The translations under genes and the position numbers were made by a program. A DNA stretch of 64,000 nucleotides from an uncultured Spirochaetota bacterium (GTDB lineage Bacteria; Spirochaetota; Spirochaetia; SZUA-6; Fen-1364): positions 224,001 to 288,000 of the forward strand of contig CAVUXE010000052.1 of the NCBI GenBank assembly GCA_963745235.1, written 5' to 3'. Under the pieces are notes generated by a model. It was given only the letters and a program-made list of their open reading frames with translations, did not search any database and was not told the origin of the DNA. This document shows, one piece after another, positions 1 to 64,000 of the stretch; positions within the stretch are counted from its first letter, which is position 1; each line of letters starts with the position of its first letter.

Positions 1-104
1 GACATGGGAGACGGGCCGCTGCCGGCGGAGGTGTCCATCTCTATGGTGTCTGTCCCCTGCAACAGGGCGTCTATCTCGTCCTGCGAGAGCGATCCGTCAC
101 TCAT
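1..104 (-). CDS. fliY: Flagellar motor switch protein FliY/FliN, 5' end (runs off the window)
   Basis: Manual translation MSDGSLSQDEIDALLQG... contains the CheY-binding LSQxEIDxLL motif; ATG overlaps the fliM stop (ATGA). Confidence 0.85.
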   Translation of the reverse strand, partial: MSDGSLSQDEIDALLQGTDTIEMDTSAGSGPSPM

Positions 105-1132
105 GCTTCCTCTCCCTCGTCAGTGATGAGCTCCTCGAACTCCGCCTGCTCGATGTCCTCAAGCTTCTTCAGCACCTGCACGGCAATCTTGTTGCCTACG
201 ACGCCCGGCCGGCAGAGAAACTTCCTGCGATCACCGATCTTCAGCATCATCGGGTCGCTCACGCGCACGTTCTGCAGCCTGATGATGTCCCCCAGGCGCA
301 GGGCCAGCACGTCGCGCATGGTGATGTCAATGGAACCGACTTCCGCCACCAGCGTTATCTCGATGCCGGCCAGCCTGTCACGCAGCAGGCTGAGGTTCTC
401 CGTCGTCGTCCCTCTCCTCATTGAGGAATAGACGTACTGGGCGGAGAGCTTCGGGATGATGGGCTCAATGGTGAGGTAGGGGATGCAGAAGTTCATCATC
501 CCTTCCACTTCACCGACCTTCGTTTCCAGGGTCACCAGGACCACCATCTCGGACGGGGGCACGATCTGCGCGAACTGCGGATTCGTCTCGATCTGGCCAA
601 GGCGCGGCCGCAGGTCGATCACGGTGGCCCAGGCTTCCCTCAGGTTCCCGAGGATCCGCACGATGATGCCTTCGATGACCGAGGCTTCGATATCCGTCAA
701 CTCACGGGTGAACTTGGCCCCTTCCCCCTGTCCGCCGAACAGCCTGTCGATGATGGAGAAGGTCACCGCGGGGTCGATCTCCAGGATGGCAGAGCCCTTC
801 AAGGGGTCCATGTTGATGACCGCGATGGTGGTCGGGTTGGGAATTGAGCGGATGAACTCTTCGTAGGTGAGCTGGTCAACGGACGCCACGTGGACATGCG
901 CCAGGCTGCGCAGCTGGGACGACAGGGCGGTGGTTGTCTGGCGGGCGAAGGTTTCATGCATGATGGAGACGGTGCGGATCTGGTCCTTGGAGAACTTGTC
1001 TGGCCTCTTGAAGTCGTAGATCTTGATCTTGCGCTGGTCCGCGGGCGCGCTGATCTCCTCCGTGGCGACTTCACCGGATGAGATGGCGGTGAGAAGCTGG
1101 TCTATTTCGTCCTGGGAAAGGACTTCTGTCAT
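101..1132 (-). CDS. fliM: Flagellar motor switch protein FliM
   Basis: N-terminal VLSQDEIDQLL, YDFKRPDKFSKDQIR, C-terminal SpoA domain. Confidence 0.98.
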   Translation of the reverse strand: MTEVLSQDEIDQLLTAISSGEVATEEISAPADQRKIKIYDFKRPDKFSKDQIRTVSIMHETFARQTTTALSSQLRSLAHVHVASVDQLTYEEFIRSIPNPTTIAVINMDPLKGSAILEIDPAVTFSIIDRLFGGQGEGAKFTRELTDIEASVIEGIIVRILGNLREAWATVIDLRPRLGQIETNPQFAQIVPPSEMVVLVTLETKVGEVEGMMNFCIPYLTIEPIIPKLSAQYVYSSMRRGTTTENLSLLRDRLAGIEITLVAEVGSIDITMRDVLALRLGDIIRLQNVRVSDPMMLKIGDRRKFLCRPGVVGNKIAVQVLKKLEDIEQAEFEELITDEGEEA

Positions 1133-1133
1133 C

Positions 1134-1688
1134 CTACTTCACCACCGTGAACTCTCGGAACACCACGCTCTTGATCTTTCCGTTCATCATGATTGCGTTG
1201 ATGGCATCCCGCAGCTGCTCCTGAAGGTCGTCATAGTGCGCAGGGCTGAGCTCAGCCACTGTCTTCTGCGAAACAATCGTCAGGAGGAGGTTCTGGATCT
1301 CACGCTCCCGTTGGCCTATCTCCACGCTGATCTGCTTGTCCGCGGGGTCGTAGCCGAGGCTGACGCGCATGACGTACACCGCGGGTGTCTCGTCCGATGT
1401 CTGCCCCCGGATCTGGTCGATGTTGTCGTAGTATGCGAGCGGTGGCTGCTTGCTCTGGTAGGCGGGAGAAATGGCGGCGAGGTTCTGGGACGATGCGCCC
1501 TTCTTGATGGCGTTGAAGGTCACGACAGTGGTGGTGACAACAAGGATAATGACGCCCGCCCCGATTGCCGCCCACTTGAGGATGTTCAGTATCAGGCCGG
1601 AGAACAGCCCTCCCCTGCGGGGACCGCCGGCGTCTTCCGCGCCTGCGCCGACGTCTTCAAGATTCATGTCCTGCTGTTCGTCAGCCAT
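1134..1688 (-). CDS. fliL: Flagellar basal body-associated protein FliL
   Basis: Single TM helix plus C-terminal FliL-like domain (LRDAINAIMMNGKIKSVVF); directly upstream of fliM. Confidence 0.9.
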   Translation of the reverse strand: MADEQQDMNLEDVGAGAEDAGGPRRGGLFSGLILNILKWAAIGAGVIILVVTTTVVTFNAIKKGASSQNLAAISPAYQSKQPPLAYYDNIDQIRGQTSDETPAVYVMRVSLGYDPADKQISVEIGQREREIQNLLLTIVSQKTVAELSPAHYDDLQEQLRDAINAIMMNGKIKSVVFREFTVVK

Positions 1689-1706
1689 CCCCTCCCCCCT
1701 TGCGTC

Positions 1707-1736
1707 ATACTAACACGAATATACATTGGAGCGCAA
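1707..1736 (-). promoter_or_regulatory. Candidate sigma70-type internal promoter for fliL-fliM-fliY
   Basis: Minus strand TTGCGC-N18-TAGTAT with TG upstream of the -10 box, in an AT-rich patch just before the fliL RBS. Confidence 0.45.
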
Positions 1737-1762
1737 CACGGGGGCACGTGCCAACGTGTGCC

Positions 1763-1959
1763 TCAGTCTTCATTCTTGAACGCTCCGATCAACTTCCGGT
1801 ATTCAATGATGCGCAGAAAAACAGTCTGGTAGTCCTCGCGGACTACCAGCCTTTTCCCGACATCATGACGAGCGTCGTATCAGGGTTGCTTTCGATGTAC
1901 TCGATCTGGTGCGGATTGACGTAGTACGTCTTCCCGTCCAGCCTCGTGACCTCGATCAT
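1763..1959 (-). CDS. flbD: Flagellar protein FlbD (one frameshift, probably a sequencing indel)
   Basis: Manual translation MIEVTRLDGKTYYVNPHQIEYIESNPDTTLVMMSGK / RLVVREDYQTVFLRIIEYRKLIGAFKNED; restored by adding one A to an A-run near 1852; missing from the ORF track. Confidence 0.88.
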
Positions 1960-2003
1960 TCGATCCTCTCTATGGTGGCGAGAGGGTTTTCACTGCCTCT
2001 CCT

Positions 2004-3392
2004 CTACCTCTTCAGCGTCAGCAGTTCCTGAAGCATCTGATCCGAGGTGGTGATGGTCCGGGAGTTCGCCTGGAAGCCCCTCTCCGTCACGATCATGTCG
2101 GTGAACTGCTCCGCGAGATCAACGTTCGACATTTCGAGCGTTCCCGCTATCACCTTGCCTTTTCCCGCCGAGCCGGAGGGACCGACGTTTGGCTGCCCGG
2201 AGTTGTTGGACACCACGTAGGTGTTTTCCCCGTCCTTTTCAAGGCCGCCGGGGTTCGTGAAGCTGGCGAGCCCGATCTGGCCAATGACCCGGTTGGAGCC
2301 GTTGGTGTACACGCCGGTGATGACCCCGGACTGGTCGATCTTGAAGCTTTCCAGGTAACCCATCGTGTAGCCGTCCTGCCGGACCGCCTTGGTGGAGCTT
2401 GTATCCCCGAACTGCGTGATTGCGTCCCGGTAGGCGCCCACCTGGCCGAGGTTCAGATTGAAGGTCTGGCGGACCGTCGCCGCGCCCGCGGGGACGGTAG
2501 CTCCCGGCACGTCGTACGAGGCCTGCACCTGCAGCGCGCCCGCGTTGATGATGGCGCCCGCGGCGTCTCTGACGTCAGCGAGCGCCCCCAGGTTGTCGAA
2601 GTCCAGGAGGAATGTGTTGCCCGCCGCCGCGCCGTTGCCGACCTGGACCCGGGGGTTCGTTGAAGCCGGGGCGGCAGGATCGACAAGCACTTCCCCCCGC
2701 CACCTGTTGGCGACACCCGGCACCTTCGTGAAGTTGACCTGCAGCTTGTGCTGGCGGCCGAAGGAGTCATAGATGTCGAAGCTCGTCTGCCAGGTGCCTT
2801 CCTGCACGGTTTGAGCCGTCGCCCCTGCCGGAATCTCCGGCGTTCGCTTGTCCAGGTTGCTGGCAAAGAAGACGTTCGTCGTGGCGCGCGCCGGGTCCTT
2901 GCTGCCGACGGGAATCTCCAGGTCCTGCAGGTCTGACGCGTTGTTCACGAATGTCTCCCCGCCCACCGTCTGCGCCATCCATCCCTGCACCCGGCGCCCG
3001 TTTGCCGGGTTCACCAGCCGCCCGTCCTGATCCAGGGAGAACGCGCCGTTGCGGGTGTAGTACTGCTTGTTCCCGTCCTTCAGGACGAAGAAGCCGTTTC
3101 CCTGGAGGGCGACGTCTGTCATGACGCCCGTGGACTGCAGCGAGCCCTGCGTGTGGATGGTGTCAATGGTGGAGACCATCATGCCCAGGCCGACCTGCTG
3201 CGGGTTCACGCCGCCCACCTCGTCAGTGGGCTTCGCCGCGCCGGAAAGGGTCTGGGAGAGCATGTCCTGGAACGTGACCCTGCCCTTCTTGAAACCGTTG
3301 GTGTTCACGTTCGCGATGTTGTTGCCAAGCACATCCATGCGCGTCTGGTGGTTTTCCAGACCCGAAACGCCGGCCCAAAGCGACCTCATCAT
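2004..3392 (-). CDS. flgE: Flagellar hook protein FlgE
   Basis: [12 protein letters not shown]...NNIANVNT N-terminus; [28 protein letters not shown]-terminus. Confidence 0.98.
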
Positions 3393-3398
3393 ATGCCG

Positions 3399-3851
3399 TT
3401 ACTCCTTGCTCGCTCTTTTGATCTTCTGAACCTGGGAGAAGTCGTAATACTTTCCATTGACAAGGACCTGGGGATACTCGCCGGCTGTCACCGCGTCAAC
3501 GATCCCTGAAACGGTGGCCTCCCCGTCTGCGACATCAACCGAGCTGCCCAGCACGTTGAGCGCCTGGCTTCGGGACACCAGGTCAGCCACCTTCGAAAGC
3601 CCTTCGTTCATGTTCGTGATCTGCTCCAGGCTCGAGAACTGGGCCATCTGCGCAATGAACTCCTTGTCCTCGACGGGCTGCGTCGGGTCCTGGTGGCTGA
3701 GCTGCGTGATGAGAATCTTCAGGAAGTCGTTCCTGTCCAGGCCGGTGTTCGGCTTCCTGGTCGAGGACGGGTTCAGCGACTTGTTGAAAGCGTCCACCTC
3801 GCGGTTGACGCCGAGCATCTCCTGCGGAGACAACATCAGGGACAAATCCAT
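3399..3851 (-). CDS. flgD: Flagellar hook capping protein FlgD
   Basis: DFLKILITQLSHQDPTQP...EFIAQMAQFSSLEQ motif. Confidence 0.97.
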   Translation of the reverse strand: MDLSLMLSPQEMLGVNREVDAFNKSLNPSSTRKPNTGLDRNDFLKILITQLSHQDPTQPVEDKEFIAQMAQFSSLEQITNMNEGLSKVADLVSRSQALNVLGSSVDVADGEATVSGIVDAVTAGEYPQVLVNGKYYDFSQVQKIKRASKE

Positions 3852-3860
3852 CTCTTCCTC

Positions 3861-5102
3861 CTACACGAACAGGTTCACCAGCAGATCACCAAGGCTCATG
3901 CTCTCGACGCCAGGCACGTTCCAATCCGGCCCCGCCGGACCGGCGGGAGCGTTGACCCGCCGTATCCGCTGGGAGGGCTCCTTGTCGGGCCTGCCGTTGT
4001 CCGAGCCCTGTCCGCCCACGGAAACCTGCAGGGACGCTGTCTGGAACCCCTCCGCGGTCAGCGCCCTCATGAGGGAATCCAGGCTCCCCTCGAACACATG
4101 CTTCACCGCGGTGTTGTCCACGATGATCCGGCCCTCAATGGCATTATCGACAAGGTTCATGCGGATGCGCACACTTCCCAGCGATTCCGGCTTCAGGGTG
4201 AGCTTGATCTCCCCTCCCCCGTCACGGAGGATGATTCCTGCCGCCCTGGTCAGCTCGGAGCCCGCCATCTCGCGAAGCCGCTCGAGCGCGCCGGCCGCGG
4301 GCGCTGGAGGCGGAGCGCTTTGCCTGCGTGTCTCACGCACGGAGGTATCCGCAGCGCCGCTGTCCCGGGGGATCACAGGAACCGATGCGTCCCTGTCCGG
4401 GACCGCCGTTTTCAACGCCTTGCCTGCCGTGTCCTCTGCGGGGGAATCCCCGGGCTTTCTCCGTGCGTCCACGACGTGGAGGCGAAGCTCATGACCTTTT
4501 CGAGTTGCGGCCGGAGAAACAGCCGCGGCATGCTCTGCGGGCCCCTTTACGGTCTCTCCGTGGCTGCCTTCAAGCCGGGGGACGTTCGTGGTCCCCTGCG
4601 CCGGACCGATCCCCATGGCTGATGCGATGCCATCCGTGTGCGCGGGAGTCCGAGCAGCCTTCTTCTTGAGCTTTTTTTCGTCGTGTTCCAGCCCTTCGTC
4701 GGTTTCCCGGAAAGCCTTCACGGCATTTGCCTGCTGCTGCCCGGCTTGCTCTCCTCCAGGGAGATGGGCAACCGTCAGCTTGTGGGCGTCCGCGTCTTCT
4801 TTCCCGCCGGAAGCCAAGCGCACCTTGACGCCGTGAAGGCCGTTGGAGCCCAAGCCTTTGCCTTGCAGCCCGTCGGCGTGCGTCCTAGCCGCGGCTGTGT
4901 TTTTCTCCAGTGCCTTGAGCAGCGCTTTCTTGAAGGCTGATGAGGCTTTGAGCCCGGCCTTGACGGCCGTTGCCCTGGCTCCAATGGGGGAATGCAGGGC
5001 ATTCTTCACGGGAAGCAGAGCGCCATGCTTTGCTTTTGCGTTCCCGGCTTTTGCGTTGCCGCTGCTGAGGAGCGCCATGGGCGCCGCTGCCTGCACTCTC
5101 AA
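3861..5102 (-). CDS. fliK: Flagellar hook-length control protein FliK
   Basis: Low-complexity N-terminus; C-terminal IKLTLKPESLGSVRI FliK domain; position before flgD. Confidence 0.92.
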   Translation of the reverse strand: MRVQAAAPMALLSSGNAKAGNAKAKHGALLPVKNALHSPIGARATAVKAGLKASSAFKKALLKALEKNTAAARTHADGLQGKGLGSNGLHGVKVRLASGGKEDADAHKLTVAHLPGGEQAGQQQANAVKAFRETDEGLEHDEKKLKKKAARTPAHTDGIASAMGIGPAQGTTNVPRLEGSHGETVKGPAEHAAAVSPAATRKGHELRLHVVDARRKPGDSPAEDTAGKALKTAVPDRDASVPVIPRDSGAADTSVRETRRQSAPPPAPAAGALERLREMAGSELTRAAGIILRDGGGEIKLTLKPESLGSVRIRMNLVDNAIEGRIIVDNTAVKHVFEGSLDSLMRALTAEGFQTASLQVSVGGQGSDNGRPDKEPSQRIRRVNAPAGPAGPDWNVPGVESMSLGDLLVNLFV

Positions 5103-5722
5103 CCTCCCGTGTTCCTGGCCATCTTGCGCTGCAAGGTCGCCGCCCTGTCGGCCGGCATGATTGACAGCCAGTAGGGCACCAGGGAATCCTGACCAGCCCG
5201 CTGCGCCTGGGCTTCCACGATCCGAAAGATGTCAATGACATCCTGGTCGTCCATCTTCATCAGTATGTCGCGTGCGTTGGTCGGCGGCATGCTGGTCAGG
5301 TACCTCGCGTTCTGCTCGAGGTTTACTCTTCTATTCTCGAACGCTTTCACCCGGTCATTAAATGCTTTTTCCCGGGCGCTCAACGCGGCTTCCTTGTCAT
5401 TGAGGTCCTGCCCCAGCTGGTTGAGCTCCTTCTCCTTTGCCGTCAGGGATGCTTCCTTCGTGTCCAGGTCCTGTTGCCTGAGGACCAGCGCGTCAGCCTG
5501 CTTGGAGAGGCGCTCCTTGTCCAGCAGGTTCGGGTCGTCCGCGCTTGCCACGGCGCTGCGCTTCTGGACCCCGAGGGCCTGGTAGACCGGGGCGAGCATT
5601 GCCTTCGCGTCGATGATCCCCAGGTAGTCGAACCAGATCAGCCCTCCCAGGGTGAGGACGATGACAAGGAGGAAGAGAATGAAAATCCTTGATCCGGGCC
5701 GAACTTCACCCAACTCTGCCAT
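5099..5722 (-). CDS. flbB: Periplasmic flagellar collar protein FlbB
   Basis: TM segment GGLIWFDYLG, coiled coil, MotE-like C-terminus (VPYWLSIM); position between fliJ and fliK as in spirochaetes. Confidence 0.88.
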   Translation of the reverse strand: MAELGEVRPGSRIFILFLLVIVLTLGGLIWFDYLGIIDAKAMLAPVYQALGVQKRSAVASADDPNLLDKERLSKQADALVLRQQDLDTKEASLTAKEKELNQLGQDLNDKEAALSAREKAFNDRVKAFENRRVNLEQNARYLTSMPPTNARDILMKMDDQDVIDIFRIVEAQAQRAGQDSLVPYWLSIMPADRAATLQRKMARNTGG

Positions 5723-6206
5723 TGGCGCTCCTTGCAGCGTGGTCGTCGAGCGGATCCTCCCGCACCAGTTCCCGCCGCGTCGCCGCCGCAGTGTTTATGT
5801 CGTCGATTGTCTTGAACTCCTCATCGATCTGCCGCTCATAGGAAGCAGCCGCCTGGCGATCCTTCAGCTTGTCCAGCACCTTGCGCGCCCGCGCGGCCTC
5901 GAGGTACTTCGCACGTACCTCTTCCAGCGCGGCTCGTTTTTCAACCAGCGCGGCTTGCGTCCGCTCACCCTCGCGCGCCAATCTCTGCACGTAGAGCTCG
6001 CGCCGCGTCATGGAGTCGATGTCGACCTTGCTTCCGATTCGGAACGCTGAAAGGAAGCTCGCCGAGACTTCCTGCGCTATCTCGGCGATCCGCCTTTCCA
6101 GCAGGAGGCATTCCCCCAGGGCCTTCGCCAGGGCAAGCTCCCACTCGCGCTCCTTCCAGCGCCGGAGCTCCAGAAAGCGCTCAAGCCTGAACTGGAACCG
6201 CCTCAT
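5706..6206 (-). CDS. fliJ: Flagellar export protein FliJ
   Basis: Likely start MRRFQFRLERFLELR at 6206; coiled coil; follows fliI. Confidence 0.9.
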   Translation of the reverse strand: MRRFQFRLERFLELRRWKEREWELALAKALGECLLLERRIAEIAQEVSASFLSAFRIGSKVDIDSMTRRELYVQRLAREGERTQAALVEKRAALEEVRAKYLEAARARKVLDKLKDRQAAASYERQIDEEFKTIDDINTAAATRRELVREDPLDDHAARSANGRVG

Positions 6207-7596
6207 TCCCCTGGCCTGCGGGTATTGCGGCCCGCGCGTCCTCAAGCGTCCCTCTCGGAGCCGTCCCCAGCTCCTGTTCAGGGATTTCGATGCCCGCGAT
6301 CTCCCCCGCCATCTTCAGGGTCTGGGAAAACGATACCCTTTCCTCGATGCGCTGCCTCAGGAACTCCTCGATGGCCGGCATCTTCTCGATGGCTTCATCT
6401 ATTTCCGCGTTGCTGCCCCTCACGTAGGCCCCGACGCTGATGAGGTCTTCGGCGGCCGCGTAGGTCGCCATCAGCCTCTTGATGTACCCGGCGGCCTCCC
6501 GCGTGCGCGGCCCGGTTATGTGGACCGCAAGGCGGGAGATGGATTGCAGCACGTCAACGGCGGGATAGTGGTTGCGGCTTGCGAGCTTTCGCGTCAGAAC
6601 GATATGACCGTCCAGGATCCCGCGCACGTTGTCGGAGACCGGATCATCGATGTCGTCTCCCTCCACGAGGATGGTGTAGAACCCCGTGATGCTGCCCTTG
6701 TCGGAGGTGCCGCTGCGCTCCAGCAATTTCGGCAGGAGCGAAAACACGGACGGCGTGAAGCCCCGGTTGGCCGGCGGCTCTCCGATGGCAAGCCCGATCT
6801 CCCGCTGCGCCCGCGCGAACCTCGTGACCGAATCGAACAGGAGCATCACGTCCTTGCCGGCGTCGCGGAAATACTCCGCGATGGCCGTTGCGACGTATGC
6901 CCCGCGGATCCTGGCCAGGGGCGGCTTGTTGGAGGAGGAGACCACGATGACGGACCTTGCCAGGCCCTCGGGGCCCAGGTCGTTTTCGATGAACTCACGG
7001 ACTTCACGGCCGCGCTCTCCGATCAACGCGATCACGTTCACGTCCGCGGAGGTGTTGCGGGCGATCATGCCCAGGAGCGTGGACTTCCCTATTCCGCTCC
7101 CGGCGAAGATGCCCATGCGCTGTCCCTTTCCAACCGTGAGAAGCCCGTCCACGGAGCGGATCCCCGTGGTGATGGTTTCCTGGATCCGCCTCCTCTTCAG
7201 CACGTCCGGGGGCGTGTTGAAGGCGGAGTACCATTCCTCGGAGCCGATGTCACCCCGCACGTCGATCGGCTTGCCCATCGAATCAAGGGTCCGGCCCAAC
7301 AGCTTCTCGGAGACCGGCACGCGCAGGACCTCCCCCATGCCGATCACCATGTTCCCGATCTCGATGCCTTCCATCTCATCATAGGGCATGAGCTGGACGA
7401 CTTTCCCCCGCAGCCCGACCACCTCCGCCCAGACGACCCCGCGCCCCCGGGGGACCAGGATCTGGCAGAGCTCCCCCACCTGCGCCGCCGGCCCCAGGCT
7501 CTCCACCAGGAGACCCTGCACCTTCTCCACGACACCGGTGAACTTGATGGGATCCAGGTCGGCAAGGCGCGCCGTGTATTTGTCGAAGACCCCCAT
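6181..7596 (-). CDS. fliI: Flagellar export ATPase FliI
   Basis: Walker A AGSGIGKS, GERGREV, DSVTRFARAQREIG. Confidence 0.98.
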   Translation of the reverse strand: MGVFDKYTARLADLDPIKFTGVVEKVQGLLVESLGPAAQVGELCQILVPRGRGVVWAEVVGLRGKVVQLMPYDEMEGIEIGNMVIGMGEVLRVPVSEKLLGRTLDSMGKPIDVRGDIGSEEWYSAFNTPPDVLKRRRIQETITTGIRSVDGLLTVGKGQRMGIFAGSGIGKSTLLGMIARNTSADVNVIALIGERGREVREFIENDLGPEGLARSVIVVSSSNKPPLARIRGAYVATAIAEYFRDAGKDVMLLFDSVTRFARAQREIGLAIGEPPANRGFTPSVFSLLPKLLERSGTSDKGSITGFYTILVEGDDIDDPVSDNVRGILDGHIVLTRKLASRNHYPAVDVLQSISRLAVHITGPRTREAAGYIKRLMATYAAAEDLISVGAYVRGSNAEIDEAIEKMPAIEEFLRQRIEERVSFSQTLKMAGEIAGIEIPEQELGTAPRGTLEDARAAIPAGQGNEAVPVQA

Positions 7597-7605
7597 GATC
7601 CCTCC

Positions 7606-8532
7606 CTACTCGCCCTTTGACCTGATGGGCATGAGCTCCAGGATCCGCTCCTCGATCTCATGCAGCTGCGAGGATATGCGCGCGTCGATCTGGCCGAAGT
7701 CGGTCTCGATGATGCAGCCTCCCCTGTCCACGGAAGAGTCCTCCAGGACGGTGATGGACTTGACGTTCTCCACCATCTTCATGAAGTCCTTCACGTGCTC
7801 CGAGGTGAGCTCCAGGTCCGCAAGGTTCACGCGGATCACCACGTCGCCGCGGCTCTTGAGCTTGCGCAGGGCCTGGACGACGTTGTTGATCACAACGTTC
7901 TTCTGATTCTCCGAGATGACCTTGATGACCTTCTTCACGATCAGGAGCACGAGGTTGATGATCTGCGTCTCCGCCTCCTGGATGATCTCGTTGCGCTTCT
8001 CGATGGCCTTCGTGATGATGCTATGCAGGCTTTCAACAAGGCGCGCCACCTCTGCCTTGCCTTCTTCAAACCCCTTTTCGTGGCCGTCCGCATGGCCCTT
8101 CTCGTAGGCCTCGCGCTCGGTCTGCGTCACGCGGCTCTTGATCTCGTTCTCGAGCTCCGTTGCCTTTGTCCGGGCTTCCGCAAGGATGAGCTGGGCCTGG
8201 TCTTCCGCGTCCTGGCGGATCTTCTGGGCCTGGTTGTTCTTGCGCTTCACCTCGTCGAACGCGACCTTCTCGGCTTCCTTTTTGATCTTTTCAGCTTCCG
8301 CCTGGGCCTGGGCCAGCATCCGTTCCTTCTCGGCTTCCCAGTCCTTCTTGAACTGCTCCGCCTCGCGGCGCAGATCGTCCACGGTGGGCCCCGTGTATTC
8401 TCCCCCCCGCTCCTCTTCCTCCACCGGGCGGGCTTCCTCCACCTGCTCTTCGCTCACGATCTTGGGCGGCTCTATGAAGACCTTGCGGGAGAGGTACATG
8501 ATCTCCTGCGGCTTGAAAACGTTCTTGGCCAA
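7606..8532 (-). CDS. fliH: Flagellar assembly protein FliH
   Basis: GxxxG repeats (EKGHADGHEKGFEEG); GGCIIETDFGQIDARI. Confidence 0.96.
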   Translation of the reverse strand: MAKNVFKPQEIMYLSRKVFIEPPKIVSEEQVEEARPVEEEERGGEYTGPTVDDLRREAEQFKKDWEAEKERMLAQAQAEAEKIKKEAEKVAFDEVKRKNNQAQKIRQDAEDQAQLILAEARTKATELENEIKSRVTQTEREAYEKGHADGHEKGFEEGKAEVARLVESLHSIITKAIEKRNEIIQEAETQIINLVLLIVKKVIKVISENQKNVVINNVVQALRKLKSRGDVVIRVNLADLELTSEHVKDFMKMVENVKSITVLEDSSVDRGGCIIETDFGQIDARISSQLHEIEERILELMPIRSKGE

Positions 8533-8557
8533 TCAGCTGCTCCTTCTCCCCTTGCTC

Positions 8558-9673
8558 CTAAACGACAAGCTCCTCTTCGCCGGCGCGAGCCACGACGATC
8601 TCGCCCTGCTCCTCGAGCTTCCTGATGATGGCGACGATCCTCTGCTGGGCCTCTTCCACGTCCTTCAGACGGATGGGCCCCATGTAGTCCATGTCCTCTT
8701 TCAGCAGGGTCGAAGCGCGCTTGGACATGTTGCGGTAGATCTTGTCCTGGACCTCCGAGTCCACGCTCTTGAGCGCCTTTGCAAGCTCCGCCGTGTCCAC
8801 CTCGCGAAGGACCTTCTGGATTGCGCGGTCGTCCAGGAGGACGATGTCCTCGAACACGAACATGCGCTTCTTGATCTCTTCCGCAAGCTCCGGGTCATCC
8901 TCTTCCAGGCTCTCCACGATGGTCTTCTCCGTGGACCGGTCCACCATGTTGAGGATCTCCACGATGCTCTCCACGCCGCCGGCAGCGGTGTAGTCCTCCG
9001 AGGAGAGGGTGGAAAGCTTCTTTTCCAGCACCCGCTCAACCTCTCTCAGGACTTCCGGAGAGGTGCGGTCCATGGTCGCAATGCGCTTTGCAACGTCGGA
9101 CTGGATCTCGTGGGGCAGGCTCCCCAGGATGATGGAGGCCTTCTGCGGCTCCAGGTACGCGAGGATAAGCGCGATGGTCTGCGGGTGCTCCTGCTGGATG
9201 AAGTTCAGGAGGTGGGCCGGGTCCGTGCGCCGGATGAAGTCGAACGGGCGCACCTGCAGGGAGCTGGTGAGCCTGTTGATGATGTCCACGGCTTTCTGCG
9301 TGCCGAGGGACTTCTCCAGCAGCTCGCGGGCGTAATCGATGCCGCCCGTGGAGATGAACTCCTGGGCCATCATCAGCTCGTGGAACTCCATGAGCACAAG
9401 GTCACGCTCCTGGGGCTCGATGCTCTCCAGGCGGGCTATCTCGAAGGTGAGCTGCTCGATCTCGTCTTCCCGCAGGTGCTTGAAGATCTCAGAGGCGATC
9501 TCCGAGCCCAGTGTGACCAGGAAAACGGCCGCTTTCTGCCGACCGGTGAGCGCCTTCTTGTGCGCCCCGGCCCCCTTGGGAGTCTCCCTCTTCGTCTGCG
9601 CCTGGGCGCCGGCGGTCGTCTGTGCATCCGGCTTTTCGCGCGCGGGCGCTGCCGGCCTGAGCTGCTTTGCCAT
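8558..9673 (-). CDS. fliG: Flagellar motor switch protein FliG
   Basis: EHPQTIALIL, MFVFEDI, KDVEEAQQRI motifs. Confidence 0.98.
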   Translation of the reverse strand: MAKQLRPAAPAREKPDAQTTAGAQAQTKRETPKGAGAHKKALTGRQKAAVFLVTLGSEIASEIFKHLREDEIEQLTFEIARLESIEPQERDLVLMEFHELMMAQEFISTGGIDYARELLEKSLGTQKAVDIINRLTSSLQVRPFDFIRRTDPAHLLNFIQQEHPQTIALILAYLEPQKASIILGSLPHEIQSDVAKRIATMDRTSPEVLREVERVLEKKLSTLSSEDYTAAGGVESIVEILNMVDRSTEKTIVESLEEDDPELAEEIKKRMFVFEDIVLLDDRAIQKVLREVDTAELAKALKSVDSEVQDKIYRNMSKRASTLLKEDMDYMGPIRLKDVEEAQQRIVAIIRKLEEQGEIVVARAGEEELVV

Positions 9674-9675
9674 CC

Positions 9676-11376
9676 CTACTCCTCCACGAGCCAGGTCCGA
9701 ATGAGCTGCGCCACGTCCTCGGGATGCTCGCGCGCCATGTTCACCGCGTTCTCCTGCATCTCCAGGCGGGCCCTGTCCTCAACGGAAAGCTCGACCTCCA
9801 CTCCCTGCTCCTCGGCCGTGCGCAGGGCAGCCTCGCGCATTGCCTGGTGCTGCCGGGCAAGCTCTTCCTCACGCAGCCTGCGCCTCCGTTCCGCTTCCTT
9901 GGCGATGAGGCGATAGGCGACGACCAGGAAGAGGACCAACCCGATGCCGATCAGGACCATGTAGATGGTCCTTCGGACCGCCATGGCATGGCGGAACACC
10001 GAGTCTTCCTTCTCGAACTGGATGCTGCGGTCGAACTGGATGGACTGAACTTCCACGTTGTCTCCACGGTCGCGATCGAAGCCGACTGCGCCCTGGATGA
10101 GCGCCTTGGCCTTGGCCAGATCGTCATCTGAGACGGGCGTGTAGTCCCTTTGGATGCTTCCGTCGGGATTCAAGAGCACCTGACCCTTCTGGTCGTATTT
10201 TACTCTCCAAACCCCGTCAATGGCCACACCCGTTGTGATCCTCTGGATCTCCCAGGGTTGTTTTTCCTCGCTGGTCACTTTCTTGTTGATCTCGTTGTTC
10301 GTGGTCTGCGAGCTCTTGTCATACTTGCCGACGAGGTTTGACAGGTCCTTGTAGGCGGGCGGCGTCTGTCCTTCCTGCCCCGGAGGCCCCTCGGGATTGA
10401 AGCCGGTCCCCTGGAAATGCTCCTCGATGGACTGCGTGGAGCGCGCAATGGAGGGGGCATACTTCGGAGGGGTGAAGCGCGTCGCCGGCTCGATTGCGAT
10501 GGGTGAGAACTCCTCGGCCGTGGAGGACACCTTGCTCATGTCCAGCTTGATGTCGATCTTGAGTATCCTGACACGGTCCTGGCTGAAGATGTCGCGGAGC
10601 GCCTCCGTGATCTCGGAGTTGTACTTGGTCTCGAGCTCCTGCTTGACCTTCAGCTCCCGCTTTGCCAGCTCCAGCCTGTCCACTTCCGCGAGGTCGGCAA
10701 AGTCGTTCAACTGGAGCCCCGTGTTGTCGGTTATGACAATGTCCTCGGGCTTCAGCCCCGCGACCGCCAGGGTGATAAGGCGCTGCACTCCCATGATCTT
10801 CTTGCGGTTTGTCGCGAAGTCCGAACCGGGCTTCGGTGTAATGATGATGGAAGCCGTGGTCGGCTTCTGGTCCGCCGTGAAGAGCTCCGTCTTGGGCACC
10901 ACCAGGGTGACGCTCACGTTGTCCACGTCATCCAGCGCCCGGATATGCTGCTCCAGCTGTTTCGTGACGGCCCGCTGCAGGTTGACGTCCCGCTCGAAGT
11001 CCGTGGTGGTCCAGCGCTCCATGTCAAACAAGGCCCACGGATCGGTGCCCTTGGGGATCAGGTTCTCCTCGTTGAGCACCACCCTCACGTGACGGGCTGA
11101 TTTCTCGTCCGCGACGTAGAAGATGTTGTCGGGACGCAGCTGGTACTTGACGCCCATCTCATCCAGCTTGGCCGCGATCTGCAGACGCGCATCACTGTCG
11201 GTGATCGGGTTCGAGATGAGCGGCACCATGGACGGCGTCGCGCTGAAGCTGAACAGCAATATCACCGCCAGGATGCTCGCGCCGATGATCGAGAACAGGA
11301 CGACCTTCTGGGTCGTATTCCACCGGGCCCAGAGCCCGGTCAGCTGCTCACGGATCCGCTTCCACCACTCGTTCAT
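9676..11376 (-). CDS. fliF: Flagellar M-ring protein FliF
   Basis: Two TM helices, RBM domains, C-terminal PEDVAQLIRTWL. Confidence 0.96.
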   Translation of the reverse strand: MNEWWKRIREQLTGLWARWNTTQKVVLFSIIGASILAVILLFSFSATPSMVPLISNPITDSDARLQIAAKLDEMGVKYQLRPDNIFYVADEKSARHVRVVLNEENLIPKGTDPWALFDMERWTTTDFERDVNLQRAVTKQLEQHIRALDDVDNVSVTLVVPKTELFTADQKPTTASIIITPKPGSDFATNRKKIMGVQRLITLAVAGLKPEDIVITDNTGLQLNDFADLAEVDRLELAKRELKVKQELETKYNSEITEALRDIFSQDRVRILKIDIKLDMSKVSSTAEEFSPIAIEPATRFTPPKYAPSIARSTQSIEEHFQGTGFNPEGPPGQEGQTPPAYKDLSNLVGKYDKSSQTTNNEINKKVTSEEKQPWEIQRITTGVAIDGVWRVKYDQKGQVLLNPDGSIQRDYTPVSDDDLAKAKALIQGAVGFDRDRGDNVEVQSIQFDRSIQFEKEDSVFRHAMAVRRTIYMVLIGIGLVLFLVVAYRLIAKEAERRRRLREEELARQHQAMREAALRTAEEQGVEVELSVEDRARLEMQENAVNMAREHPEDVAQLIRTWLVEE

Positions 11377-11416
11377 GTCCCCTCCCTGTCATGCCCTTGT
11401 GCCTTCTTCTCCTGCC

Positions 11417-11745
11417 TTACCGTACGTTGATTATTTCTCTGTATGCCGCGAGCGCCCTGTCCACGATGGCCTTGGTCATGGAGAGCGAAAGGTTCGCCTC
11501 CGCCAGCGCAATGGTCACGTCGTGAACGTTCACCGAGTCAGGGTTCGTGACCATCTGCTGCGTGAGGTCCATGCTTTTGAGCTGGCTGTCGTTCACGCTC
11601 CCCAGCGCGCCCAGGAGCAGGTTCCCGAAGGAGCCCTCAGGTCCGGCCGCCGGGGCCGCCTGCTCCCCGATGCCCGGCAATGTGGCGCGGGTCCGTGCGC
11701 GCCAGTTCTCACCACGTCGCCGAACGCCTGAATGGGATCACTCAT
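11417..11745 (-). CDS. fliE: Flagellar hook-basal body protein FliE (frameshifted 5' end, probably indel errors)
   Basis: C-terminal VHDVTIALAEANLSLSMTKAIVDRALAAYREIINVR; likely start MSDPIQAFGD at 11745 is out of frame. Confidence 0.88.
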
Positions 11746-11749
11746 TCAC

Positions 11750-12210
11750 TCATCTCCCTATCTCGAGGGCCTTGAGGAACATGGCCTTCGTGGCGTTGAT
11801 GACAGCGGAGTTCGCCTCGTAGGAGCGCGAAGCGGCTGATCATGTCCACCATCTCGTTCACGATGTTCACGTTGGGGAACTCCACGTAGCCCTTGCGGGG
11901 CCCCGTCTTGATGGCGTCAGGATGCGTGGGGTCGTACACGAGCCGCGGGTTGGTGGCGTAGTCCTTTTCCACCTTGGCCACGCGCACGCCCTTGCCCACT
12001 TCGTCCTTCAGGTAGCGTGGGGAGGAACGGGCTGCGCCAGTACGGCTCTTCAACGCGCGGGCGGAAGATCACCCGGCTCCTCCGGAAAGGCCCGCCCTCC
12101 GTGGTCCGCGTGGTGTTGACGTTCGCGATGTTGTCGGCAATCACGTCGAGGCGAAGCTTCTCAGCGGTCAGCCCCGATGCCGCCGTGGTGATGCTGCTGA
12201 ACATTCCCAT
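11750..12210 (-). CDS. flgC: Flagellar basal body rod protein FlgC (frameshifted, probably indel errors)
   Basis: [20 protein letters not shown]; YDPTHPDA...[18 protein letters not shown]; ...FLKALEIGR split over three frames. Confidence 0.93.
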
Positions 12211-12214
12211 CGTC

Positions 12215-12632
12215 TTACCTCAGCACGATATTCACGCCCTGGATCTCGCTGGTCACCGCCTGAGTCAGGGTCGTGTAAAGGAGCTGGTTGGTCAGGGCGT
12301 TCGTGCCCTCCTCCTCGATGTCCACGTTGTTGCCGTTGTTCTTCGCCTCCGTGAGGTAGTCAAGGACGCGCCGCGGCTTCACCTGCGTCCAGTCGATGGG
12401 CTGGTCGAACGGGATGTCGCGTGGATTGGTGATGACCTGGGGGAACCTCGGGCGGCTTCTCCGACTCCAGCGCCCGTCGGAGCTGGCTTTCGAAGTTCAC
12501 GACGCTGCGCTTGAAGTTCGGCGTGTCGGCGTTTGCGATGTTGTTGGCGATCACGTTCTGGCGGAGCGCCGCGACGTCAAGCTCGCGAGTCATGATCTCG
12601 AGGTTTTTTCCAAAGGATCCGGCAAAAACCAT
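12215..12632 (-). CDS. flgB: Flagellar basal body rod protein FlgB (frameshifted, probably indel errors)
   Basis: [19 protein letters not shown]; downstream frame has [11 protein letters not shown]. Confidence 0.92.
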
Positions 12633-12706
12633 GCTCTTCTTCTCCTACTCTATCTTCGGCTTGTTTCCCGCGCTGCCAAAGGGCTGCGCGCCGTTGGCCT
12701 CATCGT

Positions 12707-14139
<1,433 letters not shown>

Positions 14140-14143
<4 letters not shown>

Positions 14144-14692
14144 GCCAGCTCCTCCACGAGGATCTCGTCGTTGGTATAGATGCAGATCCCCGCCGCGATG
14201 CGCAGGGACTTCTCCGCGATCTCGCGCGCCCCGAGCTTCGAGGCGTCGAGGTACGCGCGCGCCGCCGCGTAGGCGATAGCTGCCGCCGGAGCCGATGGCA
14301 ATGACCCCTTCGTCCGGCTCGATCACGTCGCCGGTGCCGGAGATGAGGAACGTGGCCTTCTTGTCCGCCACGAGGAGCAGCGCCTCCAGGCGCCGAAGGA
14401 TCCTGTCCGTGCGCCAGTCCTTTGCCAGCTCCACCGCCGCGCGCGTGATGTCCCCGCCGTACTCCTTCACCTTGCCCTCGAAGCGCTCGAACAGGGTGAA
14501 GGCGTCCGCCGTGGCTCCGGCGAAGCCGACGAGGATCTTCCCGTCGTAGATCTTCCTGATCTTGCGCGCGTTCGACTTCATCACCGTGGCGCCCATGGTG
14601 ACCTGGCCGTCGCCGGCCATGGCGACGGCGCCTCCTGCGCACGGCGATGACCGTGGTCCCGTGAAACGTATCTGCCCTCTCTCAGTTGGCAT
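14140..14692 (-). CDS. hslV: ATP-dependent protease subunit HslV (frameshifted, probably indel errors)
   Basis: [51 protein letters not shown]. Confidence 0.93.
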
Positions 14693-15589
14693 GGGGATGC
14701 GCCCTCCTGTAGACTTTTTTCAGCTTTTCCAGCCCGACGTGCGTGTACACCTGCGTGGTGGAAAGGCTGGCGTGGCCGAGCAGCTCCTGCACGGCCCTGA
14801 TGTCGGCGCCCCTGTCCAGCAGGTGCGTGGCAAAGGAATGGCGGAACGTGTGCGGGGTCACGCGCTTGCCGAGGTTTGCCCGGGAAAGGTATTCGCCGAG
14901 GATGAACCTCACTCCCCGGTCGGTGATCCGCCCGCCCCGCTGGTTGATGAAGAGCTGCCCGGACGGCATCCGGGGCGGCGCCGGAGAAGGGCGCATGTGA
15001 CGAACGGCACGTCATGTATGCCGCAGCGAAGACAGCGGCGGGGCCCCGAGGAACACGTTGCGCTCCTTGGAGCCTTTGCCCAGGACCCGGGCGCGTTGAG
15101 TTCTTCAGATCGACGTCCGCGAGGTCCAGGGAGACGAGCTCCGAGATGCGGCAGCCCGTGGAATACAGGGTCTCCAGGACCGCCCTGTCCCGCAGCTTCC
15201 AGAACGATCCTCTCCCGCGCAGGAGGTCTGGGCGGCATCTCGATCAGCCGCGCCATCTCTTCTTCGAAGAGGAACGAGGGAGGCGCTTCTCCGTGCGCAG
15301 GCTGCGGATTTCGGCGAAGGGATTGGCGCCTATCTGCCCGCGGCGCTCCATGTAGCGATACCATCCGCGGACCCCGGACACCATCCTGTTGACCGACCGG
15401 GGGGAAAGCCCGTCCCGGGTGAGCCAGCCCACGAATCCGCGCGCATCCGCGAGTCCCGCCTCTCCGGGGATCGACCGCCCGCTCCTCGAGGAATGCCTCG
15501 TACTTCTGCAGGTCCTTCCCGTAGGACTCCAGCGTGTGAGCGGAGAGGTTGCGTACCGAGCGGAGGTAGGACAGGTAGTCTTCACGCAC
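14682..15589 (-). CDS. xerC: Tyrosine recombinase XerC (frameshifted, probably indel errors)
   Basis: [17 protein letters not shown]-terminus; [14 protein letters not shown]...[18 protein letters not shown]-terminus. Confidence 0.88.
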
Positions 15590-17732
15590 TCTGGTCGTCC
15601 GCCTCTTTCGTGTGCAGGTAGTCGCAGGCGGGATTGATGCAGGACTTGTACGTCCCCCGCTGCCTGTCTTCCTTCTCCACCAGGAACCAGCCGCACTTCG
15701 GGCACTTGGAGTCCGTGGGCTTGAAGTACGTCACGAAGTCGCACGCGGGATAGTTGGTGCACCCGTAGAACTCCCGCCCCCTGCCGCGCTTGCGCTTGCG
15801 CGCCACGATCTGTCCGCCGCAGTCGCGGCGCGGGCAGGTGGCCAGGGGGACCGGCTTGGTGTTCTTGCACTCGGGGAATCCCGTGCAGGCAAGGAAGAAT
15901 CCGTACCGGCCGAGCTTCTTCACCATGGGCCTGCCGCACACGTCGCAGACCACGTCGGTCTTCTCGTCCATCACGCCCTTGACGGACTCCAGCGTTTCCT
16001 GGACGGAAGCCACCTTGCCTTGGAAGGGCCCGTAGAACTCCCGGATCATCGACTGCCAGTCGGTCTTGCCTTCCTCCACCTCGTCCAGCCTCAGCTCCAT
16101 GGCCGCGGTGAAGTTCGGGTCCAGAAGCTCGGGAAAGGACTTGCTCAGCATGTCGTTGATGATCTTGCCCAGGACGGTCGGGATGAGCTGCCGGGACTTG
16201 CGCACCACGTAGTAGCGGTCCAGCAGCACGGAGATGATGGGAGCATAGGTGGACGGCCTTCCGATGCCCTTTTCTTCCAGGGTCTTCACGATGGTGGCAT
16301 CCGTGTACCGCGGAGGCCCCATGGTGAAATGCTGCTCGGGATGGAACTTGATGAGCTCCAGGGGTTCCCCGACCTCCATGACCGGGAGGGCCTTTGTCTG
16401 CTCCTTGGACGCGAGCAGGGAGAGCGCGTTCTGGAAGCCTTTCTCCACCACGCGTGTGCTGGAGGCCCGGAAAACGCGTTTCCCCTGCCTGGAAGTCCAC
16501 GGTCGTGGTGCTGGCCTTGGAGGGATTCATCTGGGAGGAGACGAACCGCTCCCAGATGATCGAGTACAGGCGGAACTCCTCCGAGGTCAGGATGCTTCTT
16601 CAGCTCGGCCGGCGTGCGTGTGACGTAGGTGGGCCGGATGGCTTCATGCGCGTCCTGCGCTCCTTTGCCCGTGTGCATACACGACGGGAGCCTCAGGAAG
16701 GTCTCCGGGGAACTCTTTGGCGATGTACTCCCGCACCTCTGCCAGCGCGCTTTCCGCGATCCGCGTCGAATCCGTTCTCATGTACGTGATGAGCCCCAGC
16801 CTCTGGGAGCCGACGTTGACCCCCTCATAGAGGCCCTGCGCGATCTGCATTGTCTTGCGGGCGGTGAAACCGAACCTGTTCGCGGCAGTCTGCTGGAGCG
16901 TTGACGTCGTGAAAGGGGGACGCGGGCGTGTCGCCTTCTCGGTCACTTTGACGTCAGAGACGACAAAGGAGGCTCCTTTCAGCGAGTCCACGACGGCCAT
17001 GGTGGATGCCTCGTCCGTGATGGACGGCTTCTCGCCGCGGATGGCGACCAGCGCGGCCCGAAACACCTGTCGGGCGCTTGCGCCCTTGCGCAGCTCCGCC
17101 TCCAGGCTCCAGTACTCTTCCGGGAGGAAGGCTTCTATCTCCGCTTCCCGCTCGCAGATCAGGCGCAGGGCAACCGACTGGACCCTCCCCGCCGAGAGAC
17201 CGTTCTTGACTTTCTTCCACAGGAGAGGGGAAAGAGAGTAGCCGACGATCCTGTCCAGCACGCGCCGCGCCTTTTGCGCGTTGACCTTCGACATGTCGAT
17301 GGTGCCGGGGTGCGCCACCGCGTCCCGGATTGCCTTGGGCGTTATCTCGTTGAAGGTGATGCGCTGGATATCGGGAGCAGGGCGGCCGTTCTGCAGCACA
17401 TTCCTGAGATGGAAGGAGATGGCCTCCCCTTCCCTGTCATTATCAGATGCAAGGAGGATGGCGTCCGCCTTCTTTGCCTTCTGCTTCAGCTCCTTGAGGA
17501 TCTTGGCCTTGCCGCGAACGGTGATGTATTCGGGCTCGAAGGACTTTTCCACATCGATTGCAAGTCGAGACTTCGGCAGGTCTATCAGGTGCCCCATGGA
17601 CGCAGCCACCGTGTAGCCTTTGCCGAGGTACTTCTCTATGGTCTTCCCTTTCGCCGGTGATTCGACGATCATGAGCACCTGTTTTGTGTGTCTCGTTGCG
17701 GCGCGCCGCGCCTTCGGTTCTTTCGCCATCAT
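15582..17732 (-). CDS. topA: DNA topoisomerase I (frameshifts near 16450-16700, probably indel errors)
   Basis: IVESPAK, DNDREGEAI, SAGRVQS, ITYMRTDS, QDAHEAIRPT, GIGRPSTY, C-terminal C4 zinc ribbons. Confidence 0.95.
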
Positions 17733-18784
17733 GTTCTCCAGTAGGTTTCCCCGGCCTTCGTGGCGCAGGTACCTTCCATTTCTTCTTTCATAATCCGTGC
17801 AAGCCTTTCACCCGTTGATTCCCCGGGCCTCGGGCCATGTCCCGGGGCCTCCCGGTAGGGACGCCCCCAGTGCCGCAGCAGCTCAAGCGCCCCGTCCACG
17901 ACGGGCGCCCCAGCGTCGGCAAGCAAGCGCGTGCCGGCCCCGGCGCTGCCCGAGAGTCCGGCTGAGTGAACGCACAACTCGATTCCCTGCTCAAGAGCAT
18001 ACTCCGCGGTGATCAGCGCCCCTGAGCGCTCCGGCGCCTGGACCACCACCACGGCCTTGGAGAGCCCGCTGATGATCCTGTTGCGCGCCGGGAAATGGAA
18101 CCGCAGAGGAGGCGTGCCGGGAGGGTACTCGCTCAGGATTGCCCCTCCGGCCTGCAGGAGAGCTCGCCCGGCGGCCTCGCTGGATTCGGGGTAGACCCGG
18201 TCGATGCCGCTTCCCAGAACGGCAATCGAATAGCCGCCCGCCGCCACACACCCCTCATGCGCCTCCCTGTCGACCCCCTTTGCGAGCCCCGAGACCACCC
18301 CCACCCCCTGGCAGGCCAGCTCGAACCCGAGCCGGAAGGCCGCCTTGCGCGCTCCGCCCGTGGGAAAACGCGTCCCGACAATTCCAGCGAGCAAATGTCC
18401 GTTTTCAGGTAGCGTTCCGCGATAGAAGAGCGTTACGGGCGGATCGAAGATCTCGCGGAGCTGCGGCGGGTACGTCGAGTCCCAGTAGAAGATGCATCCC
18501 AACACGCCTGGGGTCAAGAGCTTTTCCGTCCGGCATGCTTCATCCAGGATTGCCGCGGGATCCCATAGACGCGTCCTCAGTCGACGCCCCAGGAGCGAGC
18601 AAAAGTCAGAACGCGTCAGATCGAAAAGACGGTGCGGAGCACCGAGCATTTCAATGAGGGCCATCTTTTCTCTTGGCGTAAGAAAATCGACGTGGCTGAG
18701 GCCAATCAGGGGAAGCCGCTCTCTTTCGTCCATGCATGAAGTCAATGGCTGAAACGTCAAAGCCGATTTCGTGGCCGATTTCAT
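17729..18784 (-). CDS. dprA: DNA processing protein DprA/Smf (start possibly at 18733)
   Basis: VVSGLAKGVD, FPARNRIISGLS, SGALITA motifs. Confidence 0.95.
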   Translation of the reverse strand: MKSATKSALTFQPLTSCMDERERLPLIGLSHVDFLTPREKMALIEMLGAPHRLFDLTRSDFCSLLGRRLRTRLWDPAAILDEACRTEKLLTPGVLGCIFYWDSTYPPQLREIFDPPVTLFYRGTLPENGHLLAGIVGTRFPTGGARKAAFRLGFELACQGVGVVSGLAKGVDREAHEGCVAAGGYSIAVLGSGIDRVYPESSEAAGRALLQAGGAILSEYPPGTPPLRFHFPARNRIISGLSKAVVVVQAPERSGALITAEYALEQGIELCVHSAGLSGSAGAGTRLLADAGAPVVDGALELLRHWGRPYREAPGHGPRPGESTGERLARIMKEEMEGTCATKAGETYWRT

Positions 18785-19782
18785 GAGGACTTCCCACCTT
18801 TCGGCGGGTCGCCGCCAACCCCTGACACCCCCTGTTGGGCAGCCTTCGGCCGTCCGGCCTCGACGTGATGGGCGACCTCCGGTTGCTCAGCACCCCGCGG
18901 ATGAAACTCCCTGTGCGTCTGCCGAAGGACCTCCTGGCTCACGTGGGTATAGATCTGCGTGGTGCCGATGTCCGCGTGGCCAAGGAGCTCCTGCACGGAC
19001 CTGAGGTCGGCTCCCCCCTGCAGGAGGTGCGTCGCAAAGGAATGACGCAGCGCATGCACCTTCGATGTCGTAATGCCCGCGCGAGCGGCGGTCCGCATGA
19101 ACGTCTTCCACACCGTCTTGCGCGACAGTTTGCGGCCGGCGCGGCCAAGGAAGAGCCAGTCAACAGCGGGCCCCTTGCGAAGCAAGGACGGGCGGACGGA
19201 AGAAAGATAGACCGCAAGCTCCTGCTTCGCGCGCTCCCCCAGGGGGACCAGACGCTCCCGCGAGCCCTTTCCCATGACCCGGACCACTTTCTCCGCCAGT
19301 GACACCCGGCCAATTGTGAGCTCAATTGCCTCGCTCACGCGAAGACCGCAGGAGTAGATCAGCTCGAAAAGAGCCTTGTCCCTCCGGCCCAGCGGCGTGC
19401 CCACGGGGCAGGCATCCAGCAGCCTGTCCACTTCCTCCGGCTGCAGAAACCGTGGGATGCGCATTGTCACGTGGGTACTATCCAGCAGACGAGCCGGATT
19501 TCCCTTGCTCTTTCCATCCAGAACAAGGAATCGGAAAAACGAGCGGATTGCAGAGGAGCCCTTGGCGATGGTCCGGGGATCCACGCCGTCGACCTGCCTT
19601 CGCGTAATGTAGTCAGTCACGTCGTTCAGCGTTGCTTCCTCAGCTCCGCGGCCGTTTGCCCCTAGAAACTCGAGGAACTGGCGGATCTCGGCGGCATACG
19701 TGGACACCGTCAACGGGGACAGGCCCCTTTCCGCGGTGAGATATTCCGCGAACTGGGCGGTCACTACCGTAGCCCTGCTCAT
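18781..19782 (-). CDS. xerD: Tyrosine recombinase XerD
   Basis: [46 protein letters not shown]. Confidence 0.9.
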   Translation of the reverse strand: MSRATVVTAQFAEYLTAERGLSPLTVSTYAAEIRQFLEFLGANGRGAEEATLNDVTDYITRRQVDGVDPRTIAKGSSAIRSFFRFLVLDGKSKGNPARLLDSTHVTMRIPRFLQPEEVDRLLDACPVGTPLGRRDKALFELIYSCGLRVSEAIELTIGRVSLAEKVVRVMGKGSRERLVPLGERAKQELAVYLSSVRPSLLRKGPAVDWLFLGRAGRKLSRKTVWKTFMRTAARAGITTSKVHALRHSFATHLLQGGADLRSVQELLGHADIGTTQIYTHVSQEVLRQTHREFHPRGAEQPEVAHHVEAGRPKAAQQGVSGVGGDPPKGGKSS

Positions 19783-19792
19783 CGGAGGTCCT

Positions 19793-20946
19793 TCATTCCT
19801 TCTGGCCCGCCACGCGCTTCTCCCGAAGAACCGTGGGCACGCTCAGGTCGGCTTCCCGCGAGTTCCTGCCAAGGAGAAAGTCCTCTGCATGCGGGCGGTG
19901 CGTCGACTTTCCCATAGATGCCCACTCTTCGTAGGGGATCATTTCCCCCTCCTGGCGCTCGGGCTCGGGGGCGCGCTGGGGTTTTTCTGGCGTGAAACCG
20001 GTCGCAATCACGGTGACGCGGATGCGGTCGTTCATGGACTCCACGATGGAGGTCCCGGAGATGATCAGCGCATCATCATCAGCGTTCGCGGTGATGATCT
20101 TGAGCACTTCCTCGTACTCGGAAAGGCTGAAATCGAATCCCCCGGTGACGTTCACAAGGATCCCCTTGGCGCCTTCCACCCGCGCATCCTCCAGGAGCGG
20201 ATTGCTGATGGCGTTGGTGGCGGCATCCGTGGCGCGGTTGTCTCCGGTGCCGATGCCGATGCCCATGAGAGCATCCCCCTTGCCTTTCATGATGGTGCGC
20301 ACATCCGCAAAATCAATGTTGATCTCTCCCGGCTCGGTGATCAGGTCCGAGATCCCCTGCACGCCCTGGCGCAGAACTTCGTCAGCCATGAAGAACGCCT
20401 CCCTGATGGGAGTCCGCTTTTCAGCGATCTTCAGGAGATGCTGGTTGGGAATGGTGATGAGAGTATCGACTTCCTGGCGGAGCTTCCCGATTCCCTCCTC
20501 CGCCAGCTGCATCTTGCGCTTGCCTTCAAAATCGAACGGCTTGGTCACCACGGCCACGGTGAGGGCGCCGATCTGGCGGGCAACTTTTGCGACAATCGGG
20601 GCAGCACCGGTGCCGGTCCGCCCCCCATTCCGGCGGTGATGAAGACCATGTCGGAGCCCTTCAGCAGCGCCTGGAGCCTCTCCTCGTCTTCCAGAGCGGC
20701 CTTTTCACCGATCTCCGGAATCCCCCCCGCGCCGAGGCCGCCGGTGAGCTTTGTTCCAATAGCCAGCCTCGTCTCAGCGTTGGAGCTGTGCAGCGCCTGC
20801 TGATCGGTGTTGACCGCCACGAACGACACGTTCTTCAACCCCATGGCGATCATGCGGTTGACGGCATTGCTGCCGCCGCCGCCCACCCCGACGACTCTTA
20901 TGATTGTCGGGCTGACTCCCTTCGTGTCGAAAAGCTCGATGTTCAT
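19793..20946 (-). CDS. ftsZ: Cell division protein FtsZ (one frameshift near 20615, almost certainly a sequencing indel)
   Basis: [14 protein letters not shown]; tubulin signature GMGGGTGTG restored by one added A; INIDFADV; C-terminal VPTVLR. Confidence 0.96.
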
Positions 20947-20973
20947 GTCCCCCTCCCGTAGACATGGATGTCT

Positions 20974-21108
20974 GAGCCGCGCCGTGCACAGGGACGTGCG
21001 TAAGGCGCGGCCCAGACACGGACGTCGGAGCCGCGCCGAGCCTCCCACGGTGCGGCGTACTCGCCGAACGGGCACTCCCGCCCACCGTGGGACTGCCGAA
21101 GGCGCGGC
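20974..21108. repeat. Structured ftsA-ftsZ spacer containing a 28-bp twin-hairpin element (21053-21080)
   Basis: GCCGCGCC...GGCGCGGC arms occur twice; a 10-bp stem TCCCACGGTG/CACCGTGGGA encloses CGGCG-TACT-CGCCG-AA-CGGG-CACT-CCCG. Confidence 0.65.
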
Positions 21109-21124
21109 AGTGCCTGCTATTTCA

Positions 21125-22360
21125 TCAGAAAAAATCCTTGAACCATGACCTCATCCGCTCCCATACACTTGTGAACGTGCTCTCACTGGAGCTGGTGTCA
21201 AAGCCCTCGCTCCCCTCCCGTGATGCTCCGAACAGTACCAGGCCCACGCCGGTGGCGAACATCGGATCACAGTATTCCTCCACCAGCCCGCCAACCTTGA
21301 CAGGGTAGCCGACCCGGGCGGGAAGCCCGAAAATTTCGGAGGCCAGCTCTGCGGTGCCGGCCAGAAGCGAGCCGCCCCCCGTGAGCACCACGCCGCCGCC
21401 CAGCAGGTGCAGGTACCCTTTCTTCTCGATCTGCTCTTTGACCATCCCCAGGATCTCCGCCATTCGCGGCTGGATGATGTCAGCCATTGCGCGCCGCCCC
21501 ACCTTCCGGGGAGGCCTTCCGCCTACGCCCGGAATGACGACCTCTGAATCCTCCATGATGGCAGGCGCGTAGCAGCAGCCGTGCTCCTTCTTGACCTTCT
21601 CCGCGACCTCCAGCGGCGTTTTGAGCATGATGGACAGGTCGCTCGTCACCTGCTCTCCGCCGATGGAAAGCACCTCGGTATGGTAGGGCGCGCCTTCCAG
21701 GTGGACCAGGACGTCCGTTGTGCCGCCGCCCAGGTCGATCAGGAGAACACCCAGCTCCCTCTCATCAGCGGTGAGCACGGCCTTCGAGGAGGCAAGCGGC
21801 TCCAGGACGATGTCGTTGACCTTGAAGCCGGCCCTGTTGACGCATTTCACGATGTTCTGCGCGGAGGTGACAGCCCCTGTAATGATGTGCGCTTCCGCCT
21901 CGAGGCGAACGCCGACCATCCCGACCGGGTTCTTTATCCCGCCCTGTTGATCGACAATGAACTCCTGCGGGATCACGTGCAGAACCTCTCGGTCCATGGG
22001 GATGACGATGGCTTTTGCCGCGTCTATGACGCGGTCCACGTCTTCCTTGGCAATCTCCCTGTCCTTGCCCGTCACGGCAACCACCCCGCGGGAATTGATC
22101 CCCTCGATGTGGCCGCCGGCAACGCCAGTGTAGACGCCGTGCACCTCGCGGCCGGACATGAGCTCCGCGGACTCCACGGCGTTCTGAATGGACTTGACAG
22201 TCGACTCGATGTTGATCACCACGCCGCGGCGCAGGCCGCGCGACGGGGTGGTGCCGACGCCGATGATCTCCAGCTGTCCGGTTTCATTGAACTCGCCGAT
22301 GATGGCACACACCTTGGTCGTGCCGATGTCCAGTCCGACGATGAGCTCCTCGGATGCCAC
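21125..22360 (-). CDS. ftsA: Cell division protein FtsA
   Basis: [27 protein letters not shown]-terminal amphipathic WFKDFF. Confidence 0.98.
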
Positions 22361-22365
22361 CGCCT

Positions 22366-23205
22366 CTACCCCTCCTTCATCCTGTACACAACCTCGCCGC
22401 TCCTGAAATCGAGCTCCTGAATATTCTTTAAAACGCCCTGGTTAGACAAGAGGTCCAGGACCATGAGGGAATATCGGAGAAGGCTTTCATCGATGGTGTT
22501 CGGTGCAAGCACGGGCACCGGCGACGTGGTGAGGTAGATCAGGAGGTCATAGCTTCCCTCGGGAACACCAGGCCCGTGTGAGACAATCTTCACCTCGGAG
22601 AGCAGGCGCGTGAGAGACGGTGACTTTTCCCGAAGCTGCTTGAGCTGCGCGAAAAGAGGGGCGTATGCCGCGGAGAGCCGGCTGCCCAGGTAGGCGTCTC
22701 CCGCGGGAAGCCCCGAGACCACGGGGAGGTCCAGCTCAGCTCCTATGGAGCATACCTTGAACACCACCCCTTCCTCGTCCACGAGGACCGGCAGGCTCCG
22801 CCCGTCCACATCGGCAAGCACCAGGGCCACCGCCTGCCGGCCCCAGACGGTCATCCGAACAGTGTCAGGGAAAACCTTCTCCACCACCGCCCGCCGAATG
22901 AGCGGGTAGGCCTCGAGGCGTCTGCGTATGGTGTCCGTGTCGAGGGAGTGCCAGTACGCGGTCCCCTGCAGGCCGGAGATGGACAGCAGCTCGTCCTCCG
23001 AGAGCGAGACGTCACTCTGCAGCACGACATGCCGCACGGTGAGGAGAGGCAAGACGGCGTACCGGGCAAGGAGAAAGAGCGCACACGCCGCTGTCACGCA
23101 GAGAAGGATGGGCCGCGCCAGCCGCGCCGCGGCGGAAGGGACGTGGCGGGAATCTGAGGGGCGGCCGGCCGCAGCCCCGTCCCGCAGCGCATAGGCGTTA
23201 GACAC
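22366..23205 (-). CDS. ftsQ: Cell division protein FtsQ/DivIB
   Basis: TM helix, POTRA domain (YPLIRRAVVEKVFPDTV), C-terminal ELDFR; position between ftsW and ftsA. Confidence 0.9.
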   Translation of the reverse strand: MSNAYALRDGAAAGRPSDSRHVPSAAARLARPILLCVTAACALFLLARYAVLPLLTVRHVVLQSDVSLSEDELLSISGLQGTAYWHSLDTDTIRRRLEAYPLIRRAVVEKVFPDTVRMTVWGRQAVALVLADVDGRSLPVLVDEEGVVFKVCSIGAELDLPVVSGLPAGDAYLGSRLSAAYAPLFAQLKQLREKSPSLTRLLSEVKIVSHGPGVPEGSYDLLIYLTTSPVPVLAPNTIDESLLRYSLMVLDLLSNQGVLKNIQELDFRSGEVVYRMKEG

Positions 23206-24304
23206 TGGAGGTCCTCCGTGAAAGATTCACAAGCAATCCGCACATGACAAGCGTCACAAAAAGGGACGAGCCACCGGCGGAAAAGAAGGGAAGCGTAACG
23301 CCCGTGGTCGGCACGAGCCCCACGGCAACTGCCATGTTGAGCAGCGCCTGAAGAGAGATTGCGGCCGTAACACCGAATGCCACGTAGGAGGAGAAGCTGT
23401 CCCTCGCGCGCGCGCTGATCTGGAAACCACGCCACGCGAGAAGAGCAAACAGGATCAGCACGAAAAGGGCGCCCAGAAGGCCGGTTTCCTCTCCGATGAT
23501 GGTGTAGATGAAATCCGAGTGCGACATGGGAAGAGGGCCCAGCTTGGCAACACTGTGTCCGAGCCCCTTGCCCCAGAAACCGCCGCTTGCAAGCGCGGCC
23601 CTCGCGTTCACGATCTGGTAGCCGGGGCCGGATCGGTACGAAGAAAGGTCGAAGTAGGCAAGGAGACGCTGGACGCGGTGCTCCCGCGTGAAGAGCAGGA
23701 GAAAGCCGAGGGTGCCGGTGAAAAGCGTGACCAGCAGGAAATGCACGGTGCGGACCCTCGCCATGAAGAGCATGGAAAGCCCGGTGGCCACGACGAAAAT
23801 GGCCGTGGAGTAGTCGTTCTGCAACAGGATGATTGCCGCGAAGACGCATACCACGATGAACGGCGGGATCAACGTGTTGAGCGGCATGTCTTCCGATTCT
23901 TCGCGCCGGGCGAAATACGAGGCCAGGTAGAGAATGAGAGTCACTTTTACGATCTCGGAGGGCTGAAACGACATGCCGAAAACGGTGACCCATCTCCGTG
24001 ACCCGAGGACGCGCGTGCCAACGCTCGGCAGGAAGGGAAGAAGTGAAGCCAGCAGCGTTGCCAGGAGGATGAGCGGCAGGGCCCGGCGGAACACCTCAAT
24101 GGGAGTCACGGATACGATGAAGGCCGCAACTCCGCCCACCGCGGCCCAGATGAGCTGGCGTTTCACCAGGTAGAGAGGGTCCTGGAATGTCCGCGCGGAA
24201 AACGAATAAGACGCGGAGAAGAGCAGGGCCATCCCCACGCCGAGGATCGCAATCACGAGCATGACCAGAACGATGTCGCCGCGCTCCTTTTCAACCCGCT
24301 CCAT
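23198..24304 (-). CDS. ftsW: SEDS peptidoglycan glycosyltransferase FtsW
   Basis: RRW...FQPSEIVK, SHSDFIYTIIGEE, PTTGVTLPFFSAGGSS. Confidence 0.96.
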   Translation of the reverse strand: MERVEKERGDIVLVMLVIAILGVGMALLFSASYSFSARTFQDPLYLVKRQLIWAAVGGVAAFIVSVTPIEVFRRALPLILLATLLASLLPFLPSVGTRVLGSRRWVTVFGMSFQPSEIVKVTLILYLASYFARREESEDMPLNTLIPPFIVVCVFAAIILLQNDYSTAIFVVATGLSMLFMARVRTVHFLLVTLFTGTLGFLLLFTREHRVQRLLAYFDLSSYRSGPGYQIVNARAALASGGFWGKGLGHSVAKLGPLPMSHSDFIYTIIGEETGLLGALFVLILFALLAWRGFQISARARDSFSSYVAFGVTAAISLQALLNMAVAVGLVPTTGVTLPFFSAGGSSLFVTLVMCGLLVNLSRRTSSV

Positions 24305-24311
24305 GACCTGC

Positions 24312-25385
24312 CTATTGAATCTTCAGGGTCGAGATGCCGAGGATTGCGAACAGGCCGCCCAGGATCCACAGCCTGGTCACGACCTTGCTCTCCGGCCACC
24401 CGCTGAGCTCGAAGTGATGATGCAGCGGCGCCATCTTGAACACGCGCCTGCCCGTCAGCTTGAAAGAGATGACCTGGATTGCCACCGACGCCGTCTCAAG
24501 GACGAAGACGCCGCCCAGGATGAGAATGAGGATCTCCTTTTTCAATATCAGGGCCACGACTCCCATGACCCCACCCAGGGAGAGAGCGCCGGTGTCTCCC
24601 ATCCACACGTCCGCCGGGTGCGCGTTGAACCAGAGAAATCCCACCGACGCGCCGGTGACAGCGAGACAGAAAACCGCCAGCTCCCCGGCGCCCTTGATGT
24701 AGGGGATCTGGAGGTAGGCGGCGAAGTCGGCGCGGCCCGTCACGTAGGAAAGGACGGCAAGCGCAAGGCCCACCATGATCACGAGCCCCGTGGCGAGGCC
24801 GTCCAGGCCGTCGGTGAGGTTCACGGCGTTGGAATATCCGACCATCAGGACCACCGCGAACGGAATGTAGAGCCAGGAAAGGTCGAGGACGGCACGTTTG
24901 AGAAACGGGATGTAGAGCAGCGTCGTGCTCTCGCCCCTCTGGACATAGAGGACCACGACGATGACCGCGGAGATCAGGAACTGTCCGCCGAACTTCACGC
25001 CCGCGCTGATCCCGCGCTTTCGGCGGGACATCTTGAGGAGGTCATCCGCGAAACCGATCGCCCCGAAGCCGATAGCCCCGAACAGGAGCACCCACGCGTA
25101 CACATTTGTCAGGTCCTGCCAAAGAAGAATCGACACGACAAACGAGAGGATGATCAGCACACCGCCCATGGTGGGAGTGCCCGCCTTGGCCTTGTGGGTC
25201 TGGGGAGTGTCTTCCCGAGCGGACCAGCTGGTCTTGATTGCGCGAAGTCTCGCAATGACCCAGGGCCCGAAGAGGAAGGAGATCAGGAGCGCGGTAATTG
25301 CTGCGTACGCGGCGCGGAAAGTAAGGTACTGGAAGATATTGAAGAAGGAGAAGTGACCGCGAAGCGCGAAAAGGAACTTAAGCAC
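24312..25385 (-). CDS. mraY: Phospho-N-acetylmuramoyl-pentapeptide transferase
   Basis: GTPTMGG, NAVNLTDGLDGLA, MGDTG, MAPLHHHFE. Confidence 0.98.
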   Translation of the reverse strand: MLKFLFALRGHFSFFNIFQYLTFRAAYAAITALLISFLFGPWVIARLRAIKTSWSAREDTPQTHKAKAGTPTMGGVLIILSFVVSILLWQDLTNVYAWVLLFGAIGFGAIGFADDLLKMSRRKRGISAGVKFGGQFLISAVIVVVLYVQRGESTTLLYIPFLKRAVLDLSWLYIPFAVVLMVGYSNAVNLTDGLDGLATGLVIMVGLALAVLSYVTGRADFAAYLQIPYIKGAGELAVFCLAVTGASVGFLWFNAHPADVWMGDTGALSLGGVMGVVALILKKEILILILGGVFVLETASVAIQVISFKLTGRRVFKMAPLHHHFELSGWPESKVVTRLWILGGLFAILGISTLKIQ

Positions 25386-26913
25386 CTGCTTTCCCTCCCC
25401 TGGGCGCCTTCTGAGGCGCTTCCCTGGGCGCCTTCTGAGGCGCTTCCCTGGGCGCCTTCTGGGGCGCTTCCCTGGGCGCCTTCTGAGGCGCTTCCCTGGG
25501 CGTTTCGGGCGCGATGAACGGCAGGAGCCTCTCCATCTCGAGGCCTCTGGACCCCTTCAACAGGACAAGGTCACCGTCGCGAAGATTGCTGCCGAGCTCG
25601 TGCCCAAGGACACTGAGCTCCGCGTGCCAGCGCGTACGCTGCGCCGCAGCGCTCCCAGAGAGGGCGGTCCATGCCTGCTCCATCTCCGCCCCAAGCAGGC
25701 GAATGGCGTCGAAATGAGAGTCGCGGAGCGTCTCCCCCAGCGCGCGATGCGCATCCGCTGTCCCCGCCCCCAGCTCCCGCATGCCGCCCAGCACGACGAT
25801 CTTCCTGCCGTCCCATGGCACCTCGGACACGAAGGAGAGCGCCTTGTCCATGGAATCCGGGTTTGCGTTGTAACAATCCATGATCACCGTGACGGAACCC
25901 CGGATGATCTGGGACCGCCCGAACAGCGGCGTGACGGCTTCCAGGCCGTCGCGTATTTCCGCGTTCGGGACGCCCAGCTCGCTCGCCACCGAGATGGCTC
26001 CCAGGGCGTTGGCGAGGTTGTGAGGACCGAAGAGCGGGAAGCGGATCCGGAACCCCTCCCAGTGGATGAGTGTTCCACCCAGTCCCTGGTTCTCGCTTCC
26101 CCGGTATCCCCGCGTGCTCCTCGGCCCAAAGAGAATGACTCTGCCCCTGACCCCTTCCTGGAGGAAGTCACGATACGGCTCGTCCTCGGGGAGGAAAGCC
26201 TTCTGGCTTCCGTCAAAGTGGGCAAAGATCCTTTTCTTTTCACTGGCGATTTCTTCCTGCGATCCAACCAATCCGATGTGCGCCGTGCCGATGTTCGTCA
26301 CAAGGCCCGCATCCGGACGCACGATGTCGGCAAGGACGTCCATCTCTCCGCGGTGATTCATCCCCATCTCGAAGATTGCAAACCGGTGCCCGCTCCCGAC
26401 TCCAAAGCACGCGAGGGGCAGTCCGATTTCGGAGTTCAGGTTGCCCTCGTTCACCGCAGTTGGCGCGGCGCGGCCCAGGATGGCTCCGAGGATTTCCTTC
26501 GTGGTTGTCTTTCCGCTGGAGCCGGTGATGCCGACGCGAACCACCGAAGTTGCGCTTCGCATGTGGTGGCGCGCCAGGCTCTGCAGGGCGGCAAGGGTGT
26601 CCGCCGCGGCAATGACGGCCGGCCCCCGCCCCGCCGGCAGCGCGCTCCAGTGACTGCTCCTCTGATTCACCTGGGCCTCAGAAACCAGAAGCGCCGCGGC
26701 TCCTGCCGCGGCGGCTTCTCCCAGAAACTCGTGACCGTCTGTCCTCTCCCCGGGAAGGGCGACGAAGAGATATCCATCCCGGACCTTGCGTGAATCAACC
26801 GCCACGCCAATCACTGCCGCGTCGGCAGAGGTCGTGCGCACGACTGCTCCGGCGGTTACCTCCGCAATGTCCGCAACGCTGAACAGCTTCTGCAGGGCGC
26901 GCGTCTCCGTCAT
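25378..26913 (-). CDS. murF: UDP-MurNAc-tripeptide:D-Ala-D-Ala ligase MurF with C-terminal repeat tail
   Basis: GITGSSGKTTTKE, EMGMNHRGE, DCYNANPDSM, LLKGSRG. Confidence 0.96.
   Translation of the reverse strand: MTETRALQKLFSVADIAEVTAGAVVRTTSADAAVIGVAVDSRKVRDGYLFVALPGERTDGHEFLGEAAAAGAAALLVSEAQVNQRSSHWSALPAGRGPAVIAAADTLAALQSLARHHMRSATSVVRVGITGSSGKTTTKEILGAILGRAAPTAVNEGNLNSEIGLPLACFGVGSGHRFAIFEMGMNHRGEMDVLADIVRPDAGLVTNIGTAHIGLVGSQEEIASEKKRIFAHFDGSQKAFLPEDEPYRDFLQEGVRGRVILFGPRSTRGYRGSENQGLGGTLIHWEGFRIRFPLFGPHNLANALGAISVASELGVPNAEIRDGLEAVTPLFGRSQIIRGSVTVIMDCYNANPDSMDKALSFVSEVPWDGRKIVVLGGMRELGAGTADAHRALGETLRDSHFDAIRLLGAEMEQAWTALSGSAAAQRTRWHAELSVLGHELGSNLRDGDLVLLKGSRGLEMERLLPFIAPETPREAPQKAPREAPQKAPREAPQKAPREAPQKAPRGGKAGA
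25398..25502. repeat. 24-bp tandem repeat (4 full units plus a partial) in the murF 3' end
   Basis: Unit CCCTGGGCGCCTTCTGAGGCGCTT, with internal hairpin GCGCCT-TCTG-AGGCGC; encodes PREAPQKA repeats. Confidence 0.95.
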
Positions 26914-27200
26914 TGCGCTTGACCCTCTGCGGCGCCCTGCACGACGACCCTCGTGACGTGCGCCTGGTCGGCAGGCGCCAGGGTGAAGCTCTTTGACGCC
27001 TTTTCCTCGACGCGAGCCGGTGAACGCTCGTAGGCGATCTGCGCTATGGCATCCCGATTGGCTTCCAGGAGATCCTGCTGCTGCTTCTCCAGAGCCGCCA
27101 CGTTGTCAGAAAGCGCGCTGTATCGATATCCCTGCCACGCGTTGAGAAACAGGAGGCCGGGAACAATCAGCCCGAGAACGGCCAGACCATACCTCATCAT
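26910..27200 (-). CDS. ftsL: Cell division protein FtsL-like
   Basis: Short TM plus coiled coil (SPARVEEKA); position after rsmH; ATG overlaps the rsmH stop. Confidence 0.8.
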   Translation of the reverse strand: MMRYGLAVLGLIVPGLLFLNAWQGYRYSALSDNVAALEKQQQDLLEANRDAIAQIAYERSPARVEEKASKSFTLAPADQAHVTRVVVQGAAEGQAQ

Positions 27201-28189
27201 GCACCCTCCGTGGGCGGACGCCTGGGCGTCACTTCGCGAAGCCCTAGGGGCTTCACTTCGCGAGGCCCCAGGGGCTTCTCCGCCACCCTCAGCTTCGCGC
27301 TGCGGCTGGCAGGATTGCGGGAAATCTCTTCCCCGGAGGCGGAGACTGGCTTGGCGGTGACCAAACGAAGCTCCGCTTTGCCCCCACATTGACAGATCGG
27401 CCATTCCGGGGGACACGTACACTCCCGGCTCTTGTCACGGAAGAAGCGCTTCACGATCCGGTCTTCGAGGGAATGAAATGTAATAACGCCGATTCGGCCG
27501 CCCGGGCTCAGCACGCGAAGCGCCTCCGCGAGCCCCGTCTCCAGCTGCTCCAGCTCACGGTTGACGGCGATCCGCAGAGCCTGGAACGTCCGCGTTGCCG
27601 GATGAGTCCGTTTGTGCTGGTACTGTGCGGGGACGGCTGAGGCAACCACCTGGGCCAGCCGGATCGCGCTGGTGATCGGGGCCTTTTCTCTCTGCCGAAC
27701 GATGCGGGCCGCGATTCCCCGGGCGAACCTTTCCTCGCCGTAGCGAAAGAGGATATCGGCAAGCTCTGCCTGATCGAGGTTGTTCACCATATCGGCGGCG
27801 GTGGTCGGGAGATCCTCGCTCAGCCTCATGTCGAGGGCCTCGTCGCGGTCGAACGAGAAACCGCGGCCGCTCGCTTCATAGTGGAAACGCGATATGCCAA
27901 GGTCCAGGAGAATGATGTCGGCCGCTTCCGAGTATTCTGAAAGAAAGGCGCCGTACCATGCGTTGACCAGTCGGGCGCGGCTGGCAAACACCGCAAGCCG
28001 CTGCCTGGCGACCTCGAGGATCGAGGAGTCGGCATCAACGCCGATGAGGGCAAGGTCCGGATACCTGAGAAGAAAAGCCTCGGAATGGCCGCCTTCCCCC
28101 TCGGTGAGATCGATCATGAACGCGTCACCCGGGGGAGGAACCAGGAGCGCCAACACCTCCTGCAACAGGACCGGCTCATGGACGATCAC
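27197..28189 (-). CDS. rsmH: 16S rRNA m4C1402 methyltransferase RsmH
   Basis: HEPVLL, GEGGHS, LDMRL, HPATRTFQALRIAVN, FHSLEDRIVK, NPASRSAKLR. Confidence 0.97.
   Translation of the reverse strand: MIVHEPVLLQEVLALLVPPPGDAFMIDLTEGEGGHSEAFLLRYPDLALIGVDADSSILEVARQRLAVFASRARLVNAWYGAFLSEYSEAADIILLDLGISRFHYEASGRGFSFDRDEALDMRLSEDLPTTAADMVNNLDQAELADILFRYGEERFARGIAARIVRQREKAPITSAIRLAQVVASAVPAQYQHKRTHPATRTFQALRIAVNRELEQLETGLAEALRVLSPGGRIGVITFHSLEDRIVKRFFRDKSRECTCPPEWPICQCGGKAELRLVTAKPVSASGEEISRNPASRSAKLRVAEKPLGPREVKPLGLREVTPRRPPTEGA
27229..27276. repeat. Two 24-bp palindromic tandem units in the rsmH 3' end
   Basis: TCACTTCGCGAAGCCCTAGGGGCT / TCACTTCGCGAGGCCCCAGGGGCT; encodes KPLGxREV twice. Confidence 0.8.
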
Positions 28190-28626
28190 AGCGCGATCCT
28201 CCCGCCCAGCTCCTCGGCGGCTTCCTTGAACTTCGCCTCATTCTCCTGGAGGTAGGTCTGGTACGCTGTTTCCGACCAGACTTCGATGTATTTCTTGAGC
28301 CCGAGAATGAGGCACTCCTTTCTCAGATCAGCATATTCCCGCAAGGTCTGGGGTATGACAATCCTCCCCGCCTTGTCTATTTCGGTTTCCTGTGCTGGAG
28401 CGATCAACCGTCGCTGGATCAGGCGCGACTGGGCCTGCAGCAGCGACGTCGAGCCGACTAGGTTCTCGGAAAATGTCTTCCATTCTTCAGGGGGAAAGAG
28501 CCAGAGGCAGTTTTCCACACCACGGGTGAGGATCACGACGTTACCGAGCACTTCCGTTCTCATGCGAGCTGGTATGAGCAACCGTCCCTTTTCGTCCAGC
28601 GAGCAGCGGAATTCCCCTGTAATCAT
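28186..28626 (-). CDS. mraZ: Division/cell wall cluster repressor MraZ
   Basis: Two DxKGR/DKAGRI motifs; first gene of the dcw cluster; ATG at 28626 preceded by GGAG. Confidence 0.97.
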   Translation of the reverse strand: MITGEFRCSLDEKGRLLIPARMRTEVLGNVVILTRGVENCLWLFPPEEWKTFSENLVGSTSLLQAQSRLIQRRLIAPAQETEIDKAGRIVIPQTLREYADLRKECLILGLKKYIEVWSETAYQTYLQENEAKFKEAAEELGGRIAL

Positions 28627-28635
28627 GGCCTCTCC

Positions 28636-28673
28636 TACCACATTTTCCTAAAACTTCCCACTTTTTCCCACCT
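28636..28673 (-). promoter_or_regulatory. Putative MraZ-binding direct repeats
   Basis: Minus strand GTGGGAAAAAGTGGGAAGTTTTAGGAAAATGTGGT, i.e. GTGG/TGGG boxes at about 10-bp spacing, like described MraZ operators. Confidence 0.75.
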
Positions 28674-28683
28674 CCAGCTGCAG

Positions 28684-28711
28684 ATAATACCCCCAAAGGA
28701 CCGGATGTCAA
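28684..28711 (-). promoter_or_regulatory. Sigma70-type promoter of the mraZ/dcw operon
   Basis: Minus strand TTGACA-N16-TATTAT immediately upstream of the MraZ boxes. Confidence 0.7.
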
Positions 28712-28842
28712 CCAGAGTCGCGTCACAAAAATCAGGGATTTTGGAAAAAATTATCGGAACTATTTAACAGATGTTGAGTAGATCACCTAAAATTGACTCG
28801 CATGCACAAAGCAGGGTATCCTGGGCACGGAGTAAACAGCCC

Positions 28843-29130
28843 GTGCCCCTCTACCGCGTTCACTTCAAATGGAAGGAAAAGGACGTCGAGCTCATGGCCA
28901 AGAGCCTTGACCTGACGCACCCGTACTTTGTGTCCATCCGCGACCTCGTGTTTCCAACGGAGCAGAAGCTGGTCATCAACCCCTCGGAGGAAGAGATTCG
29001 GCGCACCTTCGGCCGCGCGGACCATCTGATGATCCCATTCCAGACCGTCAGCCTGATCGAAGAGCTCACGGAGGATGCCGTTGGGAAAGTGATGCCTTTT
29101 CGCCTGGCAGATGATGAGGACCCGGAGTAG
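28843..29130 (+). CDS. DUF1820-family protein
   Basis: LYRVHF...LVINPSEEEIRRTF...LMIP pattern recalled for DUF1820; GTG start preceded by GGAG. Confidence 0.65.
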   Translation: MPLYRVHFKWKEKDVELMAKSLDLTHPYFVSIRDLVFPTEQKLVINPSEEEIRRTFGRADHLMIPFQTVSLIEELTEDAVGKVMPFRLADDEDPE

Positions 29131-29139
29131 CCGCCGGGA

Positions 29140-29424
29140 TTGAACGGCGTCCGGATCGAGGGTAAGATCCCGGCGGTGTTGCGGACCATCATGATTTCGT
29201 ACCCGGAAGGGGACGAAAAGGAAATAGAGCACGAGCTGCGCGTGAACCAGCTGGTGGACCTCAACGGAAGACCTCTTCCCCTCCCCTTGCCGACATCGCG
29301 AATGATCGTGTACAGGGTGTGGAAGGTCTCCACCCGGCAGGAGAGGCATACCGAAGAGGTTACCTACCACCTGGAGCTCGTCACTCGGCCCGAGCTCGAA
29401 GCTATCGGAAGAGGGAGGAGGTGA
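29140..29424 (+). CDS. Small hypothetical protein
   Basis: ORF packed between its neighbours with coding-like codon usage; start uncertain. Confidence 0.6.
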   Translation: MNGVRIEGKIPAVLRTIMISYPEGDEKEIEHELRVNQLVDLNGRPLPLPLPTSRMIVYRVWKVSTRQERHTEEVTYHLELVTRPELEAIGRGRR

Positions 29425-29425
29425 C

Positions 29426-29731
29426 ATGTTCTCACAGAGGGAACCTTCACGGGAAGAAATTGTCCTTGCGGTCCAGGGTCCGCTTTCAGGAGAAACAACG
29501 CCTGAGTTTCAAACCAGGATGGAGGAGCTGACGGCCGGACGCTACCTGACAATCACCCTGGACTTCTCCGAGACGCCGTCAATCAACTCTTCCGCGCTCG
29601 GCAAGATCCTGCTTTTCCGCAAGAAGCTCGCGGAGGGAGGACGGACCCTGCAGATAGTCGGCTGCAGTGACCCGCTCTTCAAGACGTTTCAGATGATCAA
29701 GTTCGACAAGCTGGTGACGATCAGGAAGTAG
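29426..29731 (+). CDS. STAS-domain anti-anti-sigma factor
   Basis: About 100 aa, ITLDFSETPSINSSALG phosphoacceptor motif, strong RBS GGAGG. Confidence 0.85.
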   Translation: MFSQREPSREEIVLAVQGPLSGETTPEFQTRMEELTAGRYLTITLDFSETPSINSSALGKILLFRKKLAEGGRTLQIVGCSDPLFKTFQMIKFDKLVTIRK

Positions 29732-29733
29732 CC

Positions 29734-31221
29734 CTAGGGGTGCTCACCCCGCTTCTCGAAACCGTTCCTGAGGCTCGCAACCAGCTCAAGGAATTGCGCC
29801 TGCGTCTGAATGCCGAAGTCCCCCAGGACTGACTGGTCCAGCTGCTGATAGGTGATCAGCCCCTCCTCCAGATCGCAGATGGAGGTGGCAAGGTAGACGG
29901 AGAACACAATGCTCCTGTGCCTTCCGCTTGCCAGCAGGGGATCATGGTGGTAGCGGATCCCCTCCACGAGCTGGTCGGGGAAGTTCCATTTCTGGGCGAT
30001 CAAGGCGCCGATATCGGCGTGCTTCATGCCGAATGAGAACTTCTCGAAAACCCAGGAGGGGATGTTCTTCTCCGCGCAGAACCGTCGCATCTTCTCCCGT
30101 GTGTCGGGATGGAGTGTCGCGATGGCAATGAACCCAAGGTCATGAAGAATGCCGGCAACGTACGCGTCGTCGAGGATTTCCGGCTGACGCTTCACGTCCC
30201 TGGCCAGGAGAAGGGCGTAGTGCGCCGTTCGCAGAGAATGCTCCCAGAGCGACCTCATCCGCGGGTGATGCTGATCCAGCATGATATGAAAACCGAACGA
30301 ATACAAAAGCTGGTGAAGGCTTCTCAGGCCGATGAGCTTCACGGCCTGGGGAATGCCGTTCACCCGTGAGGGCAGGCCATAGTACGCCGAGTTCACGTGC
30401 TTCAGCAGCTCCGCCGTCAGCGTGGGGTCCCGGGAGATGTGGTTCGCAATATCGGCCACGTTGGCTTCCGCTTCCTCCGTGAGCGTCATGAGCTTCACGA
30501 CGCTTTCAGGGAAGTGCGGGAGGGACTCGATGTTGCGCACAAGCGCCTCGGCAAGCGCCCTGATCTGGTCCAGCTGCACATCCGAGATGGGGATGGTGAT
30601 GGTCGAAACGGTCCTTCCCCTCTCCGTTCGTACGGAGAAGGCTTCCTCCCCCAGCCCGATGCTCTTGAGGAACTGGAGGAGGATCATGATTCCCAGCCCC
30701 GCGCCCTCGGAATGATCGAGGGATGTCTCCAACGCCTCGGAGAAGGAATGAAACGTGCGGGCGCGGGCAATCCTTTCCTTGATGCGCCCCTCCTCCATGG
30801 GAGTCAGCGGGGCGTCATTTCTCACGGAAACGGTGAGCGCCTCCCCGGTCGCATGGAACGCGACATCGATCCACATCTGCCTTTCCCGAAGCACCTGGAG
30901 GAAGTGCGCCAGGTTTTCGGAGAGCTCATTGTGGAAGGCCTTCATGCCTCTTTCGTAGTCTTGTTTTCTCGAAATCTGGAGGCCGTGCTCCTCGAAGTAG
31001 ATGCGTTTTGCGTTTGCTTTCTCAGCGTTCAGGACCAATTCCTTGACGCAGTAGGAGAGAACGTCCTGGATCTTCTGCTCACCCAGCTCGTCGAGGTACG
31101 TCTCCAGGATGCTGTCCAGGAGAGGGAAAGCCTCGGGGACAGAGCCCTCGATCCTGAAGACGTAGGGGACAGAGTTCTGAACTGCCCTCTGTATGTCGGC
31201 GACGTTTACCGGGGTGGACAT
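29734..31221 (-). CDS. HATPase-like plus HDOD domain protein
   Basis: N-terminal KELVLNAEKA (N box) and GAGLG (G2 box); HDOD motifs LPHFP, DPTLTAELLKHVNS, LWEHS, GILHDLG, WNFP...YHHDP. Confidence 0.88.
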   Translation of the reverse strand: MSTPVNVADIQRAVQNSVPYVFRIEGSVPEAFPLLDSILETYLDELGEQKIQDVLSYCVKELVLNAEKANAKRIYFEEHGLQISRKQDYERGMKAFHNELSENLAHFLQVLRERQMWIDVAFHATGEALTVSVRNDAPLTPMEEGRIKERIARARTFHSFSEALETSLDHSEGAGLGIMILLQFLKSIGLGEEAFSVRTERGRTVSTITIPISDVQLDQIRALAEALVRNIESLPHFPESVVKLMTLTEEAEANVADIANHISRDPTLTAELLKHVNSAYYGLPSRVNGIPQAVKLIGLRSLHQLLYSFGFHIMLDQHHPRMRSLWEHSLRTAHYALLLARDVKRQPEILDDAYVAGILHDLGFIAIATLHPDTREKMRRFCAEKNIPSWVFEKFSFGMKHADIGALIAQKWNFPDQLVEGIRYHHDPLLASGRHRSIVFSVYLATSICDLEEGLITYQQLDQSVLGDFGIQTQAQFLELVASLRNGFEKRGEHP

Positions 31222-31297
31222 TCTTGCTGCTCTCGGGAACTATCATACTCAATGTGGCGGGATGCCGGCCAGTGAGAATCCCTTTCGGCGCAAAGGT

Positions 31298-32149
31298 TCA
31301 GGCCGCCCGCTTCTCCGTCAGGAAAAGGACCACGTCACCGAATCCGAGCCTCTTTGCGAGCCTGTCAACCGGCTTCTTGATGAGCAGGGGCGCCGTCCCC
31401 ACGGCCAGCCCTCCCCAGGTGACCGTCTTGATGATGCTGAACCCCGAGTCCCGCAGGACCCTGCCCAGCGTGCGCCGGGAGAAAAGGACGAGGTGGTCCG
31501 CAATCGCGGATCGCCAGCCTGTCCCGAAGAGCCTCGCCTGGAACCCGTCCACGTTGGGAGTGGTGATGACGGCGAATCCCCCTGGCTTCAAAATCCGAAG
31601 CACCTCCGTAAGGAACCCCCGAGGATCAGGCACATGCTCGATGAGATGGGAGAAGTGCACCACGGAGAAGCTGTTGTCCGGGAAGGCGGCTTCGTGGAGC
31701 GTGCCGGGAAAGATATCAACTCCCCGGTGCCGCTTTCCGTACTCCGCGGACTCCCGGCAGATGTCGACCCCCTGGACGGTCCACCCCTTGTGCTGCATGG
31801 ATTCGAGGAGCATCCCCGTGGCGCATCCGATGTCGAGAAATGTCCTGTGACTCCCGAGCCTGGCCGCCCTGGCCTCGAAGTCAACGTCCCTCAGGCCGAG
31901 CTCCATCAGCGTGAAGAAGTTGCGCTCGTTGCGATACTCGTAAGCGAAGTAGCTTTCCCCGTAGCGCCGGCGCAGGTCCTCGAAAGCCGGGGATGGGTCC
32001 TGGTAGACGGCAGAGCATGCGGAGCAGCGCACAAACGCAAATCCGTCGCACGCCAGGAAAGGAGAGCGCGCCACGGAGGCGCAGAGGGGGCACGGAATGG
32101 ACTCAAAGCGTTCGGCGCCAGGCACGGATGAATATGTTTTCGGCATCAC
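31298..32149 (-). CDS. Class I SAM-dependent methyltransferase with N-terminal zinc ribbon
   Basis: CPLC...CSAC; LDIGCATG; IEHVPDP; LKPGG. Confidence 0.9.
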   Translation of the reverse strand: MMPKTYSSVPGAERFESIPCPLCASVARSPFLACDGFAFVRCSACSAVYQDPSPAFEDLRRRYGESYFAYEYRNERNFFTLMELGLRDVDFEARAARLGSHRTFLDIGCATGMLLESMQHKGWTVQGVDICRESAEYGKRHRGVDIFPGTLHEAAFPDNSFSVVHFSHLIEHVPDPRGFLTEVLRILKPGGFAVITTPNVDGFQARLFGTGWRSAIADHLVLFSRRTLGRVLRDSGFSIIKTVTWGGLAVGTAPLLIKKPVDRLAKRLGFGDVVLFLTEKRAA

Positions 32150-32226
32150 AGCCTCCGTTGATCTCGTTCGCCGACGGGTGCCGCAGACCGACCAACAGTC
32201 GCGGCGTATCCACCGCAGCGTTCAAT

Positions 32227-33108
32227 CTATTCTCGGACTGTGAATGAGATTTCCTTTGTGGTTTCGTTCCCCGCAAAATTGCGCACGGAAAGGTCCAGAT
32301 GACTGTTGCCGGCGCGCAGGTCGACGCCTCCGCATTTCACGAGACCGTCGCCCGTGTACACGCTGCCCAGCGGCAGCCGTGCTCCGCCCAGCGTGAGGCG
32401 GCCATCCGAAACCTGGAGGGAGTCGAAGACGATTCTGGCCACTTCCTTGCCGTCCACCTCCAGGCGGACACCGTACAGACCGAGGGGCCAGTGGAACCTG
32501 ACATCCTGGCGCAGGTCATAGGCTTCAGCGATGATCTGCCCCTGCCCCGCCGGCACTTTTGCGCCGTTATCCAGCGGGATGAGCGTGCCGCCCGCGGAGA
32601 GAAGCACTCTCCGTATCACCGGCGCTTGCGTGTCGGCCACGGGAGGGAGGAAGGAAAGGGGATTCACGAAGGAGGCTGTCTCTTCGTCATACAGGGAAAA
32701 ATGCAGGTGCACGCCGTCGGAGGAGCCTGTGTCTCCGCTCGCCCCCAGGGTCTCTCCGGCCGCATATGCGGTCCGCACGGGACCGAGAGAGCCCTTCTTC
32801 AGGTTGCAGGAGGTGGTTTCTATTTTTCCCTCGTGGTGCAGCGCGACGAAGCTGCCCAGGCCCCGAGGAAGCGAAGAGTAGTCCTGGTCCTCGTCGTAGC
32901 GGAAAACAAGCTCACCGGCAAGAACTGCATGCACGTCCTGCTGGCCGCCCCCGATATCAAGCCCGTCGAAGAAATGGCCGTCCTGGTCCTGGGCAAAAGT
33001 CCCAATGATGATCTTTTTTTCGACCGGCCAATCCAGGCCCCGCAGCGGGAGCACGGCGGCAAGAAAGAAAAAAGCGACGCCGACCAGAAGGCACGCCTGA
33101 CGCATCAC
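32227..33108 (-). CDS. M23-family peptidase-like exported protein
   Basis: Signal peptide; G(L)D, SGDTGSSDGVHLHF, VNPL motifs; first His motif appears degenerate. Confidence 0.75.
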   Translation of the reverse strand: MMRQACLLVGVAFFFLAAVLPLRGLDWPVEKKIIIGTFAQDQDGHFFDGLDIGGGQQDVHAVLAGELVFRYDEDQDYSSLPRGLGSFVALHHEGKIETTSCNLKKGSLGPVRTAYAAGETLGASGDTGSSDGVHLHFSLYDEETASFVNPLSFLPPVADTQAPVIRRVLLSAGGTLIPLDNGAKVPAGQGQIIAEAYDLRQDVRFHWPLGLYGVRLEVDGKEVARIVFDSLQVSDGRLTLGGARLPLGSVYTGDGLVKCGGVDLRAGNSHLDLSVRNFAGNETTKEISFTVRE

Positions 33109-34241
33109 AGGGCCTCCACATCCACCCGCAGGAGCCTGCCACCCACGCCAAGGAGCAACTGACCGTCAACAGATCCGAGGAACATGTCTCCCACGGGAAA
33201 GGACTCGGAGCCGAGGGTTCGCAGGAATGGAAAAACCAGGCTGATGTTTACCCGTTGCCCGTCACGCGCTGCAAAGGCTGCAATCCTTGCATCCTGCAGA
33301 AAAGCGGAACCTGCAAGCAGCCCCCGAAGAGGCACGGCGGAAAGCCTCCCGCCCTGCGGCTCGACCAGGCCCACCGCATCGCCTGCTTCATAGAAGAGGT
33401 AGCGGGAGTCAGGAGAGAATCCCATGCGGACTTCGCGACGGAAATCCGTGGACAACCCGGCTCGCAGGGCCACTGTGTAGCTGGCGCCGCTTTGGCCGAG
33501 GACGGTGAGCGCTTGCGGCCCGATGCCCGAAACCGACGCGATGAAAGATCCGTCCCGCGTCACCGCGCATCCGTAGATGACGGGGATGCGGCTTGGGCCG
33601 GGAGGGCCCTGATAGAGGAGGGCGCCGCTGCGGTTGAGAAGCTGAAGGGAGCCGTTGAGGAGGCCGATCAGCAGGAAGTTTCGCTGAATGGAGATTGACG
33701 TCATGATTGCAGGGAAGTCCCTGGTCCAGGCAGGATCCCCGTTCCTGTCCACTTCGGCCAGGCCCGTGAGATCGGAGTTGACCACGAGGACCCGGCTCCC
33801 GTCCGCGCTGAGCAGGGGATACCCGTCGCCGGAGAAGCTCACCACCCGTTCCCCCCGGGGATCGCGCATGATCCAGTCGGTTCCCGTTCGCGCATAGTTG
33901 ATATAGCCGGACCGTGAGAGAGCAACCTGAAAAAGCCGGTGGCCGACATGAAGCAGCGTTCCATCGGGTTCGACATAGCCGAAGACGTCCCCCAGCCGGA
34001 ACGGGAAAGCTCCCTGCGGCCCGGCGGTTGGAGCGGGCTCCCCGCCCGCGGGGCTGTTCGACGGCGCAGGGACCACGCTCACGGCCCAGACAGGCTTTGC
34101 CACGAGCTCCTTACCCAAGGGATAGGGGAAAAGGGCAAAATAGAGTACGATGAGAAGGACGGACGTGAAGAAGATGCTCGCCGGTCGCCTTTTTTTCATG
34201 CAGGGTTCCCTTGAACAAGGAAATCGAGCCATTGCGGACAA
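33105..34241 (-). CDS. Membrane-anchored beta-propeller-like protein (start probably at MKKRR)
   Basis: N-terminal TM helix, repeated beta-strand pattern (LSADGSR, VTRDGS, FSPDSRY). Confidence 0.6.
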   Translation of the reverse strand: MSAMARFPCSREPCMKKRRPASIFFTSVLLIVLYFALFPYPLGKELVAKPVWAVSVVPAPSNSPAGGEPAPTAGPQGAFPFRLGDVFGYVEPDGTLLHVGHRLFQVALSRSGYINYARTGTDWIMRDPRGERVVSFSGDGYPLLSADGSRVLVVNSDLTGLAEVDRNGDPAWTRDFPAIMTSISIQRNFLLIGLLNGSLQLLNRSGALLYQGPPGPSRIPVIYGCAVTRDGSFIASVSGIGPQALTVLGQSGASYTVALRAGLSTDFRREVRMGFSPDSRYLFYEAGDAVGLVEPQGGRLSAVPLRGLLAGSAFLQDARIAAFAARDGQRVNISLVFPFLRTLGSESFPVGDMFLGSVDGQLLLGVGGRLLRVDVEAL

Positions 34242-34289
34242 GGACGGCGAGGCATGGGCAAGCCTAAGCAGCGCGGAGGGTGTTTGTCA

Positions 34290-34700
34290 ATGAGAAAACC
34301 TGATCCCGAAGAGCTCATCTCCCGCGCGCGTGAGGCGGCCGGCAATTCATACTCTCCCTACTCGCTTTTCCCCGTTGGAGCCGCCCTGGTGTGTTCGGAT
34401 GGAATAGTCATCACCGGCGCCAACGTGGAGAACCGGTCATACGGCCTGGCTTGCTGCGCGGAGAGAAGCGCCATTTTCGCGGCGGTTTCGCAGGGAAAAA
34501 GAGAGTTTCAGGCCATTGCGGTCTGTTGTCCGAAATCCGACGTGCCTGTCTCTCCGTGCGGCGCTTGCCGCCAGGTTCTTGGCGAGTTCTGTCCGCCGGA
34601 TATGCCTGTCTACTTTGCCGGGAAGGGCAGCGACTACATCACTGCAAGCGTCGGGGAGCTCCTGCCCCATGATTCGCTGCACAATCTGAAAAAGGCCTGA
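34290..34700 (+). CDS. cdd: Cytidine deaminase (homotetrameric type)
   Basis: YSPYSLFPVGAA, GANVEN, CAERSA, PCGACRQ. Confidence 0.95.
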   Translation: MRKPDPEELISRAREAAGNSYSPYSLFPVGAALVCSDGIVITGANVENRSYGLACCAERSAIFAAVSQGKREFQAIAVCCPKSDVPVSPCGACRQVLGEFCPPDMPVYFAGKGSDYITASVGELLPHDSLHNLKKA

Positions 34701-34703
34701 CTC

Positions 34704-35510
34704 CTATTTCTTCGGAGCGTCGGCCTTCTTGATGTCATTCTCCATCTTGGTGCGCCATATGTCGGTTTTCTTTTTCACCACGTCCGCCTGCTCTGACTCC
34801 CCCAGGATCACGTGAAGCCTGCGCACGGCCGCAAGAAAGTTGATTCCCGCCTTGATATCGTCAATGCGCATGGTGGAAAGCTCGTACTTCTCCCGGTAGC
34901 GGTCCGCGGCCTGCTGCAGGAGCGCGCGGGCCAGCCCGAGGTGCGCCATGCGCGCTCCAAAGCCCGCCACTCGTGGATCCATTCCCGCCACGAAGGTCTT
35001 GAGATTGAGCAGGTTCTTGGCAATCACGGCAAACCTGCCCTCGAGCTCGACAAAAGACCATTTCCACTTGGAGTTCTCCCCGTATCCCTCCTCCAGGGAG
35101 TCTATGGTGAATCCAAGCTTGCGCACCAGGTTGTACCTGTCGTCATCCGAAACCGAAACAATGGTTTCCAGGCCCTGCTCGTAGTCGGAGAACGGCGCAT
35201 CAATCATGGGGGAGACTATCTCCTCCAGGTAGATGAGCGCCTTGTAAATGCACTTGCGTCCCTCGTTCAGATAGGCTTCGTTTTTTACGCCCAGGAACGA
35301 CAGGGAAAGAGAGTTCATGACGAGATACTGGGCAACGAGGTCCAGGTTGTCGTCAACGAGCGCCAGTCTCTTGAAGCTTGCCCCCTCGGTGCCCGCCGCG
35401 ATCTGCTCCTTGACCTTTTTTTCCTTCTCCAGAACGCCATCGATGGCGTTCTTGTAGTCCTTTATGTAGTCGACGTAGCGGCGTCTAGCTTCGTCGCTGG
35501 GCTTCTTCAT
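34704..35510 (-). CDS. Conserved helical hypothetical protein
   Basis: 268-aa ORF coupled to recN; contains NSKWKWSFVELEGR; function unknown. Confidence 0.7.
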   Translation of the reverse strand: MKKPSDEARRRYVDYIKDYKNAIDGVLEKEKKVKEQIAAGTEGASFKRLALVDDNLDLVAQYLVMNSLSLSFLGVKNEAYLNEGRKCIYKALIYLEEIVSPMIDAPFSDYEQGLETIVSVSDDDRYNLVRKLGFTIDSLEEGYGENSKWKWSFVELEGRFAVIAKNLLNLKTFVAGMDPRVAGFGARMAHLGLARALLQQAADRYREKYELSTMRIDDIKAGINFLAAVRRLHVILGESEQADVVKKKTDIWRTKMENDIKKADAPKK

Positions 35511-37205
35511 CTCTCATCCTTCTGAGGGCCATACTTTGCGAGCAGCTCACCGGCATGCTGGAGTGAGAGCTCTCCCTTGCGATCTCCCGCCAGCATGCGC
35601 GCAATTTCCTCCTGCCGCGCTGCGCCGGTAACCTTCTCCACCCGCGTAACGGTGCGGCCGGACTGAGTGACCTTCTCGATCCTGAGATGATTATCGGCTC
35701 GCACGGCTATGGTAGCAAGATGCGTGATGCACAAAACCTGCTTGTGCCGCGCCAGGGCCCCGAGCCTTTCCCCGACTGCCAACGCAACCTCACCGCCTAT
35801 CCCGGCGTCCACCTCGTCGAAGATGAGAGAGCTGACGTGATCCGATTCGGCGAGGACCCCCTTGATGGCAAGCATCACGCGAGAGAGCTCACCACCGGAA
35901 GCGATGGCGCGCAGCTTCTTGAACGGCTCCCCCAGGTTGGGAGAGATGACGAACTCTATTGCATCCTTTCCCCACGGCGTGAGGACGGGAGTTCCCTCCC
36001 GCGCCGCATCCTGGATGAGGACGCGGAAGCTCACCTTTGGCATGCCCAGCTGCCGGAGCTCGGATTCGATCTTCTTCTGAAGATCCGCGCTTGCCGCCTT
36101 CCTCTTCTCCGAGAGCTCACGCGCAACGGCGCCGATCTCCTTCTCTGTCCGGCCGATCTCCTCCTCCAGGCTCTTCTTTTCCCCTTCCCAGTTCTCCATG
36201 CCTGCAAGCTCCTGCTCGCCGGACCGGCAATATTCCAGGACGGCTTCCACGGTGTCCCCGTATTTCTTCTCCAGGGAGCGGATGGCCGAAAGGCGTGATT
36301 GCACGTCGTCCAGCCGACCGGGGCTGAAATCCGTGCGGGACTTGTACTGCCGTACGCTTTCGGCAAAGTCCTCGATCTCGTAGAACGCATCTTCCAACTG
36401 GTGGGACTGCCGGGAAAGAGAGGAATCTATTGCGAGGATCTCCTCCATGGAGTGCCGCGCCTTGCGCAGGGCCGACAGCACCCCTCCCGCTCCCTCTGCA
36501 ATCGCGCCGTGCACCTCCTCCAGGAGGGTGAAGAGCTTCTCGTGATGCACAAGGATAGCCAGCTCTTTCTCCAGCTCTTCCTCTTCTCCGGCGCGGGGGG
36601 CGAGGGCCTTGATCTCGTTCACCGCATACGTCAGCAGGTCGATGCGGCGCAGCCTCTCCCGTTCGTCGCTCACGAGGGAAGAAAGTCTCTCCCGAAGCGA
36701 CGCGAGGGATGCATACAGAGAGTGGAAACGATCCGCCAGCCCCTCCGTGCCGGCCCACCTGTCAACGAGCCTGCGATGGTTCTCCAGGTCCAGGAGAGAC
36801 TGGTGCTCGTGCTGGCCATGGAGGTCGAACAGAAGGGAGGAAAAGTCGTGGAGGTCTGTGCGAGTCACGGGAGAGGACTGGATGAAAAGGGATCCGCGGC
36901 CATTGGATTTCAGCATCCTGCGCAGGATGACAACGCCGTCCTCCGGCTCGATCCCTCGCGCGGAAAGCCACTGCGCGGCCTCCGTGTTGCCGGCAAGGGA
37001 GACAATACCGGACACGCTTGTCTCCTCCGCCCCCGACCTGATGATGGACGTGTCTGTCTTGTCCCCCAGGAGAAGGCCGAGCGCGCCGACCAGGAGGGAC
37101 TTGCCCGGCGCCGGTCTCTCCGCTCAGGACGTTCAATCCTTCAGCGAAGCGCACCTGCAGCTTGTCGATGATGGCATAATTGTGGACGTGAAGCTCCTCA
37201 AGCAT
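35507..37205 (-). CDS. recN: DNA repair protein RecN (one frameshift in Walker A near 37105, probably an indel error)
   Basis: LSGETGAG(K)S, LHGQHEHQ, ASGGELSR, FDEVDAGIGG, LCITHL. Confidence 0.95.
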
Positions 37206-38076
37206 TCGGCTCCCCCGCCCAGTTGAGCTTTGTCCTGAGCACTTCGTAGAAGCTCCGCCGGTCCGTTCGGACGATGAGGGTCTTCTGCTCTGCCCGGCGC
37301 ATGATGACGCTGTCCCGGGGGTGCAGGAAGAAAGTCTCCTGCCCGTCGATCGTCAGGACTGTCTCCGCCTTCTGCGGCTCCTCCACCTCGATGCGAAGAA
37401 CCACGGACGCCGGTACGACGGTTGGACGATTGGACAGGGTGAACGGACAAATGGGGGTGAGGATGAATGCTTCCATCTCGGGATGGAGAATGGGGCCGCC
37501 TGCCGCCATTGAGTACGCGGTGGAACCCGTTGGCGTGGCCACGATGACCCCGTCCGCGCGATACCTCCCCAGGTACTGCTCGGAGAAGAATATCTTGAGC
37601 CTGATCATGCGCGAGATTCCTCCAATCCCAATGACGGCCTCATTGAGCCCGAGGAATGCGCCAATCTCCTTTCCCTCTCGAATCACCGTCACGGAAAGCA
37701 TGACCCGTTCGCCCACCGCGAGGCGCCCGGCAAGATACTTCTCCCAGGTGTCTACGAGCTCGTTCCGCGAGACCTCCGTGATGAACCCGAAGTCTCCCAT
37801 GTTGACCGCGAGGATGGGCACCTCGGAGCCGCGCGCTCGAGACTGCGCGAGCATCCGCGCGCAGGAAAGGAGGGTGCCGTCTCCGCCAAGGGTGATGGCA
37901 AGGTCAACGTCAGTGAGCGTCTCCCTGCCGGTGTGGTTTGTATAGTCGACGAGGATGGCCTCGGCGCCGTGCGCGCGAGAGAAGTCTTCTATCGTCTGTA
38001 CGACGCTTTTCACGTCGTCCTTCTGGGAGTTGATGACGACGAGCACCTTGCGCATCCGAGGCAGCGGGACAGCCAT
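37198..38076 (-). CDS. nadK: NAD kinase
   Basis: GGDGTLL, LNE, ADGVIVATPTGSTAYSMAAGGP; upstream of recN. Confidence 0.96.
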   Translation of the reverse strand: MAVPLPRMRKVLVVINSQKDDVKSVVQTIEDFSRAHGAEAILVDYTNHTGRETLTDVDLAITLGGDGTLLSCARMLAQSRARGSEVPILAVNMGDFGFITEVSRNELVDTWEKYLAGRLAVGERVMLSVTVIREGKEIGAFLGLNEAVIGIGGISRMIRLKIFFSEQYLGRYRADGVIVATPTGSTAYSMAAGGPILHPEMEAFILTPICPFTLSNRPTVVPASVVLRIEVEEPQKAETVLTIDGQETFFLHPRDSVIMRRAEQKTLIVRTDRRSFYEVLRTKLNWAGEPNA

Positions 38077-38125
38077 GTGCGCTAACTATAGTTGCGCCAC
38101 GACGGGAAGGCAAGGGTACGCGGTA

Positions 38126-38153
38126 CGGGAGTACCCGTTCGGCGAGTACGCCG
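38126..38153. repeat. Second copy (inverted) of the 28-bp twin-hairpin element
   Basis: Reverse complement CGGCGTACTCGCCGAACGGGTACTCCCG matches 21053-21080 at 27 of 28 positions. Confidence 0.8.
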
Positions 38154-38172
38154 TACGCGGCTTGCGCCGCCG

Positions 38173-39197
38173 CTATGGCAGGGTGGCCAGGACCTTGGCG
38201 ACGGTTTCCACGTCGCGCTTTCCCAGCATCGGGTAGAGGGGGAACAGCAGGCAGCGCAGAACGAGAGAGCGCGCGTTGACGCATTGGGCGCCTGGACCGT
38301 CGTCCAACGCCGCGACGGTGTCCGCAAACGCCGGCATCGTGTCCACGTTCTTCTTCAATGCATACTGCCGCACTTCCTTCATCCCGTCAGTCAGGCCCAC
38401 GGGAAAGGAGGAGAGCACGTTTTCCGCTTCGAGCTTTGACACCAGGCTCTTGTGGCGGGACTTCAGAAGGGACTGTGAGAACAGAGCGGAAATCTCGCGG
38501 CGGACGCGCGCGAAGTTTTCCAGGGCCGCCATCTGGGAAATCCCGAGCGCCGCATTCATGTCGGCGAGCGGAGAATACAGGGGCGAGCTCTCCACGACGC
38601 GCCGCAGGGCGGTCAGCAGCTGTTTGCTCTTTGCCAGCACGAGGGCGCCCCCGCCGCACGTGATAATGTTCTCCGGTTCCAGGGAAACCAGGCAGATGTC
38701 GGCCTTCGAGCCGCACAGTTGCTCTGCGACCCTGCCGCCGAGCCCCTGCGAGGCATCTTCCAGGATCGGAAGCCCATGCGCGCGGAGGCCTTCCACGTCG
38801 GTGACTACTCCGAGGGTGTGGTGGACCAGGATTGCTTTGGCGCCTTTCTGGGCAAGCCTTGCCGCTTCCTGGGGGTCAAGTGAGCCGGACTCCTGCTCCA
38901 CGTCCGCCACGAGCGGAACAAGGCCCCTGTCGTGCAGCACCCGCAACCACACAGACGGGGAGAGGGCCGGCAGGATCACCGGATCCTGGGGGAAAGCCCC
39001 AGGGCTTCGAGAGCAACCGAGAGGGCCAGGTATGAATTGCACAAGGAGACCCCGCCCGCGTGCCCGAGCAGCTGGCACGCGCGGGAGATCAGCTCACGCG
39101 AAATCTCCCCCGGCCCGAGCTTGTCGGAGACGATGCAGGACAGGACGCTGCCCATGTCCTTTCTCTTGACGGTGGGACGAAAGACTGGTAATGCCAT
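38173..39197 (-). CDS. DegT/DnrJ/EryC1/StrS-family aminotransferase-like protein (one frameshift near 38995)
   Basis: ILEDASQGLG, IITCGGGALV, DMNAALGISQ, LLFPLYP; the canonical PLP lysine is not evident. Confidence 0.8.
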
Positions 39198-39233
39198 GTT
39201 TCCTCAATGAGCCGCCTTCGACGGGGCTTTGTC

Positions 39234-39275
39234 AAGCTCAGCCCGAAAGCTCAGCCCGAAAGCAGCTCAGCCCGC
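39234..39275. repeat. Short 13-bp tandem triplication at the pcm stop codon
   Basis: AAGCTCAGCCCGA twice plus a degenerate third copy. Confidence 0.65.
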
Positions 39276-39923
39276 AAACCCGCCCTCACCGATGAGGGGC
39301 ACGAACCTGCACCCGATGCTCTCCTGGGAGACGAACGATCCGCCGATCCTGCGGACCACGACGATGATTTGCGACCGCCGCCAATCTCCCACGGGGACCA
39401 CAAGGATTCCGTTGTCCGCCAGCTGCCTCTGAAGCGCAGTCGGCACCGTTGGGGCGGCCGCGGTGACAAGGATGCGGTCAAACGGCGCCTCCTCCGGCCA
39501 GCCGGGTCCGCCGTCAGCCGTCTTGAACGTGACATTCGTGAATCCCAGGGAGCCGAGTGTCCTCTCCGCCATGGCCGCAAGCTCGGGGATGCGTTCCACG
39601 GTGAAGACGCTCGCCGCAATCATCCCCAGGATGGCCGCCTGGTATCCGCTGCCGGTCCCGATCTCCAGGACCTTCTCACCGCCGCTGAGGCTCAGCTCCT
39701 GGGTCATGAAGGCAACCATGTAGGGCTGAGAGATTGTCTGCCCATGGCCGATGGGCACAGGGTAGTCGGCGTAGGCGGTAGCGCGATTGCCAGCGGGGAC
39801 GAACTCGTGACGCGGCACGCTGCGCATGGCCTCGAGGACGCGCTGGTCGTCGATGTCGCGGTTCTCGATCTGGAGCTTCACCATGCGCTCGGCTTCGGCG
39901 TTTTTCCCCCAGGAAAGTCGCAC
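39267..39923 (-). CDS. pcm: Protein-L-isoaspartate O-methyltransferase (start approximate)
   Basis: VPRHEFV, GQTISQPYMVA, LEIGTGSGYQAA, APFDRILVTAAA, RFVPL. Confidence 0.95.
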   Translation of the reverse strand: MRLSWGKNAEAERMVKLQIENRDIDDQRVLEAMRSVPRHEFVPAGNRATAYADYPVPIGHGQTISQPYMVAFMTQELSLSGGEKVLEIGTGSGYQAAILGMIAASVFTVERIPELAAMAERTLGSLGFTNVTFKTADGGPGWPEEAPFDRILVTAAAPTVPTALQRQLADNGILVVPVGDWRRSQIIVVVRRIGGSFVSQESIGCRFVPLIGEGGFAG

Positions 39924-39936
39924 GGCGGCGCCGGGA

Positions 39937-40797
39937 CTACACTGCCACGAGAACTGGCAGCTCGCTCCTGCGGATGAGGTGGGATGCCGTGGGGCCAAGG
40001 AGGTAGTCACGCATCTTGTGCCTGCCATGCGCGCCAATGAGGATCATGTCCACGCCTTCCCGTTTTGCGATCCGGGAAATCAGGTCAACGGGCTTTCCCG
40101 TTTCCGTGAGGAGCCGGTAGGGAATCCCATGGCCGTTCAGGTAGCCCAGCTCGGAGGCAACGGGGAAGCTCTCCTCCAGCTCCTCCCTGACGGTGAGCAC
40201 CACCATCTCCTCCCAGATGTTCCCCAGGGCGTTCACGCAGAATTGAAGCGCTTTCTCCGCTCCCGGGCTTCCATCGTAGGGAAAGAGCATCCGCTTGGGG
40301 CTGTGAAAGGGCATGGGGCAGACGAGCACGGGCCGCGGGGAGGAGCGCACCACGTCCTCCGTCGTCGACCCGACGATTGCCCTTTCGATGTGGGCATGCT
40401 CGCCTTTCTGCCCAACAACAAGGAGGTCCCCCGAGCGGGTCTCCTCAGCAAGCACCCCGGAGGGCAGCCCTTCGCGCAGGACGGTGGTGGCCTTGATCCC
40501 CACTGTCTCTGCCTCGCTTCGACACCGGTCGAGGCAGTTCTCCGCGAAGGACTTGATGTCCTTCCTCACCTGCTCGTAAAAGCCCTTCAGGCCCGGGTCA
40601 GGCGGGATGTACACGCGCTCGAACCCGTAATCGAAGTGACTGGCCGTGTAGATGATGGGAAGGTCGGTTTTGCGTGAATCAATGACAAAGACGATCTTGA
40701 CGGCCGCGCTCACGCGGCCCGCAAGGTCGACGGCGTACTGAAACGCCGCCAGGGAGTTGGGCGATCCGTCTATTCCTGTGACGATCTGCCCGATCAC
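39937..40797 (-). CDS. Tandem-domain universal stress protein
   Basis: GIDGSPNS, LLVVGQKG, GSTTEDVVRSSPRPVLV; second domain YDGS...GAHG...LPVL. Confidence 0.92.
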   Translation of the reverse strand: MIGQIVTGIDGSPNSLAAFQYAVDLAGRVSAAVKIVFVIDSRKTDLPIIYTASHFDYGFERVYIPPDPGLKGFYEQVRKDIKSFAENCLDRCRSEAETVGIKATTVLREGLPSGVLAEETRSGDLLVVGQKGEHAHIERAIVGSTTEDVVRSSPRPVLVCPMPFHSPKRMLFPYDGSPGAEKALQFCVNALGNIWEEMVVLTVREELEESFPVASELGYLNGHGIPYRLLTETGKPVDLISRIAKREGVDMILIGAHGRHKMRDYLLGPTASHLIRRSELPVLVAV

Positions 40798-41012
40798 CCC
40801 TGCACTTTCCCCCCGCCCGCAACCGGGCTCTTCTCTGCGGTCTTTTGCGCCTGGGAGTCCTTGTCATGGAGCTTCGACAGCTTGTACTGCTTGAGCAGCA
40901 GCCGGATGGCGTCGTTTATGCCTTCGGTCCTGCTGACGTAGTAGCCTTCTTTGATCATTTCATCGAGCCCTTCGAGAAGCTCGGTTGAAGTCTCAACGAA
41001 TGTCTTTGACAC
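40794..41012 (-). CDS. Small ribbon-helix-helix (CopG/Arc-like) DNA-binding protein
   Basis: ELLEGLDEMIKEGYYVSRTEGINDAIRLL matches the RHH pattern; GTG start preceded by GGAG. Confidence 0.7.
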   Translation of the reverse strand: MSKTFVETSTELLEGLDEMIKEGYYVSRTEGINDAIRLLLKQYKLSKLHDKDSQAQKTAEKSPVAGGGKVQG

Positions 41013-41138
41013 TGCTCCCTCCTGCTGCCGCGGCCCCCACAAGAGCTGACGCTGCGGCCATACTACAGCGCTCCGCACAGGAGCGCAAGTCCGCCGACCC
41101 TCTCACGGGTATGCCATGGGAAGGAAATGTGTGAGTGG

Positions 41139-41918
41139 TCACGGCAGAACCAACTGCGCCATTTTCTCGACCTGGCCCCTGCTGAGGGACTTCCACAGGG
41201 CGTGGAAATCAAGGAGCCACCCGGACTCGATGCCGGAGCGCAGGAACCTGTAGAGCTCCTGCGAGCTTTGGCGCGCATTCCTGCGGAAGTCCCGCAGTGA
41301 GTCCTCGTCCCCGAGGTCGGAAACTACTCGTATGCTGAGCGGTGGAATGCGCGCCCGGAGCGCGCCGACGAAGATGCCCGCGGTTTCCCAATTGCAGGCC
41401 GCGGCGCCGCTGACGGCATGGAGGGACTCCCTGACCTGCAGGGACTGGATGAAAAACTCGCCGCATGCCTGCACGCCGGATCTCACCTGGAGCCCGAGGC
41501 CATTCCCGAGCTGCGCCGCGGCCCGAACGAGCCGCTGCGATTCCCTGCGCGCAAGGAGCTGGAGCCCCGAGGGAAGGCGCATCTCGGGGATGATCCTTGC
41601 GGGAAGCCCGCTGCCGGAAATGTCATACTCGATGCAGGTGAGCCCGATCACGATGCTGTTCACGATCAGGTCTCCGTCGAGCGCCGCGCATGTCCCCGAG
41701 TCTATGACAAGGTCCGGCTGGACGTCCCTGATCCCTGCCACCGTGGCTGAGGCGGCCCTGGCCTTCGCCGGCCCGGACTGGAGAGCGATGATCTCGGTGT
41801 TGGCGATTGAACCGCGGCTCGAGCGGCACCCCAGGATGGGGGGGCCGTCACGCAGGGACAGGGCGGAGCGGCAACTGGTGAACTCGAGCGGGATTGGGCA
41901 TATCACAAGGATGCGCAC
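41139..41918 (-). CDS. Nucleoside phosphorylase / MTA-SAH nucleosidase-family protein
   Basis: IL...PLEF, SGPAKARA, PDLVIDSGTCAAL, WETAG, IRVVSD. Confidence 0.75.
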   Translation of the reverse strand: MRILVICPIPLEFTSCRSALSLRDGPPILGCRSSRGSIANTEIIALQSGPAKARAASATVAGIRDVQPDLVIDSGTCAALDGDLIVNSIVIGLTCIEYDISGSGLPARIIPEMRLPSGLQLLARRESQRLVRAAAQLGNGLGLQVRSGVQACGEFFIQSLQVRESLHAVSGAAACNWETAGIFVGALRARIPPLSIRVVSDLGDEDSLRDFRRNARQSSQELYRFLRSGIESGWLLDFHALWKSLSRGQVEKMAQLVLP

Positions 41919-42162
41919 ACGTTCTCCCGACCGGCATGATAGCTGAAGCGAAAAAAAATGTGGGGATAGGTAACACCTATCCCCATGGTGAGACAAGGGG
42001 GCAAGGAAAGGAGGTGAAACTTACCCCACGAATCTAGATTCCGTTCTGTCTCTACATTAATAAACACCGGCACACGGCAATTGTTACACCACCGTGCGCG
42101 CCACGTCCAACGAACCCGGGCTTTTTGATTATCTTTTCATGGCGCGAGGGAGGCGCACGCTG

Positions 42163-43113
42163 ATGGAAATGAACACCAGCAAGGTGGCAATCATCGGGGC
42201 AGGCTCGGTCGGCTCCACGCTCGCGTTCAATCTTTGCCTCAAGGGTGCCGTCACCGACATCGCCCTGATCGATTCGAACCGGGAGAAGGCTGAGGCTGAA
42301 ATCCTGGACATCAAGCAGGGGTCTCCTCTCGGCAGGTCGTTGAAGATAGAGGCCGCGGACTATGGATCCTGCAGGGACAGCCGCATCGCAATCATCACGG
42401 CGGGGGCCAGGCAGAAGCCGGGAGAGACACGCGTTGACCTCATGGAGCGCAACATCGGCATCATGAAGTCGATTGTGAAATCCATCCTCGACTCCGGGTT
42501 CCAGGGCATCTTCCTCGTCATCACGAATCCCGTGGATGTCCTGACATGGGTGGCTTTCGCCGAAAGCGGCTTTCCCGCGGCGCGCGTCTTCGGTTCGGGC
42601 ACCATCCTGGACTCCGCGCGGCTGCGTGAGTACGTGGCCCGCCACTGCAAGGTGAACCCGCAGAACATCCACGGCTACGTCCTGGGCGAGCACGGGGACA
42701 CATCGTTCCCGGCGTGGTCGCTCCTCACCATCGGCGGGATCCACTTCAACGAGTTCTGCCCCGTGTGCGGCGTCTGCGAAGAGCTGGAGGTGTTCAAGCA
42801 GAACACGATGAACGAGGTTCGCGCTACGGCGTACCGGATCATCCAGGCGAAGGGCTCAACGTGCTACGCCATCGCGCAAGCCGCCTCCCTCCTTGTCGAA
42901 TCCATCGTCCGTGACGAGAGGCGGATTCTGCCCGTGTCCACTGTCCGAAAGGAGTTCAAGGGCATTCGGAACACGGCCTTCAGCTTTCCCGCAATCGTTG
43001 GACAGACCGGCGTGAGCCGTGTCCTGGATTTTCCGCTTCCACCCGACGAGGAGAAGTGCCTTGTCGACTCTGCGCGGTACGTGGCTGAAAACATTTCCCG
43101 GGCGGGCTATTGA
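42163..43113 (+). CDS. ldh: L-lactate dehydrogenase
   Basis: IIGAGSVG, TAGARQKPGETRVDL (Gln gives pyruvate specificity), NPVD, DSARLR, LGEHGDT. Confidence 0.93.
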   Translation: MEMNTSKVAIIGAGSVGSTLAFNLCLKGAVTDIALIDSNREKAEAEILDIKQGSPLGRSLKIEAADYGSCRDSRIAIITAGARQKPGETRVDLMERNIGIMKSIVKSILDSGFQGIFLVITNPVDVLTWVAFAESGFPAARVFGSGTILDSARLREYVARHCKVNPQNIHGYVLGEHGDTSFPAWSLLTIGGIHFNEFCPVCGVCEELEVFKQNTMNEVRATAYRIIQAKGSTCYAIAQAASLLVESIVRDERRILPVSTVRKEFKGIRNTAFSFPAIVGQTGVSRVLDFPLPPDEEKCLVDSARYVAENISRAGY

Positions 43114-43123
43114 ACGGACGCCT

Positions 43124-44533
43124 TCAGAGCTTCGACCATTCCGTGTGGAACGTTCCCTGTCTGTCCACCCGCTGGTACGTATGGGCACCGAAGTAGTCCC
43201 GCTGTGCCTGGATCAGGTTTGCCGGAAGCCTTTCCGTGCGATATGAGTCGAAATAGGAGAGCGCGGATGAAAAGGCCGGGATGGGAACTCCACGTTCCGC
43301 GGCCACCGCCACGAGGCGGCGCCACCCGGGCTGGGCCTTTTCAACGATCTCCTTGAAGTACGGATCCAGGAGGAGGTTCGCAAGATCCGGCTCCTTTTCG
43401 TATGCTTCCCGGATCCTTCCCAGGAATCTCGCCCGTATGATGCATCCCCCGCGCCAGATGGAGGCAATCTCTCCGAACTTGAGACCCCACGAGTATTCCC
43501 GGGCGGCTGCCCTCATCAGGCTGAAACCCTGCGCGTACGAGCAGATCTTGGAAGCGTAGAGAGCGTCATGCACCGCCTCCACAAGCTGGCCCGCGTCCCC
43601 CGAATACCCGCCGGACGGGCCGCGCAGGACCTTCGAAGCCTGGGTCCTTTCCTCTTTCATGGCGGAGATGGTGCGGGCGAACACCGCCTCCGCCATGGTC
43701 GCGGAGGCGACCCCGAGATCAAGGGCGGACTGGATTGTCCACTTGCCCGTGCCCTTCTGGCCGGCCTTGTCCAGGATCTGCTCCACAAGCGGCAGCCCGG
43801 TTTCCGGGTCCTTCTTCGTGAGGATGTCAGCGGTAATCTGGATCAGGTACGAGTCCAGGTCTCCCTGGTTCCACCGCGCAAAAACCCTGGCCATCTCCTG
43901 GTTGTCCATGCCCAGGAGGTTTCTCATGATGAAGTACGCCTCGGAGATGAGCTGCATGTCGCCGTACTCGATGCCGTTGTGGACCATCTTGACGTAATGC
44001 CCCGCTCCGTCCGGACCGATGTACACGCAACAGGGCTCTCCGTCCACCTTCGCGGCAATGTCGCGCAGGATCTTTCCCGCGGAGTCCCATGCGGCACGAC
44101 TCCCCCCCGGCATGATGCTGGGACCGTGCAGGGCGCCCTCCTCTCCTCCGGAGACCCCGGTGCCGAGAAACAGGAGACCCTTCGCCTCGATGTCCCTGGC
44201 CCGGCGGATGGTGTCCTGGAAGAACGAGTTGCCGCCGTCAATGATGATGTCCCCGCGGGAAAGAAGAGGCGCCACATGGTTGATGACCTCGTCCACGGGG
44301 CTTCCCGCCTGCACCATGATCAGGAGGGTACGGGGCTTTGAAAGCCCGGAAATCAGCTCCTCGATTGACCACGCGGGGACCAGGCGCTTGCCTTTCCCGG
44401 GCCCTTCGACAAGCTCGCGGGTCTTCTCCGCCGTCCGGTTGTAGACGCCGACGGTGTAGCCCCTGCTCTCCATGTTGCGGGCGAGGTTCTGACCCATGAC
44501 GGCCATGCCAATGACTCCGATATGCGCACCCAT
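43124..44533 (-). CDS. gnd: 6-phosphogluconate dehydrogenase, decarboxylating
   Basis: [51 protein letters not shown]. Confidence 0.98.
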
Positions 44534-44534
44534 T

Positions 44535-45818
44535 TCAGCTCCCTCCTTGCTGTCCACGCTGCCGCGCGCGCTCGATTCTGGGCTCCGTGCCGCTGACGAT
44601 CCGCACCGGGTCTCCGTCCGCCATGATGGAAAGGCGGCCGGCTTCGACGACCAGCTCGTTCACGGCGCTGTTCGAAGGTGTTGCGATAATTCCCTGTTCG
44701 TCGATCAGGGCCGCCTGGCGCCGGCGCTCCTCCAGCGCTGCCGCCGGCGGCAGAGCGCGCGTGGACTCTTCCAGGCAGACAACGCTCCTCGTGATGGCTT
44801 CGATGGAATCAAAACCGTATCCGAGGGGACGAAGCCCTTCTCCCTCCCAGGGCACCAGCTGGAAAAAATCAGGGCTGGTGAACTGGAAGGACGATCCCTG
44901 CACGGGCTGATCCGCAAACGCGTAGCTCACGCCTCGGAAATGATCGTCGTGACGGATCATCCCGGCAACCCCGGCGCCTTCGCAGTACAGGAGGAGGCCC
45001 TGGTCGTTGCTCCCGGCGGCCTGGTCCGGGTAGCCCAGGCCGTTGGTCACCGAGAGGAGAGCGCCGTTCTCCCACGTCACCCTGGCATGAGACCAGAGGA
45101 ACCCCTCGTTGCCGTTCGGGAAACGCCGGCGAATGCCGACAACGGAGACCGCCACGGGGAGAAGGCCAGTGATGAATCGCACCAGGTCGACATAGTGACA
45201 CCCGATGTAGGTAAAGGGGTCGGTGTTCTCCACGGTGAACCAGCTCTGGAAGTTGGAGCTTCGGTACCTGGAGGGCTCGATGAGCCTTGCCTCTCCCATG
45301 ACCAGCTCACCGAAGCGACCCGCGCGGTAGCCGGCGCGTGCCACGCGGGCTCGCCTGTCCCATCGTTTGTGATACTCCACTCCGACAAACAGGCCGCGGG
45401 CGCCCGCCGTCCCGGCGATCTCAACTGCCTGGGAGTGCTTCAGCGCGAGCGGCTTGACGCACAGGACATGCTGGTCCGATTGAAGCGCCGTCATCACCAC
45501 CTCATGATGGAGGTGATCAGGGACCGCAACCACCACCATCTGGCGGGGCCGGAGGCTCTCAATCGCCCTGCGATACAGGAGAGGTTGCGTCTCGTCTCCC
45601 GGCGCGCCCAGGTCTGGCCACGGTTTGAACGAGCTTCCCGGAAATGCAGCCCTGATGCCCGCGTGCGAGGCAAGGATGCGGAGCGTCGAAGAGCGGGACG
45701 CGCAGACCGCGATGTCCCCGATCATCCCGGTGCGCTGGAGGTGATACAGCGAGGGCAGGATGAGGTCCGCGGTGACCATCCCGCCGCCGATGACGAGCGC
45801 ATCGGGGCGGCTGCTCAC
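44535..45818 (-). CDS. Gfo/Idh/MocA-family oxidoreductase
   Basis: [33 protein letters not shown]. Confidence 0.85.
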
Positions 45819-47191
45819 GAGAGGACCTCGTCCATGGCCTCACCAAGGGTCGCGAGCCCCTCCAGGAGCGCGTCGCGGGAAATGTCCAGGGCGGGGGCAA
45901 TCTTGATGCACTCACCGGAGGCCCCGACGGGGGCGAACATGAGAAGCCCCTTGTGAAAGCAGGCGGTGTTCACGGCAAGGGCGGCAGCTGAATCAGGCTC
46001 CCGCGTGCCGTGTCGGACAAGGCGGACTCCGCCCACCAGGCCCATGCTGCGGATGCTGCCCACTGAGCCGGCGTGGCGCGCCCCCAGGTCCTCGAGGCCG
46101 CTTCGAAGCACGGGGCCCAGCTCCTGCGCGTTCTGGAGGTACCCGCCTTCCTTCAGGGTCTTCACGCTCGCCAGGGCCGCGGCAACAGGCAGCGGCGAGC
46201 CGGAATGGGTGGAGGTCATGGAACCGGGGGGATACATCTCCATGACGTCAGCTCTCCCGATCACCGCAGAGAGCGGAAGCGATCCCGAAACGCCTTTCCC
46301 GCACGCAATCAGGTCAGGGACAATGCCGTAGTGCTCGAAGGCAAACCACCTGCCCGTCCGGCCGAAGCCGGCCTGCACTTCGTCCACGATCAGGAGCGAG
46401 TCATTCTTTCTGCACCACGATTCGAGCTGGCGTGCGTACTCGACGGGGAGGAAGTCTGGCCCGACCCCCTGGAAGCTCTCTGTCATCACGGCGCAAACCT
46501 GGGAGGGCCGTACGCCCCTGCGCTCCAGCGTCTCCGGCAAGAGGTCGAAGCGAAGGTCCTGGTTCGCGTATCCGTCAGGAAATGGCACCTGGACGAACGA
46601 GTCATCAGGCCGTCCGAGCCATGCTTTCTGCGCGGCATTTCCGCCCGCCAGCTGCGCGCCCATCGTCCGTCCGTGGAAGGCGTTCTCGAAGGAAACGAGC
46701 ACGCGTCGCTCAGGACCGTGGGTCGCAAGACCCCAGGTCCGGGCCAGCTTGATGCAGTTCTCAGTGGCCTCGGAACCCGTGGTGAGAAGGAAAACTTTGT
46801 ACCCCGGCGAAGGGGCAAGCCCGGCGAGAAGCTCCACCAGCTCCGCCCTCTTCTGGTGGGCAAAGACGTAGGTGCTGAGAAGAGGACGCTCGATCATCTC
46901 CCGGAGCGCTGAAACGATTGCCGGATGTCCGTTTCCCACATTCGATATGAGCACTCCGGAAGACCAGTCCAGCCACTTGTTGCCCCACCTGTCGTACACG
47001 CTCCATCCCACGGCCCGATCGATGACGAGCGGAGGCTGCCCTTGCATGGAAGAAGGTTCGAAGCGTTCCAGGGAAAGAAGGATGGGCAGGGACTCCGGCA
47101 CGGGGAGCCGGGTCACAATGCGTCTGTTCGGCGTCTCAACCCGCGGGACCTCCCGCGGCTCGAGCGAATATTTCCTCTGATGGCTGCTCAC
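45815..47191 (-). CDS. Class III PLP-dependent aminotransferase
   Basis: TTGSEATE, FHGRT, IVDEVQAGFGRTG, PDLIACGKG, TSTHSGSP. Confidence 0.92.
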   Translation of the reverse strand: MSSHQRKYSLEPREVPRVETPNRRIVTRLPVPESLPILLSLERFEPSSMQGQPPLVIDRAVGWSVYDRWGNKWLDWSSGVLISNVGNGHPAIVSALREMIERPLLSTYVFAHQKRAELVELLAGLAPSPGYKVFLLTTGSEATENCIKLARTWGLATHGPERRVLVSFENAFHGRTMGAQLAGGNAAQKAWLGRPDDSFVQVPFPDGYANQDLRFDLLPETLERRGVRPSQVCAVMTESFQGVGPDFLPVEYARQLESWCRKNDSLLIVDEVQAGFGRTGRWFAFEHYGIVPDLIACGKGVSGSLPLSAVIGRADVMEMYPPGSMTSTHSGSPLPVAAALASVKTLKEGGYLQNAQELGPVLRSGLEDLGARHAGSVGSIRSMGLVGGVRLVRHGTREPDSAAALAVNTACFHKGLLMFAPVGASGECIKIAPALDISRDALLEGLATLGEAMDEVLS

Positions 47192-47233
47192 GCTTCCGCC
47201 TCGGGGTAATAATGGAAGCGGGCCGCGTCAAAG

Positions 47234-48313
47234 TCAATGCGCGACGCTCGGGGAAGCTTCCGTGCTCTGGGCAATCCGCTGCATCAGTTTCTTCACATCC
47301 CCCTTTTTCGCCAGGGCCTCCATGGAAAGCATGAACGCCTTGAGATCACTGCCGCAGCGCTCCTGGAACCAGGAATGGAGGAGTGGCACGTCGTCCGTAT
47401 ACAGGCTGTACAGGGAAAGGTAGGCATTGTTGATGGGAAGATCGGCAATCCTGCTGTACCCGGGAGATCGGAACATGGTGCCGGCCTCCCCAGCAAGCCT
47501 CTTTCGAAACGCGTTGATGAGCTGGCTTTTCCGCTCCAGCTTGTATGCTCGCGGGATGGGAGAGTCGTAGACCTCCTCGAGAGACGCGTCGAGCTGTCTC
47601 AGCTTGGCGACGAACAGCTCAGAGTCAGCCTTCTCGTCCAGCGCGGATCGATATTCCGCGGATTGTTGTCCGTAGCGCCCAGCAATCCATTCCAGCGCAC
47701 CCGTTTCACCAACGAAGTCCGCGAGCTCCTCGTTGAAATCCGTCTGGCCCTTCACCCACAGGGTCGCGTGGGTCTGCTCGTGCATGATTGTGCTGGCCAG
47801 CTCGTAGGGGGAGTACTTCTTCATGAAAGAGTACACCGGGTCCCGGGTGAAGCCGAGAGTGCTGAAGGCATCCACCTTGCGGACGATCACGTCGTATCCC
47901 CGCTTCTTGAGGCCTTCGGCTTCAACCAGGGCATCCGCCCGCTCGTAAAAGCCCCTGTAGGGCAGCCGGCCGAGTACGGGGTAGCTCCACTGGTACGGGG
48001 TGAAGGAGACAGCATCACAGGCCTGGACCACGTCAACGAGGTAGTCCTTTTCGATGCTCTTGTAGCGGGTGTAGTTGCCGTTGTCCCGCAGCCCGATGCT
48101 CTCGACGGCAAAACGCCTGATCTCCTTCACCTCCTGGAGGAACCCGCGGACGTCGGGCGGCGTGGATGCGGTCTTGAGGAGGTCATCCACGCTTTCCGTG
48201 CCGTTGGAGTAGCGAAGGAGGTAGTTGCCCTGCTTCGCCAGGTAGCCCAGGTCGGAAACGCAGCCGGACAGGATGGAGATCAGGGTTGCAAGCACAGGCG
48301 CGGCGGCTTTCAT
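47234..48313 (-). CDS. Predicted zinc aminopeptidase lipoprotein (DUF2265-like)
   Basis: Lipobox ILSGC; PYRGFY, AFSTLG; HEQTH plus FNE gluzincin motif. Confidence 0.8.
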   Translation of the reverse strand: MKAAAPVLATLISILSGCVSDLGYLAKQGNYLLRYSNGTESVDDLLKTASTPPDVRGFLQEVKEIRRFAVESIGLRDNGNYTRYKSIEKDYLVDVVQACDAVSFTPYQWSYPVLGRLPYRGFYERADALVEAEGLKKRGYDVIVRKVDAFSTLGFTRDPVYSFMKKYSPYELASTIMHEQTHATLWVKGQTDFNEELADFVGETGALEWIAGRYGQQSAEYRSALDEKADSELFVAKLRQLDASLEEVYDSPIPRAYKLERKSQLINAFRKRLAGEAGTMFRSPGYSRIADLPINNAYLSLYSLYTDDVPLLHSWFQERCGSDLKAFMLSMEALAKKGDVKKLMQRIAQSTEASPSVAH

Positions 48314-48423
48314 GGCTTCCCCCCAAGGGTACAAGCGCCGCACTCACGTGTCCATTTGGCGTCTCTTCTCTGGACATTCTTTCCGGGATATTCTGTGAGA
48401 ACCCGGGGAAAGGAGGGACGCGC

Positions 48424-49539
48424 ATGGCGTCAGGAAAAAAGGTGCGGGTCGGAGTTGTCGGACTGGGCTTCGGCGCGGAGTTCGTGCCCCTTTACCAGAA
48501 GCACCCTGACGCGGAGTGCTTCGCGATCTGCCAGAGAGACAAGGCGAAAATGGACGCGGTGGGCGACATGTTCAAGGTGCAAAGGAGATACACCCGCTAC
48601 GAGGATCTCCTTGCGGACAGGGACGTGGACGCCATCCACGTGGTCACCCCCATTGCGTTGCACGCACCCATGACGATAGCAGCCCTGCACGCGGGGAAGC
48701 ACGCCTGCAGCACGGTGCCCATGGCGACAACGATCTCGGATTGCCTGAAGATCGCGGAGGCGCGAAAGAAAGCGGGCAAGGTATACATGATGATGGAGAC
48801 GGCCGTGTATACGCGCGAGTTCCTCTACGTCAGGGAGATGGCGGAGAAAGGGGAGCTCGGCAAGATCCAGTTCCTGCGAGGCTCGCACCAGCAGAACATG
48901 AGCCTTCCCGGTTGGCCGGACTACTGGTATGGCTTTCCGCCCATGCACTATGCCACCCACGCGGTCAGCCCGCTCCTCGCGCTGAGCGGCGGCCAGGCGG
49001 AATCCGTGGTGTGCTTCGGATCAGGGACCATCCGTGAAGAGTATGCAAGGCGCTACGGCTCACCCTTCGCAATCGAAACGGCCCTCGTGAAGCTCGCGGA
49101 CTCCGACCTGGCGTGCGAGGTTACCAGGTCCCTGTTCGACACCATCCGCCAATACCGCGAAAGCTTCGATGTCTACGGGACGAAGCTTTCTTTCGAGTGG
49201 GAGCAGCTCGCGGGGGAAAAGCCCGTGCTGTATTCAGGATACGAGGAGGCGAGGAGAGTGGACGTTCCTGATTTCGGCCACAGGCTCCCCGGGGAGATCG
49301 CACCGTACACGATCCATGGCGTCTATGATGATGAGCACGCGCATACTTCCTTCATCCAGGGCGCGGGTCATGGCGGGTCTCATCCGCACCTCGCCCACGA
49401 GTTCATCCGGGCCGTTGTCGAGGGACGGGAGTCCGCGGTGGACGCGCCGACGGCCGCCAACTGGACCATGACGGGCATTTGCGCTCACGAATCCGCCATG
49501 AAAGGCGGGAGGCGCATTGAGATCCCGCGCGTGAAGTAG
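48424..49539 (+). CDS. Gfo/Idh/MocA-family oxidoreductase
   Basis: VGLGFGAEF, TPIALH, GKHACSTVPMA, PPMHYATH, GHGGSHPHL. Confidence 0.9.
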   Translation: MASGKKVRVGVVGLGFGAEFVPLYQKHPDAECFAICQRDKAKMDAVGDMFKVQRRYTRYEDLLADRDVDAIHVVTPIALHAPMTIAALHAGKHACSTVPMATTISDCLKIAEARKKAGKVYMMMETAVYTREFLYVREMAEKGELGKIQFLRGSHQQNMSLPGWPDYWYGFPPMHYATHAVSPLLALSGGQAESVVCFGSGTIREEYARRYGSPFAIETALVKLADSDLACEVTRSLFDTIRQYRESFDVYGTKLSFEWEQLAGEKPVLYSGYEEARRVDVPDFGHRLPGEIAPYTIHGVYDDEHAHTSFIQGAGHGGSHPHLAHEFIRAVVEGRESAVDAPTAANWTMTGICAHESAMKGGRRIEIPRVK

Positions 49540-49661
49540 AGAGTCTGTTGCTTCCCTTGACATCTGAGAGAGAAAGTGCTTCTTGGAGATGCTGACCAGT
49601 TGGCCGTTTCCGGACCCGCCCCCTGGTGACACCGGCAGCATCGGAAACGTCAAGGGCATAG

Positions 49662-50600
49662 ATGGAATACAAGGACCTACCGCCGGGCGCGCCTGCAGAG
49701 CTCAGCAGCGCGTCCGCGGACAGCCTCGATCTGACGCTCGACCTGGGCGACCTTCCCCTCCTGGACCAGGTCAATGAAAGCTTTGATGATCTCATTGCGC
49801 GGGAGCAGTACCGAAACGGTCTTCTCGTGCAGCTGAAAAAGTGCAGGCTTGGGCTCCGCGAGGGCGGCACTCTTCGCCTCACCAACACGCGCCAGGGCGA
49901 CAATGATGTTTCCTATCTCGAGCGTCAGGAAATGCTCCTGCGGACGGCTGGCTTCACGGACGTCACGGTAGCCGCGGGGCCCCCGCTCCAGGTGGAGGCG
50001 GTCAGGAGGCCCGCCGTGGTGGAGGAGCAGGAATACGGGATGGTTGTACGCGAGATGGTCACGCCGGAAGAGATCGTGCGCGCCCACGAGTTCGCGAGGG
50101 AATACTACTTCTACAAGGACTACAACTACGATTACGAAGTGGCCAGGCAGTTCGACCTGAACTCCGACGTCTACGCCGTGACGGACAAGTCGGGAGAAAT
50201 GGTCGCTCTTGCCAAATGCGCGGTCCGCGCACCAGGCTACTATTGCCCGTTCATGTACGCTAATGTGGAGGACGGCAGCCATTTCCGGCTCCCCGACCAT
50301 TGGCGCCGCATCGGGGAAGTCATGGCTATCTATAAGGAAGGCAAGAGCGGGGTGGTTGCCTACAAGAGGCTGATGGAGTTTCTGACCCAGTACTCCTGCC
50401 ATATCGCGCGGGCCGACACCATCCTCACGACGTACGCCGTGAACGATCCCTACACCGGCAACTACTACAAGAGCAAGTTCAGGATGGAAGAGGCCGGGGC
50501 CACCCTGACGTACCGGGATTTCGGAGGCAAATGGATCCTTTTATGGACGAACAAAATCCTCGAGCTCGCAAAGCTGCACCGGGACTTGTTCAAAAAGTAA
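49662..50600 (+). CDS. Two-domain protein: degenerate methyltransferase-like N-terminus plus GNAT-like (acyl-amino-acid/autoinducer synthase-like) C-terminus
   Basis: LREGGTLRL and LLRTAGF resemble late MTase motifs; QFDLNSDVYAV, RIGEV and YYKSKF resemble FeeM/LuxI-type GNAT folds; function inferred. Confidence 0.55.
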   Translation: MEYKDLPPGAPAELSSASADSLDLTLDLGDLPLLDQVNESFDDLIAREQYRNGLLVQLKKCRLGLREGGTLRLTNTRQGDNDVSYLERQEMLLRTAGFTDVTVAAGPPLQVEAVRRPAVVEEQEYGMVVREMVTPEEIVRAHEFAREYYFYKDYNYDYEVARQFDLNSDVYAVTDKSGEMVALAKCAVRAPGYYCPFMYANVEDGSHFRLPDHWRRIGEVMAIYKEGKSGVVAYKRLMEFLTQYSCHIARADTILTTYAVNDPYTGNYYKSKFRMEEAGATLTYRDFGGKWILLWTNKILELAKLHRDLFKK

Positions 50601-52555
50601 GGGCCCTCCTCTTCGAGGGTCTCCCCCAGTCGCGGGAGCAGCGCGAGCAGTATCGACGCCAGCAGGCGGACTCCCTCACCCGGATAAACCGGGTCTTTGC
50701 CCTCGTCGGCGTGGCGGCCACGGCATACCTCATGCTCTTCAGTGACGCCACGACGTACCCGCAGTACGCGCATGCCATGTTCCAGGGCAGGATGTACACG
50801 ATCGTCGCCGCGACGATCATCGGCTTGTTGTCCTTTTTTCCCTTTGCCCGTCGTATCGGCATTCCATTGTCTTTCCTTCTCTTCGTGAGCGGCACGCTGC
50901 AGACAGCCCACCTCACGGCAGTGATGAACAATATTCCCGCTGACCTGACGGCGTGGGTCTACATCAACCTCATTTTCTGCGGCATCTACCCCCTGCCCGT
51001 CACGTATTCCTTCGTCGCAACGGTCATCGGCGTGGCCTATTACATCGTCGTCTACAGATTGAGCGGCTTCGTGCCGGACGTGGCTTTCCAGCAGACCCTG
51101 GTGAATATCGTGGTGCCGAGCCTCCTGGTGCTCGCGTTCAAAATCGGGATGGAGCGGATCCGAAAGAGGGAGTTCTATTTCCGGGTCGGCCTGCAGAAGG
51201 CCAACCAGGAGATTGCGGAGCTGAATGTGAAACTCGAAGACGAGAACCTGAGGCTGTCCCACGAGCTGGAGGTTGCCCAGCACATCCAGAGCATCGTGCT
51301 GCCGCAGGAAAGCGACTACCAGGCTTTCCGCGACCTGGAGATCTCCTGCCGCATGGTGCCGGCAACCGAGGTGGGAGGGGATTTCTACGACACCATCCAT
51401 TTCGGCCCCGAGGGGTTTCTTTCCATCGGGGACGTGACGGACCACGGCCTGCACTCCGGCCTCATCATGATGATGGTCCACACCGCCCTGCGAGCCTTGA
51501 GCAGGATAGAGCGCAACGACATCCAGCGGATCTACGGCGTGATCAACCGCCTGTTGTACGATTTCCGCCTCAAGACCCTGGACCACCGCATCATGTCGCT
51601 GATCATCCTCAGGTACCTGGGGGACGGCAACTTCATGATGACGGGTCAGCATGAGACCATCCTCATCCTCCACAAGGACGGCACCGTCCGGAACATCGAA
51701 TCCCTGGAGTACGGGATGTATGCCGGGCTTGACGCCAACGTGCTCCCCTACCTCAAGCTGTTCAACTTCCATCTCGACGAAGACGACGTCCTGATCCTCT
51801 ACACAGACGGCGTGACAGAAGCGCAGAACGGGCAGGGAGATGCCTTCGGGACAGCGGGAATCATCACCGCGGCAAGCCCTGTTCGCGGGTCATCCGCGGA
51901 GGCAATCCAGACAGCCATCGTGGAAGCCTGCCAGCAGCACATCGGCCAGGCGCGGCGTTTCGACGACATTTCGGTGGTCGTGGTGAAGAAGGTTGCCGAC
52001 AAGGGGTGGGACGGGCAGCTGCGCGGCACCGTTCACGTGGGGGATGCAATCGACCTCGACAGCGGAGTCGAAAGCGCCTTCAACGTGCGCTTTCTCCCCC
52101 TGGACATGTTTGACCACTGGCAACGAGGGAGCGTCCTCTCGGATTTCACCGCGGACTACTTCCGGCATAATTTCCCGTCGGAGGAACAGGCCGGGCTCAT
52201 ATCCACGGTGGTCAACGAGCTGGTGGAGAACGCGGTCAAGTTCAGCTCCAACAACTCGCTCCCCGTCGAGCTCATCCTCAGGAAGGCAAATGACAGGATG
52301 GTGGTGGAGATCACCAACACGCTGCCGCAGAACCGCACCCAGCCCTTCATGGCCACCTGTCGGGAGCTCTTCGAGAGCAACCTCGATGAGCTGTACGTCA
52401 AACGGATGGACCAGGGACGGACGGATCGCGAGTCATCAGGGCTCGGACTGCTCCTGATCAAGAAGGACTACAGCACCAAGCTCAGCTTTCAGTTCCGATT
52501 TGACGATGATGATACCGTCCAGGTGACGGTCGCAACAGAGCTGGCCTTCAAATGA
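50531..52555 (+). CDS. Membrane sensor-SpoIIE/PP2C phosphatase fused to an anti-sigma-type (HATPase) kinase domain
   Basis: About 6 TM helices, coiled coil, EVGGDFYD / IGDVTDHG / YTDGVTEA / DDISVV; C-terminal NELVENAVKF (N box) and SSGLGL (G2 box). Confidence 0.88.
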   Translation: MDPFMDEQNPRARKAAPGLVQKVRALLFEGLPQSREQREQYRRQQADSLTRINRVFALVGVAATAYLMLFSDATTYPQYAHAMFQGRMYTIVAATIIGLLSFFPFARRIGIPLSFLLFVSGTLQTAHLTAVMNNIPADLTAWVYINLIFCGIYPLPVTYSFVATVIGVAYYIVVYRLSGFVPDVAFQQTLVNIVVPSLLVLAFKIGMERIRKREFYFRVGLQKANQEIAELNVKLEDENLRLSHELEVAQHIQSIVLPQESDYQAFRDLEISCRMVPATEVGGDFYDTIHFGPEGFLSIGDVTDHGLHSGLIMMMVHTALRALSRIERNDIQRIYGVINRLLYDFRLKTLDHRIMSLIILRYLGDGNFMMTGQHETILILHKDGTVRNIESLEYGMYAGLDANVLPYLKLFNFHLDEDDVLILYTDGVTEAQNGQGDAFGTAGIITAASPVRGSSAEAIQTAIVEACQQHIGQARRFDDISVVVVKKVADKGWDGQLRGTVHVGDAIDLDSGVESAFNVRFLPLDMFDHWQRGSVLSDFTADYFRHNFPSEEQAGLISTVVNELVENAVKFSSNNSLPVELILRKANDRMVVEITNTLPQNRTQPFMATCRELFESNLDELYVKRMDQGRTDRESSGLGLLLIKKDYSTKLSFQFRFDDDDTVQVTVATELAFK

Positions 52556-52917
52556 CGGCGGGGTACGGGCAGATGGACGACAATACCAGGGAACCCTATT
52601 CGGTCAGGGTGACGCGTGACTTCTCTCGGATCGCTTTCACCGGGACGCTCCGGCTGCAAGGCAGGCCGGACTACGAGAAGATCCATCGCATGCTTCGCTA
52701 TGCGGCTCAGAGATCCGGGGAGAGCCTTGAGATCGACCTGCGTCAACTGCTTTTCCTGAACAGCTCTGGAATATCCACCTTCAGCCTTTTCATCATCGAG
52801 ATGCGGGAGATCGGAAAGAAGATTACCATCACGGGGAGCAAGGCAATCGCCTGGCAGAGCAAGTCCCTTGCAAACTTCCGGCGCCTGTACGACAAGGTCG
52901 TGGTCAACCTAGTGTAG
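52552..52917 (+). CDS. STAS-like partner-switching protein (resembles the cyanobacterial Slr1659 family)
   Basis: GTLRL, IDLRQLLFLNSSGI phosphoacceptor motif, WQSKSLANF; ATGA-coupled to the upstream gene. Confidence 0.85.
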   Translation: MTAGYGQMDDNTREPYSVRVTRDFSRIAFTGTLRLQGRPDYEKIHRMLRYAAQRSGESLEIDLRQLLFLNSSGISTFSLFIIEMREIGKKITITGSKAIAWQSKSLANFRRLYDKVVVNLV

Positions 52918-53910
52918 ACGACCGGGAGCGCCCCCCTCCGCCTCAATGAACCGCACGGCCTTCCTCAGATCTTCCAGGATGGACGACCTCTCAGCGGGAG
53001 TGGCCGAATCCGGCTCGTAGTAGAGCTGGCGCAGGAAGAACCCGTTCCCGAACTCGACGAACCTCGATTCCCCGGCGCCCGTTTCAGTCTTGATTCCAAC
53101 GATCTTGAAGACCTTGAGGGGATAGTGGATTCCGCGGACCTCGATCAGGCGCGGTCCCTCGACTTCCACGATGTCCTTGACCAGGGCGTAGGTGTACTCG
53201 CTGATGAATATCGAGTTGCGGTCGGCGATTTTTTCCAGGCGCGCCGCGATGTTCACCTGGCCCCCGATGATGGTGTAGTCCATCCTGGCTTCGGAGCCGA
53301 AGTTGCCGACTGTGCAGTAGCCGGTGTTGATCCCCATGCGCACGGCAAGGCCCTGGGAGGCCCCCACGGCAAGCCACTTGCTGCTCAGCAGCTTCACCTT
53401 CTCCAGCATCTCCACGGCCATGCGCACGCAGCGCTTGGCGTGCGTCTCGTCATCGATGAACTGGGGGTCACCGAAGAAAACGACAATGGCGTCCCCGATG
53501 AACTTGTCCACCGTTCCCCCGTAGATGCCCGCGATGGTGGACATCTCGGTGAGGTACTCGTTGAGAAGGGCGGACAGCGTCTCGGGCTCCAGGGTATCGG
53601 TCACCTCGGTGAAGCCCACGATGTCTGAAAAGAACATGGTGAGCTTCTGGCGCTTGTAGGAGAGCTCGGAGGTGAGCTTTCCCGTCTCGATGGAGTCGTA
53701 GACCTGGGAGGGCAGGTAGATCTTCATGAGGGCGAGCAGGCTGTTGATGCGCTGGTTTTTCTCCTCCAGCTCGTTCTCGATCATCGTTCCGTGCTCGATC
53801 GTGTTCTCGTACATGATCTGGAGATCACGCTGCCAGTTCTTGAGCTTTTCGATCTCCCGCCTCAGGTCCGCGATGTCGACGAAGCTCTCCTCCGGGGGAT
53901 TCTCTGTCAT
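52909..53910 (-). CDS. Class III adenylate cyclase with N-terminal coiled coil
   Basis: FSDIVGFT, DKFIGDA, GINTG, DYTIIGGQVNIAARLE; Lys/Thr specificity pair indicates ATP. Confidence 0.93.
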   Translation of the reverse strand: MTENPPEESFVDIADLRREIEKLKNWQRDLQIMYENTIEHGTMIENELEEKNQRINSLLALMKIYLPSQVYDSIETGKLTSELSYKRQKLTMFFSDIVGFTEVTDTLEPETLSALLNEYLTEMSTIAGIYGGTVDKFIGDAIVVFFGDPQFIDDETHAKRCVRMAVEMLEKVKLLSSKWLAVGASQGLAVRMGINTGYCTVGNFGSEARMDYTIIGGQVNIAARLEKIADRNSIFISEYTYALVKDIVEVEGPRLIEVRGIHYPLKVFKIVGIKTETGAGESRFVEFGNGFFLRQLYYEPDSATPAERSSILEDLRKAVRFIEAEGGAPGRLH

Positions 53911-53954
53911 GAGATCAATGTAACGGCAGAGGGAACGCGATGGAAGGTCCCGCT

Positions 53955-54341
53955 TCAGGCTTCCCCGCGGGAGCGCCGCGCGTCGATGTCATCCGGATAC
54001 GAGAGGGCTTCCCCTCCCCGCTCCCCCGTGCGGATGCGAAGGACATCTTCCACGGGGTAGATGAAGATGATTCCGTCCCCTTCCTTGCCCGTGCGGGCGG
54101 CCTTCATGATGGCGGCGACCGTGGTTTCGACGTTGCGCTCGCTGAGGATGATGTTCAGCTGGATCTTCGGGAGCATGTCTTTGTGCAGATAGGTATACCG
54201 CCAGGAGTGCTCCTGGCTGCCGAGCCTTCCGTGGCCGCGGATCTCGAAAACGTTCATTCCCACGATCCCGATGCCGGCCAGCGCCTCGCGAACGCCGTCA
54301 AGGGCCTCCTCCCTGATGATTGCCTCGATCTTTCGAAACAC
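53955..54341 (-). CDS. PII-family signalling protein with a divergent T-loop
   Basis: KIEAIIR, RGHGR, DMLPKI, ARTGKEGDGIIFIYPV, RIRTGERG. Confidence 0.92.
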   Translation of the reverse strand: MFRKIEAIIREEALDGVREALAGIGIVGMNVFEIRGHGRLGSQEHSWRYTYLHKDMLPKIQLNIILSERNVETTVAAIMKAARTGKEGDGIIFIYPVEDVLRIRTGERGGEALSYPDDIDARRSRGEA

Positions 54342-54518
54342 GCTTCTGTTCTCCTTTCACACAGAACGTGCACGAATACGGCCTCCTCTGCAACGGTCGG
54401 CCGGCGGCTCCGCGGGGAGGTCGGTATTCGCGCCATCTTGTCCTGTTCCATCTCTACCACGCGGAGCAGCGCGTGATGAATTTGATGGTGATCCAATTGT
54501 TTCCGAGGAGGATTGCCT

Positions 54519-55871
54519 ATGACCAAACGCGCTCTCTCGGTCGTGGCATGCGCCGCGGCCATCATGCTGCTGGGAGTGCTCCCCGCCGGCGCTGGCGGGC
54601 AGCCGGAAGCTTCCACGGGGCCGGTGACGCTGCAGTACGCGTTCTGGGGGGACCAGAACGAGATCAATGCCACCAACGCATACCTGAACGGGTACATGCA
54701 AAAGCACCCGAATGTGAAGATAGAGGCTCTCAACTTCGGCTCGAACACCGATTTCAATACCAAGATCACCACCCTTGCCGCAAGCAACACGCTTCCCGAC
54801 CTCGGGTACTTCTACGAGCCCAACGTGCTCACCTGGGGAATGAGCGGCAAGTTCGTTGACCTCACCGACTTCTACAAGAGCCAGCCGGCCAAGCTGGATG
54901 CCATCAAGTTCGTCACCCCGGACGGAAAGATCGTCGGGGTCAGCGTCGCGAACGAGGTCCAGGTGATCTGGTACAGCAGGAAGATGTTTGATGACGCCGG
55001 GCTCCCCTACCCGCCGGCGGAGGCGAGCAAGGCATGGAGCTGGGACAAGTTCGTGCAGGTGGCGAAGCAGCTGACCAAGGACGCGAACGGAAAGACACCC
55101 AACGATGCGGGCTTCGATCCGCAGAACATTCATCAGTTCGGGACATGGGTCCAGAACTGGTGGATGCCGTGGCTCACCTTCGCAATCAGCAACGGCGGAG
55201 GCCTCGTCAACGCTGACGGGACGAAACTGATCATGGACAGCCCCGGCACCATCGAGGCAATCCAGAAGATGGCTGATCTGGCGACGGTGGATCACGTGAG
55301 CCCCGCGCCCGGCACGCAGCAGATGCCCACCGCCGCGGCAACGGCGCTGCTCAGCCAGCAGGTGGCGATGGTGGTGGACGGGACCTGGGACCTTCTCACG
55401 CTGGGGATCACGAAGCAGCAGCAGGGCCTGGACTTCGGCGTCGGGGTGCTTCCCTCCATGAAGAACCTCGCCACCTCGTCCGTCGGGACGCCCATTGTGG
55501 TGTACAAGTCCTCCGCGCACATCCCCCAGGCGCTGGAGCTGCTGAAGTTCGTCATGAACCCGGAGAACTCGCTTCCCCTTGAGAAGAGCGGACTGTGGCT
55601 TCCGAACGAGAAACAGTGGTACACGGACCCGAAGCTCATTGCGGAGTGGACGGACAACCCTGTGCATCCGCCCGAGTACAGGACGGCGGTGGTGGATTTC
55701 GCCCTGAACTACTCGCACCGGCTGCCGCAGTACTATGTGCCGACCTTCTCGAAGATGGACGACGTCATTGAAGCAGCGCTTCAGCAGGTCTGGCTGGGCC
55801 AGAAGACGGCCGCGGACGTGATCAACAACGAGATCATGCCGAAGATCACGCCGATCTTCCAGGGAAAGTGA
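54519..55871 (+). CDS. Carbohydrate ABC transporter substrate-binding protein
   Basis: Signal peptide ending AGGQ; SBP family 1 motifs (LPDL, WYSRKMFDDAGL, WSWDKF, AMVVDGTW). Confidence 0.92.
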   Translation: MTKRALSVVACAAAIMLLGVLPAGAGGQPEASTGPVTLQYAFWGDQNEINATNAYLNGYMQKHPNVKIEALNFGSNTDFNTKITTLAASNTLPDLGYFYEPNVLTWGMSGKFVDLTDFYKSQPAKLDAIKFVTPDGKIVGVSVANEVQVIWYSRKMFDDAGLPYPPAEASKAWSWDKFVQVAKQLTKDANGKTPNDAGFDPQNIHQFGTWVQNWWMPWLTFAISNGGGLVNADGTKLIMDSPGTIEAIQKMADLATVDHVSPAPGTQQMPTAAATALLSQQVAMVVDGTWDLLTLGITKQQQGLDFGVGVLPSMKNLATSSVGTPIVVYKSSAHIPQALELLKFVMNPENSLPLEKSGLWLPNEKQWYTDPKLIAEWTDNPVHPPEYRTAVVDFALNYSHRLPQYYVPTFSKMDDVIEAALQQVWLGQKTAADVINNEIMPKITPIFQGK

Positions 55872-56782
55872 TTTCAGCGCGCAGGACCGCGCGTCGATGG
55901 ACAGCCCGTGAGGCAATCACGGGCTATCTCTTTGCCTCCCCCGTCATCCTGGGGCTCCTGATCTGGGTGATCGGGCCCATGATCGGGATCGTCTTCATCA
56001 GTCTCACGGACTGGAACGTCCTCAGCGTCCCCCGCCTGATCGGCCTCCGCAACTACATCCGCCTCTTCACCACGGACCTCTTCTTCCGCGGCTCCCTCGC
56101 GGTCACCTCGTATTTCGTGGTCGTGAACGTTGCGCTGACCATCCTCTACTCCCTCATCCTCGCCCTGCTGCTCAACCAGAAGATCCGGGGGCGCGGGATC
56201 TACCGAAGCATCTTCTATCTCCCGTCCATCCTCCCGGTCGTTGCGAGCAGCATCCTCTGGCTGTGGCTGTACAACCCGGACTTCGGGCTCTTCAACGATG
56301 TGCTGCGGGCCGTCGGGATCCGCAAATCCCTGTGGCTCGTCGGGCAGACGACCGTGGTCCCCTCCCTCGTCCTCATGTCCGTCTGGGGCGGCGCGGGCAA
56401 CACCATCGTCATCTTCCTGGCCGCGCTCCAGGGCGTCCCGCGGCAGCTCCTGGAGGCGGTTGAAATGGATGGAGGGAACTGGTTTCACAAGTTCTGGGCC
56501 ATCACGTGGCCCATGATCTCACCGGTCACGTTCTTCAACCTCGTGGTTGGTCTCATCAATTCTTTCCAGGTCTTCACGCAGATCTATATCATGACCAACG
56601 GCGGCCCGAACAACGCGAGCCTCTTCTATGTCTACCTGATGTACCGGGACGGTTTCCAGCGAAACGACATGGGAACGGCGGCGGCGTTGTCCCTGGCGCT
56701 CTTCCTGATCGTTTCCCTCCTCGGTTTGCTCCTCTTCCGCTGGTCGCGGCGCTGGGTGTACTACGGCGGGGAAGGCGCATGA
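55868..56782 (+). CDS. Carbohydrate ABC transporter permease (MalF-like)
   Basis: IGLRNY, RSIFYLP, EAA-like EAVEMDGG, TNGGP. Confidence 0.95.
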   Translation: MISARRTARRWTAREAITGYLFASPVILGLLIWVIGPMIGIVFISLTDWNVLSVPRLIGLRNYIRLFTTDLFFRGSLAVTSYFVVVNVALTILYSLILALLLNQKIRGRGIYRSIFYLPSILPVVASSILWLWLYNPDFGLFNDVLRAVGIRKSLWLVGQTTVVPSLVLMSVWGGAGNTIVIFLAALQGVPRQLLEAVEMDGGNWFHKFWAITWPMISPVTFFNLVVGLINSFQVFTQIYIMTNGGPNNASLFYVYLMYRDGFQRNDMGTAAALSLALFLIVSLLGLLLFRWSRRWVYYGGEGA

Positions 56783-57612
56783 GATCGGAACGGAGGCTGT
56801 GGCGCGTGCTGCTGTACTTCATCCTCACCCTCGGCGCCGCGCTTTGCCTTGTCCCGATCTTCTGGCTGGTGCGCAGCTCACTGATGACCCTCGTGGAGAT
56901 ATTCAAGTTCCCGCCCCTCGCGTGGCCCGCCATGATGCGCTGGGACAACTACGCAGGGGCAATGACCACCTTTCCCTTTCTCCTGTATTTCAGGAATACG
57001 CTGATCGTCGTGGTGCCCACGGTGCTCGCGTCCCTGGTGACCTCCAGCCTGTCGGCCTACGGACTGGCGAGGTTCCGTTTTCCGCTGCGAGGGTTCTGGT
57101 TCTCGCTCGTTGTGGGCGCCATCATCGTGCCGCCCGCCGTGGTCCTCATTCCGCAGTTCATCCTCTGGACTCGTCTTCACCTGGTCAACACCTTCTTTCC
57201 CCTGATCGTCCCTTACTGGTTCGGCGGCGGCGCGTTCAACGTGTTCCTCCTGCGCCAGTTCTTCATGACCGTGCCGAGAGACTTCGATGACGCGGCGAGG
57301 ATGGACGGCGCAACGTACTTCCGTGTTTTCCGCCAGATTCTGCTCCCGTTCATCCAGCCCGCCCTCATCGCCGTCGGCCTGTTTCAGTTCTTCTTCCAGT
57401 GGAACGATTTCTTCGGCCCCCTGATCTACCTCAACGACCCGCATACCTACACCCTGGCCGTCGGGCTGACGCACTTCATTGGCACATTCGCCACGCAATG
57501 GAACTACCTGATGGCGGCAACCGTCATCATCGTCGTCCCTCCCGTCATCGTATTCTTCGTCGGCCAGCGGTACTTCGTCGAGGGCATCACGCTGACAGGC
57601 ATCAAGATGTGA
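56779..57612 (+). CDS. Carbohydrate ABC transporter permease (MalG-like)
   Basis: FLLRQFF, DDAARMDGA, WNDFFGPL, QRYFVEGITLTGIK. Confidence 0.95.
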   Translation: MRSERRLWRVLLYFILTLGAALCLVPIFWLVRSSLMTLVEIFKFPPLAWPAMMRWDNYAGAMTTFPFLLYFRNTLIVVVPTVLASLVTSSLSAYGLARFRFPLRGFWFSLVVGAIIVPPAVVLIPQFILWTRLHLVNTFFPLIVPYWFGGGAFNVFLLRQFFMTVPRDFDDAARMDGATYFRVFRQILLPFIQPALIAVGLFQFFFQWNDFFGPLIYLNDPHTYTLAVGLTHFIGTFATQWNYLMAATVIIVVPPVIVFFVGQRYFVEGITLTGIKM

Positions 57613-57674
57613 GGAAGCGGAGCACTTGCCGCGACACCCTCCAACGCGTACGTTGAAAAGGCGAGGAGGGCGCG

Positions 57675-58169
57675 ATGAAAGCAGGGGCGCTTTTCATCAT
57701 TCTGGTGCTCGGGCTTGTCGCCGCCGGGAGGGCGGCCGCGGAGGATACGACAAAGGGGGATCCGAGGGTCGCGCGGCAGCTGGACCGATTGGGCCTGAAG
57801 TACAAGCTCACCGACAGCGGCAACTACTCTCTCACGTACGATCTGAAAGGCGGGCGCAGTCAGACCGTCTATATCATGGGCACGACGGAAAAATACAATG
57901 ATACGGAAATCCGCGAGCTGTGGTCCCGCGCGGGCACGTATGACACGCTGCCCCCCGCGGACGTGATGCAGACGCTCCTGGAGGAAAGCGGGACGGAGAA
58001 GATCGGCTTCTGGAGCATCGAGAAAAGCGACGGGGGCGGGTACATCGTGTATTTCTCCGTGAAAGTCCCTGTCTATGTGCGGGATTCGGACCTCTCCTCG
58101 CTTCTCGAGCTCACGGCGGACGTGGCGGACCAGAAAGAGCAGGAGCTGTTCAACTCGGACGACGAGTGA
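57675..58169 (+). CDS. Exported hypothetical protein, YbjN/T3SS-chaperone-like fold
   Basis: Signal peptide; GRSQTVYI, IRELWS and ADVADQKEQEL pattern. Confidence 0.55.
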   Translation: MKAGALFIILVLGLVAAGRAAAEDTTKGDPRVARQLDRLGLKYKLTDSGNYSLTYDLKGGRSQTVYIMGTTEKYNDTEIRELWSRAGTYDTLPPADVMQTLLEESGTEKIGFWSIEKSDGGGYIVYFSVKVPVYVRDSDLSSLLELTADVADQKEQELFNSDDE

Positions 58170-58320
58170 ACGGGTTGATCTGCCCGGCCAGAGCGGCGCG
58201 GCTCTTGCGCGGGTGAACGCAGCGGGCTCGCCGCTCATGGCAGGGCCAATCGCGCTGCTCGTCCGGCTGCCGCGCGCGGACGCGATAACTGCCCACGGCG
58301 CTGTCCTTCCTCAGTATCTT

Positions 58321-59029
58321 GTGTCTGTGACCCTTCGAATCGGCACCAGCGGCTACAGCTACAAGGAATGGAAGGGCGTATTCTACCCGGAGGACCTCAA
58401 GGCATCGGAAATGCTGTCCTACTACGCCGAGCGGCTGGGCACCGTGGAGATCAACAATACCTTCTACCGACTCCCGACGCGAAAGCTGCTGGAAGGCTGG
58501 GCCTCCCAGGTGCCGGACGGCTTCCGCTTTGTCCTGAAAGTGTCCCAGAAAATCACCCATTTCAAGCGGCTCAAGGGAGCGGAGGAAGAGACCGGTTACC
58601 TTGTGGACAGCGCGCGCGTGCTGGGGCCAAAGCTCGGAGCCTTCCTTGTCCAGATCCCGCCGAACTTCGCGCGCGACGATGATCGGCTGGCGAAGTTCCT
58701 CGCCTTGCTGCCCGGCGGAAATGCGCGCGGCCCTCGAAGTCCGCAATCCTTCCTGGATGGACCCCCAGGTCTTCGCGATACTGGAAAAGCACGGCGTTGC
58801 CCTTGTTGCGAGCCAGACGGACGAAGAGCCCGAGCCGGCCATCGTGAGGACCGCCCCCTGGGGCTACCTTCGACTTCGAAAGACGTCGTATCAGCCCGGC
58901 GAGCTCACGGACTGGTCGCGGCGGATAGCAGACATGGGATGGGACGACGCCTTCGTGTTCTTCAAGCACGAACAGATAGCACCCGATCTGGCTGAAAAGC
59001 TGACCGCAGCCGCGCAGAAAAACGCATAG
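58321..59029 (+). CDS. DUF72/YecE-family protein (one frameshift near 58725)
   Basis: IGTSGYSYKEW, VEINNTFYRLP, ITHFKRL, QIPPNF; next frame EVRNPSW, YLRLR, FFKHE. Confidence 0.88.
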
Positions 59030-59097
59030 GCGCAGGCCGCCCTGACCAGGCATCCCCGCGGGAACCGCTTGCCGAAGAGGCGTGTTCAAGAGTAATC

Positions 59098-60162
59098 ATG
59101 GGTATGCTGTTCACACCTTTGACGATTCGTGAGATCACGCTTCGAAACCGTATCTGCGTCTCTCCCATGTGCCAGTACTCATGCCAGGACGGCTTTGCCA
59201 CTGACTGGCACCTCGTCCACCTCGGCAGCCGGGCCGTGGGCGGAGCGGCGCTCGTCTTCACGGAGGCCACTGCCGTGACCGCGCAGGGACGGATCAGCGC
59301 GCATGACCTTGGCATCTGGAAGGACGAGCACATCCCCGCGCTGGCACGGGTTGCGCACTTCGTCGCGGCACAGGGAGCGCTGCCCGGCATCCAGCTTGCG
59401 CATGCCGGCAGAAAGGCTTCCGTCGCGGTCCCCTGGGACGGCGGAGGCCCGGTTGCGGAAGCGGGAGGCGGTTGGCGGACCGTGGGCCCCAGCCCTCTCC
59501 CCTTTGCCCAGGGATACCAGGCCCCTGACGAGCTGTCCCCCGCGGGCATCTCGGAGGTGGTTGCCGCCTTTGCGGCCGCTGCCCGGCGGGCTCTGGAGGC
59601 CGGCTTCCAGGTCCTGGAAATCCACAACGCACACGGATACCTCCTGCACGAGTTCCTCTCCCCGTTGTCGAATCATCGCACCGACCGATACGGCGGCTCC
59701 CTGGAAAACCGCATGCGCCTGCCGCGCGAGGTCGCGGCGGCGGTGCGCGCCGTGGTGCCGGGGCGTCTCCCCCTGTTCGCCAGGATCTCCTGCTCTGACT
59801 GGGTGGAAGGGGGCTGGGACATTGAGCAATCAGTGGAGCTCGGACGCGCGCTGAAGCAGGAGGGAGTGGACCTCATAGACTGCTCTTCCGGCGGCAACGT
59901 CATGGAGGCGCAGATCCCCTTCGGGCCGGGCTATCAAACCGGCTTTGCGGAACGCATCCGGCGCGAGTCGGGTATCCCTACCGGATCCGTCGGCCTCATT
60001 ACGTCGGCCCAGCAGGCGGATCACGTCCTTCGAACAGGACAGGCGGACGTGGTCATCATGGCCCGACAGCTCCTGAGAGATCCATACTGGCCGCTTCGCG
60101 CGGCGGCTGAGCTGAAAGCGCAGGCTCCCTGGCCCAACCAGTACCTCCGCGCCAGGGTCTGA
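59098..60162 (+). CDS. NADH:flavin oxidoreductase, Old Yellow Enzyme (YqjM/NamA-like)
   Basis: SPMCQYS, QLAHAGRKAS, HNAHGYLLHEFLSP, YGGSLENR, LRDPYWP, WPNQYLR. Confidence 0.95.
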   Translation: MGMLFTPLTIREITLRNRICVSPMCQYSCQDGFATDWHLVHLGSRAVGGAALVFTEATAVTAQGRISAHDLGIWKDEHIPALARVAHFVAAQGALPGIQLAHAGRKASVAVPWDGGGPVAEAGGGWRTVGPSPLPFAQGYQAPDELSPAGISEVVAAFAAAARRALEAGFQVLEIHNAHGYLLHEFLSPLSNHRTDRYGGSLENRMRLPREVAAAVRAVVPGRLPLFARISCSDWVEGGWDIEQSVELGRALKQEGVDLIDCSSGGNVMEAQIPFGPGYQTGFAERIRRESGIPTGSVGLITSAQQADHVLRTGQADVVIMARQLLRDPYWPLRAAAELKAQAPWPNQYLRARV

Positions 60163-60190
60163 AACCCGTCCCCGTGGCCGCGAAAACCGT

Positions 60191-60886
60191 ATGGATGAGC
60201 AGGACAAGGCACTGATCCAGCCGGGGAGCAAACCTGACGCCGCGGTCATTCTCCTGCATGGCCTCGGCGCGGACGGCCACGACTTCGAGCCGCTCGCGCC
60301 GGAGTTGAATCTGCCCGACGCGCCGTCGATACGGTGGGTCTTCCCTCACGCGCCCGTGCGGCCCGTCACCGTCAACGGCGGATACAGGATGCGCGCCTGG
60401 TACGATATCATCGCCCTGGACCCCGAGGCTCCCGAAGACGAAACCGGGATTCGCGAAGCGGCGCGGACTGTCGGCTCTTTCATCCGTGCCGAGCGGGAGC
60501 AGGGAATCCCGGATCACAGGATTGTCCTTGCCGGCTTCTCGCAAGGCGGGGCCGCGGCGCTGTTCACGGCGCTGCGGTGGCCAGAGCGTCTTGCCGGGGT
60601 TGTCGCCTTGTCCTGCTACCTTCCCCTTCCGGGACGGTTGACCGCGGAGGCCCACCCGGCGAACAAGGCTGTGCGTATCTTCATGGCGCATGGGACGGCT
60701 GACCCGGTTGTGCCGCTCCCGTTCGGGGAAGCGGCAAGAGATCAGCTGACGGCCATGGGATGCGACGTGGAGTGGCACACCTACCAGATCCAGCACGGCC
60801 TGTGCGCGCAGGAGGTGGGAGACTTGAGGGCGTGGCTCCTGGGCGTCCTTCCCGGACTTACTTCGGAGCCACCGTCATCTCACTGA
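60191..60886 (+). CDS. Carboxylesterase/phospholipase (alpha/beta hydrolase family 2)
   Basis: LHGLGADG, MRAWYDI, GFSQGG, HGTADPVV, catalytic His. Confidence 0.93.
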   Translation: MDEQDKALIQPGSKPDAAVILLHGLGADGHDFEPLAPELNLPDAPSIRWVFPHAPVRPVTVNGGYRMRAWYDIIALDPEAPEDETGIREAARTVGSFIRAEREQGIPDHRIVLAGFSQGGAAALFTALRWPERLAGVVALSCYLPLPGRLTAEAHPANKAVRIFMAHGTADPVVPLPFGEAARDQLTAMGCDVEWHTYQIQHGLCAQEVGDLRAWLLGVLPGLTSEPPSSH

Positions 60887-62153
60887 CCGCTGATCGAAGC
60901 TTCTCCTGCATCTTTTTGATGTCGCCGCTGAAGATGTATGAAATGGCGAGCAGGAGCAGGGCGCAGGGAACCCACATGGCTGCGGAGATGCTCAAGGCCG
61001 CCCCCATTCCGAGGGCCACCGAAAGAACGCCTCCGACGAGCTTGCCGAGTCCTGTGCCCACGGAATCCGTCAGGTTGAAGATCGAAAAGATGGATCCCCG
61101 GTTTTCCGGCACGTTCACATCCAGCAGCATTGTCTTCACGTTCGGGTTGGTGATCATGGCGATGAAGGAGGCAAGAAGGCCAAGGATCAGCATGAGAGGC
61201 AGGTTCCTTCCCAGGGGCAGAATGAAAATGACCACCGCTATCAGGGCCCCGGCGAAGGTCGTAGCCGAGCACAGGAGCGGAAGATGGGAAGCCGTGCGCT
61301 TGAACAGGGCGCCTCCCCACAGCCCGCCGACAATTGTTCCGATGGTTGCCCCGACGCCGAAGAACAGGAACACCGTGGTCGCTTCCTGGATGGTAAAGCC
61401 CCGGTCCTCGCTCAGAAACTTCACGAGGAAGAGCGGGATTGCGCCCCAGGGAATTGTGCCGACGAGCCCCTGGATGAACAGGTACAGGTTGGTCTTCACA
61501 CGGAACAACTCGCGGTAATCTGAAAGCTTCATTGTCCGGGAATAGACGTAGCCGCCATCTATCAGCGCTTTCAAGGATTCTTCCGTGGCGCCCCGCCGGG
61601 GCTCGGAGACAAAGAAGTAGAAAAAGGGCAGGACGATCAATCCCGGCAACGCGGTGACCAGGAACGGAAACCGCCATCCGAAAGCGGGGCCGAGGTATCC
61701 GCCGAGGAGCTGGCCTAGTATCTGGCCCAACCCGATGACGGTGACCATCCACGTCACCGCGGATGCCCTTTCCTTCTCCCCGTACATGTCGCCGATCAGG
61801 GAGAAAATGGTCGGAAAGGAAACACCCACCCCGATGCCGGTGAGGATCCTGAGGATGAAGAACTGCGGGTAGTTCTGCACGAACGCGGTCAGCAGGCACG
61901 GGATCTGGCCGAGGAGGATGGAGTAGACAAACAGCAGCTTCCGGTTCTTCTTGTCCGTCAGGTATCCCCAGACGATGCTGACCACCGCTCCCAGGATGGT
62001 AAAGAGCCCGCTCATGAGGCCGATGGCGGCATCATTGACGCTGAACTCCTTTTCGATGAGCACGAGCGTGGAGTTCATCACGTTCTGGTCCGCGTTCAGG
62101 AATCCGACGATGATGATCATGAGCACAAGCGCAAGGGTCCTGCTGTTTTTCAT
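60858..62153 (-). CDS. MFS transporter
   Basis: About 12 TM helices; GYLTDKKNRK motif A; RILTGIG; GWRFPF. Confidence 0.92.
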   Translation of the reverse strand: MKNSRTLALVLMIIIVGFLNADQNVMNSTLVLIEKEFSVNDAAIGLMSGLFTILGAVVSIVWGYLTDKKNRKLLFVYSILLGQIPCLLTAFVQNYPQFFILRILTGIGVGVSFPTIFSLIGDMYGEKERASAVTWMVTVIGLGQILGQLLGGYLGPAFGWRFPFLVTALPGLIVLPFFYFFVSEPRRGATEESLKALIDGGYVYSRTMKLSDYRELFRVKTNLYLFIQGLVGTIPWGAIPLFLVKFLSEDRGFTIQEATTVFLFFGVGATIGTIVGGLWGGALFKRTASHLPLLCSATTFAGALIAVVIFILPLGRNLPLMLILGLLASFIAMITNPNVKTMLLDVNVPENRGSIFSIFNLTDSVGTGLGKLVGGVLSVALGMGAALSISAAMWVPCALLLLAISYIFSGDIKKMQEKLRSAVSEMTVAPK

Positions 62154-63769
62154 TTCCGGCTGCTCCTTTTTACAATCAGAACATCGTATGGTCCAAGATC
62201 GGAACCGTGGGTGTCGACGCCCGAGGCGTCTGGTCCCCGCGAGCGCAGCAATACGGTGCTCTCTTCATCTCCTGCAAGCTCCAGCTTTACCCGCTTGCCG
62301 GTAAAGTTCAAGGCGACGAGCACCTTTTCTGATGCGTCCAGCCTGAAGTACACAAGGGCGTTTGGAAGGTATTCCTCCACGAACCTGATCTCACCGGACT
62401 GGAGCGCGGGGCGCTTCTTCCTGAGCCAGATGAGCTCCCTGTAAAGGCTCAAGAGCGAGCCTGCGGATCCGGACTGGGTCCCCACATTGGCTTGCTTGAA
62501 GTCGCTGGCCACGGGAAGCCACGGCTTCCCGCCCGAGAAGCCGCCATTGGCGGAGCCGTCCCACTGCATGGGTGTCCGCGCCAGGTCCCGCCTGAATCTT
62601 CGAAACGGCCAGGTCTTCCTGCTGAGCGGGTCAACGAGGTCTTTTCTTCTCAGCCGGCCTCCGGTCATCCCGATCTCCTCTCCGTAGTACAGGAATGGCG
62701 TGCCGCGGAGGGTCATGAGCAGCGCCGCAGCAACCCGTGCACGCGCATCGGTCCATTTTCCCCTGCTGTACCTGAGACAGTGGCGCAGGTTGTCGTGGTT
62801 GCTGAGGGTGAATGCAGGCCAGGCGCCGGCGGGCAGTCGGCCATACCAGTTCGCCAGGGACCTGTGCATCCGGGTGGCGCTCCACGGCTGGAACAGAAAG
62901 TCGAAATAGAACACCAGGTGAAGAGCATCGTTGCCGCTGCCGTAGTACGCGGAGGAGATGGCGGGATCATCCGCGTAGACCTCGCCCACCATCATCCTTT
63001 CGCCATACGAGTCAGTGAGTGCCCGCAGCTCTTTGCACAGGTCAACGGTCTCCGGCCTGTTGCGGTCATAGACATGCTTGTGGAGGTCGATGCTTCCCAG
63101 GGAGAGCGGGTTGCTGCGCAGCCGGTCATCCTTGATGAACCAGTTGATGACGTCGAGCCGTAAGCCATCCACGCCCATGTCGAGCCAGTACCTGATCACG
63201 TCCAGCATCTCCCGCTTGAGCCCGGGGTTCCTCCAGTTCACTTCGGGCTGGTGCCGCGTGAAGGTTCCGAGATAGAACTCGCCGCGGGCCTCGTCATACC
63301 ACCATGCGTTTCGCAGCTCGAACTGCGAAAACCAGTTATTGGGCGGCCTCCCGTTCTTACCGGGGTGCCAGAGGTACCAGTCCGCCTTCGGGCCGTCCCT
63401 GCCGCGCCTGGATTCCTGGAACCAGGGATGCTCGTCGGAGGTGTGATTCAGGACAAGGTCTATGATGACATGGATTTTCCGCCCGTGAGCCTCAGAGAGA
63501 AGCTGCCTGAAATCCTGGAGCGTGCCGAACATCGGATCGATGTCCCGGTAATCGGAAACGTCGTATCCGAAGTCCCTCATGGGGGACCGGAAGAAAGGAG
63601 AAATCCACACCCCGTCCACGCCCAGGGACCTCTCGGTCCCGTCATTCAGGTAGTCAAGCTTTTCCCTGAGGCCTCTGAGGTCCCCGATCCCATCACCGTT
63701 GGAGTCCTTGAAGCTTCGAGGATATATCTGATAGAGGACGCCGGATTTCCACCATGGGTCGTGAGTCAC
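62150..63769 (-). CDS. GH13 alpha-glucosidase / oligo-1,6-glucosidase
   Basis: YQIYPRSF, DLVLNHTSD, GLRLDV, VGE, NHD, YYGEEIGM, RTPMQW. Confidence 0.95.
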   Translation of the reverse strand: MTHDPWWKSGVLYQIYPRSFKDSNGDGIGDLRGLREKLDYLNDGTERSLGVDGVWISPFFRSPMRDFGYDVSDYRDIDPMFGTLQDFRQLLSEAHGRKIHVIIDLVLNHTSDEHPWFQESRRGRDGPKADWYLWHPGKNGRPPNNWFSQFELRNAWWYDEARGEFYLGTFTRHQPEVNWRNPGLKREMLDVIRYWLDMGVDGLRLDVINWFIKDDRLRSNPLSLGSIDLHKHVYDRNRPETVDLCKELRALTDSYGERMMVGEVYADDPAISSAYYGSGNDALHLVFYFDFLFQPWSATRMHRSLANWYGRLPAGAWPAFTLSNHDNLRHCLRYSRGKWTDARARVAAALLMTLRGTPFLYYGEEIGMTGGRLRRKDLVDPLSRKTWPFRRFRRDLARTPMQWDGSANGGFSGGKPWLPVASDFKQANVGTQSGSAGSLLSLYRELIWLRKKRPALQSGEIRFVEEYLPNALVYFRLDASEKVLVALNFTGKRVKLELAGDEESTVLLRSRGPDASGVDTHGSDLGPYDVLIVKRSSRK

Positions 63770-63780
63770 AACGGACGGCC

Positions 63781-64000
63781 TCAGCGCGCCGGCACGATGT
63801 CGATGTGGCGGACCGCTTCCAGGTTGGGGCTCATCTCCCAGCGCCCTCGGGCGTTTCGACGGAATGGCACCACCATTGCAGCCGCGCCTCCGAAGACGGA
63901 GACTCGCAGCAGGTACGTCCCGCCGCCGCCGCGCGCCACCTCCATGTGGAGGCTCCCCGGGTCCGCTTCCGCGAACACCTGAAACGACATGACAGCCGTC
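63781..64000 (-). CDS. Hypothetical protein, 3' part (frame open to the window edge)
   Basis: Frame stays open upstream of the ATG at 63990; ends 11 bp before the GH13 start. Confidence 0.45.
   Translation of the reverse strand, partial: TAVMSFQVFAEADPGSLHMEVARGGGGTYLLRVSVFGGAAAMVVPFRRNARGRWEMSPNLEAVRHIDIVPAR

Follow-up and report, generated by a model that had tools for sequence, protein, structure and literature searches.

A conserved locus in an uncultured spirochaete that probably encodes a SiaABCD-like partner switch acting on a class III adenylate cyclase

Introduction

The closest described system in terms of logic is SiaABCD of Pseudomonas aeruginosa. According to two accounts (PMC7647112, PMC8457831), the phosphorylation level of a small STAS-like protein is set there between a kinase and a membrane PP2C phosphatase; unphosphorylated, this protein binds the N-terminal stalk motifs of a dimeric cyclase and activates it. 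The cyclase in that system is a GGDEF enzyme and the acceptor residue is Thr68. PP2C phosphatase, GHKL serine kinase and STAS antagonist are also combined in the RsbU/RsbW/RsbV and SpoIIE/SpoIIAB/SpoIIAA switches and in Rv1364c of Mycobacterium tuberculosis, which going by its entry name presumably also fuses phosphatase and kinase; these systems act on sigma factors.

A third point of comparison is the slr1657-slr1659 cluster of Synechocystis. Table 1 of PMC10124867 gives Slr1657 as 'XXX-GGDEF', its N-terminus being uncharacterised; judging by locus-tag order, the slr1658/slr1659 pair would thus also lie beside a nucleotide cyclase. A mutant phenotype of slr1658 has been reported, for which Zer et al. 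2018 is cited as the primary paper, and no published mechanism for slr1658/slr1659 was found in the literature searched.

Here we describe a locus within a 64,000-nucleotide stretch of DNA from an uncultured Spirochaetota bacterium (the window; all positions refer to it). The original prediction called the system a candidate undescribed one, which stands as regards mechanism but not wholly as regards its parts, for which NCBIfam slr1658/slr1659 models and the slr1658 mutant phenotype already exist.

Results

Gene content and conservation

An ORF listing of the window returned all five predicted frames with the same boundaries. On the plus strand, gene 1 (49662-50600, 312 aa) overlaps gene 2 (50531-52555, 674 aa) by 70 nt according to the coordinates, and gene 2 overlaps gene 3 (52552-52917, 121 aa, or 114 aa from Met8) in an ATGA at 52552-52555 that can be read directly in the sequence; both overlaps agree with the earlier reading. 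The minus strand carries gene 4, a class III adenylate cyclase gene (52909-53910, 333 aa), and a PII gene (53955-54341, 128 aa). Genes 3 and 4 are convergent and their 3' ends overlap by 9 nt, although the stop codons, which had been described as overlapping, are separate (gene 3 TAG at 52915-52917, plus strand; gene 4 TAG, cta, at 52909-52911, minus strand). The overlaps and spacing suggest an operon structure; promoter-like and terminator-like sites in 49300-54700 are no commoner than in shuffled sequence. The domain content was as predicted, with SpoIIE/PP2C, HATPase-like C-terminal, weak STAS, Guanylate_cyc and P-II matches.

Twenty-three genome loci were found through gene 1. A PP2C domain adjoins gene 1 in every one of them, and HATPase and STAS are also present in 21. 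A class III cyclase is found in 19 of the 23 (19 of the 22 that could be assessed); it is convergent in 17 loci, and the two Myxococcota loci have it on the same strand. The arrangement goes far beyond chance, as an identical gene order is seen in genomes of Spirochaetota, Myxococcota and KSB1. With PP2C, GHKL domain, Ser-Ser-loop STAS protein and cyclase syntenic in 19/23 loci, the proposed analogy with SiaABCD holds. Of the five genes expected to co-occur, four are kept across phyla; PII is not.

The likeness to SiaABCD lies in the logic and in the predicted docking site; the protein families differ. In NCBIfam, the SiaA-family model scores 19.6 bits (cut-off 700) and the SiaB-family model 18.6 bits (cut-off 85); gene 3 has no SiaC-type match in Pfam or NCBIfam. 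Here the output enzyme is a class III adenylate cyclase rather than a GGDEF enzyme, the candidate acceptor is a serine rather than Thr68, phosphatase and kinase-like domain share one polypeptide in the window's clade, and an acyltransferase (in sister clusters a methyltransferase) belongs to the set. Unlike the sigma-factor switches, this locus has no linked sigma factor, and the cyclase is its predicted target. Scores above the superfamily cut-offs are reached by the C-terminal domain of gene 2 (slr1658) and by gene 3 (slr1659), while the cyanobacterial equivalog model is missed by the window protein (84 vs 200 bits) and neither PP2C nor gene 1 is reported in the Synechocystis cluster.

Gene 1 and PII as candidate inputs or outputs

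At E<=0.1, gene 1 has no match among the families of Pfam and NCBIfam, the Pfam FeeM and autoinducer-synthase models included. Its family is rare and unnamed: none of 80 homologues carries an informative name, all named ones being 'hypothetical protein', and only 50 representative clusters were found at E<=1e-3 among 1.84 billion. The AlphaFold model (pLDDT 91.4, pTM 0.88) has two domains. The N-terminal domain (residues 19-122; 49716-50027, plus strand; pLDDT 71.4 when modelled alone) has a truncated class I methyltransferase-like fold. Foldseek places only SAM methyltransferases at the top (E 3e-4 to 1e-2), and among the 50 VIA matches listed all are methyltransferases or methyltransferase-like domains (Z 6.1-7.8), with most alignments falling late in the target chain. 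Comparison with the cluster methyltransferases by hhalign gives only 8% probability and, by our reading of the alignment, the glycine-rich SAM loop is lost; the domain is probably a methyltransferase-like remnant and not catalytic.

The C-terminal domain (residues 124-305; 50031-50576, plus strand) has a GNAT fold that lies nearest to FeeM and the AHL synthases. FeeM (2g0b) is the best VIA match (Z 16.9, rmsd 2.6 over 167 aa), ahead of a GNAT at Z 14.1, RpaI (13.8), LasI (13.1), MesI and TofI (12.8 each), and is also found by Foldseek (E 2.3e-6); E219 and G230 are invariant in 32 sequences. The original description of gene 1 as signal-synthase-like is thus borne out by structure search, although gene 1 falls outside the FeeM and LuxI sequence families (Pfam) and carries the additional truncated domain.

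A signal synthase gene beside a membrane receptor gene, as in LuxM/LuxN, is a known arrangement. Gene 1 lies directly upstream of the membrane sensor gene in 23/23 loci, and this constant site favours gene 1 feeding the sensor. The membrane region of gene 2 (residues about 52-205; 50684-51145, plus strand) shows four clear Kyte-Doolittle peaks and, by eye, about six helices with short loops, so that the sensor would be membrane-only; it matches no Pfam sensor family. Distant relatives of gene 1 also lie directly upstream of HisKA_7TM kinases, as verified with Pfam in loci L073, L075 and L078. An ORF matching these kinases in size directly follows the relative in L074, L077 and L079, and one lies nearby in L076; L075 and L076 also encode FadL/TodX channels upstream. 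By hhalign, however, the two sensor types have unrelated membrane domains (probability 0.3%), and two loci (L059, L071) have the core without gene 1, with cyclases 46-47% identical, stalk included. That the gene 1 product is sensed by the adjacent membrane domain is the reading we favour, though at somewhat less than even probability.

The fuller version, in which gene 1 makes the ligand in a quorum-sensing-like loop and PII is an integral part coupling the cyclase to energy or nitrogen status, looks doubtful. The PII gene (PF00543, 91 bits) shares the strand of the cyclase gene and precedes it by 44 nt, as such a coupling might lead one to expect, but it accompanies the module in only 2/23 loci, L005 and L006. 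Its product aligns without gaps to Aquifex GlnB (2eg1, E 1.1e-27) and has Trp at the expected Tyr51, Ile at the expected Lys90 and a 16-aa C-terminal tail. PII, a divergent GlnB/K-type protein, is a lineage-specific neighbour and no conserved part of the module, contrary to the original prediction; it would have joined the locus recently, its co-transcription with the cyclase being confined to this clade.

Alternatively, gene 1 could be an output, a lipid or protein acyltransferase under the control of the second messenger or the switch. Six of ten distant relatives scanned, and the relative in L073, have an N-terminal PilZ domain. In L059 a Pfam FeeM-family GNAT (42.8 bits) is fused to a cNMP-binding domain (63.4 bits) and encoded between the STAS and PP2C genes; cAMP-regulated protein acetyltransferases provide a precedent for GNAT enzymes of this kind. 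Across 28 loci of one genus, this FeeM-cNMP gene and its neighbouring methyltransferase are both intact in 19 and both missing or remnant in 8, and in none is one alone intact. Pfam finds no PilZ or cNMP domain in the window's own gene 1, which also shows no BLASTP similarity to the L059 enzyme, so that the parallel is limited to fold and context, and there is no obvious reason why an effector should always sit just upstream of a sensor gene. While we consider a pure output role unlikely, the PilZ-fused relatives and the analogous FeeM-cNMP fusion do suggest that gene 1 could be a second-messenger target, and its role may be input, output or both.

Genes 2 and 3: phosphatase, kinase-like domain and switch protein

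After the membrane domain, gene 2 encodes a coiled coil, a PP2C domain and an slr1658-type GHKL domain. The PP2C/SpoIIE domain (residues 297-486; 51419-51988, plus strand) matches PF07228 at 95.3 bits (cut-off 25) and shows the metal-binding Asp motifs by eye; its sole solved sequence relative is Rv1364c (3ke6, E 7.4e-5). The slr1658-superfamily GHKL (anti-sigma-kinase-like) domain (residues 513-670; 52067-52540, plus strand) matches NF047703 at 122.3 bits (cut-off 100). The predicted sharing of one polypeptide by phosphatase and kinase is true of the window's clade (L005-L011), where all seven single-frame fusions among the 22 assessable loci are found, with no internal stop; elsewhere the two domains are separate genes. 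This contrast supports the view that phosphatase and kinase-like domain are functionally linked.

Gene 3 (52552-52917, plus strand) encodes a single-domain STAS-like protein of the slr1659 superfamily (NF047705, 105.6 bits, cut-off 100). Its putative STAS assignment draws on this NCBIfam match together with sub-threshold STAS matches: the Pfam STAS score is 16.4 bits, under the cut-off of 22.6, and the profile aligns weakly with solved anti-sigma antagonists (E 0.12-1.4), its serine aligned, in TM1442 with that of the D-S-x-G motif. Translation could start at Met1 (52552), which yields the ATGA overlap and is common to L005 and L006, or at Met8 (52573), giving 114 aa, compared with 113-118 aa in 15/17 homologues of the alignment. 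The loop F68-L-N-S71-S72-G-I-S75 (52753-52776, plus strand) holds the candidate phospho-acceptor and a predicted cyclase-docking surface; F68, L69, N70, S71, S72, G73 and S75 are invariant in 18 sequences, with I74 nearly so, and F-L-N-S-S-G is identical in 24/25 STAS sequences, the exception being an orphan paralogue.

The GHKL domain deviates from a canonical kinase. Across 17 sequences, covering both cyclase classes, an invariant Asn occupies the position expected for the G1-box Asp and Gly-x-Gly is absent. The domain has no significant solved kinase relative, its Pfam HATPase scores are near or under the cut-offs, and only a weak VanS alignment (E 0.62) hints that the Asn may be tolerated. 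Without a canonical G1 box, the domain could bind without phosphorylating, in which case the switch would work by sequestration with no STAS phosphorylation cycle, or another kinase would phosphorylate the STAS protein. Set against this are the conserved N-box Glu/Asn and G2 Ser-Gly motif, and a constant PP2C domain and Ser-Ser loop that would be hard to explain without phosphorylation. We therefore consider a non-catalytic binder improbable.

The cyclase and its predicted STAS docking site

Gene 4 encodes a soluble class III adenylate cyclase (PF00211, Guanylate_cyc, 92.5 bits). Its catalytic domain (residues 86-260; 53131-53655, minus strand) is covered by both the Pfam match and that to P. 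aeruginosa CyaB (3r5g; residues 83-276, E 2.4e-59). D96, D140, K136, T213, N220 and R224 are invariant in 18 sequences; the residues expected of an adenylate cyclase are present, and the core is close to CyaB, which supports the original prediction of an adenylate cyclase. The N-terminal domain of CyaB is membrane-bound; gene 4, by contrast, is soluble and has conserved extensions at both ends. Its N-terminal segment of 58 residues includes a stalk-helix motif (residues 24-58; 53737-53841, minus strand), the predicted STAS docking site, in which D29, H40, L48 and N52 are invariant in the same number of sequences (n=18).

Modelling of the STAS protein with the cyclase supports the earlier proposal that it binds the N-terminal helix. 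In the predicted 2:2 complex, the invariant Ser71/Ser72 loop sits on the conserved N-terminal helix of the cyclase dimer, with cyclase residues 29-50 facing STAS residues 32-38, 68-75, 78-82 and 100-112, an interface that contains most of the invariant STAS residues. The scores of 0.84, 0.84 and 0.83, against 0.00 for the best of three controls, could partly reflect the solved SiaC-SiaD complex; contact agreement between runs was at least 98% and partner pLDDT 86. The mark for such scores is reached by 58/80 solved complexes and 2/110 mismatched pairs, in a calibration set up differently from this job of 2+2 chains with their own alignments.

An HMM built from 19 class III stalks was searched against 3970 ORFs. 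Beyond its training set it found the class III cyclases of L059 (3.6e-9) and L071 (3.8e-9), then GGDEF proteins of L062 (4.4e-4), L066 (0.016) and L070 (0.034), the following match having E 3.5; the REC-GGDEF protein of L064 was unmatched. Each of the GGDEF matches is weak on its own. The three GGDEF genes head GGDEF-methyltransferase-PP2C-HATPase-STAS clusters. The prediction of cAMP rather than c-di-GMP as output fits the class III cyclase here and is limited to one branch, since sister modules use GGDEF cyclases and Slr1657 of Synechocystis, beside slr1658/slr1659 by locus-tag order, is likewise a GGDEF protein.

Three loci (L012, L023, L025) have gene 1 and duplicated switches with no cyclase within 8 kb; their genomes contain no short stalk-bearing cyclase, the best cyclase matches starting at model position 54-59 in frames of 945-1005 aa. 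Taken with the methyltransferases that accompany the switch pair in L059, L061, L062, L066 and L070 (fused to the STAS domain in L071) and the slr1659-like genes of family f41 beside HTH_3 proteins or beta-CASP RNases, these loci could mean that the target is a sigma factor, a methyltransferase or gene 1 and the cyclase merely a frequent neighbour, which we judge very unlikely given the cyclase in 19/22 assessable loci, a complex model that passes its controls and a stalk motif common to both cyclase classes.

Discussion

We consider it probable that the locus is a conserved, uncharacterised SiaABCD-like partner switch that regulates a class III adenylate cyclase. In the proposed mechanism, the gene 3 protein would be phosphorylated on Ser71 (or Ser72) by the slr1658-type GHKL domain of gene 2 and dephosphorylated by the PP2C domain fused to it, the balance between these two domains being set by the polytopic membrane domain. 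The unphosphorylated STAS protein would dock through its serine loop onto the N-terminal stalk helix of the cyclase dimer and change cAMP synthesis, by analogy with SiaC-SiaD towards activation. Phosphorylation would place a charge in the interface near the conserved Glu45 and so release the STAS protein.

Gene 1 would be a branch-specific partner, probably making an N-acyl-amino-acid-type lipid, and in relatives bearing PilZ or cNMP domains the synthase may be gated by the second messenger, which would close a feedback loop. The module contains no dedicated cAMP receptor; in the genome as a whole, class III cyclases are matched 21 times and cNMP domains 20 times.

The wider, uncharacterised family would comprise a PP2C phosphatase with slr1658-type and slr1659-type proteins, usually with a SAM methyltransferase, and its output would be a class III or GGDEF cyclase bearing the same stalk motif. 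The module described here would then be a single branch within this family of switches that control cyclases, with cAMP as the likely output of this branch.

Architecture and conservation of the locus

The five open reading frames are present in the ORF listing of the window exactly where the original prediction had placed them. Gene 1 (49662-50600, plus strand, 312 aa) overlaps gene 2 (50531-52555, plus strand, 674 aa) by 70 nt, and the sequence reads ATGA, common to genes 2 and 3 (52552-52917, plus strand), at 52552-52555. On the minus strand, gene 5, which encodes a PII protein (53955-54341), lies upstream of the cyclase gene, gene 4 (52909-53910, 333 aa), with 44 nt from the PII end to the cyclase start. 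Genes 3 and 4 converge and had been described as overlapping at their stop codons; the ORFs do overlap, by 9 nt, but the stop codons themselves lie 3 nt apart. GC content is even over the module region (0.59-0.62), and a promoter and terminator scan returned sites no commoner than in shuffled sequence. The source genome (G000, 5.85 Mb in 104 contigs, 85.7% complete; the window is C52:224001-288000) has uncultured Spirochaetota MAGs as its nearest named relatives.

Upstream of the module lies a gene that is oxidoreductase-like by eye only (48286-49539, plus strand), and downstream are genes that are sugar-type ABC transporter-like, again by eye only, for a binding protein and two permeases (54513-57612, plus strand). 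Because neither flank recurs in related loci by tblastn, these genes are probably unrelated to the module.

Scanning the gene 1 alignment against one genome per species gave 23 loci, mostly from Spirochaetota, with further examples from Polyangia/Myxococcales, KSB1 and unclassified MAGs. By tblastn, a PP2C gene directly follows gene 1 in all 23, and HATPase and STAS genes are also present in 21; of the other two, the contig of L020 ends inside the PP2C gene, and L027 is degraded with no STAS match. A class III cyclase is present in 19 of the 23 loci; 17 of these cyclase genes are convergent, and the other two, in L017 and L022 (both Myxococcota), share the strand of the module. These counts over related genomes are non-independent. 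Three loci (L012, L023 and L025) have duplicated switch genes, no cyclase at the locus and no output gene near it; a search of their genomes for a stalk-bearing cyclase found only large multidomain cyclases without the stalk. Here the PP2C-HATPase-STAS trio stands in tandem duplicate after gene 1, with UvrD-type helicase genes upstream, except that L023 instead carries an additional gene 1 paralogue and an additional HATPase.

The original prediction proposed a five-part system. Genes 1-4 do recur together across phyla, whereas the PII gene is present in only two of the 23 loci (L005 and L006), which rules it out as a component of the module. The protein itself scores 91 against a PF00543 cut-off of 25 and falls short of the cut-offs of two equivalog models (101.1 against 202 and 77.2 against 181). 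It aligns without gaps to Aquifex GlnB (2eg1), with Trp at what we take to be the T-loop Tyr51 position, Ile at the presumed Lys90 position and a 16-residue tail. We regard it as an ordinary if divergent GlnB/K-type protein and, judged by its distribution, as a local addition. With this exception, with a phosphatase-kinase fusion that proves to be clade-specific, and with a role for gene 1 that is only tentative, the initial interpretation is largely borne out.

Family membership of the switch proteins

The gene 2 protein begins with a polytopic membrane region, where the hydropathy plot has four clear peaks and reading by eye suggests about six helices. A coiled-coil linker then leads to a SpoIIE/PP2C domain and, at the C terminus, a GHKL domain. 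The phosphatase domain belongs to the PPM/PP2C (SpoIIE) family (PF07228, 95.3 bits against a cut-off of 25), and its Asp-bearing metal-binding motifs are present when read by eye. Residues 513-670 belong to the slr1658 superfamily of regulators (NF047703, 122.3 bits against 100) and score 84 bits, below the cut-off of 200, with the cyanobacterial equivalog NF052618. The GHKL domain is narrowly over the cut-off for PF13581 (HATPase_c_2, 29.1 against 27.4) and under that for PF02518 (24.5 against 26.4), and among solved structures the slr1658-type domain has no relative below E 0.5. With the N, G1 and G2 boxes placed where we presume them to lie, the Glu/Asn of the N box and the Ser-Gly motif of G2 are kept and an invariant Asn occupies the expected G1 Asp position. 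We infer that this domain is a Ser kinase, an assignment made insecure by the replacement of that Asp.

The phosphatase and kinase had been predicted to share one polypeptide. This is true in the window, but the two parts form one ORF only in its own clade (L005-L011) and are two genes in the other 15 assessable loci; an in-frame stop lies at the phosphatase/kinase junction in six loci (L016, L017, L019, L022, L024 and L025). Fusion is thereby ruled out as a general feature of the module and is a derived trait of the window's clade. Since the parts are fused in one clade and separate elsewhere, this arrangement supports a functional link between the phosphatase and kinase-like parts.

Residues 13-116 of gene 3 belong to the slr1659 superfamily of regulators (NF047705, 105.6 bits against a cut-off of 100; 105.1 in the genome search). 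Scores against STAS models are below threshold (PF01740, 16.4 against 22.6 bits; TIGR00377, 14.3 against 53.45), and all matches at E<=0.1 are to STAS, STAS_2, FitA-like, slr1659, MlaB and ant_ant_sig models. A profile of 18 homologues weakly matched anti-sigma antagonists in the PDB (E 0.12-1.4), with the gene 3 Ser aligned to their D-S-x-G serine. Seven residues of this loop (F68, L69, N70, S71, S72, G73 and S75) are invariant in the 18-sequence alignment, and the whole loop, F68-L-N-S71-S72-G-I-S75, is identical in 24 of 25 sequences. The exception is an orphan paralogue in the source genome (G000:C19:2566-2910, minus strand, = L028; 114 aa, 60% identical), whose second loop Ser is replaced by Ile. 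It sits on a 5.9-kb contig with transposase-like ORFs around it and no partner genes, and was dismissed as uninformative about the module.

The analogy with SiaABCD drawn in the original prediction holds for functional logic, as that system is described in PMC7647112 and PMC8457831, but does not extend to membership. The SiaA and SiaB models score far under their cut-offs (NF038263, 19.6 against 700 bits; NF038262, 18.6 against 85), and no SiaC-type switch is recognisable by sequence: when the gene 3 homologue profile was run against the PDB, its matches at E<=10 included no SiaC chain. The SiaABCD output is a GGDEF protein, whereas gene 4 matches PF00211 instead; GGDEF outputs do occur in the sister modules L062, L066 and L070. 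By its sequence matches, the module is a member of the slr1658/slr1659 superfamilies and not of SiaABCD.

The cyclase and predicted docking of the STAS-like protein

Gene 4 encodes a soluble class III adenylate cyclase with conserved N- and C-terminal extensions; PF00211 (92.5 bits) is the only Pfam family matched. Its core is near P. aeruginosa CyaB (E 2.4e-59, gapless alignment), and D96, D140, K136, T213, N220 and R224 are invariant in 18 sequences. We take these positions to supply the two metal Asp, the adenine-specifying Lys and Thr/Asp, and the transition-state Asn and Arg. The whole source genome has 21 class III cyclase domain matches and 20 cNMP-binding domain matches, a signalling repertoire unusually rich in cAMP components for 5.8 Mb; none of the 20 falls in the module.

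It had been suggested that the STAS protein binds the N-terminal helix of the cyclase, as the switch protein of SiaABCD binds its cyclase stalk, and modelling of the complex predicts such docking here too. Models of two cyclase and two STAS chains, with an 18-row alignment for each, scored 0.84, 0.84 and 0.83, and the highest-scoring of three controls reached 0.00; prior exposure of the predictor to the related SiaC-SiaD complex, which has been solved, may contribute to this result. The runs showed at least 98% contact agreement, and partner pLDDT was 86. In the calibration, which differs in set-up from the present model, 58 of 80 solved complexes attained the mark used for such scores, as did 2 of 110 mismatched pairs. 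The predicted interface joins cyclase residues 29-50 (with D29 and H40 invariant and E45 nearly so) to STAS residues 32-38, 68-75, 78-82 and 100-112, and the STAS side takes in the Ser loop and most of the other invariant STAS residues. Because a phosphate on Ser71 would face the acidic cyclase helix, phosphorylation would be expected to release the STAS protein. We consider it likely that the partner switch acts on the class III adenylate cyclase.

A possible common stalk motif in two classes of cyclase

The slr1659 family is common in Spirochaetota: of 401 genomes searched with NF047705, 96 have a match at E<=1e-10 and 56 of those exceed the cut-off, with a concentration in one family (52 of 75). 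A slr1658-type gene adjoins the slr1659-type gene in all of the 30 best loci, and the slr1658/slr1659 family is also found in Cyanobacteria, Myxococcota and KSB1.

Comparison of wider stretches of sequence at 14 loci gave a list of recurring parts. At L062 these are GGDEF, methyltransferase, PP2C, HATPase and STAS, and L066 and L070 have the same parts with REC-GGDEF in place of GGDEF. L071 combines a class III cyclase (47% identical to gene 4), a HATPase, a STAS-methyltransferase fusion and a dCache-HAMP-PP2C. L059 has a methyltransferase, HATPase and STAS, a divergently transcribed FeeM-GNAT-cNMP fusion, a membrane PP2C, a class III cyclase and a second HATPase; its cyclase is 46% identical to gene 4, stalk included. 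The L071 fusion (2966-4135, minus strand) is a 389-aa ORF in which a slr1659-type STAS is joined to a SAM methyltransferase, lying between the cyclase and HATPase and the dCache-HAMP-PP2C. The pair has a methyltransferase with it in L059, L061, L062, L066 and L070 as well.

An HMM of the 35-residue stalk, the N-terminal helical segment of the cyclase (residues 24-58), was built from 19 class III cyclases and run on every stop-to-stop ORF of the window and loci, 3970 in total. Apart from the sequences used to build it, the cyclases of L059 and L071 ranked first (E about 4e-9), followed by the GGDEF proteins heading L062 (4.4e-4), L066 (0.016) and L070 (0.034), and the following match had an E of 3.5. 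The stalk-less REC-GGDEF of L064 was not matched among these ORFs. Individually the GGDEF matches are weak, and it is their ranking that points to one docking motif common to two unrelated cyclase classes. We regard this motif as the most interesting result of the analysis.

A different neighbourhood is seen in one family (f41; L063-L069), where slr1659-like genes adjoin a small HTH_3 protein, identified by scanning in L063 and matched by similar-size ORFs in L064, L065, L067, L068 and L069. The other neighbour is a REC-GGDEF (L064) or a beta-CASP/RMMBL ribonuclease (L065 and L068), and tblastn found no slr1658-type neighbour in these loci. This arrangement may be another use of the STAS-like protein.

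Loss of slr1658 in Synechocystis de-represses pgr5 about a thousandfold, and Slr1657 is tabulated as 'XXX-GGDEF' in PMC10124867. Our literature search, which covered the main text of non-subscription papers, found none that names DUF6272, the slr1658/slr1659 superfamily, NF047703 or NF047705, and no mechanism in print there. A search on STAS or partner switching with adenylate cyclase gave no bacterial STAS-class III cyclase system among the matches listed; other papers may hold relevant work.

Gene 1 and a possible signal

Gene 1 has no Pfam match at E<=0.1 and no NCBIfam family match. Its full-length model has a pLDDT of 91.4, and residues 124-305 are predicted to form a GNAT fold whose best match, in agreement with Foldseek, is FeeM (Z 16.9, rmsd 2.6 over 167 aa); the next GNAT scores 2.8 Z lower. 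AHL synthases score Z 12.8-13.8 against this domain, not above generic GNATs at 13-14, and there is no Pfam autoinducer-synthase match, so gene 1 is not placed among LuxI-type AHL synthases. The FeeM family PF21926 is matched neither by gene 1 nor anywhere in the 85.7% complete genome at E<=0.01. On the model, the C-terminal domain resembles FeeM in structure and is not a sequence member of that family.

Residues 19-122, modelled alone, have a pLDDT of 71.4, and in the 50 rows listed their structure matches are all SAM methyltransferases or methyltransferase-like (Z 6.1-7.8), mostly to the later part of the target chain. This N-terminal domain is probably a truncated, inactive methyltransferase remnant, reminiscent of the true methyltransferases in sister clusters. 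Common descent with the cluster methyltransferases was not confirmed (hhalign probability 8%), and BLASTP of gene 1 against the FeeM-cNMP protein and the methyltransferase of L059 gave no match.

The gene 1 family is rare, with 50 representative clusters at E<=1e-3 among 1.84 billion. In the Atlas its nearest cluster is mainly cyanobacterial (361 aa, score 0.94), and P0100, a 361-aa relative from a 699-member Microcystis cluster, is everywhere annotated as hypothetical. Six of ten distant relatives scanned, from Atribacterota and Omnitrophota MAGs, carry an N-terminal PilZ domain. The sister cluster at L059 (3602-9687; genome G252, family f20) includes two slr1658-type genes and, divergently, a 388-aa FeeM-family GNAT with a cNMP-binding domain. 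Of 28 loci from that genus, 19 have an intact FeeM-cNMP gene together with an intact methyltransferase, eight have lost both and show remnants, and no locus has a single intact gene of the two. The PP2C persists in every locus where the retrieved sequence extends to it. The genomes are closely related, so these events are non-independent. Together, the PilZ and cNMP fusions and the paired loss look like a second-messenger-gated enzyme pair.

At nine metagenome loci no partner switch adjoins the gene 1-like gene. Such genes lie directly upstream of a ~690-aa HisKA_7TM histidine kinase, verified with Pfam at three loci, with an ORF of the same size at three more and a neighbouring one at L076. 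FadL/TodX outer-membrane channels are upstream at L075 and L076, receiver proteins lie nearby, and at L081 a methyltransferase follows. L073-L079, where some of the gene 1 relatives bear an N-terminal PilZ domain, may represent a separate acyltransferase-sensor system. A common origin of its sensor membrane domain and that of gene 2 was rejected (hhalign 0.3%). The two sets of context observations point in different directions, but both would be covered if the gene 1 product were read by the adjacent membrane sensor, with the resulting second messenger gating the synthase in some lineages; for the gene 1 of the window we hold this only tentatively, as somewhat short of an even chance.

Implications for partner switching

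Control of sigma factors is the textbook role of partner switches, and SiaABCD (PMC7647112, PMC8457831) shows that one can drive a diguanylate cyclase. The present locus suggests that a class III adenylate cyclase is driven by the same switch logic, built from other protein families, and that slr1658/slr1659-type switches may serve both cyclase classes through a common stalk motif. This supplies a hypothesis that could account for the slr1658 phenotype of Synechocystis, and the synthase and its receptor may be a signalling pair of a new type.

A more speculative extension, which we think unlikely as a whole, is a new lipid autoinducer circuit. A FeeM-like synthase and a methyltransferase would make a membrane-soluble signal, possibly an N-acyl amino acid methyl ester. 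The reader of this signal would be the polytopic domain of the neighbouring sensor-phosphatase; in other phyla a 7TM histidine kinase would take that part. A cyclase-agnostic STAS switch acting on the common stalk motif would set cAMP or c-di-GMP, and in many lineages PilZ or cNMP domains fused to the synthase would let the second messenger feed back on it. PMC11580390 describes N-acyl alanine methyl ester synthesis as having no known genes. If true, such a circuit would provide candidate genes for that synthesis, and a mechanism for the Synechocystis Slr1658 pathway.
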